Shown here piece after piece: positions 1-64,000 of a stretch of 64,000 nucleotides of DNA (the stretch's first letter is position 1; each line of letters starts with the position of its first letter). The notes below the pieces were generated by a model. That model was not told the origin of the DNA. It saw nothing but the letters and a program-made list of their open reading frames with translations, and did not search any database. The DNA comes from Podarcis erhardii (lineage: Eukaryota). The stretch is from NCBI GenBank assembly GCA_964252035.1, contig OZ176208.1; one strand, given 5' to 3'. Both the position numbers and the translations under genes were made by a program.

Positions 1-887
1 TTACTATCTCCCTCTTAACAAACTCCCAGCCATCATGAACTCCCTTTCCTTTTAGTATTACTGTCCATGGGATCTCACCCAGCACTTCCCTAAGTTTTAT
101 GAAGTCGGCTTTCTTAAAGTCAAGAAATTGAGTCCTAGTATGCTTGGCTGCTCCTTTCCGCTGTATAGTAAACTTCAGAAGAGCATGATCACTCACGCCT
201 AATGATCCTTCCATTCTACCCCACTAACCAGGTCATCAACGTTGGTTAGGACCAGATCTAAAATGGCTGTTCCTCTTGTTGCTTCTCCCATTTTCTGGAC
301 AATGAAGTTGTCTGCAAGGCCAGTGAGGAATCTGTTTGACCTTATGCTCTTGGCTGAGTTTGACATCCAACAAATATCCGGGTAATTGAAGTCCCCCATT
401 ACTACTATCTCCCTTCCTTTTGCATGCTTGGCCATCTGTTCCAGGAAGGCATCATCTATGTCCTCCGTTTGGCTTGGGGATCTATAGTAAACTCCCACAA
501 TGAGGTCACTGTTATTCTTCTCTCCTTTAATTTTGACCCAAATGCTCTCATTTGGCTTTGAGGTTCTAAATCTTGGATCTCTTCACCGGTATACACATCC
601 CTGACATATAACGCCACTCCTTCTCCTTTCTTGTCTGGTCTGTTTCTCTGAAATAGATTGTATCCCTCCATTATTACATTCTAATCGTGGGACTTATCCC
701 ACCAGGTTTCAGTGATGCCTATTATGTCATATTTAGTTTGCTGTACCAAGAGCTCAAGCTCATCTTGTTTATTTCCCATGCTTTGCGCATTAGTGTACAG
801 ACATTGAAGTCCATTAATCATTCCCCTGTGTCTCTTATTTAAGGATTTTTTCCTCCCACCACTAGTTCTGCGTGCTGTTTGCTCCAT
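1..887 (-). pseudogene. CR1 ORF2 N-terminus (APE endonuclease), disrupted
   Basis: TAG at 681-683 where Trp is expected (WWDKSHD*NVIMEGY); frameshifts near 550 (SQ/ESIWVKI) and near 213 (GVE/EGSLGVSDH); frame then open to the window edge (DFKKADFIKLREVLGEIPW). Confidence 0.9.
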
Positions 888-969
888 TGGTCTATGACAT
901 TTGGATGATCATTTTCATCAACTGATAGACTCCTACCTTCAGGAGCACTGTCTCCCTCCCCCACATTAG

Positions 970-1998
970 TCAGTTTAAAGCCCTCCTGATGAGGTTTCTG
1001 AGATTTTGGGCAAAAACATTCCTCCCAACCGTTGTGAGGTGCAGCCCATCGCTTGCCAAAAGTCCATCTTCAAGAAACTGCAGTCCGTGATCTAAGAATC
1101 CAAACCGTTCCTGTTTACACCATTTGCGAAGCCAGCTGTTCACTTCCACTATTTTTCCCTCTCTCCCTGGGCCACGTCGTTCAACTGGGAGGACAGATGA
1201 GATGACAATTTGTGCATTTAATTGCTTCAATTTCCTGCCCAGAGCCTCATAGTCTCTCTTGATCTTCTGGAGGCTATTGCTTGCAGTGTCATTGGTTCCC
1301 ACATGAACCAAGAGGAAGGGGTATTTGTCAGTGGGTTTTATGATTCCTTGCAGTCGTTCAGTTACATCTTGGATCTTAGCCCCGGGGAGACAGCACACTT
1401 CCTGAGACATCTTGTCAGGCCCACAGATCACTGCTTCTGTTCCCCTCAGTAGGGAATCCCCTATCACCACTACACGCCTCCTCTTAGGTCTGGTCGGAGT
1501 GCTTCCATGAGCTGTCTGTTCCAAGGTCGCCTGCACATTCCCTGAGGATTGACTTTGCTGCTTGGTTTCATATACCTGATTGACTGTAATGAGGGAGAGA
1601 TCCTCAAACGGAGTCTGCTCTTCGTCTTCCATGCTAGGGCAGAGGACCTCAAAGCGATTGTGTATTTCTAAACAATCAGAGCGAACCCTGGGCCTCCTAC
1701 TTCTTTGAGTCACATTTCTCCATATATCTGGCTCCTGTATTGGTGAACTAGCCTCCTTCTCAGGGGAGTCCCCTGTCTCCTCCTTGGTGGAGACGGTGTG
1801 CTCTGTTGCTTCCAAGAAGAGCTCCAGCTCTCTGATTCTTTGGAGCGTAGCTACACGTTCCTCCAGTTGCTGGACTTTGTCTTCTAAGAGGGCAATCAAC
1901 ATGCAATTGCTGCAGGTAAAGCTGCCTGCAACCTTTGGCAAGATGGCAAACATTGCGCAGGAACCGCAGGCGACTGCAGCTGTTCCCTCACCCTCCAT
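970..1998 (-). CDS. CR1 ORF1p, 342 aa: zinc finger, coiled coil and SGNH/GDSL esterase domain
   Basis: CGSC-x14-CSNC; heptad-like LEDKVQQLEERVATLQ; esterase blocks VVIGDSLLRG, CCLPGAKI, VHVGTND, DGLHLT; open from ATG to TGA. Confidence 0.9.
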   Translation of the reverse strand: MEGEGTAAVACGSCAMFAILPKVAGSFTCSNCMLIALLEDKVQQLEERVATLQRIRELELFLEATEHTVSTKEETGDSPEKEASSPIQEPDIWRNVTQRSRRPRVRSDCLEIHNRFEVLCPSMEDEEQTPFEDLSLITVNQVYETKQQSQSSGNVQATLEQTAHGSTPTRPKRRRVVVIGDSLLRGTEAVICGPDKMSQEVCCLPGAKIQDVTERLQGIIKPTDKYPFLLVHVGTNDTASNSLQKIKRDYEALGRKLKQLNAQIVISSVLPVERRGPGREGKIVEVNSWLRKWCKQERFGFLDHGLQFLEDGLLASDGLHLTTVGRNVFAQNLRNLIRRALN

Positions 1999-2158
1999 CT
2001 TGAGAACGTGTCATTGGGGGTGGCTACAGCGGTCCTCCATCATAAAAAGCATGAAGACAGGACAAATAACTCCCCCCCAAAAAAAAACTAGGTCTCCCCC
2101 AACAAACGTTTGAGACTAGCTCCCCTAAATCTAAAAGATGGATCAAACTGTGCGCGCC

Positions 2159-2540
2159 GCTGCCCTGCAAGCTCTGATAAGCTCCTCCCACAGCTAATCA
2201 CCTGCCTCAACAGAAACCCTGCCCCCTCTGACCTTTGCACAGGGAGAGCAGCTAATCAGCCACAAAGAAACACACACACAAGAAAACCCTTTTTGCTCCT
2301 TCCTCAGTTGCTGCCCTGCAAGCTCTGATAAGCTCCTCCCACAGCTAATCACCTGCCTCAACAGAAACCCTGCCCTCTGACCTTTGCACAGGGAGAGCAG
2401 CTAATCAGCCACAAAGAAACACACACACAAGAAAACCTTTTTTCCTCCTTCTTCAGCTGCTGCCCTGCAAGCTCTGATAAGCTCCTCCCACAGCTAATCA
2501 CCTGCCTCAACAGAAACCCTGCCCCCTCTGACCCTTGCAA
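2159..2540 (-). repeat. ~150-bp tandem monomers (about 2.5 copies) forming the CR1 5' UTR
   Basis: TGCCCTGCAAGCTCTGATAAG recurs at 2161, 2312 and 2461 (periods 151 and 149) with near-identical units. Confidence 0.92.
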
Positions 2541-2615
2541 AGCCCTGCTTCAACATCTACTCATTGCAAATCATAGCTCAGCACTCCCTGCAATGAACTC
2601 CATCTGCTCATGCTG

Positions 2616-2975
2616 GTAAGGTGAAGGGTAAAGGGACCCCTGACCATAACGTCCAGTCGTGGCCGACTTTGGGGTTGCGGCGCTCATCTCGCTTTATTGG
2701 CTGAGGGAGCCGGCGTACAGCTTCTGAGTCAAGTGGCCAGCATGACTAAGCCGCTTCTGGTGAAACCAGAGCAGCGCATGGAAATGCCGTTTACCTTCCC
2801 ACCGGAGCAGTACCTATTTATCTACTTGCACTTTGATGTCCTTTCGAACTGCTAGGTTGGCAGGAGCAGGGATCGAGCAACAGGTGCTCACCCCATCACA
2901 GGGATTCGAACCACTGACCACCTGATCGGCAAGTCCTAGGCTCTGTGGTTTAACCCACAGCGCCACCCACGTCCC
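2616..2975 (-). mobile_element. Sauria SINE (Squam1/POM-like), full length
   Basis: tRNA-like head GGGACGTGGGTGGCGCTGTGGG on minus; ACCTTT-type tail; matches four other copies in the window. Confidence 0.92.
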
Positions 2976-4355
2976 ATGTCAAATGAAATGAGGCAGAGGC
3001 CATGCAGAGGTTCTCCAAAGAACTGCACTGGGATACAGTCAAATTAAGTAGGGGAGGGCGGACATTCTAAGCATTTTAAAAAGCATTTTTAAAGCAACCA
3101 TTATTTAAAGTGTTTACAGGCAATTGTTAGAAATATACTGCCTACTTAAAAATAATAATTAGGTAAGTAAGGAACACATCACACAAATGCAGGAAGAAGA
3201 TGGGCACTGTAGAATCCAGATTAATCAAAGAAATGGGTCCTTGTCCCACTATCTCTTTGTAATTATATAGTTGTAACCAGGGAGGAGAACTTCCTTGCTC
3301 TACAAGAAATAGAATTAAGCAATATACTCACAAACTCCAGCTTTTAAAGTTGAATTATATTCTTTTGCAAGGACTCTGACAGAACTTTTCCAAATCATTA
3401 ATCTACTGAATGGCTTCTCATTTGATACACAATCATTATTTTCAAGCAATGCCAATTGGTTGGCTTCAGATAACTGATTATTATTAAGCATGAATTGCCT
3501 GCCACCCCCTGGGACCATGATGAAAATGAGATGTCGCTTCTCTAAAGAGACCTCCTGAAAAGAAACATTTACAAGTAAATAGCGAAACTGAACATTTGGC
3601 AAATTGCTATTACGTACTGTAAACAGTAAATCACGCTCTCCTTAAATTGAATCATATCCTCAACAGTTGATGACAGACCTGTGAATTAGCTTGTGCTTCC
3701 ATTGGCAGTGCCAGAATTCCATTATGGACAATGAAATGATACTAAACACCACAGGATAACTTCATCAAGAAAATTGGTACTACAGTAATAAGTAGCACCT
3801 CGTTTTCAATTGTTGCACAGTTAGTTCTCACTGCTTCCTCCATGCCGTTGTGTATTATGGTAAATAATTTCCTGGAGAGATGTTAGGGTAAACAGGATTG
3901 TGTGTGTTGTGAGCTGACAGCCATTTCCACCACTTATTTCTCTGGAATAAATGCCGCCCCCGTGTTGCTGTTGATGCTAACCTTTTCCCCCTGTGACTAT
4001 GCACCCTCACATTTGACCAAATAAACAGATACATCACTGTGAACTCGTTCTAAGTTGCAATTTACCAATATCTTACCAGATTTCTACACAAAATAAACCG
4101 TTAACAGCAAACTTGCCTATGAATTGCAACATGTCATCACCATCATCTATGCAGGAATTTTCTCTGTACAGCAGCTTAGAAGATATAGGAAGAGGTCCAT
4201 CTTGATTTTTTTTGTGGGAAAGGGCTATGTGTCGTGATTTTTAAATCTATCTCAAAGAAAACAGGAAGTTGCCATTGCCTTTTTGAATATTGACAGGCAG
4301 CAGCTTGAGGGGCAACTTTCAAACCCCGGAAGTGACAATGCCTTTCACATGAGCA

Positions 4356-4840
4356 GTGTCAGGAAGGTTTTGGGCATCACATAGCAGGACAGAGTCTCAA
4401 ACAAAGATGTGCTCTTCCAAGCACACATTCCTAGAATGTTTGCACTCCTGTCTCAGTGATGTCTTCATTGTCTTGGTCATGTCTGCAGAATGCAAGTTGG
4501 CAGAATCCCCTAGGACATGCTTGGCAGGGAGTGGGCTTCAGGCACCAGGCCTATTGGTAGACCAACTCTCTTACAAAGATGACTGCAAACATGACAAGAA
4601 GGCTGACGGCATCAACCCCAGGTCATGTATCACAGCAGTGATCAGAGGAGGAATGACCACTGGGAGGAGTGTAGACTGAAGAAGTGCCATGGTGCACCTG
4701 CCGCAGCACAGCTGGATGCCTTCATCTGCCCCAGCTGCAGCAAAACATGTCTCTCCTGTATCAGTCTCTATAGCCACAGCAGGCGCCATCCCAGAGTTGC
4801 ACTCCCCCATTGCCTCCCAAAACAGGTGGATGCCAACCAA
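4356..4840 (+). mobile_element. RTE-clade LINE 3' fragment, decayed
   Basis: Stop/frameshift-broken translation GITxQDRVSNKDVL, LGHVCRM..GRIP, YKDDCKHD, and C-terminal zinc finger FICPSCSKTCLSCISLYSHSRR; 3' end ...GGATGCCAAC. Confidence 0.8.
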
Positions 4841-6133
4841 ATGGCTTGCCAGGTTTTTTTGTTTTTCACATCATACCTAGCTTATCTTTGCAACTGAACC
4901 TGAGACCTTCTCAATGCAGGAAGAACTAGCCCTTCTCTGTCAACTTTTGAAACACTGAAATATTGTTGTTTAATTGTATTAATGATAATTCACAATGATA
5001 AGGATATGTGCAGTTGACAGAAATAGTTCTTAGTAGCAGCGGATATGAAGGACTCCTTGATGTCCCATTGGTGATGACTCGCAAATTAATATAACTGCTT
5101 CTGGTCCTTCATTAACTAAATTAATGGGCTGGAGTGCGCCCTTATTTATAGATGGTCCTGATGTCCAGAGTTAGCTCCACAAGATTTTCATGTCCGTATC
5201 TGAATAGACTTGGGCTCATTAAATTATTCTGGAAAGTGAAGAATGTCCCTAAATGTTTACTAATAGCTTTTGTAATAAAATTCAGGGCAGAATCACCTGT
5301 ATACAGATTAGTGAAGCCACACATAACATCAATAGACAAAGCAGCCCTTCCATGAAATAAGCCCCTGTGCATCTTGTGTCAGCAGTATTCACAAATGACT
5401 AGCTCTGTTGTTTTTCAATGAAGCGACTAAACAGTTCTGTTTTTCCCTCTCGCCTGCCTCCTCCCCCTCCCTATTAATCCTTGACATGAAAGTTTCTAAG
5501 GGAAGTTTGAGAAAACACTTTACCAGTCATGCATATTTTGCATTAGCAACACCAAACAAAAAACACATTTTCAATACATTATTATATTCTTTGCATGTCA
5601 GCAAAGTCTATTATAATCAGCATGTAAAGCTATTAGTTTGTCAAGTGCTAAATTGAAATCTCATCAGCTTACGCCTTTAGCCAACTGTGCAATAGCCATA
5701 GTAATTAATCCTTACAGATATGCCTTCCAAAGAAAGGTCTGCAAGGAGAATGACTTGGCTATCCTCAGGTGTTTTAACACAGCCAGGCACACACTTATCA
5801 CCTGACATTGTATATAACAATTTCTACAGGATCTAATTGAGGCTTAACTAAATTTCCTGTTAATTTCAAGAAGCACGGTTTAGTATTCAATTAACGAAAT
5901 TCAATTTAGTGGCGCAAGTAATAATATAATACAGTGTTCCTCCAAACAAAATAATCAGACATGAGTTGGTACACAAGATCAGTAAGACGTTGATGAAAAG
6001 TGAACTCTTGCAAGCATTAGCAAGTTGCACCCTTGGTAAACCTTTTAATTCTCAAAATGAACAAAAAAGGTTAACAAAAATTGAAATAACACTCACAAGA
6101 CAAGCTCTACCCCAAGCCAAATAACTACTTTAT

Positions 6134-6136
<3 letters not shown>

Positions 6137-6175
<39 letters not shown>
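6137..6175. repeat. (TG)n microsatellite
   Basis: Direct read. Confidence 0.98.
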
Positions 6176-6178
<3 letters not shown>

Positions 6179-6695
6179 AATATGTACACTATGTTAATTC
6201 TCTTGGCTTCGTATACCAGAGAGAGCCTAAGTAAGCCCTAAAGCACTGTACCAGCTCAAATATCAGCACACACTTGACTATAAGGGTTCTCTATATATGA
6301 CACTTGTTAAATCAAGTGGTCTATGCATCCTCTGTTGGGTCACCTTCATTATCCTTAACACGCCTCTTCCCCTACAAGGCCAAGCAACAGTGCCCTCCTC
6401 CATTCTTTTGGTTCATTTTGTAAGCTAGCTTTCTGCATTTCAGTGTACTGATTTCACTCAAGCAGATGCTCCTACCTTAAGTTTGAAGAAGTGGTCTAGA
6501 ATCTGATGTGAAGTATTTCACAAAAGATGACACCAAGAGGTATCAGCCCAAACAGAAGCTTTATTGAGAACCACTTTAAAATGTTATTCAGTGTGGCCAG
6601 CTACTTTCTGTCTAAAAGCCTGCTCCACTTTTCTGAAATTGACCACTTATTTGAGGTATCACACTTATCACACGTTTCCACCAAAGCCCATAATC

Positions 6696-6815
6696 CAGGG
6701 ATAGGGAACCTGTGGCCTTCCAAATGTTGCTAGAACCAACAGCATAACCAGTGGTCATGGATTATTACAATTGCAGTCCTGGAACATCTGGAGGGTCAAA
6801 GGCTCTTCACCACTG
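6696..6815. mobile_element. Palindromic hAT-type MITE, decayed
   Basis: GGAACCTGTGGCCTTCCAAATGTT...AACATCTGGAGGGTCAAAGG inverted ends; related to the TSD-bearing copy at 24558; no TSD seen. Confidence 0.55.
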
Positions 6816-9224
6816 CTAAAAAACAGTTACTGATAAAGCAAACAGTTACTGCTATACAAAAACAGTTACTGCTAAAACAACTTGCAAACTGTGTAGGGCT
6901 AAATACATCTCTTAACTGCCTCCTCAGGACTCCAAAATACAGGGACTATCAAACAATAAACATGGCTAGTGGGCTGTCTACTTGCAGTCGCAAGTTTTAT
7001 AGTCCTGTGCTGGGGGGGGGGGAGAACTTATTTATACTGATCTCCCTGTCCAGCCAATGTTAATAAAGTGGTTTTCTTGACCTGACAATGTCAAATTTTC
7101 CTTTGGAATTTTCATTTAAAACATTCCCCTCAAGAATTTTAAAGGACTTTCAAATCTGGAATAAAAGCAAGTTCTTTATTTGTTCTGTGTTCAATATCCA
7201 ATACTGTTTGGAGTGTGAGTGTGACTGGAATCTGCCTCTTTCTAAAATTTAGAAAGACACACAATATCATACCCTTCCTCAGATGAAAATAGGGATATTT
7301 CTCTCCCCCCCCCCCCAACTGACCCTCCTGGATGCCCCTTTTTCATGTCCCGCCCCCACATGGCATTTCTTGTCAGAAGAAGGGTGAGTGGCAGCACCAC
7401 TGCACCAATGAGACACAGCACACACCCCCTCCAATGTCCTGAGAAGACCCCTTAGTCCCAATTTTGTTTTATTCTTTGGTAGATTTACAAAAAAAGGAAA
7501 ACACCTATAAATAAATTTCAGAAAGGAGCAGATTAGATGTGGAAGCACAAAGCAGCATCTTTTTTATTATTAAAACCATACATCAAGACTCCTAGTGCTC
7601 TGCTTCACTCCCCCTTTCTTCCCACCCAGGGCAGCCCTGTGCTCTGACTACCCCTCAGAGCCAGGGCATCACATGGGGCTAGGCCTTGGCAATGACAGCC
7701 TCTCCTCCTTCTCCTCATCGGCTCTCCAGCAGCTGCTATGAGCTGCCCAAGAGAGGAGAACTGTGGCGGGGTGTCGTAGTCCTTGCTGCCAGCCATGGCA
7801 GAGCTCAGTGGAGGGAGAAGCCAGCCAACCAGCCAAGTTTCAGTGGGGCACTTACCTGGAAGCAGAGTCCATATGCAAGGTTCAGCCCAGTGCTAAGTTC
7901 AGGAGTATCTCAGTTCACGTAGACAATCCAAGGGTCAAGAAAGCCAAACGTCGCAAGAAGCAGCAAGGACTGGCCAGGAATGAAAAATGTTGTTTCCAGC
8001 AACGGACTGAGGCTGGAAGCCCTGCTTAAGAAAGCTGGAGGCAGCTGGTTCTCATCAGGAGCAAGAAGGCTGATCAGCAGCAGGTGGAGTCACTTCACCT
8101 TCTGCTCCTTCAGGCTGCTGCTCAGTAGGTGAAGCCGACTCCTGACCCATGACAATGGGATGCTCCCTCAGAGCTGCCACCATTATTGTCACTTCAAGAA
8201 GCACCAACTCATCATCCCCGCTGAGCCTGGTGGTGGTGCTGGCAGGAGAAACAGGGATATTCCAGGATCAAATCAGAGGCTGGGGTGGCCTTCATGATTC
8301 TGGGACTGTCCCTGGAAAATCAAGACACTTGGAGGGTATACGATCTGTTCCATGGTATGGCCTCAAGGCATGTGAAGGCACCACCTTGTGGCAGCTAAGC
8401 CACTCTGGGTCTAGTCAGTACCAGGATGGGATCTAACTGTTAAGAAATGAATGGAATCTATAAAAACTTGACTCCTACTCCATTATATCTGTGGAGGACT
8501 CCAAGTGCAGAAGGGGAAAGCTGCTTGCTCCACCCATAACATCACAGCCATCTCTGGTGCCACATCCTGATGACAATGCATTAACTGTGTACATCTGGAA
8601 AAGGGAGGTCTATGTATTTGCACCAGATGTTGATATTTCCTTTCTCTCTTCTCTGACTTTCTCTCTGCGTATTCCTGCTTCTTTTTGCACCTGTTTAGCA
8701 AAGCTCCTTGCCTTATGCTTTGAGAACCATGCCTAGAGAGAGAAAACCTTTTGGAACTGGGAATGTAAACATAAATCCTCCCATTTTAGCAAGGTTTATT
8801 ACCTGGCTTGGATGAACATTAATCGTGTTCAGCTTCTTGGCTTCTCAGGCTAGGAGTACATAAACAAACAGATGGCAAATAAAAGTCTTAAATGTCATTT
8901 GAAATGAAACATACATCCCAAAAGGTAAATTTCCCAAGGTCACTTTCAAACGATAACTTTGAGGAGAGTACAACAGGAGCAGCCAAACAACACTTTTGTT
9001 TCTCCCCAGATATGAAATAACTATGTGGAGGATGGCAGAATAACCTCTATGAAGTTTCCAAATGGGAAGAAAAAAGGCTGAAGAAATTGCCTGCTTCTTT
9101 GGTTTGTATGCAAATTCATATATTAGCAGTATTTATAGAAAGCCCTTCGCAGATGGCTGATTTTACATTGTATGCCAACCTCTCAAATTAATTTGTTTCT
9201 ATATTCTTTATTCACTACTACTAA

Positions 9225-9770
9225 CTGCTACTACTACTATTTTATTTTCTATACTGTCCTTCATCTGAGGATCATGGTGTTGTTTACAACATAAAAACAC
9301 ATAACGGAGTAACAAACAAAAAGAATAACCCACACACACAGTTTAAAAGGCCGTAGATTGTTTAATTAGCCAAAGATCTATGAGAAAAGGAATGCTTTTC
9401 CTAGCACCTAAAGATATGTACAGTGGTACCTTGGGTTAAGTACTTAATTCGTTCCAGAGGTCTGTACTTAACCTGAAACTGTTCTTAACCTGAAGCACCA
9501 CTTTAGCTAATGGGGCCTCCTGCTGCTGCCGCACCGCCAGAGCACAATTTCTGTTCTCATCTTGAAGCAAAGTTCTTAACCTGAAGCACTATTTCTGGGT
9601 TAGCGGAGTCTGTAACCTGAAGCGTATGTAACTCGAGGTACCACTGTAATGAAAATGCCAGGAGAACCTCCTCAGAGAGAGTATTCTACAAGTGGGAAGC
9701 TACCGCAGAAATGGCCTGCTCTTGTTTTACACCCTCCAGACCTCCGTGGAGGAGGCACGTGACAAAGAAG
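9225..9770 (-). mobile_element. L2 LINE 3' fragment, interrupted by the MITE at 9421-9646
   Basis: Flanks rejoin as CCTAAAGATATGTA|ATGAAAATGCCAGG, similar to the L2 copy at 18813-19242 (CCTAAAGGTGTATAATGAAGGTGCCAGG); (TAC)n tail at left. Confidence 0.65.
9421..9646. mobile_element. Tc1/mariner (Tigger/pogo-like) MITE
   Basis: TIRs CAGTGGTACCT..GTTA (16/18 match); TA TSD at 9419-9420 and 9647-9648; homologous copies at 34376 and 60569. Confidence 0.92.
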
Positions 9771-12593
9771 TGTTTTTTTTTTCAATCAAACCCAAGAAAA
9801 TATAAAATAAATGAGACCCTAGTGCAAAAGGAATTGGTAACAAGATGGGAAAATAAAAGAAAAACACTGTGAAATATAGAAGAATCAAGAGGAGAAATGG
9901 TGAGGGGAAGATTAGCACCACAGAGTTGTTCATAAATGGTAATTCTGTACTGTTTGCAGACTGCTGCTTTCCAATGCTCCTCTCAAAAAGAAAGCATATC
10001 CTGATTGGTTATAGGCATCCCCAATTGTTGTTTCAAGGGCAGACTGTACAAGTTTGAGTGAAATTGCTGTGGGCCTCTTTATTCATTTCTATTGTGCCAC
10101 ACTTGCATTTATGCCACACATGAGGTACCTTCCCAGTAACCTAGGTTTGTAATCAGTTTGACGGAACTTTTCCCCTCAATAATTCCTGAAGTAGCTGTTG
10201 AGTAGTTAAATAAATTACAGTCCCCAGCACATGATTTATGACACCTCCTGATCCATACAGAGCAGATATTAGGAGTTTCCATTGTTTTTATGGCAAGTAT
10301 AGTCATTGAGTGAAAAATAAAGCATTGTCGCTGGCTAGGGAAAGGAAACATTTATTACCTCTCTTGCAAAACGTATTCCCTAATAAATATGAAATATGAG
10401 GGAATAAAGTGTCAAGAGTATCACATTCATTTGCTGATATTATGGTGTTTCTGTGATATACAAGGCCAACTAGGGCATAGATAACAATATTTCTATAATC
10501 TTCACCATTGTATAATTTTGCATACTGTGAATCACTTTAATAAAATGTAAATTTAGAGTCTAGTTTCCTCATTTATGTGTGCATTATTAACCATGCTTCT
10601 CATACAGTTATTGAAGTAAGATCTCTCCTCTGCTGTGATAATACTCAGTGCTCATCAGCTTGCCAATATGTCTCCAAAGTTTTATTTTCTTAGCATATTG
10701 GATACAGTCTCCTTTTGGGGTAGGTCAACATTCCCCCTGCAGTGCCAGAAAACCTCAGATGTGATCCCTGTGGCCCAGTTGTGATGATTTCTCAAGAAAT
10801 AAGCTTACTGGATTTCATACTCCAAAGCTCAACTGGCCCTTTGATGTAAGCAACCACATACAAACACACTTTTTTTTTTCATTTAGCATTTTACAATTTT
10901 AACTTGTACCTTCTTCCATAGCAAAAATATCCACCCCCTGCCATCAAGCAATCCTATGAGTGGCTGGTGCAACCCAGTGAAGATGAACAGCATATAAATA
11001 CATTGTTGTTGTTGTTGTATAGCATAATTGACAAAACACAGAATTCTTAAATCAGAGTCCTCCTGATTTACATTAGTTCACATTTTGTTTTGTTGTGAAT
11101 GGTGGATAACAACAGATATATTATACTGGCTGGTAAAATATAGTTTATTTCCCTTTTTTTTAAAAAAAACAGTAAGAGCAGGAACTAACCATGTCACTAG
11201 TTTCCATTAGCTTAGGAGTAGGGAACATTTGTTTAACACAACACCAGTTAATTCTGCCCCCCTCAGCCCACCAAAAAAGGAATAAATCATTATTATTAAT
11301 TATAAAATTTCTACACCACCCTTCATCCAAAGATCACAGGGAGCTTTACAGTAACAAACACAAAAAGATATACAATAATAACAAACCAAAACAACAACCC
11401 CCAAACATAGTTTAAAATATTTTTTTTAATTGGCTCCTGAAATAGCCACCATCATCTAATTTCTCTGCCAACAAATCAGGCTGAATGCTTATTAAACAGG
11501 TTGTCTGGAAGCACTCCCAGTTTTCCTTTTGAGAAAATAGCAGCTGGGGGGGGTATTTTCTTTGGGAGACAGAATAGGGGAAGAGGGTTAACCTCCGCTC
11601 CCCCATGCACCGTGATGCGAAACAGTTGGACTGCAAGTGACATATGAAATGTCTTCACGCATCTCATTCCATGTCTAGCTCAGCCCATGCTTCATCAGTT
11701 CATCAGTCATTTTCGTTTGAAACCGATACCACGCATCCTTTTACACTAATGCTTTGAAGTTATGTACTATCAAGGACTGAATCCACTTTGCATACCGTTA
11801 ATGAAACTCTTGTTTTTCTCAGCCTAAAAATACACCTGGAAAGACGGGTGAGGAAGTGACCTCACACAACAAATTCTTTTCATACTTTCGGCTTCAATTC
11901 ACCACCTTGTAAAACTTAGGTGTAAAATTATGTTGACTTTATGAGAGTCTGATACCATTAACATATAGCACTTAACTCATTCCACTTGTATATGCAATGC
12001 ATTTAAATGTCAGCTTTGACTTTAATGGGACTAAACTGGCAAAAATCCAAGGAGAAGAAGAGTTTTATTTGTTTGCGTCTAAGGCTGATTTACTTTGGAT
12101 TAGCTTCCTGAATTTTATGTGCTATTAGGTAAGCAGGTTTGGGAATGCAGTCTACATGCTGATGCATTTGTTTCCTTTTGGCTGTTGGTTGCACCTACAT
12201 AATTCTGTTGAGTCGGAGCTGTTGTAAGCAATTGCTTAGCTGTAGCATGGCGGTATCTGAAAACATCATATGCTCTTCTGCTTCTACAGCAAAGTAAAAC
12301 TGAGCATTATCCTCACTCAGCACATGTGATATCCTCCAGAAGGGAAAAACAAATGACAACCAGTTTAATAGTTGTTTCCTTTATAACATAACATTTCCTG
12401 TTTTTATTTACTGAGAAGAAATGAGAAAACACTTTATGGGCTAATTCCTTCATCTTGTTTTGAGTCATGGTGGTGGGACTTAGCTCGACCTGGTCATTCA
12501 TTGTGGGCAACAAGAGCTCTTAAATTTTGGCTCCTCTTTGTTAAGGCTATTTTTCAGCCCAATTCATTTCACATTCCAAATATATGGACCCTT

Positions 12594-14270
12594 TAAGGTG
12601 AAAGGGAGAGTAAACATTTTAAAATTGGAAATCCATTGAGACACTTGGCTCAATTACAGGATTATGCTTGATCACCTTCCACTATCAGAATGACCAACAT
12701 CCAAACCTATTGAGTTTTGTAGCCACCTTCACAAGTATTACTGAGAATTTCAATTTAAAAAGAAAAATCAGTCCTAAAAAAAGTTATGGATTTTCTTTTC
12801 TGTGCTGTTTATGATGATTTTTTAAATTCATGAAAAACGAAGCCTGGAAGTTAAACACTATTTATTTATATTATGTTGAACTTCCACAATATGGTCAATT
12901 GCTTTGTTTTCATGGAGAGTGATGCACACCATTTCTGGCGTACAAACGAGCCTGATGTACTGTTGCCCTCGATGCATAGTCAGCTACTGCAACCCAATTT
13001 ACTCATCTGCACACTGTAAATCATGTGTGCTATCTTTCTCTTCATTCTGTCTAAATTATTATGCTTTATTCTCCCTGGCATGCATTTCAGGATATGTTGC
13101 TAAGAACTATTTGTGATGTGTGTTGTGTGTGGATAGCAATGGATCCCATTGGTTCCCTGAAGAGGCATAATGACTGATACCTAAGATGCTAAGATCAGCA
13201 TCTTTTGTTAAGAGTACACACATGAAGGTGTGAGACATGGAAATCAGCAAGGAGTTGCAAATGTGAAAAAGTCAAGGCTGATTGTCGGGATTCAGGTTTA
13301 GCAATGTTGTGGATTGAGATACAAGTGAAAGAGTCGAGTCCACATTGGCTGGTGTAAACAATGATGTCATGTGGCTTTGAACTTGCTACTCTAACACACA
13401 GGGGGAAATGGAAAGAAGCACATTAATAATCTCAAGGTCTAAACCAGGAAGACCACCTCACCAAAGTAAACCATTACTAGGCATCAGAACAAGACAACAT
13501 GCAACGTTACTGAATTGGCATCTATGACTATTTTGTCAGAAACAACATAAAGAACACATCATGCTACTTTTCAGTCATTGACAAGATGCTGCAAGAAGAA
13601 CACGCTCATAAAGCAGTGCCTATTCAGTTAGCTAATATGAATGATGCAATAGCTAAGGTAAGTGATCTAATAGCTGCCAAAGGAAAATAACTTTTGAACT
13701 GTCTGAAAGAATTTTACAGGCAGACACATGGAAACCAGGAACAAGCTGTGACTTCTGATGTTGCCATGGACCGGCTTTTGGAAGTAATTCAGCATAAGCT
13801 CAACAACAGTGATATCCATCAGCTAAATGATGTGTGGGAACATTATGTACTGCTAGCAAAGTGCTCATCTACAATTATCCCAAGCTACATAAGTCATAAA
13901 TCAACTTTTAAAGAAGAAGCCCAGTTGTTGTTTGGAGACACACCAATATTTATGCCAAAGTACAGAGAAACCTTTGCTTTTCAACTTATTTACAATGAAT
14001 TTACAACTTACTTTTCCAAATAAATTATTTTTTTCCAGAGTCCAGAATCTACACAATTCTCTTGAACTCACTAGAATGGTGCCCACAAAACTAGATGATG
14101 GCTTTTTCCTCCAGCACATACTGCGCTTATGATTTGTGGTGTTTTCAAGGTTTACCCTGCTGTCCAGCCTGTTGGTGTTGGTGCTGATCATGAAACTGCT
14201 CTCAGTATTGTACCTGATAGCCTGTTTATGTTTTTGTGAATTTTGATTGAAGGGCTGGTGATGAAAACAG
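12594..14270 (+). mobile_element. Decayed large DNA transposon; left end and N-terminal coding region of an Academ-like transposase (tentative)
   Basis: Broken frame with motifs W(H)xxCYS (~13370), LNWHL*LFCQKQ (~13510), VSDLIAAKGK*LLNCLKEFYR (13658), QLNDVWEHY..KSTFKEEAQLLFGD, and IVPDSLFMFL*ILIEG (14207). The TA-starting candidate terminus at 12594 has no partner TIR. Family assignment is from recalled motif similarity. Confidence 0.55.
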
Positions 14271-14295
14271 GGATAACAATGAACCTACTGATCAG

Positions 14296-14722
14296 TGTTG
14301 TAGAGGGAAGTGAGAGGCAGATGAGGCTTGTCAACCTGGGAAGGTAGACCATCAAGGAGAAGGAAAACTCTGATCTTTAACATCCACTGCTATGCAGGAT
14401 ATCTTTGGGAGACGAAAAGACTAAGGAGTAAACCCTGCACAAATCCAGAGTGTAGTCCCTAAGATGTTTGGATGGCACTTTGTAAACCTCCTTCTGGCAA
14501 CTCCTGCAGCCAAGCTGGTGTCAAATGTATTGCTCTGCTTTCATTTGGACCACATCAGTCAGGCCAAGAGGGGGCTCTTACCTCCATAAGAGCCCAGGAT
14601 CTCCATACACACTGCCCAGTTTTGTACCCCTGGGAGGTCATTTTGGTGCTGCTCATGCAGTGATATGACTTCACCCCTGGAGGTGCACTCCATTGTCTCT
14701 AGAGACAGACGGATGTGAACAA
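14296..14722 (+). mobile_element. Non-autonomous RTE-derived element (RTE-like 5' UTR joined to RTE 3' end)
   Basis: 5' part GCTTGTCAACCTGGGAAGG..GGAGAAGGAAAACTCTGATC resembles RTE 5' UTRs; 3' end GCACTCCATTGTCTCTAGAGACAGACGGATG resembles the RTE terminus at ~4797-4838; no ORF. Confidence 0.6.
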
Positions 14723-16026
14723 TTACTCTTGGTATGCATGAAGCACCACGTGCTTTTTGAAGCCTGTATCAGAGATTTTTTAGAATTGTGTAGTTCACAA
14801 CTTTTACAACAACATAAGGTAAATAGGCTACCATTGCTGAAAATGCAGCAAGATGAACAAGGATACCTTTTCCCAACATAGCAGCAAAATTAGGAATCAG
14901 AAATTTGCACTCTACTATTTAGATTCAGTTTCAGTGTACTTTTATTAATCAGAGAACACCAGGTTACTACTGATTCCTCAAAAATGCCATCAACAAGTCT
15001 TCTAGAAGCCTTTTCAGAATTTTGAACCTGTCTAATAGTAGAGGATAAAGTAAAGCTGATTTTTAAAAATGCCATTTATATTACAAAGCCGTCCCTTATC
15101 TGAAAGTCCATTAGTTGGAAGCAAAGCCCATTGATTTCAATGTGATTCATTTTCAAGTATTGTTAGAGTCACAACCTAAGTGTCAGGTTCTATTCGCATG
15201 GGCAACAATTATGTAGATTTGAAATATGTAAAGCAATTGAAATGACAGAAACAAGTTTTTCACTTGGGAGAACGGCTTAGGGGAAAAAATATGTTTTATG
15301 CCCAGTTCTGAAGAGAATATGATTTTTAGCATGTGAGAATAGCACATGATAATGCTACATTATAATCTTCTTTGCAGCTCCCATTCCATTCCATGCAATG
15401 CAATTTGACTTTGCAATTTAAGCACCACACTTGTGTTTAAGTGCGCAAGAAATGGAGGAAGAATCAAACATTACAAGGAACTATTTAGAGAACAGAATTT
15501 GTTCTTGTACTGACAAACAAAACCATACATTACCTAGTTCTCATCTGGCAAAAAAGACTGTGCCTTACCATTTTTCTCTGTCTTGAATTCACCATTTAGA
15601 TACTGAGAAGCATCAAAATAAGTCACAGACTGAACCAGGCATAGATTTCTGATTTTTCCTACACTAGGGTACAATTATTTCCTTCTTCTGTGATCCCTCC
15701 TCCCTCTCCCTTTTTGCTAGAATTCTTGTGGTCCAAAGATGTATTTTTTAAATTGACAAAACACGTGCATGTACTCAGAAGCACACAACAGTCAAGGCAT
15801 AACCAACCCTGTTCCTCAGGAGATTTTGATACCTGGAATGGTTTCTATCTGTCTTCTGAGATACAGCGGTGTGTGGAAGTATGGTCTGGAGGCTGTGACT
15901 GGGGTGGGGAATTAGTAGTAGTAGTATTTACCTATTGCTTCCAAAGGAGTGGCAAACAACTAGGAAGCAAAACAATACAATTAAAAATGAAACAGAAATC
16001 TTTTAAAGCATTTAAAAAAAAAAAAG

Positions 16027-16410
16027 AGGTAAAGGACCCCTGACAGTTAAGTCCAGTCACAGATGACTCTGGGGTTGCGATGCTCATCTTGCTTTACAGG
16101 CCAAGGGAGCCGGCGTTTGTCCGCAAACGGTTTTTTCCAGGTCATGTGGCCAGCATGACTAAGCTGCTTCTGGCACAATGGAACACTGAAACCAGAGCAG
16201 CGCACAGAAATGCCGTTTACCTTCCCGCCGGAGCAGTACCTATTTATCTACCTGCACATTTTGGCATGCTTTCGAACTGCTAGGTTGGCAGGAGCTGGGA
16301 CCGAGCAACGGGAACTCACCCCGTGGTGGGGATTCAAACCGCTGACCTTCTGATTGGCAAGCCCAAGAGGCTCAGGCTCAGTGGTTTAGACCACAGCGCC
16401 ACCCGCGTCT
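16027..16410 (-). mobile_element. Sauria SINE, full length
   Basis: Homologous to the 2616-2975 copy; probable TSD TTAAAGCAT at 16003-16011 and 16415-16423. Confidence 0.92.
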
Positions 16411-16614
16411 CTCCTTAAAGCATAAAAACATCCAAAAAAATAAACACAGTCTTCCATCTACAATTTGCTTGTGGGTGAGGAAGAGGCATATCTAGTGTTC
16501 ATTCCCGAGGCTTGGGTAAGTGAGATGGGAGGACTAGGTCTGGCCCAGCTTTTCTCAGATTTGGAGCAGCTCCAAAACACTGGCCTAGTCTTTCCTTGGA
16601 TATGTTTCAACTAG

Positions 16615-16975
16615 TGCAGCCTGACCCTGTAGATAATATATTTCAAGGAGTTGGGCCCTCTTGACCCTTGCTCACCAAGGCTTATAAAACTAGCCAGAGG
16701 GAATTGCCAGGGTGGGTCCAGGACGTGATTATTGCCTCTGTGCAAAAAGGCGAAGTGAAATTGGCCCTGAAGATGCACCCTCTCCTTAGGAGGACCTCTC
16801 TGCAAATATCCCTTTCCTGGGCAAGGTGCTCTAGAAGGTGGTGGCAACCCAGCTGCAAGCATGCTTGAAGGAAGCAGATTATCTGGACCTATTTCAATCC
16901 ATCTTCAGGCCTGGAAATGGAACTCAAACTGCCTTGGTCACTCTGGCTATTAACCTGTGTCACTCAGGAGAGAAG
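16615..16975 (+). mobile_element. L2 LINE ORF2 reverse-transcriptase fragment, decayed
   Basis: Translation NIPFLGKVL*KVVATQLQACLKEADYLDLFQSIFRPGNGTQTALVTL matches the L2 RT N-terminal region. Confidence 0.8.
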
Positions 16976-17060
16976 CATAAGGGGTGTGATCATGTTGGTT
17001 CTCCTTAACAGCCCCACAGCTTGTGGTGTCATTGACCACAGCATTCTTCTGGACTGACTA

Positions 17061-17062
<2 letters not shown>

Positions 17063-17095
<33 letters not shown>
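17063..17095. repeat. (AC)n microsatellite
   Basis: Direct read. Confidence 0.98.
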
Positions 17096-17097
<2 letters not shown>

Positions 17098-18744
17098 ATT
17101 ATATCAGTAAAGCAAAAACAAGCAAGTCAATAAACAATCCAGTTCAACACAAACTCATAATCATTAAAAAAATAATTTTTCAGAAATTGTTGCTGAGCAT
17201 TAATTCAATGCCAGTTGACACCATGTACAGCTGCTGAGTCCCAGGCAGCTTCTTCTTCCATAGCTTCAGCAGCAAACTCCCAGCAGCCACCATTAGTCTT
17301 GTGCAGTTATATGATATAGCTCTCTTTTTTCTTGCCAGTTGGCTGGTTTCTGCTCTCAGAACCTCGGTTCCATTGCTCTGCTCTCCCAAAAATCATAGTC
17401 ACCAAGAAAATGTCCAGAAATCACGCAATTCCACCCAGTCAAAATCAGTGACTGAATCTGGAATAGATGCATGTATCAAAAAGTAGGAAAGACCTTTGAC
17501 ACAGAAAAACCAATGACTAAAAGCATGCATCAACCTGTTTTACGGTGACTTGTCTATATCATGCTTGACCTTTATCTGCAGTGCAAACAAGGCATGCATT
17601 ATATGCAAGTTTTGAATGTTGATATAGTAACATTCCTCTCAATGGGGAGCATATCACAGAAAATATATTGCCAGACAAAAGCTATTTGTCGCAATAATTC
17701 CTGTGGAGAATTTAGTACAATGGGGGGGAAATGTAGTACCACTGTTACTTAGCTTTAGTAGGTAATATGTAACCATGTGGATGGTCTTTATTTAAAACCA
17801 CTGAACTAATTAAGTAAAAAGTACATCATTGTTAGTATTGTTGGAAGCAGGCTAACAGAGACCTCCTTTTGCCATATATTTTATCCTTGATTTCCTTTGC
17901 TGGCATGTGCCTGCCAAACTTCATCCATTAACATTTCATTTTCTGTGATTATTCTTGATCTCTAGCTCATAAAGTACACAACATTATCCTTGTCCTGATT
18001 GATATTCTTAAGCCCAGTTTCTGTCCAAGGTGCCTACCTGCTAGTTTGAGCTGCACAAAAACTGGTCCATTTAATTACTATTAACCTCACATCTTCACTA
18101 CAGTATGCTCACAAGAAACTCATATTCACAGCAAATGGCAGTAATTAGCAAATTGCTCTCATATGGCATGACTCGAGCCTGTCACAAGTGAGTAGTGCAA
18201 TCTAACAAGCTGTAACCTGATATAAGCAGGATCTTTTCTATTGCATTTGCAGCAAATTCGGTAATGGATCCTTCACCTGTGAAGTTTTGCACTGGAGTTT
18301 CTTGGCTATACAATTCTGATTATCCCCTTGAAAGTGTAAAGGGCTAGCCCTCCTATTGATCTCTGCAGTACATCAAGCCCACACAACTTGTGACCCACCA
18401 AGTAAAACATAAGCCACCAGCCACAGCAGTCAACAAATGGCTTGATAAATGGTCTCTTTGGGACTGTAAAAATGGGGGACAGGAGGTGTCAGACACTTGG
18501 AAAGCCATCATCATGATTAGTGGCTACATTCAGATTGGATGGTCCCTTTGTACAGGACTGCAATATGCCATATGTTCAACTTACTGATAAATGATGGCAA
18601 CCATAAGTAGCCACAGCAGACTTCTTACGCCTTGCTGAGTGAACTGGGAGGAAGTGAGAAGCAGAAAGAGGGAAGAGGTATCACTGGCTTACAATCCTCT
18701 ATGAAGGATGAAAAACAAATGTATAAGAGAAATGGGTGGGTGGG

Positions 18745-19350
18745 AAAGTATGGTAGCTCAGTGGTAGAGCAACTGTTTGCATGCAGGAAGTTGCAGGTTC
18801 AAATCTTAGCATTTATTATTATTAGTAGTAGTAGTAGGAGTAGGAGTAGTATACCGCCCCATACCTGCAGCTCTCAGGGCGATTAAAACATAAAATCACA
18901 ATATAAAAACACAAAATACATAATAAAAACAACCCCATAAGCCCCTCTCCCCAACACATTTTAAAAGGGCATAGGATGTCAATCAAATCAACCAAAGGCC
19001 TGGTTAAAAAGGAAGGTTTTGCCTGGCGCCTAAAGGTGTATAATGAAGGTGCCAGGCGATCCTCCCTGGAGAGAGCATTCCACAAATGGGGAGCCACTTC
19101 GGAAAAGGCCCATTCTCCTGTTACCATCCTTTGGATCTCTCCTGGAGGAGGCACCTGAAGAAGGTTCCTCAGAAGTTGTTCTCAGGGTCTGGGTAGGTTC
19201 ATATGGGAAATGGCAGTCCTTGAGGTATTGCGGTCCTGAGCCTAGAATGCCCCCTGTCTGAAATCCTGAAAAGCCATTGCCAGTTAGTGTAGACAGTTCT
19301 GAGCTAGAAGGATGAATGGTCTGACTTGGTATAACACAGCTTCTATGTTC
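18745..19350 (+). mobile_element. tRNA-derived SINE (Squam3-like) split by an L2 insertion: head 18745-18812, body 19243-19350
   Basis: Head GTAGCTCAGTGGTAGAGC..GGTTCAAATC and body TGCCAGTTAGTGTAGAC..CAGCTTCTATGTTC rejoin to match the intact copy at 35068-35252. Confidence 0.7.
18813..19242 (-). mobile_element. L2 LINE 3' fragment
   Basis: C-terminal ORF2 motif WAFSEVAPHLWNALSREDRLAPSLYTFRRQAK, AT-rich 3' UTR and simple-repeat tail. Confidence 0.85.
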
Positions 19351-19390
19351 ATAACAGAGAAAGAGACAGACAAAAAGGGAGAGTAAGACT

Positions 19391-19572
19391 ATGAATGGCT
19401 GTAAGTCACAATGGTTATGTTCAACCTCCAGTGCTGGGGTCAAAATATCTCTGGATGGGCTGTTGCATTCAGGTCCTGCTTGCAGGCTTCCCATAGGCAT
19501 CTGGCTGGCTTCTGTAAGAACAGAATGCTGGACTAGATAGTCCTTTGCTTTGATCCAGCAGAGATCTTATGG
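19391..19572 (+). mobile_element. CR1 3' UTR fragment
   Basis: CAGGTCCTGCTTGCAGGCTTCCC..GCATCTGG..AGAATGCTGGACTAGAT..TGATCCAGCAG; similar to 46075-46220 and the end of 49548-49940. Confidence 0.6.
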
Positions 19573-20466
19573 GACAGAAAAATACATTGCTTGTACCTCA
19601 TTCTGATAAGGATACAATGCAGATTGCCATGGAAAGAGTTCAGGTTTTGAGTACATTTATTTTGAACAGTACAGAAGGATTTTATTTTATTTTTTAAGAC
19701 CCATTATCATGTGGAAAAGGATGGCCGAGAGCCAAAGGATGAAGACTGCCAAGCACAGTTCCTGAAGTTAACTCTAAAATTGATTTCCTCGCTGCAAATA
19801 TAAAATTCTGTTTTCCTATATCTTCTAATTTTCTTTGGCTTTGGTAACTAAACCCCAGAGAGAAACGGTATTTGTTGATACTTAGGTGATGTATGAATTC
19901 TTTGCGCATACAGCTGATATGTTTTCAGAAGCCCTGTAGCATCAACACTACAGGTTTAAATGGATGGTTTGGGAAAGAAATGAAAACTCCTGAATACTGT
20001 GTTTTTCAGACTAATATGAGAAACGATTCAGCAGTGTAGAATTAGATTTGTTATCTATCCTTTTCACCAAGATTTCTGCATTTTCATCCTTCCCAGGGAG
20101 TAGCCACAAAATTCATCCTCTAAGCTTTGTTTAATGGTTTCAGGTTGCAATATCCTACACACCCTCCGCTGGAAATAAATCAGTGGGACTTAGTCTGAGA
20201 GACATGTGTAGGATTGTGTAAGAAGCCTCAGCATGGGAATTGATTCTCACACAGTTTGCATGCCTATGTACATAAAGGAGAGGGAGAATGGATGAGCAGT
20301 GGAACCAGATCAAAACAGAAACAATGGCATATAAATTGTTTTTCTGAAAAGACCATTCATTGGAAACAAACTCAAGGAGCAAAATCAGACCCTGGTACAT
20401 AGAACTACCTCGATTTCAAAATGTTGGTATTGACCAACCATTTTGGTGAAATACCAGCATTATAGA

Positions 20467-20817
20467 CAGGGCCGTCTTAAGCATATCCGGCGCCGTGGTG
20501 CAAAGCTCCCTCCAGCCCCCCCCCCCCATTTCCCAGAGTTGTCAACCTTTTTTTAGGGAGGATGGTATTCCCGGCAGGGCTGGACGAGGCGGGCAGCAGC
20601 TGGAGGGTGGCTCCTCTGGCAGGAAAGAGGCGGAGGCTGGCCGCTTCACGCTTCATGCCACGGTGGCCACGGCAGACAGAGGCTCCGAATATGGAGCTGC
20701 TTTGGCATGGGCGGCATGGCGGAGGCAGGCAAGGGCCTCCGCCTCTTCCCTGGTGCCCTCCAGAACTTGGTGCCCTGGCACCCCATGCCACTAGCCTCTA
20801 TGGGTAAGACGCCCCTG
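20467..20817. mobile_element. hAT MITE with GC-rich interior
   Basis: TIRs CAGGGCCGTCTTAAGCATA (16/19 match); perfect 8-bp TSD ATTATAGA at 20459-20466 and 20818-20825. Confidence 0.9.
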
Positions 20818-21934
20818 ATTATAGATATCACTAAAAGTTTTTTTCTTTTCCATCTTTATGTAGTCCCTTTGGGGTCATTGTCTCGGTAAGTGTTGATAAA
20901 TCTTGAGAGGTGGGTTTTGTTTTTGTTTGTTTGAGAAACCAGTTATCGTGTGCTCCATCTTATCCGTTCCTATGTGCAGACATAAGGAATGTCAATGAGA
21001 GTTTAGTGCCAGTGTGAAATCACAACCCTTGTCAATGCTGCACACAACCTCAATAAGCACTCACAGCTGCTGACATTACTCCCCTCTTGTCCCATCACAT
21101 CACAACTCTATTTCAAAGGTGGGGAGGAAACTGGACAACCTGCTCTACAGTGATAGGGTATATCTTTCAGAGGAGGGTGTGACACTTTCCATGGGGATCT
21201 GCAGCAAGGATTAAGGGGTGCAGTCACCGCTTGTGGCAGATGCAGTGTGGTTTCAAAGGAGAAAAATTTAAATCAAGACTCTGAAAACAGATCTTCAGGC
21301 ATCTGCTACAATGAAGGAAAGCTTCCCCAGAACTGCCCCTTCCAAGGTTGTGTGTTTAGAAGGCATAGGGGGTTTTCTGTCTGGCCTTGAGACTATCCCC
21401 AGGCATCCCCTCCCCAGCCACGCCCCCTCTCCCAAGGGCTCATATTTCACCAGCCATGCTTGGTCCCCTCCTTGAGTGTTTTTGCCACCTGGAATGTGTC
21501 CTTGATCTCCAATAATCCTTCTTGCTTCTTCGATGGAAGATAGAGACAGGTGGGGGTTGTACATGCATGGGTGCATGTAGAAATTACCCTACTGTACAAA
21601 AGTAAACTTCACATTCTACCTTTGGCCACTTCTGTCTCTGGCTTTGCCTTGTATGTGATCCCCCAAAGGTTGTTTTAAAAAACTGTTCTCCTTCCCTGCT
21701 TTAATGTGAAGGGCCAAGGGTAGGAGAAAGACTGGCCATCAGTCTTGGGCCATGGAAGCTCAGCCAGAAAAGAATAAGTGGAAAGGCCAGAACTCCACTA
21801 TCTGATAAGCATGTCACCCACACCAGAGGAAGGATGTTGCTTCCGTTTAGCTATTTATCTATTGCAAATAATGTTTTACAAAGTTATTGCCTATTTAAGG
21901 TCCAGATATGTGCCTCTTGCTTCTTTATTCTATT

Positions 21935-22130
21935 TTTAATAATATTTTATTGGTTTTCATTATAACAAACATCTTCTAACAATGAACATTAAGAAATAAA
22001 AAATAAAAAATTGAACTGTATCATTTTGCATAATGTTTGTATATTCAATACAGTACCAAAATTTGGAATTTCTCCAAACCCCCGACTTCCCTCTACCGCC
22101 CTCCATGGTTCCATTATTCCTCTTGCCTCT
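21935..22130 (-). mobile_element. Possible L1 3' UTR fragment
   Basis: On minus, purine-rich GGAGGGCGGTAGAGGGAAGTC followed by AT-rich UTR ending AATAAAATATTATTAAAAA; recalled similarity only. Confidence 0.35.
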
Positions 22131-22872
22131 TTATTCTGGTGGTATGAGTGAAAATCAAATTAGTGTAGCTTCTCCTGGCATGGAGGTAGAAAAGTCTTCA
22201 CTCGTTTAATTTCCATGTTATAAATGCTCAGGTGCTGCGGAAAAGCTAGTAACCAAGGTCTTGGGTCACTTGAATTTCTTACCCACCCACTAACTAATTG
22301 CCTCTGGTGCTCAGGAACATAAGACACCTGCAAATTGTTACTGCATCGCATGCAGTGCCATTATATGACTTGGCAGAGAGCAGCTATCTGTAACCCCTAC
22401 ACAACAAAAGCATGTACAAATGGGAGAAAGCATACAACCAGCAGAAAACAGTAGGGGTGGTAGGTGCACCAGCGACAACTGATAATGGACTGCAGCTGTG
22501 TATATCAAGTAGCAGTGGAAAATCAATATAAAGACTAATTTAAGTCTGTTGTGTTCATAAAAAGTTGCAAAGGAAAAGCTTGTAGAAAAACGAGGAACTT
22601 GGCTTTTATAGAACTCTGAAAGGGGACCACAGTCTCGTTACCATAAACTCTCAGATGACCTGGATGTTCATTTGGTCATCTGGATTTGTTTGCTGAACTT
22701 TATGGGAAGGTTAGACAACGTTAGCTATTTATTACACATTCATTTTTATTAGTTTGCAGAAAGACTACAGGGGTGTTCATACATTGCCTTGGACCAGGTT
22801 CAGATGCTCCTGAGAAAACGTTTACGTGTGGTGATTTTAAAATTCACCACATGTACTTGTACCCTGAAGGTA

Positions 22873-23229
22873 AAAGGTAACGGTAAAGGGACCCCTGACC
22901 GTTAGGTCCAGTCACAGACGACTCTGGGGTTGTGGCGCTCATCTCGCTTTATTGGCTGAGAGAGCCGGCATACAGCTTCTGGGTCATGTGGTCAGCATGA
23001 CTAAGCCATTTCTGGCGAACCAGAGCAGAGCACGGAAACACCGTTTACCTTCCTGCCGGAGCGGTACCTATTTATCAACTTGCACTTTGACATGCTTTCA
23101 AACTGCTAGGTGGACAGGAGCTGGGTCTGAGCAATGGGAGCTCACCCCATCACAGGGATTTGAACTGCCGACCTTCTCATCAGCAAGCCCTAGGCTCTGT
23201 GGTTTAACCCACAGCACCACCCGTGTCCC
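22873..23229 (-). mobile_element. Sauria SINE, full length
   Basis: Homologous to the other copies; TSD CTGAAGGTA at 22864-22872 and 23230-23238. Confidence 0.93.
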
Positions 23230-24557
23230 CTGAAGGTAGAAGTACTCAAACTTCCCAGTGCATTTGCCCCTATAACTTTATGTATCTGAAAAAGTCTGAT
23301 GGGGTTGAGGGGTGGGGAACTGGTTGTTGTGCAAGAGACCAAATCAGCTTGAATTGTGCAACCTAATCTTGCCAGTATGTGATTGAATCCCACCCAGAAA
23401 AAGGACAACCTGGAAGCCCAGTTGAATATTAGAGGAAAATCATTTGTTTAGAAACCAATGGCAATGCAGTTGGGTGGTTCTGTGTGAGCTTTTCTTGCTC
23501 ATTAACTGACAAGCTGGACAACCCTATGCTAGTCTGTTCAGCATTAAGTTGAAAGTAACTCAGCTCCTCAGCAAATGTATATGGCAGTGGAGCCATTACA
23601 CATGATGATTTTAGACATGTCAGTGTGGCATAGATCACATCACAACAAGCAAGACCTCAGGGACATAAAATATTCCAGCCATGACTCCACTTTCCACAAT
23701 CTGCATTTAGCACCTTGGGGGGTCTTGTGTGAACGTCAAGTGGCTGCTCTGGCAGGCCAGCTGAGCAGTGCTGCTGTTTTATGTGTTCACGTTGCCTTGA
23801 AAAGCAAAGAATGGTTGGGAGGGCATTTTAGATGCCTTGCTTCCCACAGCATTGATCTCATTTAGCAGCTCAGACTGGAATTCAAAATCAATATAAATTT
23901 TATTTCAAGAATATGAAAATATTTTACCAGCAGCTGGTGAATGTTGCCTAGAGGAACAATTGTTTGTGAGGGTTTTGTTTCTGCTTTTTTAATTAATCGT
24001 ACAGAGCTAAAGAAGTCCCACTTAAATTGATGGAATGCTTTTGCTCTTGTTTCTACAGCTTTAACAGCAGAAACACTCCAAATCTCAAATAAAGGCATAA
24101 CCTTAAAAGCAGCTTTCTAAAGCATTTCCATACAATTGGTTTATTACAGAGCAGGGGTGGGGATCCTATAACAGCCAGAGGGCCACATTCCCAGATGGGC
24201 AACCTTTCGAGAGCCACACGCCAGCCGGGGTTGCAGCAATGGATATGTGCACTAGGCTATAGTCCAACCACACAAACATGAGAGATTTCTACTCATTTTC
24301 ATCAAACAAACATGAGGCCTTGTTACAGCTGAAAGGACACATTCCACCTAATAAAAGAATTGGGAGGTGTGAAGTAAAGCCCATGAGGGAAGTGGACTTA
24401 GAAGAATGGATAAGGCCTGGGAAGAAGTGTGGCCTGGAGGGCAGGGAGCCTCCCAGAAGCCACAAGATTGCAGGTTAATTGTAGAGAAACAAGATTTAGA
24501 CAAATGGGATCCCACAAAAAATAAATAATAATCCATAGTTGTGTATATAGTTTAGGG

Positions 24558-24693
24558 CAGGCTTCCTCAAACTCAGCCCTCCAGATGTTTTGAGACTACA
24601 ATTCCCACCATCCCTGACTACTGGTCCTGCTAGCTAGGGATCATGGGAGTTGTAGGCCAAAAACATCTGGAGGGCTGAGTTTGAGGAATCCTG
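24558..24693. mobile_element. Palindromic hAT MITE
   Basis: 34-bp TIR with one mismatch (CAGG[C/A]TTCCTCAAACTCAGCCCTCCAGATGTTTT); perfect 8-bp TSD GTTTAGGG. Confidence 0.92.
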
Positions 24694-26303
24694 GTTTAGG
24701 GTGTGGGAATTGTATGGGATTGTTTAGAGCAGTTATGGTAAACATTGTGTTTTTGGTACAACAGCCACATTTACCCTTAGCCAGCCATCTGGGGGCCACA
24801 CAACAGAGGTGGTGCAGGCCACACACAACAAATTATCAATCTGATGACTAAGAATGGGACCATTTACCTGTACATCTCTATCAGGGCACTTGGGTGGCAG
24901 AGAGTTTAAAACTTTTTGCCATCAAATAGGTGATGTCTTGGTGTGTGGATGGGGGACCCTTGGTTGACAGCCTGTCTCTATGCTGATCTAAGATAGTCCT
25001 GTATTTTCAAATGTCCTCTTTAAAATATTAAAAATTGTAAATTTCCACATTCAGGGTTTTTTGTGGGGATTTTTAAAACATTTGTCTGCAGAAGTATTTT
25101 ACTGAAATGCTAGAACTATGCAGGTGCTTGTGTAGAATATATTTAAAAGTCCTTCTGTTTGCAATTAGTTTTTGTACATATATCCAAGGCCTTCCATGGG
25201 AGATTCACAAGGACATGTTGTGTGCCTGAAAATGATTGTTTTCTACCTTGTGTCCTTAGACAATCACTAAACACAGCATCTTTCGTATCCTTAGATGACA
25301 CTTAAAAGATTTTTAATTGTACCACATCTGATTAATTAATCCCTTCCTTCACATTAATGTTGTACCCAGGAACTTTGTGTTCATAAGTGAGCTATAAAAA
25401 ACATCTTACCTCCTTGCGCATTCAGTTTTTCCAGCTTGTTAATTAAAAAGTAATATAGCTTCGATTCATTCCATTCTTAAGAAATAAGAACTGGGAGCAT
25501 TATGATCACAATTATTAATGAACCTCCATTTGAAAATTGCTTTTTTATGATGTGCATGAAGAACAGAGAATAACAGTATAACAAATAGGTAAAACAAATG
25601 GCAAATGGAACGTTGCCAGATTTAGATTATGGTGATTAGAAATAGGGAAGATTATTGGTGAAGTAGCCAAAAGTACTTTAATATTTAATGTGGAAGTAAA
25701 ATGCTTTTGACGGATTCCCACTAATTAAGAATTTACAACCACTGTTAGTACAAATTGAGGTGCAGTGATGAGATAATACTTATCAGTTAGCAAAGAGATT
25801 GCACTGATTGTATGCAAGCAGTTGCCCATTCAGTTCAAAGAACACATCGCTTGAATGATTGCTCAGTTCTGCAAAGTTTTTTCATCCTGCTGGAATGACA
25901 AATGCTCACTATTCTGTTCTATTGATTTTCATTCTAATATATTGTGGAAGATCCTTGTTTTGGTACAACAGTAGGCAATCACTGCTAATTCTTTCCCTTC
26001 CATCCTGTTTGCATAGCAGTGCAATATTTGTCTCACAGTCCTCTGTGCTCCATGATATTTTGGATGTCTGCAAAAGAGGAAGGGCATTTTCAGATGGGTC
26101 TTCTGCTGTGGGTGTTTTCTGCAATGTGGCACTGACACACTGATAGTGAATTAAGAGGAGAATTTGCACTGAACTGTCTGCTGCATAATTTGTTTGGTGA
26201 TGTTTCCCCCAATAAGCCTGCATGTTTTGTCAGAGGAGGAGGAGGGGAAGGTGAGTTGTAACACTGAAGACATGCCCCCTCCCAGGGTAAGATGTATTAT
26301 TTA

Positions 26304-26666
26304 GATGATGGTGATGGTGATGGTGATATTTATACCCTACCCATCTGGCTGGGTTTCCCCAGCCACTCTGGGTGGCTCCCAACAGAACACTAAAACAGAA
26401 TAAAACTTCAAATATTAAAAACTTCCCTAAACAAGGCTGCCTTCAGAAGTCTTCTAAAAGTCAGTTGTTTATTTCCTTGACATCTGATGGGAGGGCGTTC
26501 CACGGGGCGGGTGCCACTACTGAGAAGGCCCTCTGCTTGGTTCCCTGTAACCTCACTTCTCACAGTGAGGGAACAGTCAGAAGGCCCTCAGCACTGGACC
26601 TCAGTGTCCGGGCTGAATGATGGGGATGGAGACACTCCTTCAGGTATATTGGGCCAAGGCTGTTTG
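26304..26666 (-). mobile_element. L2 LINE 3' fragment
   Basis: Minus strand encodes RAFSVVAPAPWNALPSDVKE-like C-terminus (from GAGAAGGCCCTCT..GGAACGCCCTCCC); typical 3' UTR and simple-repeat tail. Confidence 0.85.
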
Positions 26667-27040
26667 TGAGGTCTTCCTGCCTCAATTCCATCACCCGCCT
26701 GAAAGGAATGATTGGGACCCTGCATCAGAGTGTCTTTCTCCACCACCCCTGTAAATTGTTAGCATGCGCAGCTGCAAAAGTAATTCACACAATTACTGCC
26801 CTCTTTTTTTCAAGGTGGAAGGTAGTTGCGCTATGATGTCATGCCTGTGCCCACAGAGTGGAAGCCACAGAATGGCTCCCAGGCAAGACTGGAGAAGATA
26901 GGAAGGCGGTACAACAAATGGACAGGTGGAGAAAAGCAAATCCATACAAATCAGAGGGTGAAAGCAGAGAAGGGAAGCAAGCAAACAACAATGAGCCAGT
27001 AGTCATGGACCAGATAGATGGAAAAGCAGGCAATGGCAAG

Positions 27041-27309
27041 TGTTAAGTTGTGGGTGAACATATCAGATGACAAAGCAATTCTTCAAACAGCTCTTGTTTA
27101 TTCACAGGCCAGAACAGAACTGAACTGAAGAGTTCAGCCAGCCTGCTTATATAGAGCTCCACTACAACGCAACGCAACAGTAACCACTTTCTGTAACTAT
27201 CCAATCACTGAACGTCACTTTCAATCCCTTATTTGCATATGTGGACCTGAGTGAAAACTATCTACAGTATTCCCCTGTTGGCCCAGGGTGAGAACTTCAG
27301 TACATAACA
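27041..27309 (-). mobile_element. Solo LTR, 269 bp (probably Gypsy-class)
   Basis: TG...CA ends (TGTTA...TAACA); TATATAAG and AATAAA in U3-R order on minus; 5-bp flanks GCAAG/GGAAG (4/5 match). Confidence 0.8.
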
Positions 27310-28384
27310 GGAAGAGCCAGCTGAGAGCCTGCATGTGCATGCACACACCTCCTGCTGCCCCCCTTTTCTTTGCAAAAACCCAGCAAAACCCCACAAAAAA
27401 CAGCCCCACAGGAATGCTCACAAGCAACATCAATAGAAAGTACGTCACATAGAGGCAAAGTTAATTTGGCACATTCCCAGGGCACCATAGTACAAACAAG
27501 TAGGACCAAAATGAAATCAGAATATTTGTGAGAGAGAGGACTGCCATCTGCAGAGTACCATACATGACCAACTTTCATATCAAAGAAAGCATTTTGTTAC
27601 CATTCTCAACTAAATAGCGAGACTGCCCAAGAATTACTTCATAACTAATTTAGATTATTTATTACCATTGATAACACATAAGAGAGGGAAGGAAGCCTGT
27701 TTTTAGACCTAAGAAGCAAGCTGAGTCTAGCAATGTCATTGGGAAAACTATCTTTCTACACAATCAGCTGAACACATTTTGACAAAGAGATCAATGTGAA
27801 ATAAGGAACGTTTTGATGTTTTTATATTTTACGCTCTGTAGATTAGAAAGTCAATTTATACTGCCAAAGTACTGACCTGGCCTTCATGCTTCTCTGGGAC
27901 CTTTCACAAGGTCTCTAAAAGCCCTCATTGGCATGAACTGAGTTGATCTAGCATTCAGCAAAGATATAAAAGCTGCTTTATACGGAATCATACAAAAAAC
28001 TTCCTCAGTCCCAGTACTGTAGCCGTGACTCTCCAGGAGCCTTAAGAACTCATTTGCAATGCTGCCACCTAAGCAACTATAATGATTTATAACAAAAATT
28101 TTTTTTAAAAAAAACTGTCTTTAATTGCCCCATTATTGGTTGCATCATGGGAGTAAAGTGCTCAGTCTATGCAGTTTTATTATAACCTATTTTCTAGTAA
28201 AATATCCCAAACAGCTTACGTATAGAGAATAAACTACACTCAACAACAAAATTATAAGATGCACAAACTTTCTTGCTATGGGCAAGGACTATTTGTTAAT
28301 TAGCCAATCAGAGATAGACAATCTTTTTACGAAAGTGTGCAAGCAAGCAATCTAGGCAATCTCTTGTATGAAACAGAGGTACAA

Positions 28385-28495
28385 TGTTGTTGTAGCTCAG
28401 TATACTGCAACTAACTGACATGCGGAAGTTCCAGTGCCAATTTCTGACATCTCTAGGTAAGGAATGTCACTTGTCTGAAACTCTGACAAGTTAGG
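28385..28495 (+). mobile_element. Decayed Squam3-like tRNA SINE
   Basis: GTAGCTCAGTA...GACATCTCTAGGTAAG..GTCTGAAACTCTG aligns loosely with 35068-35252. Confidence 0.4.
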
Positions 28496-30589
28496 CCATC
28501 CTTTAAACAATGCAGATTGATTTTTTCCTCACAGGGGTAAAATTCAGCTGGTGGTGCCTCACAGGTGAAATGGGAAGGTCCAGAGGCACCCCAAGGCTGC
28601 TGTAAGCATGTGTGTTGCCTTGACCCTGCAGTTCAGGGGGGCCAGGGCCGTGCACTGTCAGCACACCCAACGGCATGTGTGTACAGCTGCTGTGAAATTG
28701 GGGGGAGGCCTTTCATTGAAAATATCAGGGGCTGGCCCCCTGCTCCCCCTTCGGCATCCATGGCTCTAAGTTCTGCACAATGTTGACTCTCACAGTCTTT
28801 AAGGTATCTGAAAAGTCTTTGCTGTTTTAAAATAAAGCTAGGAACTGTCAGGGTCAAAGCAAAGCAAATGCCCCATAGATCTTCCCAGGTAGTTCAATAT
28901 TACAGATGAATCTAATGAGCTTCCTCTTTATCTTGCTAGCCTCTGAGCTCTGTGTTGTCCTTTTAACAACTAAAACATTCACAAATTTCACTCCACTCTG
29001 GTCAATGGAATTGGCAGTTTATGTTTATTTAAGGGTTAGCTAATCAATGATCAGCTTCCTTGAGTTTATCAGCTTTTGTGGTGAAGAACACATGCACAGC
29101 TCACGTTCTTTTATTAATGTGAAGGACTGTATCTGCAGCACCAGCTGAATTTTACCCGTGTGAGGGAAAAAACCAATCTGCATTGTTTAAAGGGTGGTCT
29201 AACTTTCCAAAGGATGTCTAACTTTCCAACAAGAGCTATATACAGTTGTATAATGAAAGAGGGGAGAAGATGTTTATAGAGAGATGTTGTTGGCATCTGT
29301 CTGTCAGAGGCAGGTGATCTATAAATGCACCACAACAACCTTGGCACAAAGCTTTGCTTAAAATATGTGTCAATAGGAAACAGAGCCATCTAGCTTCTAC
29401 ATTAGTCAATTCATCTCAAACCGCAGTACTTCATTCTCTCACTTTCTGTAGAAAATCCAGACAAAGTTATTTACCGGTCTGCTGGATTCCAGTGTCTTTT
29501 GTGTTCTTGTTGTTTTTTTCTGACCTGATTTGGGCAGTGATTGGATAAATAGTCTAAGGGAGGGTAGCTCGAAAAGCAAACTCACCTCACCCCACTCAAA
29601 TAGGCTGGCCCCATTTGGTGGTTGATTCAGTCTCCCTCAAACTGGGCCTGACCCAAAATAGGCCTCATATCCCATCTCTCTCACACACACCATCTCAAAA
29701 ACCTCCAAAAAGAATCCCACTAAAAATAAAGGCTTTATAAGATACTAAGGACATATTCCTTTTTAAGCAAGCAGTTCAATTTCAAGAGGGTTGTAGAAAG
29801 TTTTTGCTTTGTGCTTAGTTAACCACTCTGCTGAAGTGTTTTGAGTTTTATTGCACTTTGGAATTCAGTACCTCTCCCATCTCTCTATAGGTTATATTCC
29901 ATTCCAGAAAAATAGAAATGTATTCTGGTGCTGAACTGTACTCCATTGTAACTCTAAAGAACAAACCACAACTGTCTGGGTCTTAAGAGAGCTAGCAGCC
30001 ATCTTACTGCTTTGCTACATTAAAAATGTACGGTCCACAAAGCTGGATGAGGGGAGAAGGATGAATAAAGCACACTTGTGGTGGTTTTTTTCCACTTCAA
30101 GTCTGCAGCTTCTGTGCTAATGTTGAGCCTTAATGTGTTTAGACAGTTATTTTATAGGAATGTTCAGAAGCAACAAATATATTTCATGCTTTTGTGGCAT
30201 TACAGTAGTATTTTTTCTTCTTTTGTTAATGTAATGAAATGTACACCCACGCTGAGCATACATAAAAAGCATGTAACTGAGGATATAGAAAAAGGACATG
30301 CCACTTAGACAGTCTGTCCTGCCATTAGTTAGGGGCTTATTTGTTTGTTGTTGTTTTTACAAAATTTGGACCCAAAAAGGCTGCTGTGTGAGTTGATTTT
30401 CCAAATGGCAAGCTGCCATGGAAGTCCCAAAATTGCAGTTTTTATCATCACAGCATTGCAGGGGCTGAAAAACTTGCACTTCTCTCCTACAGCCTATCTC
30501 AAAATAGGGGCATACACTAAAGTTCTGTTCCTTCCACTGACCATTCTCAATCAATTAATGAGAAAAGAAATTGCATTCAAAAATGGTCA

Positions 30590-30650
30590 TTGTTGTTGTC
30601 GTTTAGTCGTGTCCAACTCTTCGTGACCCCATGGACCAGAGCACGCCAGG
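30590..30650 (-). mobile_element. BovB (RTE) extreme 3' fragment
   Basis: Reverse complement is nearly identical to the 3' end of 62216-62322; flanked by GGTCAT direct repeats. Confidence 0.8.
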
Positions 30651-30751
30651 TCATGGCGGCGGGGAGGAAATGCTGGTTAAATTATCATGGATGGGCTCTG
30701 GGGTTTTTTGATGAGCTTACCTTACTTTCAAGGCACCCAAGGGGTTTTGTG

Positions 30752-30900
30752 ACATTTTAAAGCACCCCCGCCACCCCAAAGAATTCGGAAAACTGTAGTT
30801 CATTAAGGGTTGCTGTGAATTGTAACTGTGTGGGGCAAACAACAGTGTCCAGAATTATTTGAGGGGGGAAATGTGCTTCAAATGAGGTATAGTGTGCACA
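30752..30900. mobile_element. Decayed palindromic MITE (Harbinger-like, tentative)
   Basis: Inverted internal arms TTTAAAGCAC..GAATTCGGAAAACTGTAG / CAACAGTGTCCAGAATT..GTGCTTCAAA; no TSD seen. Confidence 0.35.
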
Positions 30901-32705
30901 TTGCCTCTCTTTTATGCAAACCGCCTCATGTAGTCTGAGTTCTGTTGCCTTTCCAGTTACCTGCATTTTCTGAAAATCCCATGCCATCCTTTTAAGTGTG
31001 AGGAGCTGGAGAGGCTGTTTACTGGGCTCCTGAAAGCTGTCCATTTTTAGCAAGTGTGTTTACTTTTAAAGAAATCCGGAGTATGCCAGTATCAAGTTGG
31101 CTAATTGTTCTCCCTTCAAAACCTCAATGCTGTTCCCCAACACCACTCTTCCCATTTGAATGACTGAATCTTGAATTTTTCAGGAAAATGTCGCCATCCC
31201 AATTATTATCCTTTTGACTCATTTTCTCCGCATGTTTGAGATTCATCCCACCTCTCTCACTTTCATTGTATCCCTAGTAATTGAATGTATCTACTGGCTT
31301 CCAACCAAAGAGTCAGCATAAATTGTTACAAGGGCAACCAGCTTATACCATTGACTGGATAAAACATCCAGAGAGATTTTCAGCTCGAAACAAAGAATAC
31401 ACTGCTATAGTCATTAAGGTGCTTCAAAGAGCCACCAGATTAAGAGCATCCCCACTGGTGTCACCATTGTCCTCTGAGAGATTTGATTCCACTGCTTATA
31501 AACAGTCCAATAATAGAAGGATAATGGCCAAATACAATTTCATGGTACGCTCATTGTGGCACGATCTCGTTGGACATGGATCACATTAAATTGCCACCAG
31601 CATGAAGCATAATACATGGTCTCATGAATAGTGATAGCTGGGAGCTCTTTGATTTGGCCATTCGAAAGCAGTCTGGCTTTGGCCAAAAGGGCTAGGTAAA
31701 CATAACCTAGGTATATGTTGAATCTAAGAAGACACATTATGAAGGAACAGATGGAGTAGCAGCAGCAGCCCCACCAGAAAAAAATATATATTGTGGGGGG
31801 AGCATAAAAGAAGGTGGATCTTGGGAGGGAGGGACCAATCTGTGCCCTACGTCTTTGATTTCTGGAAGAGAAATGGTTTCTTTCACACAATTTCCCCATC
31901 CCATTACAGACTTGCTGTGATTACTATCGATTAGTAGCAATGTGTGTGTGGTTGTGCAGAAGCATGGAGCCACCCTTCCAACACGGACATTGCTGCTGCT
32001 TACCTAGATCGAGTCAGGTGCAAGGGCAAGGCTGTTGGCTCTGTGACTCTGCTCCACCACAAGGAGCCATTACTGCTATAGTTTTTGATTGAGTTAACTC
32101 TCAGGAAAGTATGCTTTGGATTGTACCCTTATTTTAATTTCTTGTTTATTGCACAGTTGTAATTTGCATGTAAAAGTGCATCTGCTTCAAATAACCGCAT
32201 CCTTCTGATGCTTCATGTGAAGGTAGTCTTGGCAGAGGTGACAGAACAGAGTCTGTGGGACATGTTGCTTGTGAAGCAGTTGTGCTTACATTGAAGTGAG
32301 AAGGAGGTTTTGCTTCACAGTAGTGCCCAGGGAACACCTAATCTGGAAAGTGGGTGAAAGCTCAAACAGATATAGGGTTTGTCCATATCTGAGCATTCTT
32401 TACCTGTTAATCCACTTATTCCCCATTTGAGTCAGATCAGAGTAGTCCACACCAGGCTTTATTTGCATTTGTATATGAAGAACAACTTTGGTCTTTTCTG
32501 TTCACACCAGTTGGCGTTGCCTTTGGTCTTTATCCCATTTTATAGTTTGTTGATTCTATTAGGCTGATTAAGTACTGACTGGGCACACACTCCAACAGCT
32601 GTGCCACCCAAGAAGTGTGCAAAAGCACTTAAGTCAGGCAATTGTAAATTCTCAGCAGACACTTTTTCAGTTTTCTGATTTTGTGCAAATCTAAGGGATC
32701 AAAAG

Positions 32706-32706
<1 letters not shown>

Positions 32707-32741
<35 letters not shown>
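32707..32741. repeat. (AC)n microsatellite
   Basis: Direct read. Confidence 0.98.
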
Positions 32742-32742
<1 letters not shown>

Positions 32743-34375
32743 TCAGGAGGAGGGCACCGGAGGTTAAGAGCACAGTCAGAAAAGATGAACACAGTTGTAA
32801 ATTCTCATCACACACTTTTCAGATTGCTGCCAATATCTGGTGTAGAATTTTTCAGTGTGGTTTGCTTGCACTGTTTTCTGGTTTGTGCAAATCTGAGGGA
32901 TCATAAGAAATAAGTATCTCCATCCAGGAGCACACCAGAAATCCAGGAGCACACCATCCAGGAGCACACCAGAAACAAACACAACTGTAAAAGAAATGAA
33001 ACCACTGAAGAAGTAGCAGGGATGAAAGGGGGAATAACAGAGAGTAACAACTGAACCCACCCCCAAACACCAAAGCAAATTGTGACCCTGAGTAGAGCAG
33101 TTTGGAGCCTGATTTCCCCCCAACTTATCAGATTCTCCTTGCATTGGGTAAACCCAAATTTACAAGGTGTTTGAGGGTAATGTCATGTGTACTACATAAA
33201 TTAAACGGGAACATGAACAGTGGCAAGCGCACAGTAAATTATGGCTTGGAGAAGCCCCTTGGTGAGGTAGTGCTCTGTGCCTGACCCAAAGGCCCAGATG
33301 AGGAGACTGAGCAGTGTTTAAAATTACTTATTACTTTCAATGAAAGGCCAACTTCCTCTCTGCTTATGTTTTCCCTAGTATTTGCGTGCCTGTACTACAG
33401 CAGACCTTCGTTCAAGACCCCAAGGCCCTGACAAGGAGACTGAACAGCCTTTAAAATTACTTGTTTCTTTCCATGAAAGGCTAGCCTCCTCTCTGGTTGT
33501 GTTTCACCTAGTATTTCAACAAAAATCATTAGCATTTTATGTTCTATTTTCCAGTAATTTGTGGGAAAAGCAGGAAGGATGCCACCTTTGGGAGTCTAGA
33601 AGCCAAAATGTTTGACCTGAGAAGGTTGCAGTGACTGCTCTGGTCTTATTCGTCTTCTGCTTTTCCCAGTGAATCCTATGAATAATAAATAGAGTTTCGC
33701 AGCAGGAGGTCTTTGGAGGTGCTTTACATGGCAAAAGAACGTAACAGCACAGCAGAGCTCGACTCTGAAAGCTAATAAATCAAGCAAGAGTCTATGCGGT
33801 AAAATTGCAACACAAGCACAACTTGTAAACAAAGAAGAAATCATTGCATTTCCCTTTGTTTTATTCTGTGCATACTTTATGCTGGCAAAAATACATCGTT
33901 AGTACCCTTTTATGAAATACACTCCTTTTTTAAAGACTGGGGGCAGGTGTTTTCAGCTTGCATGTGTATTAAAAATCCAGGTACTTTTTATGGTAAAATA
34001 TTTTTTATTATGAGGGTTGCAATTGTAAACATGCACAGTAAAGAAATTCACTGCATTCAGCAGTACTTACTTCTGAGTAAACATATTTGGGATCAGGCTT
34101 CTTGACATGATTTCATCATTTATATTTTCACAAAGGTAAACCTTTAGCTGAAACAGAAACTGCTTGGGTCCTTTTTTATGAGACTTTTAAAAGCCCAGAT
34201 CACCACACAAAAATAAGAACCAAAGGGATTCTTTACCTGCTTGTAGGCCCTTTGAAACTTATTGAATCCTTCCCTATTTTCAGCCTCTGAGTGCCATTGC
34301 TTATGTAGCCAAAACAACAACACTCTTGCACAGGGGAGAGGTTCCAGCAGGTTTGCAGAAGTTCTGAAAAATCTA

Positions 34376-34601
34376 CAGTGGTACCTCGGGTTAAGAACTT
34401 AATTTGTTCTGGAGGTCCGTTCTTAACCTGAAACTGTTCTTAACCTGAGGTACCACTTTAGCTAATGGAGCCTCCCGCTGCTGCGCCGCTGCTGCTGTGT
34501 GATTTATATTCTCATCCTGAAGCAAAGTTCTTAACCCAAGGTACTATTTCTGGGTTAGCGGAGTCTGTAACCTGAAGCACCTGTAACCCGAGGTACCACT
34601 G
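34376..34601. mobile_element. Tc1/mariner (Tigger-like) MITE, same family as 9421
   Basis: TIRs CAGTGGTACCTCGGGTTA; TA TSD on both sides. Confidence 0.92.
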
Positions 34602-35067
34602 TATAGGAAAACCCCTAGAGGGCATGAGGCCTGATTATTCCATTGAGTATGTGGGGGGGGGGACCAGAATTGAATGAAGCAGCTAGAATCCTGATCAGAG
34701 AGCACTGCATATTGTAACATTTTGTTGCGGCTACCATTTGCAAAAGCCTCAAACCTGCCCGAAAGCTTTCAGTGCAACACACATGTCTTTGAAGAATCAT
34801 TGCCAAGAGCAATGCCAAGATTTCATGTAAAGTATTGCTGCTTTTGCCGGTGGAGAGCTTTCTGTACCTGACAGTTCTGATCAGAATCAAATCTGCACAT
34901 TATTGATTCGCAAACCAAATGCCAACATATTCTGAAGCATTCTAAATCTTTGCAAGCGTGTGTGTAAAAAAGAAACAGAGAATAATGGTTCCGTAGTGAA
35001 ATTGTTCATACTCTGGAATTCTGACTCCAGCTTTATGAGTTCCAGTGTTGATGGAAACTTATTAAAT

Positions 35068-35252
35068 GGGGAGGACCAAAGCTCAGTGGTAGAGTATTTC
35101 TCCTGTGTGCAGAAGGTTTGGGGTTCAATTCCAGACATCTCCAGGTAGGGCTGAAAAGGGCTACTGCTTGAAACCTTAGAGACCTGCTGCCAGTCTGTGT
35201 AGGCAATACTGAGCTCAATGGACAAATGGCAGAAGGCAGCTTCCTATGTTCC
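35068..35252 (+). mobile_element. tRNA-derived SINE (Squam3-like), full length
   Basis: A-box AGCTCAGTGGTAGAG, B-box GGTTCAATTCC, non-tRNA body ending GGCAGCTTCCTATGTTCC. Confidence 0.8.
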
Positions 35253-36019
35253 AATAATCAAAACAATGGCTTGATCCTTGGAGATGCAGTGCACTGCTGG
35301 TCCTCCAGTCAAGAAGCCTGATCCCAAATATGTTTACTCAGAAGTAAGTACTGCTGAGTTCAGCTCCATTGCCTATGTACCAGCATAGCAGAAAGTGGCA
35401 ATTTCCACCATCCCTGATACAGATTGCATGTGTGGTGCCAAGTGCACAATTATCTATCATAAGCCTACACAACCTGTGATCCTCAGTCCACGTATTGCAG
35501 CGCAAAAGTCTTGCTCTGAAGACTGCCAGATGCTGGAAGAACTCACCAGGCTTCACAAACTAGGGATTTATCAAGCAGGTGGTGAGTTGTTGTGCAGCAA
35601 ATGGCTGGTGTGTCATGGCCTGCGGACCAAATGTTTAATAGGCCTGACAATTTCTTCTAGAAGTTCAGCGGGCCCTTAGGATGCTATGCAGTGATACACT
35701 GTACAATCCTTTCCTTGATTAGTATGGCGATGTATAATAAATCCACTCAGATGTCATTTTGGCTGCCATGATGCAAATTGCTATTGTTAACATCATACAG
35801 TGGATTTGCATAACATATAAGCAGCATGATGGGCAAGTCCCACTTGTCTTCCATAGAATGCTACACTGGTAAAATGAGCATATGATAATAGGAGTACGTA
35901 AAGTACAAAATGACTGGGGTGTTTGTTGACTGAGAAAAACTCACAGCCCACTCTTCATCATCATTGCCAAGTTGGTGAAAGATATAGCCTACAGAGAGTA
36001 TCATGGACTAGGGAGATAA

Positions 36020-36433
36020 AGGGAAGTACTATTCCTGCTCTATTCTGCCTGGGCCCCACAATTTAAGGAGGATAATGACAGGCTGGAACATGTGCAGGTG
36101 AGGGCAACCAAGATGATCAAGGGTCTGCAAACCAAGTCTTATGAAGAAAGGTTGAGAGAGTTGGGGATGTTTTAGCCTGGTAAAGAGGAGTCTGAAAGGA
36201 TATATGAGAGTCATCTTCAAACATCTAAAGGGCTGTCACGTGGAGAATGGAGCAAGCTTATCTTCTCCTGCTCCAGAGGCTAGGACCGTTTGCTGGTGCA
36301 ACAGACTCCCAGAAGAGGTGGTGGACTCTTCTTCCTTGGAAGTTTTTAAGCGGAGGTTGGATGGCCACCTGTCGTGTATGATCTAGTTGAGATTCCTGCA
36401 TTGCAGGCGGTCGGAACAGATGACCCATGGGGT
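36020..36433 (+). mobile_element. CR1 LINE 3' fragment with internal deletions
   Basis: ORF2 C-terminus [55 protein letters not shown], then 3' UTR ATTCCTGCATTGCAGG..AGATGACCC. Confidence 0.85.
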
Positions 36434-37655
36434 AAAGTTCCTAAATGATGTCATAGATAACCAATAGCTGGCTAATGCACAGCCTCATTAAAGGAAGTCC
36501 TGGGAAAACATGTGGGTCCAGCCAGTGCCCTCAGCAACTATACATAGCCATCTGACTACTACACAAATGTGATAAGCATGAAAACAAGCACTTTCTTAAT
36601 TGGAGATGTCCACATGTGATTGATAAATCTGCACTTGCTGCACCTTGAAGTGTGTTCATATGGAACAATGTCTTCTTACATGCGGTCATGCATTTTTAAA
36701 GACATCACCAGAGAAAACAGCAAGAAAGGTGACCAACAACAGAGAGGTTTATTTGGAGTCATTTTCCCCCTAATTATTTTGGGAACAACAACCAAGCTAA
36801 TTTGTAGAATGTTGGATCTGAGCCTAAATACCCGACATGATTAATTACATGTGCTGAGATATGACTACTACTAAATGAGAAGTTTCAAAAGGTGAGGCGA
36901 ATCCTATGCTCGGCACTGGAAAAATCCCTTTTTAAATGCTTTTTTTTCTTCCTCCCCCATATAAAGACCGAGAAGTTCTAAATTAATTAAAATAAGAATG
37001 GAAACTTGCATTTGGCAGAAAGCCCGAAAGCTAGCAACCACTAAACATTCAAAATGGGAAACGATATAATGACTCTAGTTCCATGTTACTTGCTATCTAC
37101 TTATTACCATTAAGCTATAACCCAAATGGAATGAATTAAAAGGCAAAGATGAGCACATAAGGCATTACAAGATTACAAGAAGAAAATGAAGGACTTAAAT
37201 TATGAGCATGTCAAAAATATAACATATGGAGGTTCCTGCAGTATCAGAGCGCACAAGACAATCCTTTTATTTAATGGATTCCCCTCCTCTCTCTAATTAC
37301 TGCAGTGCCTGGTTTTGCATAGAACCTATTGCCATGGTGTGCATTTGTCATTCCTATGGACTTCCCTCCTCTATTCCAGGCAGTAGCTTAGCTTTAAAAA
37401 CAGTTCTATTTGAATCTGTGCTAAATCTTCTAAGATTCATGCCTTAAGTGCCTTTTATAACTGAGAGTGGGGATCAGCTAGGTCAAGTCCATGCAATATA
37501 TTCCTAACACTATTCCTTTTGCAAAGACAGTGGGCATTTTTATAGAGGAAGAAACTTCTGCACTAGTACACGTTATCAGTTTAAAGTCAAGAGTCTGCGT
37601 AAGCAACCACAATTGCACTGACCAGGTCAGTGCATGCCACATAACTCCTGGTTTC

Positions 37656-37994
37656 TGTCGCGTATTCCACGCGGCGCTTTCAGCAGAGACGCTAAGAGTT
37701 CCAGGTTTTCCAGTGCAGTCTTTTTAATGTGAGTTATATACAGGCATTTACAAAAGAAACAGTCCATACAGAGTACTTACAAACGAATACTCTCCACCAC
37801 AGCACCACCACACTACAGCACAACCACCACAGCAACCACCACCCACTGTTAAACAGGCTTTCCTTTTTAAAACAGGTGATAGCCGATCCCACTAATCACA
37901 CTCCTGCTGAGTCACTCTGACTCAGCACTTCACAGAGTATTGCATCATCCTGTTGAAGCCTGCAGACTTATTCAGTATCCTGCAAATCCCAACA
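37656..37994 (-). repeat. Copia 3' LTR
   Basis: Identical to 42080-42418 except C/T at 37816/42240 and 37884/42308. Confidence 0.98.
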
Positions 37995-38004
37995 CTCCTC
38001 CTTA
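37995..38004 (-). promoter_or_regulatory. Polypurine tract
   Basis: TAAGGAGGAG immediately upstream of the 3' LTR TG on the element strand. Confidence 0.85.
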
Positions 38005-41000
38005 AGTCAAAGGCTTGAGACCTAATAATTCTCTTAAGTCTCGAAATTTAGGAGCATCCAAACATTTTGTATACAAATCTGCCACATTACATTTTGTGTT
38101 ACAGTGCTGTACCTTTAACACATTTCTTTCCAAAGCATTTTTCACATTTCCGTATCTTATAGCAATATGTTTACTCTTGCTTTTAAAGTTCTGTTGGTTG
38201 GCAAGCTGTTGTGCAGCCATGTTGTCACTTAGCACAGTGATTGGCATTTCAGAAGGTATTCCAAGTTCCTTTGTTAGACAAGCAAACCACTCTATTTGTG
38301 ATACACATTCGCTTATGGCTGAGTACTCTGCTTCACAAGTACTTGTGGCAACAAATGTTTGTTTCTGGGATTTCCACTGAACCAGGGCATTTCCAATATA
38401 TATGGCATAGCCAGTGGTAGACTTTCCATTTTCTCTGTCCCCCCAGCTGGCATCAGCGTATGCATACACTTGCTGATCATATCCTGTATCCAGCACCAGT
38501 TTGTAATCTTTTGTGCCTTTCAGATACCTTAGGATTCTTTTAAGTGCTACCCAATCTCTCTGAGCCGGGTCTGCACTTCTTTGGCTTAACATGTGCACTG
38601 CCAATGTTATGTCGGGTCTTGTCCAACAACTTAAATATAACAGAGAACCCAACAGAGAATGAAACGCTGTTGCATTCTCACATTTTTGCCCTTCTGGTTC
38701 ATTTTTGTACTGGGTAGTTATGGGAGTGTCAACCTCATTTGCTCTCTCCATTCCATATGTCTTCAGCAACTTTTCAATTTTTTCCTTCTGACTCAGAGAG
38801 TAGACGCCCTCTTCATTTCTCTGAACCTCTACTCCTAAGTAATTCTGAATCTCTCCCAAATACTTCAGTTTGTATTTGTTACCTAGGCTGTTTATAAACC
38901 AAGACACTTGCTTTTGTGCAGTTGTTATTAGACAGATATCGTCAACATACAAAAGTAAATAACAAACACTTCCTTGCACCATTGCTGAATATAAACAGGA
39001 ATCAGCCAGGCTTTGTTTGAATCCCATCTTTTTCAAAGTTGTGTCTATGCATTCATGCCATAGACGTGCACTTTGGTGCAACCCGTATAGTGCCCTTTGC
39101 AGCTTTAACACCATTGCTGTCTTTTTCCAGCTCATAACCAGGTATTTGTTGTAAATACACCTCGGCATCAATAGGAGCATTTAAATATGCTGAGGCAACA
39201 TCAAAATGATTAACTTTTAACCCTCTCAGACTTGCCATTGCTAAAACTGATTTTACTGTTTCAGCCTTTGCTGTTGGGGCAAACACTTCATCATAATGTA
39301 TCATTTTCCTTTGTGTAAAGCCCCTTGCAACCAACCTGGCTTTCCTCTGCCAACTACCATCAGCCAGCTTTTTCACTTTAAAAACCCACTTACAGCTTAT
39401 GGGCTTTTTACCTTCAGGCAATTCTGTAGGTACAAAGACATTGTTGTTTAGCAGAGAGTTATACTATGCCTGCATTGCCTTTAACCACGCCTCTTTCTCT
39501 AGAGTAGGTAACTCTTGCACTTCTTCAAAATTTTCTGGCTCAGTTACACAAACCTGGTTTATGGTGGCTGGGAACCCATAACGGTCTGGAGGTTGACCTT
39601 TATTACTTCTTGCAGACCTCCTTGGTTCATTAATCTCACCCCCTGGGCTACCTTCAGGACTGCTTTTGGGGTGGATTGACTCTGGAGATCTACCTCCTCC
39701 TGTCCCTGTTGCACTTTCTTCTCTCCCCTGCTCCATGCTAGCAGCTGGAGAAAAATGCTCAACCTTTACCTCCTCCCTTTCAGTTTCTCTGGGAGAGCTG
39801 CCAATTCTTAGCTTTGTTTCAACTGCCTTATCAGGTACGCTTGGCAGTAAAACTCTTTCTGGCAGCAGGTTTGCATGTATCTTGGGCCAATTTCTTTGCT
39901 CATTAAAGCTGGCTGATCGACTATAACTCAAAAGATTTTTATCATCTTCAAACCTATAGGCTTTCGTACCACTTTCATACCCAAGAAATAGCAACTGCTG
40001 TGCCCTTTTTCCACCTTTTCTTCGGTTCTTTACAGGTATGTCAACCCATGCCTTTGTCCCAAAGATTCTCAAATGTTGCAAACTGGGACTTTTGTTATAG
40101 AGAATCTTATAGGGTATGTAATCTAGTACCCTTGACCACAAGCGATTCCCAATATAATTTGCGGTCTTAATACTCTCAGCCCAGTATTTAATTGGAAGAT
40201 TTGCATCTGCTAACAATGCTTTCATTTGTGTCTGCAAGACACCTCCCCTACGCTCTGCTACCCTGTTCTCCTGAGGCGTCGCCACATTGGTAAGCCTATG
40301 TTTAATCCCTTGGGAACGCAACCAGTTTCTTAGGGAGCTTGCCATAAACTCTCCTCCCCTGTCTGTCTGAATAGAGCACACCTTTTCGCCAAGTTGCCTT
40401 TCTACCCTTCTTACCCAGAACTTCAAAGTTTGGGCAACGTCAGACTTTTGCTTTAATGGATAGACCCAGCCAAATCTAGAATAGTCATCCACTAGGATCA
40501 AACAGTACTTGTTATGGGAGACACTTGGTGGAAAAGGACCAGTTATATCAGCATGAATCAATTCCAGTGGTTTTTTGGTTTCTCTCTGGCTTGCTCTTGC
40601 TACTGGGCAAGCCCTGCTTTTAACCTCCTTGCAGATATTACAGTCTAAGTAATTATCACAACTTTTAATGTTTTTCATTCCCCCACACAACTCCAATGTT
40701 TTGTTTAGCACCTTATAGCTAGCATGAGCCAGTCGCCTGTGCAGGAGATGAATACACATATCATGGGTTGGGACATTTTGCACATTCGCAACCTTAGACT
40801 CACACTGCAGTACATACATATTAGTTCTAAGGTTAGCATTTGCCAGCACTGCCCCATTTTGCTTTATCTGGCACTGATCTCCCACAAAGTTTACCTCAAA
40901 GCCTGCTTTTGCCAAGTCAGGAATGCTCAGGAGATTGTTTTGCAAACTAGGCACACACAACACATTCCTGAATGTGTGTCCCAGTTGTGGGAACACAACC

Positions 41001-41995
41001 TCCCCCTCACAAACCACATTAGCTTTCTGGCCTGTAGCAAGACTTACGTGTTTTTTGTTTGAAGCCCTAGCATCAGTTAGCAATCCTTTTCTTTTACAAA
41101 AGGTTTGAGAAGCTCCACTGTCCAGAACCCACAGCTCTTCATTTTCTTGACCATCTGCAGACACCCAAGCAGTAGACTCTCTCTGCTGCCTCCTGTGCTT
41201 CTGCTGTTTTTGTTGTTTTCTCGGGCAGTCCCGCAGCAGATGTCCACTGGACTTGCAGCAAAAACACCTTTTTACTTTGTTGACCACCGGCTGGTCTGCA
41301 GCAGCTCCTCCTGGCTGTTTCTCCGGCTCCTGACACCTCTGCTCTTCCCGGCTGTTGTTCCCTCTGGGATGCTCCAACAGCTGGGCTGAGGTCATCTTTC
41401 GCTCTGCACGCCTGTCCTCCTCTGCATACAACCGTCCGGTAACGTATTCCAGAGTCAGCTTATCAGTCTCTACCGACTCAAGGGAATTGACCAGCATATC
41501 ATAGCTGTCATCAAGGGAACTCAGGACTATAAAGACTTTGTCCTCTTCCCCCACAGGCCTCCCTCTTAAGGCTAGCTCCTGGAAACAGCCTGTTAGGAAT
41601 TTTAGGTGGTTCACCAGGGAGTCCCCCGGTTTCTTCCGACACCGGTACAGTCTCCTGGTCAGTGTTATCAGTGAGCCAGCTGTCTCTCGCACATGGACAG
41701 CCTTGAGCGCATTCCACGCCTCACTTACCGTCACCTTATCAGCTACGTAGACTAGCTGGCTGTCGTCCACTCCAAGGATGATCGTAGCCAAAGCTTTCTC
41801 ATCCTTTTCAAGCTGGGCCTCTGCTAGTGCCAGCTTTTCATCGTCGTCCTCATCCTCCTCAGGGGGCTGCGGTGGAGTTTCCACCACCTTCCACAGGCCC
41901 TCACGCTTGAGGAAGTGTTGCATGCGGACCGACCAGATGCTGTAGTTCGTGGCCGTCAGCTTCTCCAGCAACACGCCACTTCTGGACTGCTCCAT
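38002..41995 (-). pseudogene. gag-pol: Copia gag-pol polyprotein (~1330 aa if repaired), one nonsense codon and one frameshift
   Basis: Zinc knuckle CFCCKSSGHLLRDC; protease WVLDSGAS; integrase HRRLAH, CNIC, IHADITGP, VDDYSRF, TDRGGEF, VAER; RT CKWVFK, KARLVARGF, LYGLHQSARLW, YVDD; RNase H YADASW, STCEAEY, SDNMAA, ADLYTK. TAG at 39464-39466; frameshift near the T5 run at 39122-39126. Confidence 0.95.
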
Positions 41996-42048
41996 CCCTG
42001 CAGCTCACCTCCAGCACCCACGGCTAGATAACTGCCACCTGTACTCTT

Positions 42049-42079
42049 GCGCAGCGGAAGCGTGCTGGGCCCATAACCC
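42049..42079 (-). promoter_or_regulatory. Primer-binding site complementary to the 5' half of initiator tRNA-Met
   Basis: Element strand reads GGGTTATGGGCCCAGCACGCTTCCGCTGCGC directly after the 5' LTR; contains the copia-type GGTTATGGGCCCAG core. Confidence 0.93.
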
Positions 42080-42418
42080 TGTCGCGTATTCCACGCGGCG
42101 CTTTCAGCAGAGACGCTAAGAGTTCCAGGTTTTCCAGTGCAGTCTTTTTAATGTGAGTTATATACAGGCATTTACAAAAGAAACAGTCCATACAGAGTAC
42201 TTACAAACGAATACTCTCCACCACAGCACCACCACACTATAGCACAACCACCACAGCAACCACCACCCACTGTTAAACAGGCTTTCCTTTTTAAAACAGG
42301 TGATAGCTGATCCCACTAATCACACTCCTGCTGAGTCACTCTGACTCAGCACTTCACAGAGTATTGCATCATCCTGTTGAAGCCTGCAGACTTATTCAGT
42401 ATCCTGCAAATCCCAACA
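42080..42418 (-). repeat. Copia 5' LTR
   Basis: Paired with 37656-37994; candidate TATA-like TTTTAAAAA and ATTAAA polyadenylation signal on minus. Confidence 0.98.
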
Positions 42419-42626
42419 GTTTCATGGATACAATGGGCTGGTTTGGCTATAATGCTAGACCATAGCTTATAAGATATATTGCTAAACCATAGTTATATGC
42501 ATGAGCTTGCTCCCCTGCCCCCCTTCTCCAGCATGGCCACAAAGAGGGGATTCAAAAGCCAGAAACTGTGGCTCGTTTTAACTCTGGTTTATCAAACCTG
42601 CCAAGATCAGGAGCCACAATTTAATC

Positions 42627-42778
42627 CATAGAGTCACAGAATGATAGAGTTGAAATGGATGGTGAGGATCATCTAGTCCAACTCCCTGCAATACAGGAAT
42701 ATGCAGCTGCCCCATCAGGGGATCAAACCTGTGTCGTTGGTGTTCTCAGCACCATGCTCTAACCAACTAAGCTATACA
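42627..42778 (-). mobile_element. tRNA-derived SINE with CR1-type 3' tail (Squam2-like, tentative)
   Basis: Minus strand TAGCTTAGTTGGTTAGAGCATGGTGCTG..GGTTTGATCCCC, then GGACTAGATGATCC..CAACTCTATCATTCTGTGACTCTATG tail. Confidence 0.7.
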
Positions 42779-43567
42779 GCAACATGGTTAAACTAATGAC
42801 CATTTGTCCTGATTTTAAAACAGTACACTGAGGTTAGCCCCCAATACAACTGCATGCTGTGTGACCACACAAGACAAGGAGTGGGAGGAAGGAAAAACTT
42901 GTTCATATAGCACCAAACTGTGGTTTGGTGTTGCATTCAAATGTCCACAGTGATGCACCTTTGTCCTGTATCCTACTGTACCAATTCAGAACACCAATGA
43001 TCCATAATTTGCATATTTAGGAGGAGGAAAGTGAGCAATCTTCATTTTAACTGCTGCTTCTCCACGTGGCTTAACATAATCAACATATAGAAAAGTTATG
43101 CCTAATCATTACTGGGGAAAATAACAAGTCCTCAAAGCAGAAAGCACCTCATTAAAGAAATACTTTCCGGGGGGTGGGTTGTGCTATCATCTCCATGTAA
43201 GCAAGATCTCCTTCTAACCCAGAACTGGATGGATTGCTTCCACTAGTGTTGTCTCTACCTCTTTTACAACGGTTTGTGGATGATCTATGCAATGTGTCTC
43301 ACTCAAAATACCTTCAATGGTGTTGGGAGTAAAACAACAATTGAGCTACCTGAAACAGTGAGTGGTGATAGACAGAACAGCAACCTGTTTTTCCTCCTTG
43401 CTAATTCCTCCATAACTATTTGTTGATTACTAGATTCTTTACACAGGCTTTACTTCCTTCCTGCTTTTGCTCCAAGATTAGTCAGCATGAGCTAACATGT
43501 GATAGTGTTAACATCTTGGCTCCATGTTGGCCACATGTAAAACCTACACTTAAAATGGCTTTTGTGT

Positions 43568-43655
43568 ATCTGAAGAAGTGTGCATGCACACGAAAGCTCA
43601 TACCAAGAACTGACTTAGTTGGTCTTTAAGGTGCTACTGGAAGGAATTTGTTTTG
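43568..43655 (+). mobile_element. Penelope-like element terminal fragment
   Basis: TCTGAAGAAGTGTGCATGCACACGAAAGCTCATACC..TTAGTTGGTCTTTAAGGTGCTAC resembles recalled vertebrate Penelope ends. Confidence 0.5.
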
Positions 43656-44850
43656 TTTTAAAATGGCTTTGTTTGTCATGAGTAATAATCCTTAAGTTTT
43701 CCTTATACTATCAAGCAGGAGTCTTAACAAGCTATTTCTTTCTGCATAGAGCTTCAATGTGTGTACCAAACTCTGACAAACCCTATTCCAAAATGCTCAG
43801 AGTGACAATATTCCTGTCAGGGAGCTTAGGAAGAGACTGGCCCAAGGTCATATTGTGATCTTCAACAATTAGCAGGGATTTCTTCCTAGTCCTAGTCTGA
43901 TATGCCATCCACCATATCCCAAAGGCTCTTACCTGCTTTTTATAGCATCCTTCCTGGGGGTTGGGGTGTCCGTGTGTATAGGATATGCAGCAGTCTAATA
44001 TAGTAGATGCACCCAAATACTACTGTCACATCTCTTGAAATATTTCCAGGGGCTAGTTGCTCCAGATATATGACACTGCATTTGAAGCATTGTTTTGAGA
44101 CAAGGCACAACTGTTAAATGAAAATGATTATGATGATGTACATGAACCTTAATAGCAAGAAGAATGGATTTCTTTTTTCACTTGCACATTCTAAATGAAG
44201 GTCACCTTAGTGTTAAACTATGTGATTTTATTGCTCTGTTAAACATTATTTGTAGAATAATATAATAAATCATGCCAGAGGCATCCTATAAATGACGCTG
44301 ATAATTCCCCAAACGATAAAATCAAAATGTTCTGAAAATTATGTGATTTATTTTCCCATCTCACTGTTGAAGGAACAAGCCACCAATCTTCCACCACTGA
44401 AGCACAAATGAAGAAGTGTGCATCTTATAAATGTTCAATTAATTTTCGGTTAGTTAGCTTTCACTTTCTATACTTAATCTTCTTAATGTCGGCATATTTA
44501 AAAACCTGCAGTAGTGGAGAAAGATACAAGAAACGAAATAGTATCCTTTCAGAATGCTTTTTATCATGCCTCCCTTATTGGAAAACCCAACAAATATTAA
44601 CAACACTGACAATAGTAATTTTGCAGTGGCTAGGAGAAAAGTCCACTCCTAGACACGTGTACAAGATAAGATCATCACAGTTATTAAAAGAATTCACCTA
44701 GAGTGAATGTGATTTATATATTTCTCCAATTGCTAAATGGAGTGGTATGTTAGAGGAATTTAAATGAACAAAACTTCATCATGGCAAAAACAAAATGCAT
44801 GTTTCTATGGAATGGAAAAAAGATATTTGAGCCTCTTTAAAATAGTTACA

Positions 44851-45212
44851 GGGACGTGGGTGGCGCTGTGGGTAAAACCTCAGCGCCTAGGACTTGCCGA
44901 TCGCATGGTCGGCGGTTCGAATCCCCACGGCGGGGTGCGCTACCGTCGTTCGGTCCCAGCGCCTGCCAACCTAGCAGTTCGAAAGCACCCCCGGGTGCAA
45001 GTAGATAAATAGGGACTGCTTACCAGCGGGAAGGTAAACGGCGTTCCGTGCGCTGCGCTGGCTTGCCAGATGCAGCTTGTCACGCTGGCCACGTGACCCG
45101 GAAGTGTCTGCGGACAGCGCTGGGACAGCCGGCCTCTAGAGTGAGATGAGCGCACAACCCTAGAGTCTGTCAAGACTGGCCCGCATGGGCAGGGGTACCT
45201 TTACCTTTACCT
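44851..45212 (+). mobile_element. Sauria SINE, full length, divergent subfamily
   Basis: Head GGGACGTGGGTGGCGCTG, tail ACCTTTACCTTTACCT; 12-bp TSD AAAATAGTTACA at 44839-44850 and 45213-45224. Confidence 0.93.
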
Positions 45213-45496
45213 AAAATAGTTACACCATTAAATATTTTTAGCATGGTGCTTTGAGGCACAGCTGCACCATGTTAGAATTATGGCTGTTAATTTTGCCTGC
45301 TACAATCTAATCAGCTCCTAAACCAAATAGTGATAAAAAAAGATGAGGTCTGTTTCATACATGGAAGCATACTGCTTTGGGCTTGCATGCTCTCCTCCCC
45401 TCTCCTTATCTAGTGCAGATGCAGCCATGAGGAGATCAGAAGCTTCCACTTCCATCTTAGATTAACCATGGTTTAGCATTACTTCATAACCCTAAA

Positions 45497-45741
45497 GGTA
45501 AAGGGTAAAGGGACCCCTGACCGTTAGGTCCAGTCATGGATGACTCTGGGGTTGCGGCGCTCATCTCGCTTTATTGGCTGAGGGAGCCGGCATATAGCTT
45601 CTGGGTCATGTGGCCAGCATGACTAAGCCGCTTCTGGCGAACCAGAGCAGCGCACTGAAATGCCATTTACCTTCCCGCTGGAGCGGTACCTATTTCTCTA
45701 CTTGCACTTTGACGTGCTTTCGAACTGCTAGGTTGGCAGGA
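45497..45741 (-). mobile_element. Sauria SINE, 5'-truncated
   Basis: 16-bp TSD ACTTCATAACCCTAAA at 45481-45496 and 45742-45757; tRNA head missing. Confidence 0.93.
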
Positions 45742-46074
45742 ACTTCATAACCCTAAATGGTGGTAAATCTTACCTTTGTTTTGTTGAAACACACCAGCTT
45801 CTTAAATTATGGTTTGAAGTTGGCTTGCTTCAACACATCATAGTTAAGGCTGGTCAGTTTGTTGGGTTCATATGACACAATAAGCTATGGTTAAATTAAA
45901 ACATAAGGAAATGTTTCTGAACTCTTTCGCATGGCTAATGTGTGGCTATGAAGCACAGCAACAAGAAACATTGTCCTCTGAGACATAAGCCACATGGTGA
46001 GGCTGTCAATGAATACTAGTCATAATGGCCAGGTTTTCTCTTTACTGTCAGAAGCAGCATGCCTCCAAATAACA

Positions 46075-46220
46075 GTTGCTAGAAACCACAGAGGGGCCAA
46101 TGTTGTTGCACTTAGGTCATTCTTGTGGGCTTTCCATTTGCATCTACTTGGCTGCTGTAAGTACAGGATGCTGAATTAGGCCTTTTGCCTTGATCCAGCA
46201 GAGCTGTTCTTCTGTTCTTA
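46075..46220 (+). mobile_element. CR1 3' UTR fragment
   Basis: GGATGCTGAATTAGGCC..TGATCCAGCAGAGCTGTTCTTCTGTTCTTA; similar to 19391-19572. Confidence 0.5.
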
Positions 46221-47167
46221 CTAATTCATATTTTGCTTGTGGAAGCAACACAAACATGATGGTTGTGATCAATTAATTGTTTATACTAGGGAGAAAATAT
46301 TGGTATAGCTGGTAACCAGCAACCATATTGCTTACACCATCCTGTTCTTAGCCAGAGGCAATGAGGTTTGTGCTGGTGAAAATGGTATCGCTGGATTCCA
46401 ATACTGGGTTCCATAAATTAACTTGCTGGATTTCTATCTTCCCCTTCCAAGTGTGCATCTATGTTTGTTTGTCAGGTTTTACATCGCATTGTAAACGATT
46501 GTGTAATTATGTGGCACTGTGTGCCTTGGTTTCTTTTCTTCACAAGGCAAAGTTGCCAAGCCTGTAGCATTGGAAGCATCACGCCAAGTTTGCAAAGTTA
46601 TAAGTGAATCCCAACACCTGTTCTCCCAAAGAATTCAGAAGTGTTAATCTTATGTGAAAAGACACTTTTTGGAAGCAAAACCCATACAGAGAATAAATTA
46701 GCAGATTTTCAGTATAAACCATCACAAAGCTGTTCATCGTCTTCACTCTGCTCAGATGATTAGGCCCTAGTATCAAGCAGCCATAAAAATAAATGGTGAT
46801 TATAAAAACATAAATTATTTTAGGGATGTGAACTGTAGGCTGTGATCCAGAGGTTCCTATGCCAAACTCAGCATGTAAATAAGGCCCTTAGGGTATTATT
46901 TCTCTTAACACTGCACAACCTTTGACAGCTCAGGGGAGTTTCAAAAGTAGGGTGTGCTTTTTACAAGCCCAACTAAAGAAGCAATCCTATACATATCTAC
47001 TGAGAAATAAGTTCCAATGGATACAGTAGGACCTACTCCTAGGTAAATGTGTACACTTTTGCAACCCAAACATGAAACCTATGGACTCTGGATCTTCTAA
47101 CTAGACCCTGAACTAAAATGAAATTTAGATCCTTACTATGTAAAGCATTTAGAGATTTTACGTAAGA

Positions 47168-47218
47168 GAAGAAGAAGAAGAAGAAGAAGAAGAAGAAGAA
47201 GAAGAAGAAGACGACGAC
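47168..47218. repeat. (GAA)n(GAC)n compound microsatellite
   Basis: Direct read. Confidence 0.97.
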
Positions 47219-48736
47219 AAATGTCATCAAATGAATAAATAATTAAAAACTGGGAGAAATAACTCAACTTGGGCTAAGGCTCAACTTCATTGTTCTGATC
47301 ATGCAAATGAGCTTGCACTGTTGCAATAATCTCTGTCGGATAAGAAGCTCTATAAATCCCCCCAATGTGACCAAAGCAATGGAAAGAAGATGTGACACAA
47401 GGTGAAGTGGGTTTAAACATAGAGCACTTTTATTCAAATTATAACTGAGGATCTGTTAGATGACACTCTGTGCAAAGCACCTAGTAAAATGTCAATCTGG
47501 GCAAACCCTAACCTTGCTCTGAAGAAAGGGGGGCACCTTCTCCATCCCTCCCTCTTACGCCCCACGCATTTGGGTGAGCAGAGAGGCCTTCCTGACCCAT
47601 CCCCTCCATGCCAGGGGCCTCACAAATTGGCTCCAAAAGCGATCCTTACTATATCAACAGGCAACTCTTAGGACTCACATTTCACCCCAAAGGCACCCAA
47701 GGGTGCTCACTTAAACCTACCCTTCCTGTTGGATTCCCACACATACCTGCCAAAATGTGGCCGAATTGACCTATTTAACAACAACCCTCACTAATGAAAC
47801 CAACAACTGAACAGAAACTGTGCAGAGTAGGTGGAGAAAAACTAAAAAAAAAATCTGTGACACACTGCTTAGCAGGCAGAAAATTCTTACTCAGCTCCTA
47901 AGGCGACTGGTTTAGAAATCTACTGCTGTTATGCATTTGTGCACAATGTGTCTGTCTCAAGCTTATTTCACAGTGCTCTTTTCCACATTTTGGACACTGG
48001 TGACTGGACACAATCCCAGCCTTGTGTGCTAAAGGATCTACTCTTCAGCCTCAAGCCATAGCTGTATAGCTATGCTTTATTATGAGTGTAAAGTGTTTAG
48101 CATCCTGCGAAATCTGATGTAATAACTTAGCGGCTTTTGTGGCAGGTGATGCATAGCAAAGCATCGTGCCAGTTGTGAGTACATCTTTTTGCCGTTTAAA
48201 GTATAGCGGGTGCTTTTGCAGCTGAAGTTGATCCATAGGATTAGGCTGCCTGAAATACAGTCACGAGGTGGATAAGATATGATTTACAAACTATAAAACT
48301 ATGTTAAAGTTGTGATACAATGTCATGATGTTTGATCAGCTGAAGGCAGATCATTGCTAATAACGTGTCTGAGTTTTCTTTTGAAATGATTACACTGTGG
48401 CAGCTAGGCAGAACCTCTAACCTTGTTCTGCACCTTTCTAACAGAATTTCCAGGCAGATTGACTACAGTAATTTATAGTGCATACAATTGCAACCTTCAT
48501 CTGTGGGGGAAAGTATTTGGAGTTTGACGTGAAGGGTGGGGAAAATGTGACAGCAAGGAAAGGCAATTTTATTTTCCTTTCATAATGGCAAGATAAGCTT
48601 GGAAGCAAACTGATTATGCATATAGGTCCCTTTTCATTGTTTTTTTCAAATGTTACAAACATGTGAGAGTAAGCTAAGGTAAAACCAAATGTTCATTTGC
48701 TGCTGGCCATAAGGTTCACTTGAAATAAGTCTAGAC

Positions 48737-48958
48737 CAGTGGTTCCCAACCTTCTTTCGACCATGCCCCACCTAAGAATCTCTAAAATCCTGATGCCCCC
48801 CTGTGACATATAATTCTTATTATTCAAAAGGTGAACTCCTATTCATGTGGAGGAAGCCTAAAAGGCCATTAACTTAGTCTAAACAAACTTCCAAATTGCC
48901 CACCTTAAAAATCAAATTGCCTCCCTGTGGAGCATGTGCCTCACGTTGGGAACCACGG
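48737..48958. mobile_element. hAT (Charlie/Buster-like) MITE
   Basis: TIR CAGTGGTTCCCAAC (13/14 match); 8-bp TSD GTCTAGAC/GTCTAAAC. Confidence 0.85.
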
Positions 48959-49547
48959 GTCTAAACCATTCTGGTGTAGAAAAATGGCTAGTGAGAGATA
49001 ATGTGATAGAAGTACCTAGAGGAGGTGGAGAGGACAGAGACTGAAGGAAGACCTGTGAGTGGAGGCAGGCCTTTTCCCCATCCTTTGTACACTCTGGGAA
49101 ACTCAACAAACCTTCTGTACTTGTAACTGGGTGTGGAGAGTTCAGCTGAATGGAACACAGCATGAGGACATACCACCCACCCCTGCCTATAACAAGCAAG
49201 TCTAGAGTGAGAGACGTGGATGCTATCTGCTGTTTCCAGGAACTCTTCTCGTTGTGAGATTTTTGTGGGTGAGCTGAGAGTTTGTTTGGACCCTGCGTGA
49301 GAACCCAGAGGCTGAGAGGGAGGGTGTGCCAGAAGGAAAATAATTGATTTTTAGATATTAGTAACTTTACATTTATGTAGCAGTGGTGTATTTTTATAAT
49401 ATTTTGTTTAAGTCATCTGCTGTTGCTCCAGTTTTCTGCACAACCACTTAGAGATAGTTTTAATATATTAGGCAGTATAGAAATTAAATAATCAATGATG
49501 TTTATAAAATTATGCCTGGGGTGCAGAAAGAAGACAGAGGAAAGTTA

Positions 49548-49940
49548 TTCTGTCTCTCTCAGCACACTAGAATTCATGGATATAAAATGAAGCTGAATGC
49601 TGGAAAATTCAGGACAGGTAAAAGAAAGTACTTCTTCATATAGCACATAGTTAAACTATGGAACTTGTTCCTACAGGAGACAGTGATGGCAACCAACTTG
49701 GATGGCAGTAGAAGAGGATTGGAGAAATTTATGGAAGAGAAGACTATCAATGGTTACTAGCCTTGATAGCTATGTCCTGACTCCAAAATCAGAGGGCACA
49801 GTGCTCTGAATATCAGTTGCTGGAAAGCACAAGAGGGAAGAGTTCTCTTGTGTTCAGGTCCTGCTTAAGGGTTTGGCATCTGGGTGGCCACCATGAGAGC
49901 AGAATGCCTGATCCAGCAAGCTCTTTTTGTGTTCTGAACC
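49548..49940 (+). mobile_element. CR1 LINE 3' fragment
   Basis: Decayed MKLNAGKFRT.KRKYFF..HIVKLWNL.LQETVMATNLDG..RGLEKFMEE, then CR1 3' UTR. Confidence 0.75.
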
Positions 49941-49959
49941 ACTTCTGACACACCCAGTT

Positions 49960-50292
49960 CAGACCCTCCAAGTGTCCCTATTTTCCAAGGATGTCCCTGA
50001 TTTAGAGAAGCCATCATGGTTTCTGTTTTGATCCCAGAATGTCCCACTTTTCTTGAGGATGTCCCTATTTTCATTGGAAAAATGTTGTAGGGTATGGAGT
50101 TATCCAACCCCTAAGCCATCTGAAGGCAATCCTGTATAGGGAAGTTTTTTTAAAATGTTTTATGTTTTATTATGTTTTTATATATGTTGGAAGCTGCCCG
50201 GAATAGCTGGGGCAACCCAGTAAGATGTGTGCGGTATAAATAGTAAAATTATCATTATGGAATGGGAGGTCCCTATTTTTATCGGGTATGCC
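49960..50292. mobile_element. Composite non-autonomous repeat: GTCCCTATTTT-containing ends with an embedded L2-like tail
   Basis: Reiterated GTCCCTATTTT(C) and AGGGTATG motifs, with related inverted pieces near 7268 and 8300-8340; internal GGAAGCTGCCC..GGTATAAATAG tail. Confidence 0.45.
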
Positions 50293-50509
50293 AGCTGAAT
50301 TCTGTTCCACTGTCTGCAGGCAGACCTCCTTGGTTTGGGTGCTTGCCTAGGGCTGCAAAAATGGAACAGAAGAGTGTTGTCAAGCAACTGCCAGGCCACA
50401 GTTTGTAGCTGGTGGGCAGCGTTCAGCTTAGTGGCTCCCCAGTTGTGCAATCCAGAGCAGTACAAATCTTCAAACTTTATCTGTGGTTGAAGATTACATT
50501 ATACAAAGC

Positions 50510-50641
50510 AGGAGTGGGGAACCTCTGGGTATTGCAAGACTACAGCTCTGACCATTCCTGATCATTAGTCATGCTGACTAAGGAGGCTGATTGGTGCTGA
50601 GCTCTCTCAACATCTGAAGGACCACAGGTTCCCCACCCCAG
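50510..50641. mobile_element. Palindromic hAT-type MITE, decayed
   Basis: CAGGAGTGGGAACCT...AGGTTCCCCACCCCAG inverted ends. Confidence 0.55.
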
Positions 50642-51099
50642 TATAAAGGAGCACATAGGCCACAATCAGGCACACAGTCAAGTATGCTTAAAGCCATAAA
50701 TTTCATATTAAGCACACTGCCGCGGCAGCATGAAATCAGAGCTGAACTATAGTCAAGTTGAAAATTGTGAGCATATAATTATTCTGAAAGTCAAGTTCAG
50801 CCCCAGCATATATTCATATATCAGGAAATGCTGAGAATGCATCTACTTATACAACACACTTAAAGCTATGTACGCATCTCCTAAACGTTTGGTAAAATTC
50901 ATATACCTATATGGCAAATTCTAGATTTGTGAGATGCATGTGAATATGATTCTCTCTGTGTTTACAAAAAAATATACAATTGGAATGGAAAAGGAGAAAA
51001 AATATTTATATGGATAGAGAACCAAATAAAGTGTTAATATCTGAATTCCATACAAGACCCTAAGCAACACAAACAAAGCAGGAGAATAATTCTAATAAG

Positions 51100-51235
51100 G
51101 CACATGGGAACCTGTGACCCTCCATTGGTTGTTGGGTTTCAATTTTCACCAGTCCCAGCCAGCATGGCCAGTGGACAGGCATAATGGGAGTTTTATTCAA
51201 ACAACCACCAGAAAACTACAGTTTTCCCACCCTTT
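51100..51235. mobile_element. Palindromic hAT-type MITE, decayed
   Basis: GGGAACCTGTG...CAGTTTTCCCACCC ends; internal arms like 52869. Confidence 0.45.
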
Positions 51236-51897
51236 TAGTTAGGAAAGTGAGCTATCCAGACACTAACTCAGCTGGGCTTACAAGAGAGGCATTAAGTGTA
51301 GATTGTATCGAGGTATGAACACCAAGCTAGTTGTTGAACATGGAACCCTTATTCATACGTGATACAGCAAACACATTGCTCCCTATTTTTGAAGCATGGG
51401 GTCACCATCCATATGAATGCAGCATTTTTCTCAATGGCAGTGCAAACATCTTAAAAGTAAGCTTTGCACTGATTTGGGGGAAAGAATCCAATAGGCGTAG
51501 GAAACCACATCACATGACCAGCTTACCACACAATGGCAGCCTCCACATGAAGAAACACAGAAGAGCTGCCTCAGTGAGAGAGATGGGAAGAAGGTCCATT
51601 CTACCAATTCTGCTGACAGACCTGATCCATCAGCCTCTGAACAGTTCCCATTCCATGCTAGTCCTTAAGAACTGCTATTTAATTTTAAGAATTGTTTCTA
51701 AATTGGCATTTTCCCTCATCCCTCCCTGGTTGCTTTCCGTTCTGTGCCATGTCCTTTAGATTGTAAACCTGCAGGACAATTTTAACTGATTTTGTGTAAA
51801 GCCACTTTGGGAGACTTTGCAGCTGAAGACCAAGGTACAAATGTTATAAAGAAATAATAATAAATAAGCAGTTTAATAAGTAATGAAGGTTTAGACC

Positions 51898-52049
51898 CAG
51901 TGGCGTAGCGTGGGGGGTGCAGGGGGGGCCACACCGGGCGCAACATCTGGGGGGGCACGCTCGCACTCACAGCTCTCTGCCCCTACCGGGTTAGGGGGCG
52001 CAAATTACTTGCCTTGCCCCGGGTGCTGACAACCCATGCTACGCCACTG
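51898..52049. mobile_element. hAT MITE
   Basis: TIR CAGTGGCGTAGC[G/A]TGGG (16/17 match); perfect 8-bp TSD TTTAGACC. Confidence 0.92.
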
Positions 52050-52868
52050 TTTAGACCTGCTTTAGTCTTACCTCTTGTTTGTTGCATTTTATATGAATAT
52101 ATTTGGTGAATTTGGTCTTTGAGTTTATGGTGTCCCAATCCTGATTTCTCTGCACCAGCATTAATATTTGAAGGAATGCTTTTAGGGGCTCTCAATATTA
52201 ACATGTTCTAGCTTAGGATTTAATGCTTACACTGTTTCACTTCCAGAAGTTCATATCGTCTCTTGCAGAGGAGGCAATTATTTAATGTTTCTGTTAGGAT
52301 AGCTCTGAGTCACTGCCTTGAATTCTTTATCTGTCTTTAATGGCTTTTTTATAGACATTTGTGCCATAAATTATCTTAACTGTTCTGTTTGGCCCTCTAT
52401 CCTTTGTTAAGAATTATTATTGTGGAGCTTGCTTTTAAGTTTTATTGCTTATTCTCTAGCCTCCCTACAGCCTTTTAAGAATCATTGGATCCCATTCTCT
52501 TAAGGAGGACTGCATGGGCAGCTGCTTTTCTCTGAGATTCCATTTTGATATATTAAGCTTCAATTGGAAAGTAAAATATTAGGCCGAGACAAAACGTATA
52601 TTATTTCTCAGAATCAACTTAATTTTCCCAGTTGGAAGAGGGCCATTTTACTGTGGTGCCAAGTGGCAGGATGTGTTATTCTTGGTTACTTTTCTGTCCC
52701 TACCTTCTTTCAAGAAATCCAGGGTTCTGTGCTTTATGGGTTTTCCCACACTTTATGCTTGCTATGGCCTTGTGAAGTAGGTTAGGATGACATTTTCACC
52801 ACTGCATTTTGTTGACACCTCTACCAATAAGCACCTCTTCCTGTATACGTCAACACAATTTCTTGCTG

Positions 52869-52991
52869 CAGGGATGGGGGAAACTGGCCCTCCAGATGGT
52901 GTCGGACTACAACACCCATCTTCCCTGACCCCTGGCCATGCTGATGGTAGTTGATGTCCAACATCTGGAGGCCAAAGGTTCACTATCCTTA
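52869..52991. mobile_element. Palindromic hAT-type MITE
   Basis: GGCCCTCCAGATG...CATCTGGAGGCC inverted arms; family of 24558. Confidence 0.6.
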
Positions 52992-53896
52992 TCTTACAGT
53001 GAACAATATGAGAAGTTAAGCAAGGCAATAAAAATGGCCAACTCATACTCCCTTACACCAATATAAGCTGGTCCAAGCACTGCATTACATATTACTCCTT
53101 TGTTCCTTCATTGACTTTCTATTCATTAGAGTGTTGTTTCAGTGCAAAGTTATGCCACTTGAGGCATACCTACAGAGAAAAATATTCAAAGTGCTATTAG
53201 GACCAGAAGTCAATGTGGCTGTAGAATGATTACAGAAGAGAACAGAGGGCTGGGAAGGCTCTGAATGCTAATCCTTACTCTGAACCACTCATTCATTCTA
53301 TTACCTTGAGCAAAGAAGCACTATACTAGAGGGGAAAACATGCTGAATAGGAGTAGGATTTCATTAGGTAAATAAATTGCACACAGTAACCAAACAAACA
53401 AGTAGTGTTGGATTGGTACTGAAATACAGCTAACCTGGACAGTGCATCAAAATTACCTTAGGGTAATCAGGAAACAGGCTTCATTTACTTCCCTGAAAAA
53501 CACACAGTGGCACTTCAAGTGCCTAGAGATATAGTCTTAAAATTGACTGGCTTGTGTGTGGGGTGGAATTCTTCCTGAGAACTGTTTGCTTTCCACTAGC
53601 CTCATGGCAGTAGCTGGAAACATGTGGAAGAAGCAAACAAACGTACAATTTCTAAGTTAGATATTTAGCAGAAACACTTTGGTAGGAACTTTCCGTATTC
53701 AACACTCCAAGAGTTGAACCAGGCTATATGGAAACCTTTACTAGGCTAGATTGTGTTGAAAGGGGACTCTATGATACTATGCACACATGCATTCCCTCCA
53801 GTACCAATACACTTAAACTTTACTCCATGCCATTCACATACTGCAGCCTTTCCCAATCTAGCTACTATGGCCAATGGTCAGGGGTGATGAGAGTTA

Positions 53897-54242
53897 CAGT
53901 GGTGCCTCGCAAGACGAAAAGAATCCGTTCCGCGAGTCTCTTCATCTAGCGGTTTTTTCGTCTTGTGAAGCAAGCCCATTGACGGATTAGCGGATTAGCG
54001 CTATTAGCGCTATTAGTGGCTTTTAGCGGCTTTTAGCGGCTTATCAGCTTAGCAGATAAGCAGATAACCGGCTTAGCGGCTTAGAAAAAGGGGGGGAAAA
54101 CCCGCAGGAACTCGCAAGACATTTTCGTCTTGCGAAGCAAGCCCATAGGAAATTTGTTTTGCGAAGCGCCTCCAAAACGGAAAACCCTTTCGTCTAGCGG
54201 GTTTTTTGTCTTGAGAGGCATTCGTCTTGCGGGGCACCACTG
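53897..54242. mobile_element. Tc1/mariner (Tigger-like) MITE, second family, with internal TTAGCGG-like array
   Basis: TIR CAGTGGTGCC[T/C]CGCAAGACGAA (21/22 match); TA TSD on both sides. Confidence 0.92.
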
Positions 54243-54325
54243 TATAGTCCAAATCATTGGGAGGGTACAAAGTTATTGGAGGCTGACTTGTAGATGCATA
54301 CTGATGTCTGTTCACATATACCCTG

Positions 54326-54650
54326 AGGGCTTATCCACACATACCTTTTGCCCCAATCTTTCCAGGACCAGGTCTGTGCTGAAAAGAGCTTGTGTTTGTT
54401 TGTTTGTTTGTTTGTTTGTTTGTTTGTTTGTTTGGCTGCCGCAAAGCCTTTCCCATGAAAACCATCTCTTTAGCGTTCAACTGGAACAAATATTAATTAG
54501 GGGTTTCCATAGATTGTCATTTGCTCCAACTGAGCTTTAAAGAGTGGGTTTTTCTGGGAAAGCACCAGAGCAAAAAACAAAACAGGGCACTTGGCCACAG
54601 AGCTTTAAAGTACCTGGAAAGAGCAGAAGAAAGGTAAGTGTGGATCTGAG
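54326..54650. mobile_element. Decayed MITE (Harbinger-like, tentative)
   Basis: Imperfect inverted ends ATCCACACATACCTTT / AAAGGTAAGTGTGGAT. Confidence 0.35.
54394..54434. repeat. (GTTT)n microsatellite
   Basis: Direct read. Confidence 0.97.
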
Positions 54651-57600
54651 AGACAGAACTAGCTGATACATATTTTTCCCAGCAGCTGGCAACTACTCCT
54701 CCATCAGGTTCCTGTGCAAATATGTTGTAGGAACAATGAGGACAAAGGCTATAGGTTCAGAGAATGCCCAACGCATTTGTGCCACCGAACAAATGTTAAC
54801 AGAATCAATGTTAAAATACAAATGAAATTACCTGATTGACTAAACAGGTTTAAGAGCCTTGTTGAAATCTGAAATTAGGTATCATACTCACTCTAATTTT
54901 ACCATGCTTCCATGGCAGCCATTTTGAGTAATGCCAGATCTCCACGGCAGCCATGTTGTATATGGCACCCACAGTGCTCTTTCAAAATCTGAAATTTGCT
55001 CACCAGTCCAAAAAGGTTGACGACATGAGCTCTAATAAGTATACCTTTTGTTTCTGTTTGTTTCTCAACATACCTAGGAAAAGCCCATAGGCACATACAT
55101 TCTGTAATCTGAAAGACAGAGAAAGTAGCTACAGTAGTGGCTTACAGCCATTAGCTCCACATTGCGAAGGCAAATAATGAAAGAAACAAGATGCAGATCA
55201 AATGTCAGATTAGGGTTAAAGCAGTATAAGATGCAAAGCTATCTTGTATAAGATGCAAAGTCTCAAACTCCTTTGTAGTAAGATTACAGCAAGGAAACAT
55301 TGTTCGAATGCAAACCTATTGTTCAGTGAAAGTATGTTTTCCAATTGAACTGTCTAATCATAGGATCCTCATTATCCTCTTGAGACTGAGAGAGAAATGG
55401 AAAGGTGCCAATTTCAGCAATTTGATAATAGCATGTGTAATTTTTGAAAATGCAAATCACAGGCTACTTATGGTGATGTCTTAGTGGTTTTTCTTCAAGA
55501 CCAGTTTAAAACATGAGTTTAATCAGCAGTCGTGGTTGTGGCAGAACTGCAAATGATGGCTGGAAGCAACCATTTAAATTTCCCACAATGTCCCAGAGCG
55601 AGCATTAAGTAAAGTGGCATTGTGGGAAATTCAGAAAAGACTGACAGATCCAGCCACACAGACAGATCCAGCTTGGTGGGCCCTACTGTCTCCATGATGC
55701 TCCCCTTAAATCTCTCTGGATCCAGCCCCAGAGTGAAAACCCGATATGAGGACCATTCCTACAAAAAACAAGGGTAGCTTGTATACACTGTATACACTGC
55801 CATTTGCTAAAATTATGTGTTTTTAATTTTGATGCCAATAAAAAGGTTGTGATTTTTTAAAAAAACATTGAACAAAATTTAGAACAAGGTTCATCATAGT
55901 CACTTAAGTGTCTAAAGATGGGCTTAGAGCAAACACTGAATCTGCTCTTTTGCTTTAAAGTGAAGCATTAGGAAGTTGCTTCTGCAGTGATCAGGAATCC
56001 AGTTTAATACCTACTTCACTTTATTGCACTAAATATATATAAAAATAGAATATGAATCAGCACACCAGAAACCCACAACAATATTGCTGCTCCTGTTTCT
56101 CAAAGCAAAACTCCAGGGCTGTTACAGAAGTTTTCTATTTGACTGGCAATGGTGGGATCAGATTTGTGACATTCAAACTGGATCAGTTCAACACATGTTG
56201 AACACAAGCCACCCTTGTTCCTAGACTCGTAGGCCTGCTGCTACTTCCATGGCTGCTCCTACTCTGATCCAAATACTTGATAAGGTGGTAAGGAAAACAC
56301 TGTAAGGAAGAATAACATGGATGGGCATTTTACATGTATTCCATTCGGTGTAGAAGCAAGTATAGAAGCCCCTTAGCAGTCTAGCAGTAAGAAGTCATGT
56401 ACAGTATTTGACATGGGTTGAGCATATATATATTAACAGAATTTGCACTTTATCCAGCATTGCACTTTTTTGCTGTTTCTGTTGTAGAATTCTTGTATTA
56501 CATCCAACCTTAAGTTCTGTGCATCGTCATATAATATAATATATCACAACCTTAAATGGGACATGCATATTGTCAAAATACAAAATGATCATAATATGAT
56601 GGCAGTTTCTCTAAGCCATTTGAGATTCTTTCCCTAACCTTTCATTTGTTGTTAGAGCATATATTAATGTATTCATTTTTTTAAAAATGAATTGTCTTGG
56701 ATCCTAACACTTGTTCTACTTATCAAATGGTTTAACACTTGCAAAGCAGGGTTTTCTCAGCTCCCAAAATTCAACTTTTGTGTTGGGAGGACTGCAGATA
56801 AGGGGGGATATGTGAAAATCAACCATTCCTATGTGAGCAGAAGTACCTCTCGTTCATGCAAAAGAATCTTAAGATCCAAGCCAATGAATAGAACTGGTGG
56901 AGAGTTAAAGAAAATAAAGGGGGGGCAGGAACAGAAAAATACACACCAAGTCCTGCAGCTGCTTTGTAAAGATGACATTTGTAGAGTTGGCTATATGTAC
57001 ATTTTTGACCCTTCAGCATGATCATTTGATTAGACTACAACAACATCTTGACATATTTACACTGACCTGTTCCAGGAATACTAATGAAAAGACCAACCCT
57101 ATTCTTGTGCGCAGTGGAATATGGCATGCCTTCTGCTTGCTACTGACAAAAGCCTGCAAAAGAAGTGTTTGTCAAATGCGTTACTGAGAAATAAGAAAAG
57201 CAAATAAAAGCTGTGGTTTCCATTTAAAAATAAAGATACCTTTCCCTTCTCCAAATTCATTTTCTTTCTTAGAGAAATGATACTCCAGTGACAGCAGATG
57301 CCTCTGAAGTATGGGAAGTTTTTGAAAGCATTTATTCTCAAATGGTGCTCTCAGCAGAATCATCAACATGAAAGCTCTGCCATCCTTTGACAAGTGCACA
57401 GCTACCATGGAACCTGACAATTAGCCCAATTAGCTAAAACAAGGGATTTGATCCATTCATATGTAAGTTCATTTGCATGCTGCCTTTCCACAGTTCAAAC
57501 CATGCTCAAGATAGCTTACAACATGAAAATAATACATAACGGCAACGGAACGAAAGTAGGCATAAAACAATAAATAAAACAACAACAAATGCACAACCAA

Positions 57601-58611
57601 ACTGAACAATTTCGACATAAATGGCAATATCTAAAACAAAAACAACAGCAGCAACAACTCCCACCAACAAAACCCCCAATACAACATCCCAGCCCAAGAG
57701 TCTGTTCAGCAGCCTCAGCATATGTAGCTCAAGCCATTCAGGGCCCTACCTTCCCAGGCTAGATGAAAAAAGGCCTGCAAGGCAAGGAAGAGTTCTTCCA
57801 GGACTTACAGCCAATATGGCCCCGAGTTCTATGAATGGAAATTAACTCATGCAATGGGGCTTTCCTGCCATCTCCTCCCCATTGCAGCCTCCTGGGCTAT
57901 AGCTTCAAGTCAATCTATTTTTTTTTTTTCTTGCAGCTGCAGTAGAAAATAGAAATCTTTGAAGACTGAGTGGAAAGCACTTTGCAAGCAGAGCTAAATA
58001 AGGTGGTATCTTCCCCTTCACAATGGCTCATGCAACACTAGATTCTGCCCATTATTTTACAAAATTTCAAGTGAAATTTGGGGTTTATAGAGTAGAATCT
58101 GAGTGAACCTAAGATAAAACTTACTAAATCCTATACCAAGGAATATACTTTGTCAAATGTCAATGACTACATCTAAGATAATTGTCAAATGTTACCTGAT
58201 ACAAAATCCTAGAATTAAAATTTTGCTGAATACAGATGTCCAAATATGTAGGTAAAGTTTTGAGACTATTCACTATCAAAATTCAGAAATGAGGCTTTTC
58301 AAGAAAATTTGAGGGAGTGAGAAAATAATTTTAGTTGTGAAACAAAACAAAAACCAATTTACCAAAGTGAAAATGAGTTTAAGTCATATTGCATTAATGT
58401 ATTGCACTGTCTACAAAAAGACCTTGAGAGAAGATAGCAATCGCATAATTACTTCCTAATGGATTGAACCCTAAAAGTGGTAGTAAGGCTTCCGTCATCC
58501 CAAAGGAGCAATTTTCAGTGACTCACCCATTTTCCTGCAGCCCTTTCACAACTTCAATATCTGCTCCACAGGTTTGAGGGAGACATCTAAAGCACTTTTA
58601 GTGGGGTATGG

Positions 58612-58771
58612 CAGGAGCGCCAACTTGAATAAAATATTGTGGGAGCCCATGATACAGTGCACACACACCATTTGAATGGGAATACCCATCAACTTTGTGG
58701 GGGCCCAGCCCCCTCAAATATTTTATTGTATAGGCCAAAGTCCCCACAGCCCCTGGGAATTAACTCCTATG
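58612..58771. mobile_element. hAT MITE, decayed
   Basis: Imperfect inverted ends; 8-bp flanks GGGTATGG/GGGCATGG (7/8 match). Confidence 0.6.
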
Positions 58772-60568
58772 GGGCATGGGATGGCTACAGGGGAGGGGAG
58801 AATTACTGAAAACTGCTTCCTTCCCTGTTTTGCTTACGGAAGCCTTACAGTCAGCTGAGTGACACCATTTGATACAACCAAATACTGATAAGTTTTCAAA
58901 AAAAATAAAATGGTATAACACCCTCTAAGGGAAAATTAAAGTGACAGCATCTCCATGGAAGCCAAACATACATAGAAAGGACATCACAATCAATGAAATA
59001 ATTACTTCATGTGAACTATTTGGTGAAAAGATCAATAAGTCTGTTGATCTTAATGACATTGTTTTAATTATAAATCAAGTCAGAGCTGAAGAACAGAATA
59101 GAAAGTGACATGTAAATGAGGAACAATGTCAGAGCTGACATTATCAGCAAGGTGGAAAGACAGACCAGAATGTGATGCACTCCGATAACAAAGATAATAC
59201 ATTATAGTTTATTAACAGCATTAATGAGTCATGCAGCATCCTGTCATCAGTCAGGCAATGACCCTGGCAGAGATTAACGCATCCTTACTTGACATCTGGC
59301 TATTTATGTGTGCATCTCTTTCTCACAGATTGAAGTCACAAATCATCCTGTTCACTGTACTGAGACTACTTGCAAGTAAGTAATTATAGATCAGCAGTCC
59401 AAGAAAAAACATTGAGACAGATTTTAACCCACTTTGTCATGCTGTCTGTGTACTCTTGGTTTACACGAGGTGGGATCAGGTTGTGTAACACTGCAATTAT
59501 TCCTCAAGTAATCCCTATGGAAGAATATGTAGTGAAAATCATCAGAAACATGTGAATTCTGCAAGCAGAAGACTTTTCGCATGCCTAAAATGTCAGCATG
59601 TTCAGACCTATGTGGGAAAAGTCACTACCCAATAGCAGGAATGTTTGGCTATCACTGACCTCACTTTCTGATGCTTATCTTCTACATTTTTTCCCTTTAT
59701 GTGTAAATTTGTATAGGCAAAAATGTGTCAATGCTTCTTTCCAAGCACCAGTATGCAGAGTCTTAGCTAAATATTTGACTAGCTATAATTCACTGGCTCA
59801 GCCACACACAGGAGCATGTGTACATATAACTGCTTCCATGTGATTTCAATAATGGAGAATAGTGTTATCAAAGTTAGCATCAAAGCTTTCTGGAAAATGG
59901 AGACAATCTAGCTATATGATTCCACAGATTCAAAGGTGCAAATTTTCCTGTCAGAAGAATCTCAAAGGGTATGAAGCAAGTAATTGAGAGACCCAGACTA
60001 AACCCAATCAGTTTATGATGTGTTACCTGAGGGCTATTATGCTGCAAACCACTAGCAGCATGGGATGAATACAGATCTTCTCTTATAGGTGGAGAAGTCA
60101 AATCACTTCTCATACATTCTCACTTTAGAAGTGAGATGGAAGCATGATGAAAACTGATGGAAAGTTTTTGCATCCCTACCAGTTTTCTCTTTTACACTAA
60201 AGTGCAAACAGTATAGAGCAAAAATGGTGGAACAAGTACAATTCATCATCAAACCAATTCTTATTTTTGTACAGCAGTGACTCTTCTTGGACAATATTGT
60301 ACAGTTTTACTGCTCTAAATCATCCACAGTCTGCTGTAGTGTATCTAAATTGGGAACTGGTAGGAGTGCTCTGTAGTTTACAATGGGTGCTTTTTGTTTC
60401 CTGTTGATCTGGCACAGCTTGCTTTGCAGAACATCTGAAAGTGTCTTGCTAAACATATTCCTTCTTCTCAAGCAATCTCTGACAGCATATGGCACTCTGA
60501 TTATACCCAGATTAACTTAGTCATGCAAATAACTTACTCTTTATTTTGGCAGGAGTTAAACATAACTA

Positions 60569-60810
60569 CAGTGGTACCTCAGGTTAAGTACTTAATTCGT
60601 TCTGGAGGTCCATACTTAACCTGAAACTGTTCTTAACCTGAAGCACCACTTTAGCTAATGAGGCCTCCTGCTGCCGCCGCAGCACTGGAGCATGATTTCT
60701 GTTCTCATCCTGAAGCAAAGTTCTTAACCTGAAGCACTATTTCTGGGTTAGCGGAGTCTGTAACCTGAAGTGTATGTAACCTGAAGCGTATGTAACCTGA
60801 GGTACCACTG
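60569..60810. mobile_element. Tc1/mariner (Tigger-like) MITE, same family as 9421
   Basis: TIRs CAGTGGTACCTCAGGTTA; TA TSD; one extra internal TAACCTGAAG unit. Confidence 0.92.
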
Positions 60811-62215
60811 TACCGGTAACTTGTTCTAGCTTTAAGCTACTGTGTTTTTGTGGCAACAATTTCCTTCTTATATGTTTATTAAGAGTATGCTCCCCTCTTT
60901 TCCAAGGAATGAGAAGTTCCAGGGACTATGCTATACATTTTGTAGCAAAATCCTATTGTCACACGATTCCTCATGCCCCAATCCTCCAGAAAATATTTTG
61001 AGGCACACAAGCAGCTGTTTGGGAAAGAAGAATCAGTGAAAGTTGACTACTTCTGCTGGTGGGAGTGCCCCATAAATAGAAAACTGCTGTATCTGACACA
61101 CAATCTGGCAAGCACTCATCTTGGATCCCATCACTATAGGAAATTATCTATTCAGGAGACTACCACAGCCAATGAAGGAACTAACATTAACACCGTTTTT
61201 TGTCAGATCCCAGACTCTAATCAGACAATACCTTCAGGCAAAGCCATGTTGATGGGTTCTTTCACAGTAATCAGTCACACAAAGCCAGAAACCAGTATTA
61301 AAGAATTAGAAGAACTCACAAGCTAAGTGATGATCTACTTTTTCACTTATATTTCTCCTTCCTAATTTGTTAATGTTGTCCTTGAATATGTATGGTGGTT
61401 TTAAAAAAAAGGATCAATAAAAGCTGCAACAAACAAGCCATAAAGAACCAATCTGTACTATTTATTGGGCAAGCTTTACACTTGAGCTGAATGTTAAAAA
61501 CATTAATTTGTCTGCTACAGGAAAAATTGAATTACTTCCAGTCTCATTTGCCAAGCCTTGAAAATTGAGAACGATGTATGTCTGCCTGCACATATTAATA
61601 GATATGCTTCTTTTGTAGCACACACTTTTTCTTTTTTTAATCCAATAGGCCCAGTCTGATCTGGTGGACTTCTCCACTCAGACCTGGGGGAAACAAGTTA
61701 CAGAACCTGGGTCAATAATTAAGAAAAACTAAGCCTCAATCAGCCTCTTAATCTGAGGTACCGCTGCCAACATTGATCCTTTCATTATTATTCAAGCAGC
61801 TCAGAGGCCTAAGATATGACTGCGATAATTACTTTCAGATTAGGGATAGTGTAGGGAGAGATTGTCATGGGGCAGAAAAGGAGCTTAAGTGAAACAGGCA
61901 TACAATTCCAAGGATGCAGCCCCATGGGTGCTTACTTAGGAATAAGCTTCTCCTGGGCAAACATGGATGGGACTGGGTTGCATTGGCAGAGGGAATGTTT
62001 TGCTGCCCTTGAAACAAAAGATTCATTCAACCCACTTTCGACACACTTTAGATTGTCTGTTTTCAGACAAACAAACAAATGCAAAGGCTGAACTCCACAT
62101 TATAAGCTGACTAGCTGTGTCAGAATAGCTGAAGGCAGGGGTAGCCTTGCCACCTCTTACTCACCTGTGTACCATGAGTGAGCCTATCCCAGGGTGGGGC
62201 ATAATAAGCCAGACA

Positions 62216-62322
62216 TTTGACCAAACTGCGGGAGGCAGTGGAAGACAGGAGTGCCTGGCGTGCTCTGGTCCATGGGGTCACGAAGAGTCGGACACGACTA
62301 AACGACTAAACAACAACAACAA
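62216..62322 (+). mobile_element. BovB (RTE) 3' fragment
   Basis: GGCGTGCTCTGGTCCATGGGGTCACGAAGAGTCGGACACGACTAAACGACTAAAC followed by a (CAA)n tail. Confidence 0.85.
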
Positions 62323-64000
62323 AGCCTAGTTCTGCCCAGCTGGCTACCTTTTTGTTGAGGGAGGCCTTCCTGACTCACTAACTCCTGGAGCCCCAGGTCT
62401 TTAGAAATGTGCTCTCAGCAAGCCTCATCTGCTTTCCCCACCAGCATTACACAGCCCTTTATGACAAGTCTAGGGATCCTCCTTTCATCATACAGCTGCC
62501 TCAGCATGCTTGCCAATGTTTAACTTTTCCTCTAATTGTTCACGCTGCCCTATAGCTTTGATCAACTTATTTAACTGATCTCCACCCATGCCTATATTTC
62601 CAGAACCCTTCTAGAAGCTGTGCAGAGTTGGCCAAAGGGGATGGGGAATCAACCGGGGTAGTCAGACCAGTGAGGGATTTCTAGCTATGTGCAGGATTGG
62701 GATCCCTTGAGGCTGAGGGTTCCCAAGTTATTAGTATAAATTGTTAATGGAGAAAAAGGAGTATAAAAAATATACATGAATTGCCATCGTTCAATGGGTG
62801 ATGAAGCCCAGTGCTGAGGCATCATCAGCATAATATTTTCCTGGATTGTTCCCAATTTGTCTGGTTGTGGGGTGGATCAGTGCAGAAGCATTATCATCTT
62901 CATTTGTATCACCATAATTTTTAATCATATTTTTCCTTATTGTTCCCTGATCATTTTCTGTGGGGTGGACACAGTTATCATTATTATCATCACCTTTTCT
63001 TCCTGCCTGACCTAGAGTGGGGATTGTTGGGGAGTGGGGAGCACACTGCAAACACAGAAACATATTCTCATATACCCCTGATTTTTACATAGACAGATTT
63101 ATTTAGGTGAGTGGATAGCCCCCCACAAGAGCCCCCCACATCATAAATCTTCCACTGAATTAGGCTAATAGAGGGCTCCCACATGACCAGCAAAACATAT
63201 AGGATAGGCAGGTAGAGCTACAAAGTTCTGAAAAGGGCCAGGTTAGGGTGGGCTGGACTTAAAAGAGTAGTGACCTGGCACCATGTCAGCCAATGTGCCA
63301 ATGTAATGTGTGCCCACATACCACACCAATGCTTCATTTTCTACAGGACTGGACACAATGTCTCCTTCCAGTCCATTTGCCTAACCAGGTGCAAGGGAAG
63401 GGATATTAAGATAGGAATACACCGGCCTGCTAGAAACCATACCAAGATGCCATTAGGAGCATGAAAGTCTAGAAGGAGAGAAGCAGAGGCAGAATGTCCC
63501 CATACCATCTACAATTAAGTTATTGCATTTCTTGAGTAATAGGAAATGTCTTTCTTGGCTCTCAAGAGAAGTCTCAGTATTATCACAATGATAATTGTGG
63601 ATTTCCAAACAACAAGTCATGGCTCCTTATTTGAAAGATAAGCTTCCATGTAACTTTGATTTTGTATCAGAAAAAAAGGATTTTCACCAAGAAAACATGA
63701 TTTTATCAAGTTTTCAATTGGACATGTCTACTAGCTGGCTTAGTACTCAAAGAGTACTCAAAGGTATAAAGAAACTATTCAGTACTTCCTGGGTAATAAG
63801 TTATGCATTTCCACTGCTGTTGTACTGCTGCTAACAGAAAGATATGTGAAGAGAACAACAGAAGGGATAATTTCTGAATCCGGCCAAGGAGGCTTTTATA
63901 TCGGGGGGGGGGGACCACAAACCCATTATTAACACCATAAACATATCCATCACATTGACACGCAACCCCCCAAAAACTCATTTGGATACATTCTTGGAAT

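Follow-up and report, generated by a model that had tools for sequence, protein, structure and literature searches.

A Copia family of Podarcis erhardii with a primer-binding site extended through the D arm of tRNAi-Met to nucleotide 10

Retroviruses (HIV-1, MLV, mouse ETn) prime from the intact 3' CCA end of a tRNA, paired to a primer-binding site (PBS) of 18 nt, and m1A58 serves as their plus-strand stop. The PBS of copia and Ty5 is 13-15 nt long and the copia primer 39 nt, while the site of Candida Tca2 measures about 30 nt. Priming from a half tRNAi-Met is established for Drosophila copia, yeast Ty5 and the plant elements Osser, Bryco and Gymco-II (PMC6317226; PMC10886601, section 3.6; PMC5371799, section 2). 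Candida albicans Tca2/pCal have an extensive internal tRNA-Arg site (PMC4139406), on which passages of PMC7175516 hold nothing further; these elements (gamma LTR) are a precedent for a long PBS directed to an internal tRNA region, with a different tRNA and in a different kingdom. Copia elements are abundant in squamates, where the Mtanga clade dominates, and the main text of the survey that reports this does not mention PBS, primer or tRNA (PMC11889832). Our literature search, which covered search listings and the papers cited here, returned no long tRNAi-Met site, G9 stop or stray primer copies, and a prior description is possible. Within the same search, we did not find the plus-strand strong-stop end or primer inheritance settled for half-tRNA-primed retrotransposons.

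The 64,000-nt stretch of Podarcis erhardii DNA analysed here (the window; GenBank assembly GCA_964252035.1, contig OZ176208.1) contains a Ty1/Copia element whose features are collected in Table 1. Like copia, Ty5, Osser, Bryco and Gymco-II, it has the Copia domain order and, immediately behind the LTR, a site for the tRNAi-Met anticodon arm; unlike in copia and Ty5, this site takes in the entire D arm as well and reaches nt 10, for a length of 30-31 nt. Half-tRNA priming is known, and what appears to be new here is the extension of the site through the D arm to nt 10, family-wide. Compared with retroviruses, the primer would be a 5' half and the barrier to plus-strand synthesis a leaky one.

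Table 1. Features of the Copia element and its primer-binding region, in window positions.
Feature	Position	Strand	Basis
Long primer-binding site; complement of tRNAi-Met nt 10-40, covering D arm, G26 and anticodon arm, with nt 40 a possible spacer	42049..42079	-	sequence, genome comparison
Core half-tRNA site, nt 26-39, common to short-site Copia families	42065..42078	-	genome search
Two bases at the edge of the match, aligned with tRNA U8 (identical) and G9 (different)	42047..42048	-	per-site table
tRNA nt 19, the sole site in nt 10-40 varying among host tRNAi genes; A here	42058..42058	-	gene comparison
LTR box equal to tRNA nt 1-7; possible extra pairing site or poly(A)-linked element (putative function)	42106..42112	-	LTR scan
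Ty1/Copia element, 4.76 kb	37656-42418 (span of LTRs)	-	young, LTRs near-identical
5' LTR, 339 bp	42080..42418	-	direct repeat with 37656-37994, 99% alike
3' LTR	37656..37994	-	direct repeat with 5' LTR
Target-site duplication, 5 bp	42419..42423, twin 37651-37655	.	read from flanks
Polypurine tract adjoining 3' LTR	37995..38003	-	sequence
gag, protease and integrase frame, Copia order, stop-ended	39464..41995	-	ORF and Pfam
Reverse transcriptase region, two frames (39053-39463 and 38002-39180)	38002..39463	-	PF07727 in both pieces

Membership in Ty1/Copia follows from the TG...CA ends of the LTRs, the 5-bp duplication and the polypurine tract, together with the order gag-protease-integrase-RT with RVT_2. 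The two LTRs differ in 3 of 340 alignment columns. The long frame contains PF14223, PF13961, PF22936, PF13976 (below cut-off), PF00665 and PF25597. RVT_2 is split over two frames, so the window copy is broken; PF07727 is present in all homologues among the matches listed in a protein search (at least 120). The same search gave no close named relative, the best matches being only 37% identical. Beyond the 5' LTR, ARAGORN calls a tRNA-Leu(GAG) at 42706-42781 on the minus strand, which is probably a tRNA-derived repeat and not a gene.

A preliminary description of this DNA, made from its letters and the vertebrate tRNA sequence, had proposed that the site is a 31-nt copy of tRNAi-Met nt 10-40 lying against the LTR without a spacer. 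Both the letters and the host gene bear this out: positions 42049-42079 are identical to nt 10-40 of a tRNAi-Met gene of the same genome (ARAGORN tRNA-Met CAT, L018:1492-1563), and they directly adjoin the 5' LTR, which begins TGT at 42080 (gap 0). As that description had stated, the match is broken at nt 9 (T instead of G) and at nt 41; nt 8 (T) matches again. The site beside the LTR pairs with the anticodon arm, not with the 3' CCA end, as in half-tRNAi-Met priming. An exact genome search with the 31-mer gave 33 matches, namely 7 tRNA genes and 26 family copies, and the reversed 31-mer gave none in the same whole-genome exact search, which excludes a chance match. A search with the 3' half of the tRNA identified 10 tRNAi-Met genes among its 27 matches, with A at nt 19 in seven and G in three. 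The G19 genes (L104-L106) lie in the C2 cluster along with a truncated copy that also has G at nt 19 (L222), and their short T-run terminators are placed further downstream.

To sample the family, copies were picked by PBS-independent queries (58 genome places; 40 scored of 66 candidates). We inspected 46 loci; at each of the 15 places left out of the 58, the leader variant is that of a single subtelomeric duplicate. The match started at nt 10 in every inspected copy (46/46), so that the constancy of the edge expected within the family was confirmed. In the per-site table, which has 40 rows after removal of 6 duplicates from the 46, nt 9 was T in 39 copies and G in L048, nt 19 was G in L033 and L038, and the remaining changes were mostly CpG decay or deletions. 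The family site shows no fixed wobble or mismatch across its 31 bases. Seven public runs under six organism labels listed no differences at nt 9 or nt 19; these runs share the same subtelomeric duplicate and are therefore close kin, which makes them no deep test of the boundary. No RNA run was among the listed holders, and one RNA run of a species labelled as a holder yielded 29 reads from 12% of its data, too few to map ends. Two aspects of genomic distribution were also recorded. One decayed family copy has spread to about 20 places (L042-L045, L131-L134 and 15 places near contig ends) by a subtelomeric duplication common to related public runs, and 12 of the 58 family places lie on one 30-Mb contig, C19 of genome G000, that makes up 2% of the genome and might be a sex chromosome or another low-recombination region.

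Among Copia elements of this genome, the long site is the exception, not the rule. The 14-base core (nt 26-39) has 724 genome matches (control, 0), the first 100 of them listed, and 84 of 92 loci read had plain sites of 14-15 nt ending at nt 25-26, from more than 10 families. Blocking by dimethyl-G was considered as a cause of short sites ending at G26 and found no support, human tRNAi-Met carrying only partial m2G26 (PMC7293042). In most short-site families the base after nt 39 is other than C, which indicates that the primer probably ends at nt 39; nt 40 also differs in 16 of 24 stray primer copies (see below). These comparisons favour nt 39 over nt 40 as the primer end, and C40 of the window family may be a one-base spacer. 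The earlier proposal of a ~40-nt tRNA half as primer is indirectly supported as to the 5' half, by strays that reach exactly nt 1, and less well as to an end at nt 40.

We searched the whole genome for tRNAi-Met nt 17-39, allowing one mismatch, and found 93 places. Of these, 57 belong to the family, 10 are genes and 2 look like decayed genes; the other 24 are stray primer copies, at least 18 of them tied to an LTR or gag and 5 or 6 not tied. Nine strays reach nt 1-4 (L139, L140, L143, L144, L190, L213, L215, L216, L218), and in another nine the junction window takes in nt 10 or 11 (L141, L142, L145, L148, L149, L211, L212, L214, L220); windows confined to nt 8-11 occur in L145, L148, L149, L214 and L220. 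The other six comprise four that stop at nt 13-17 and two without a clear junction. In L139 and L140 a complete LTR leads straight into tRNA nt 39 to 1, with no target duplication at those ends, a shape that would be expected of plus-strand strong-stop DNA. The L143 insertion, with nt 1-9 perfect, is also present in a contig of another run. Strays running from a full LTR to exactly nt 1 of the tRNA argue that the primer is a 5' half tRNA, and a physical 5' fragment ending near nt 39 is suggested indirectly, by strays that span nt 1-39 and then continue in the LTR. All strays come from families other than that of the window, and the reverse transcriptases of these elements do copy their primer. 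At L142, L149, L220 and L126 the junctions are inverted (snap-back), the primer copy folding onto the site or LTR of the element itself.

Two of the strays, L211 and L212, are full elements with gag-integrase sequence, from a short-site family; in both, the replacement of the leader sets in at a 5-base match covering nt 11-15. With 17 differences between them, against 8 and 11 to L162 and L199, their sisters with short sites, neither is the nearest copy of the other, and they were apparently converted to the long site separately. Conversion of this kind is the most likely route by which the site of the window family originated.

The genome also holds CCA-primed elements, using the 3' end of tRNAi-Met (L103, L108, L115-L129, L150-L153), with 30-44-base primer copies passing A58. 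A mismatch at A58, the known m1A site, was present in 3 of 16 reading past it, the other positions being fixed by the search pattern; this is a fossil comparable to the one at G9 described below. Copies ending at nt 40 were considered as proof of 3' halves cut at 39/40 and discarded, as that edge had been forced by the first search pattern; a shorter pattern added four CCA-primed copies ending near nt 46, with ends that fit leader microhomology.

The preliminary description had further assigned to m1G9 the role of the plus-strand strong-stop signal. The modification itself is documented for human and mouse, in whose tRNAi-Met m1G9 occurs together with m2G10 and partial m2G26 (PMC7293042; PMC11347157), and G9 is the first N1-methylated base that reverse transcriptase meets in human tRNAi-Met, G26 being only partly m2G (PMC7293042). 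m1G provokes stops or misreads by reverse transcriptases (PMC8062790; PMC11417395). Consistent with misreading, nt 9 was mismatched in 4 of 10 read-through copies compared with 4 of 114 other non-CpG bases (p = 0.001). Without L146, which is decayed, and L216, in which T9 can stem from the LTR, the figures were 2/8 vs 2/90 (p = 0.03); on leaving out L218 as well, from a CCA-primed family, the half-primed clean copies gave 1/7 (p = 0.23). Among the 14 copies that do not run off the primer end, no junction fell at nt 5-7 (p = 0.025, assuming a flat distribution); the windows that define the junctions are broad, and GC-rich microhomology biases them. Nor is G9 an exact stop: nine of the 24 strays, all from other families, reach nt 1-4, and six of eight clean read-throughs read G9 as G. 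We regard G9 as at most a leaky barrier, a reading with moderate support, on the assumption that the host methylates it as human and mouse do.

Whether the primer sequence is inherited bears on how the site is maintained. Retroviruses inherit the sequence of their primer, and Ty1 and Ty3 do not (PMC5371799, section 2; PMC7472051). The G19 in 2 of 40 family copies is a hint of inheritance. Two such changes at one site have a background of 14 in 332 A/T sites (about 4%), and the G9 change of L048 one of 12 in 331 sites; L033 and L038 share subfamily alleles, so their G19 may be one event. None of the 24 strays has G19, and it occurs once, in L196, in a pairing box of the U5 region that involves no primer copying. 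A 5% share of G19 in the primer pool fits the family and stray counts jointly (P = 0.29), whereas a share that simply followed the number of genes, three of them with G19, would make 2/40 far too few (P < 0.001). Shared-allele sites were 0 of 25 in the PBS vs 35 of 640 in gag, by which the PBS is not measurably more uniform; a comparison of its uniformity with that of the flanks was dropped for lack of power. Trees of the 40 copies gave no resolution between L033 and L038 (deletions, long branches), and allele tables were used instead. The suggestion that reverse transcriptase copies the primer up to m1G9 at each cycle is upheld by the 24 strays as regards copying and not supported as regards an exact stop, and renewal at every cycle is weakly suggested by two G19 and one G9 copies among 40.

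Matches beyond the core are found in other families as well. The L050 family, a short-site sister family, keeps a separate box within U5, some 27 nt away from its core site, that matches tRNAi-Met nt 10-25 with G-U wobbles, making a bipartite half-tRNA site (L050, L056, L073, L079, L087, L167, L173, L177, L196, L201), and in 10 of 11 distinct short-site copies among the matches listed it begins at nt 10. It resembles the bipartite sites of Ty1 and Ty3, in which further arms of the tRNA are paired by sequence lying away from the core (PMC5371799, section 2). Unlike Ty1 and Ty3, with their 3'-end primer and no inheritance, the window element has a D-arm match contiguous with its core. As the U5 box begins at nt 10 although primer copying cannot renew it, selection for pairing is a rival explanation to polymerase stalling, and an unpairable G9 would give the same nt-10 edge under selection alone.

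A 7-8-base match to tRNAi-Met nt 1-9 occurs in the 200 LTR bases next to the site in 13 of 26 family representatives, compared with 1.7 expected from shuffles and at most 4 for decoy 9-mers. Besides the window (Table 1), 12 other representatives carry it, for example L157, L187, L090, L219 and L221, and boxes reaching nt 8 fail at nt 9 in 8 of 9 cases. In nine representatives the box lies 41-66 bases from a poly(A)-like signal and may, given this nearness, serve 3' end formation instead. The predicted duplex energy of the long site is -69 kcal/mol vs -28 kcal/mol for the short one, and the longer duplex would bind the primer far more strongly. In folding predictions, a 40-45:64-69 hairpin, which we take to be the RNase P hyperprocessing fold, forms with P 0.94 when nt 1-39 are held unpaired, 0.19 for nt 10-39 and 0.02 for nt 26-39.

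That the long site originated by primer read-through is well supported. Our preferred account, to which we give an even chance of being right, is that the 31-base PBS arose as reverse transcriptase copied into a half-tRNA primer during plus-strand synthesis, stalling leakily at methylated G9. Judging from the site and the stray LTR-plus-tRNA copies, tRNAi-Met nt 1-39 would prime minus-strand DNA. Plus-strand strong-stop DNA would then pass the LTR into the primer, many products ending near nt 10 and many at the 5' end; the products are seen, and their cause is what we infer. In short-site families the overhang would be without a partner and normally lost, sometimes annealing by microhomology and lengthening the site, as is seen in L211, L212 and L054. 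One such event would have been fixed in the window family. There, a product that stops at nt 10 would find a full match and complete its transfer without loss, and some inheritance of primer letters, at least on occasion, is probable. Recombination of DNA with a tRNAi gene or pseudogene, or point mutation, could have supplied the extra 16 bases with no RNA copying, and the ten tRNAi genes and two decayed gene-like copies are available donors. This is very improbable: strays stop at mature nt 1 without gene flank and switch to the LTR past nt 39 or 40, the CCA found in CCA-primed elements is not encoded in the genes, and the perfect, uninterrupted 31-mer contrasts with the wobbles of the U5 box.

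A possible, if somewhat unlikely, alternative is that a single read-through was captured once and then frozen, passed on in the RNA in the manner of Ty1 and maintained because D-arm pairing is selected for, the nt-10 edge then being a pairing limit (the start of the D stem, an unpairable G9) and not a polymerase stop. The non-renewable U5 box with its nt-10 start, the failure of the LTR boxes at nt 9, the chance background of G19 in two related copies and the precedent of Ty1 and Ty3 (PMC5371799, section 2) all speak for such freezing. Yet both non-CpG changes toward tRNA gene letters (G19 and G9) would then need chance, the absence of any fixed wobble or mismatch sets the family site apart from the U5 box, and strays show primer copying in related families. 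At the other extreme stands the model of the preliminary description, in which each cycle rewrites the site in full and m1G9 acts as a precise stop like retroviral m1A58. The sharp family-wide edge, the tight junctions at nt 8-11 in five strays and the fit of the G19 counts to a 5% share of the primer pool agree with it, but we consider it quite unlikely, given that strays, albeit from other families, pass G9, that G19 genes used in proportion would have left more G19 copies, and that short-site families prosper with ends at nt 25-26, where human tRNA has no blocking methyl (PMC7293042). A more far-reaching possibility is that the family has evolved a retrovirus-style renewal from a half tRNA with m1G9 as the main stop, in which the RNA grips nt 1-7 and 10-39 and refolds the tRNA for an RNase P cut at 39/40, the strays being a fossil readout of germ-line tRNA methylation; we hold this to be unlikely.

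One host genome offers here a natural experiment, with short-site families, a fixed long-site family, full elements caught converting and 24 strays that mark where the enzyme stopped. It provides indirect evidence for tRNAi-Met nt 1-39 fragments as primers in a vertebrate germ line, and points to tRNA methyls (G9, A58) as a source of misincorporation marks in genomes. The A19 and G19 tRNA genes form a built-in marker for primer inheritance.
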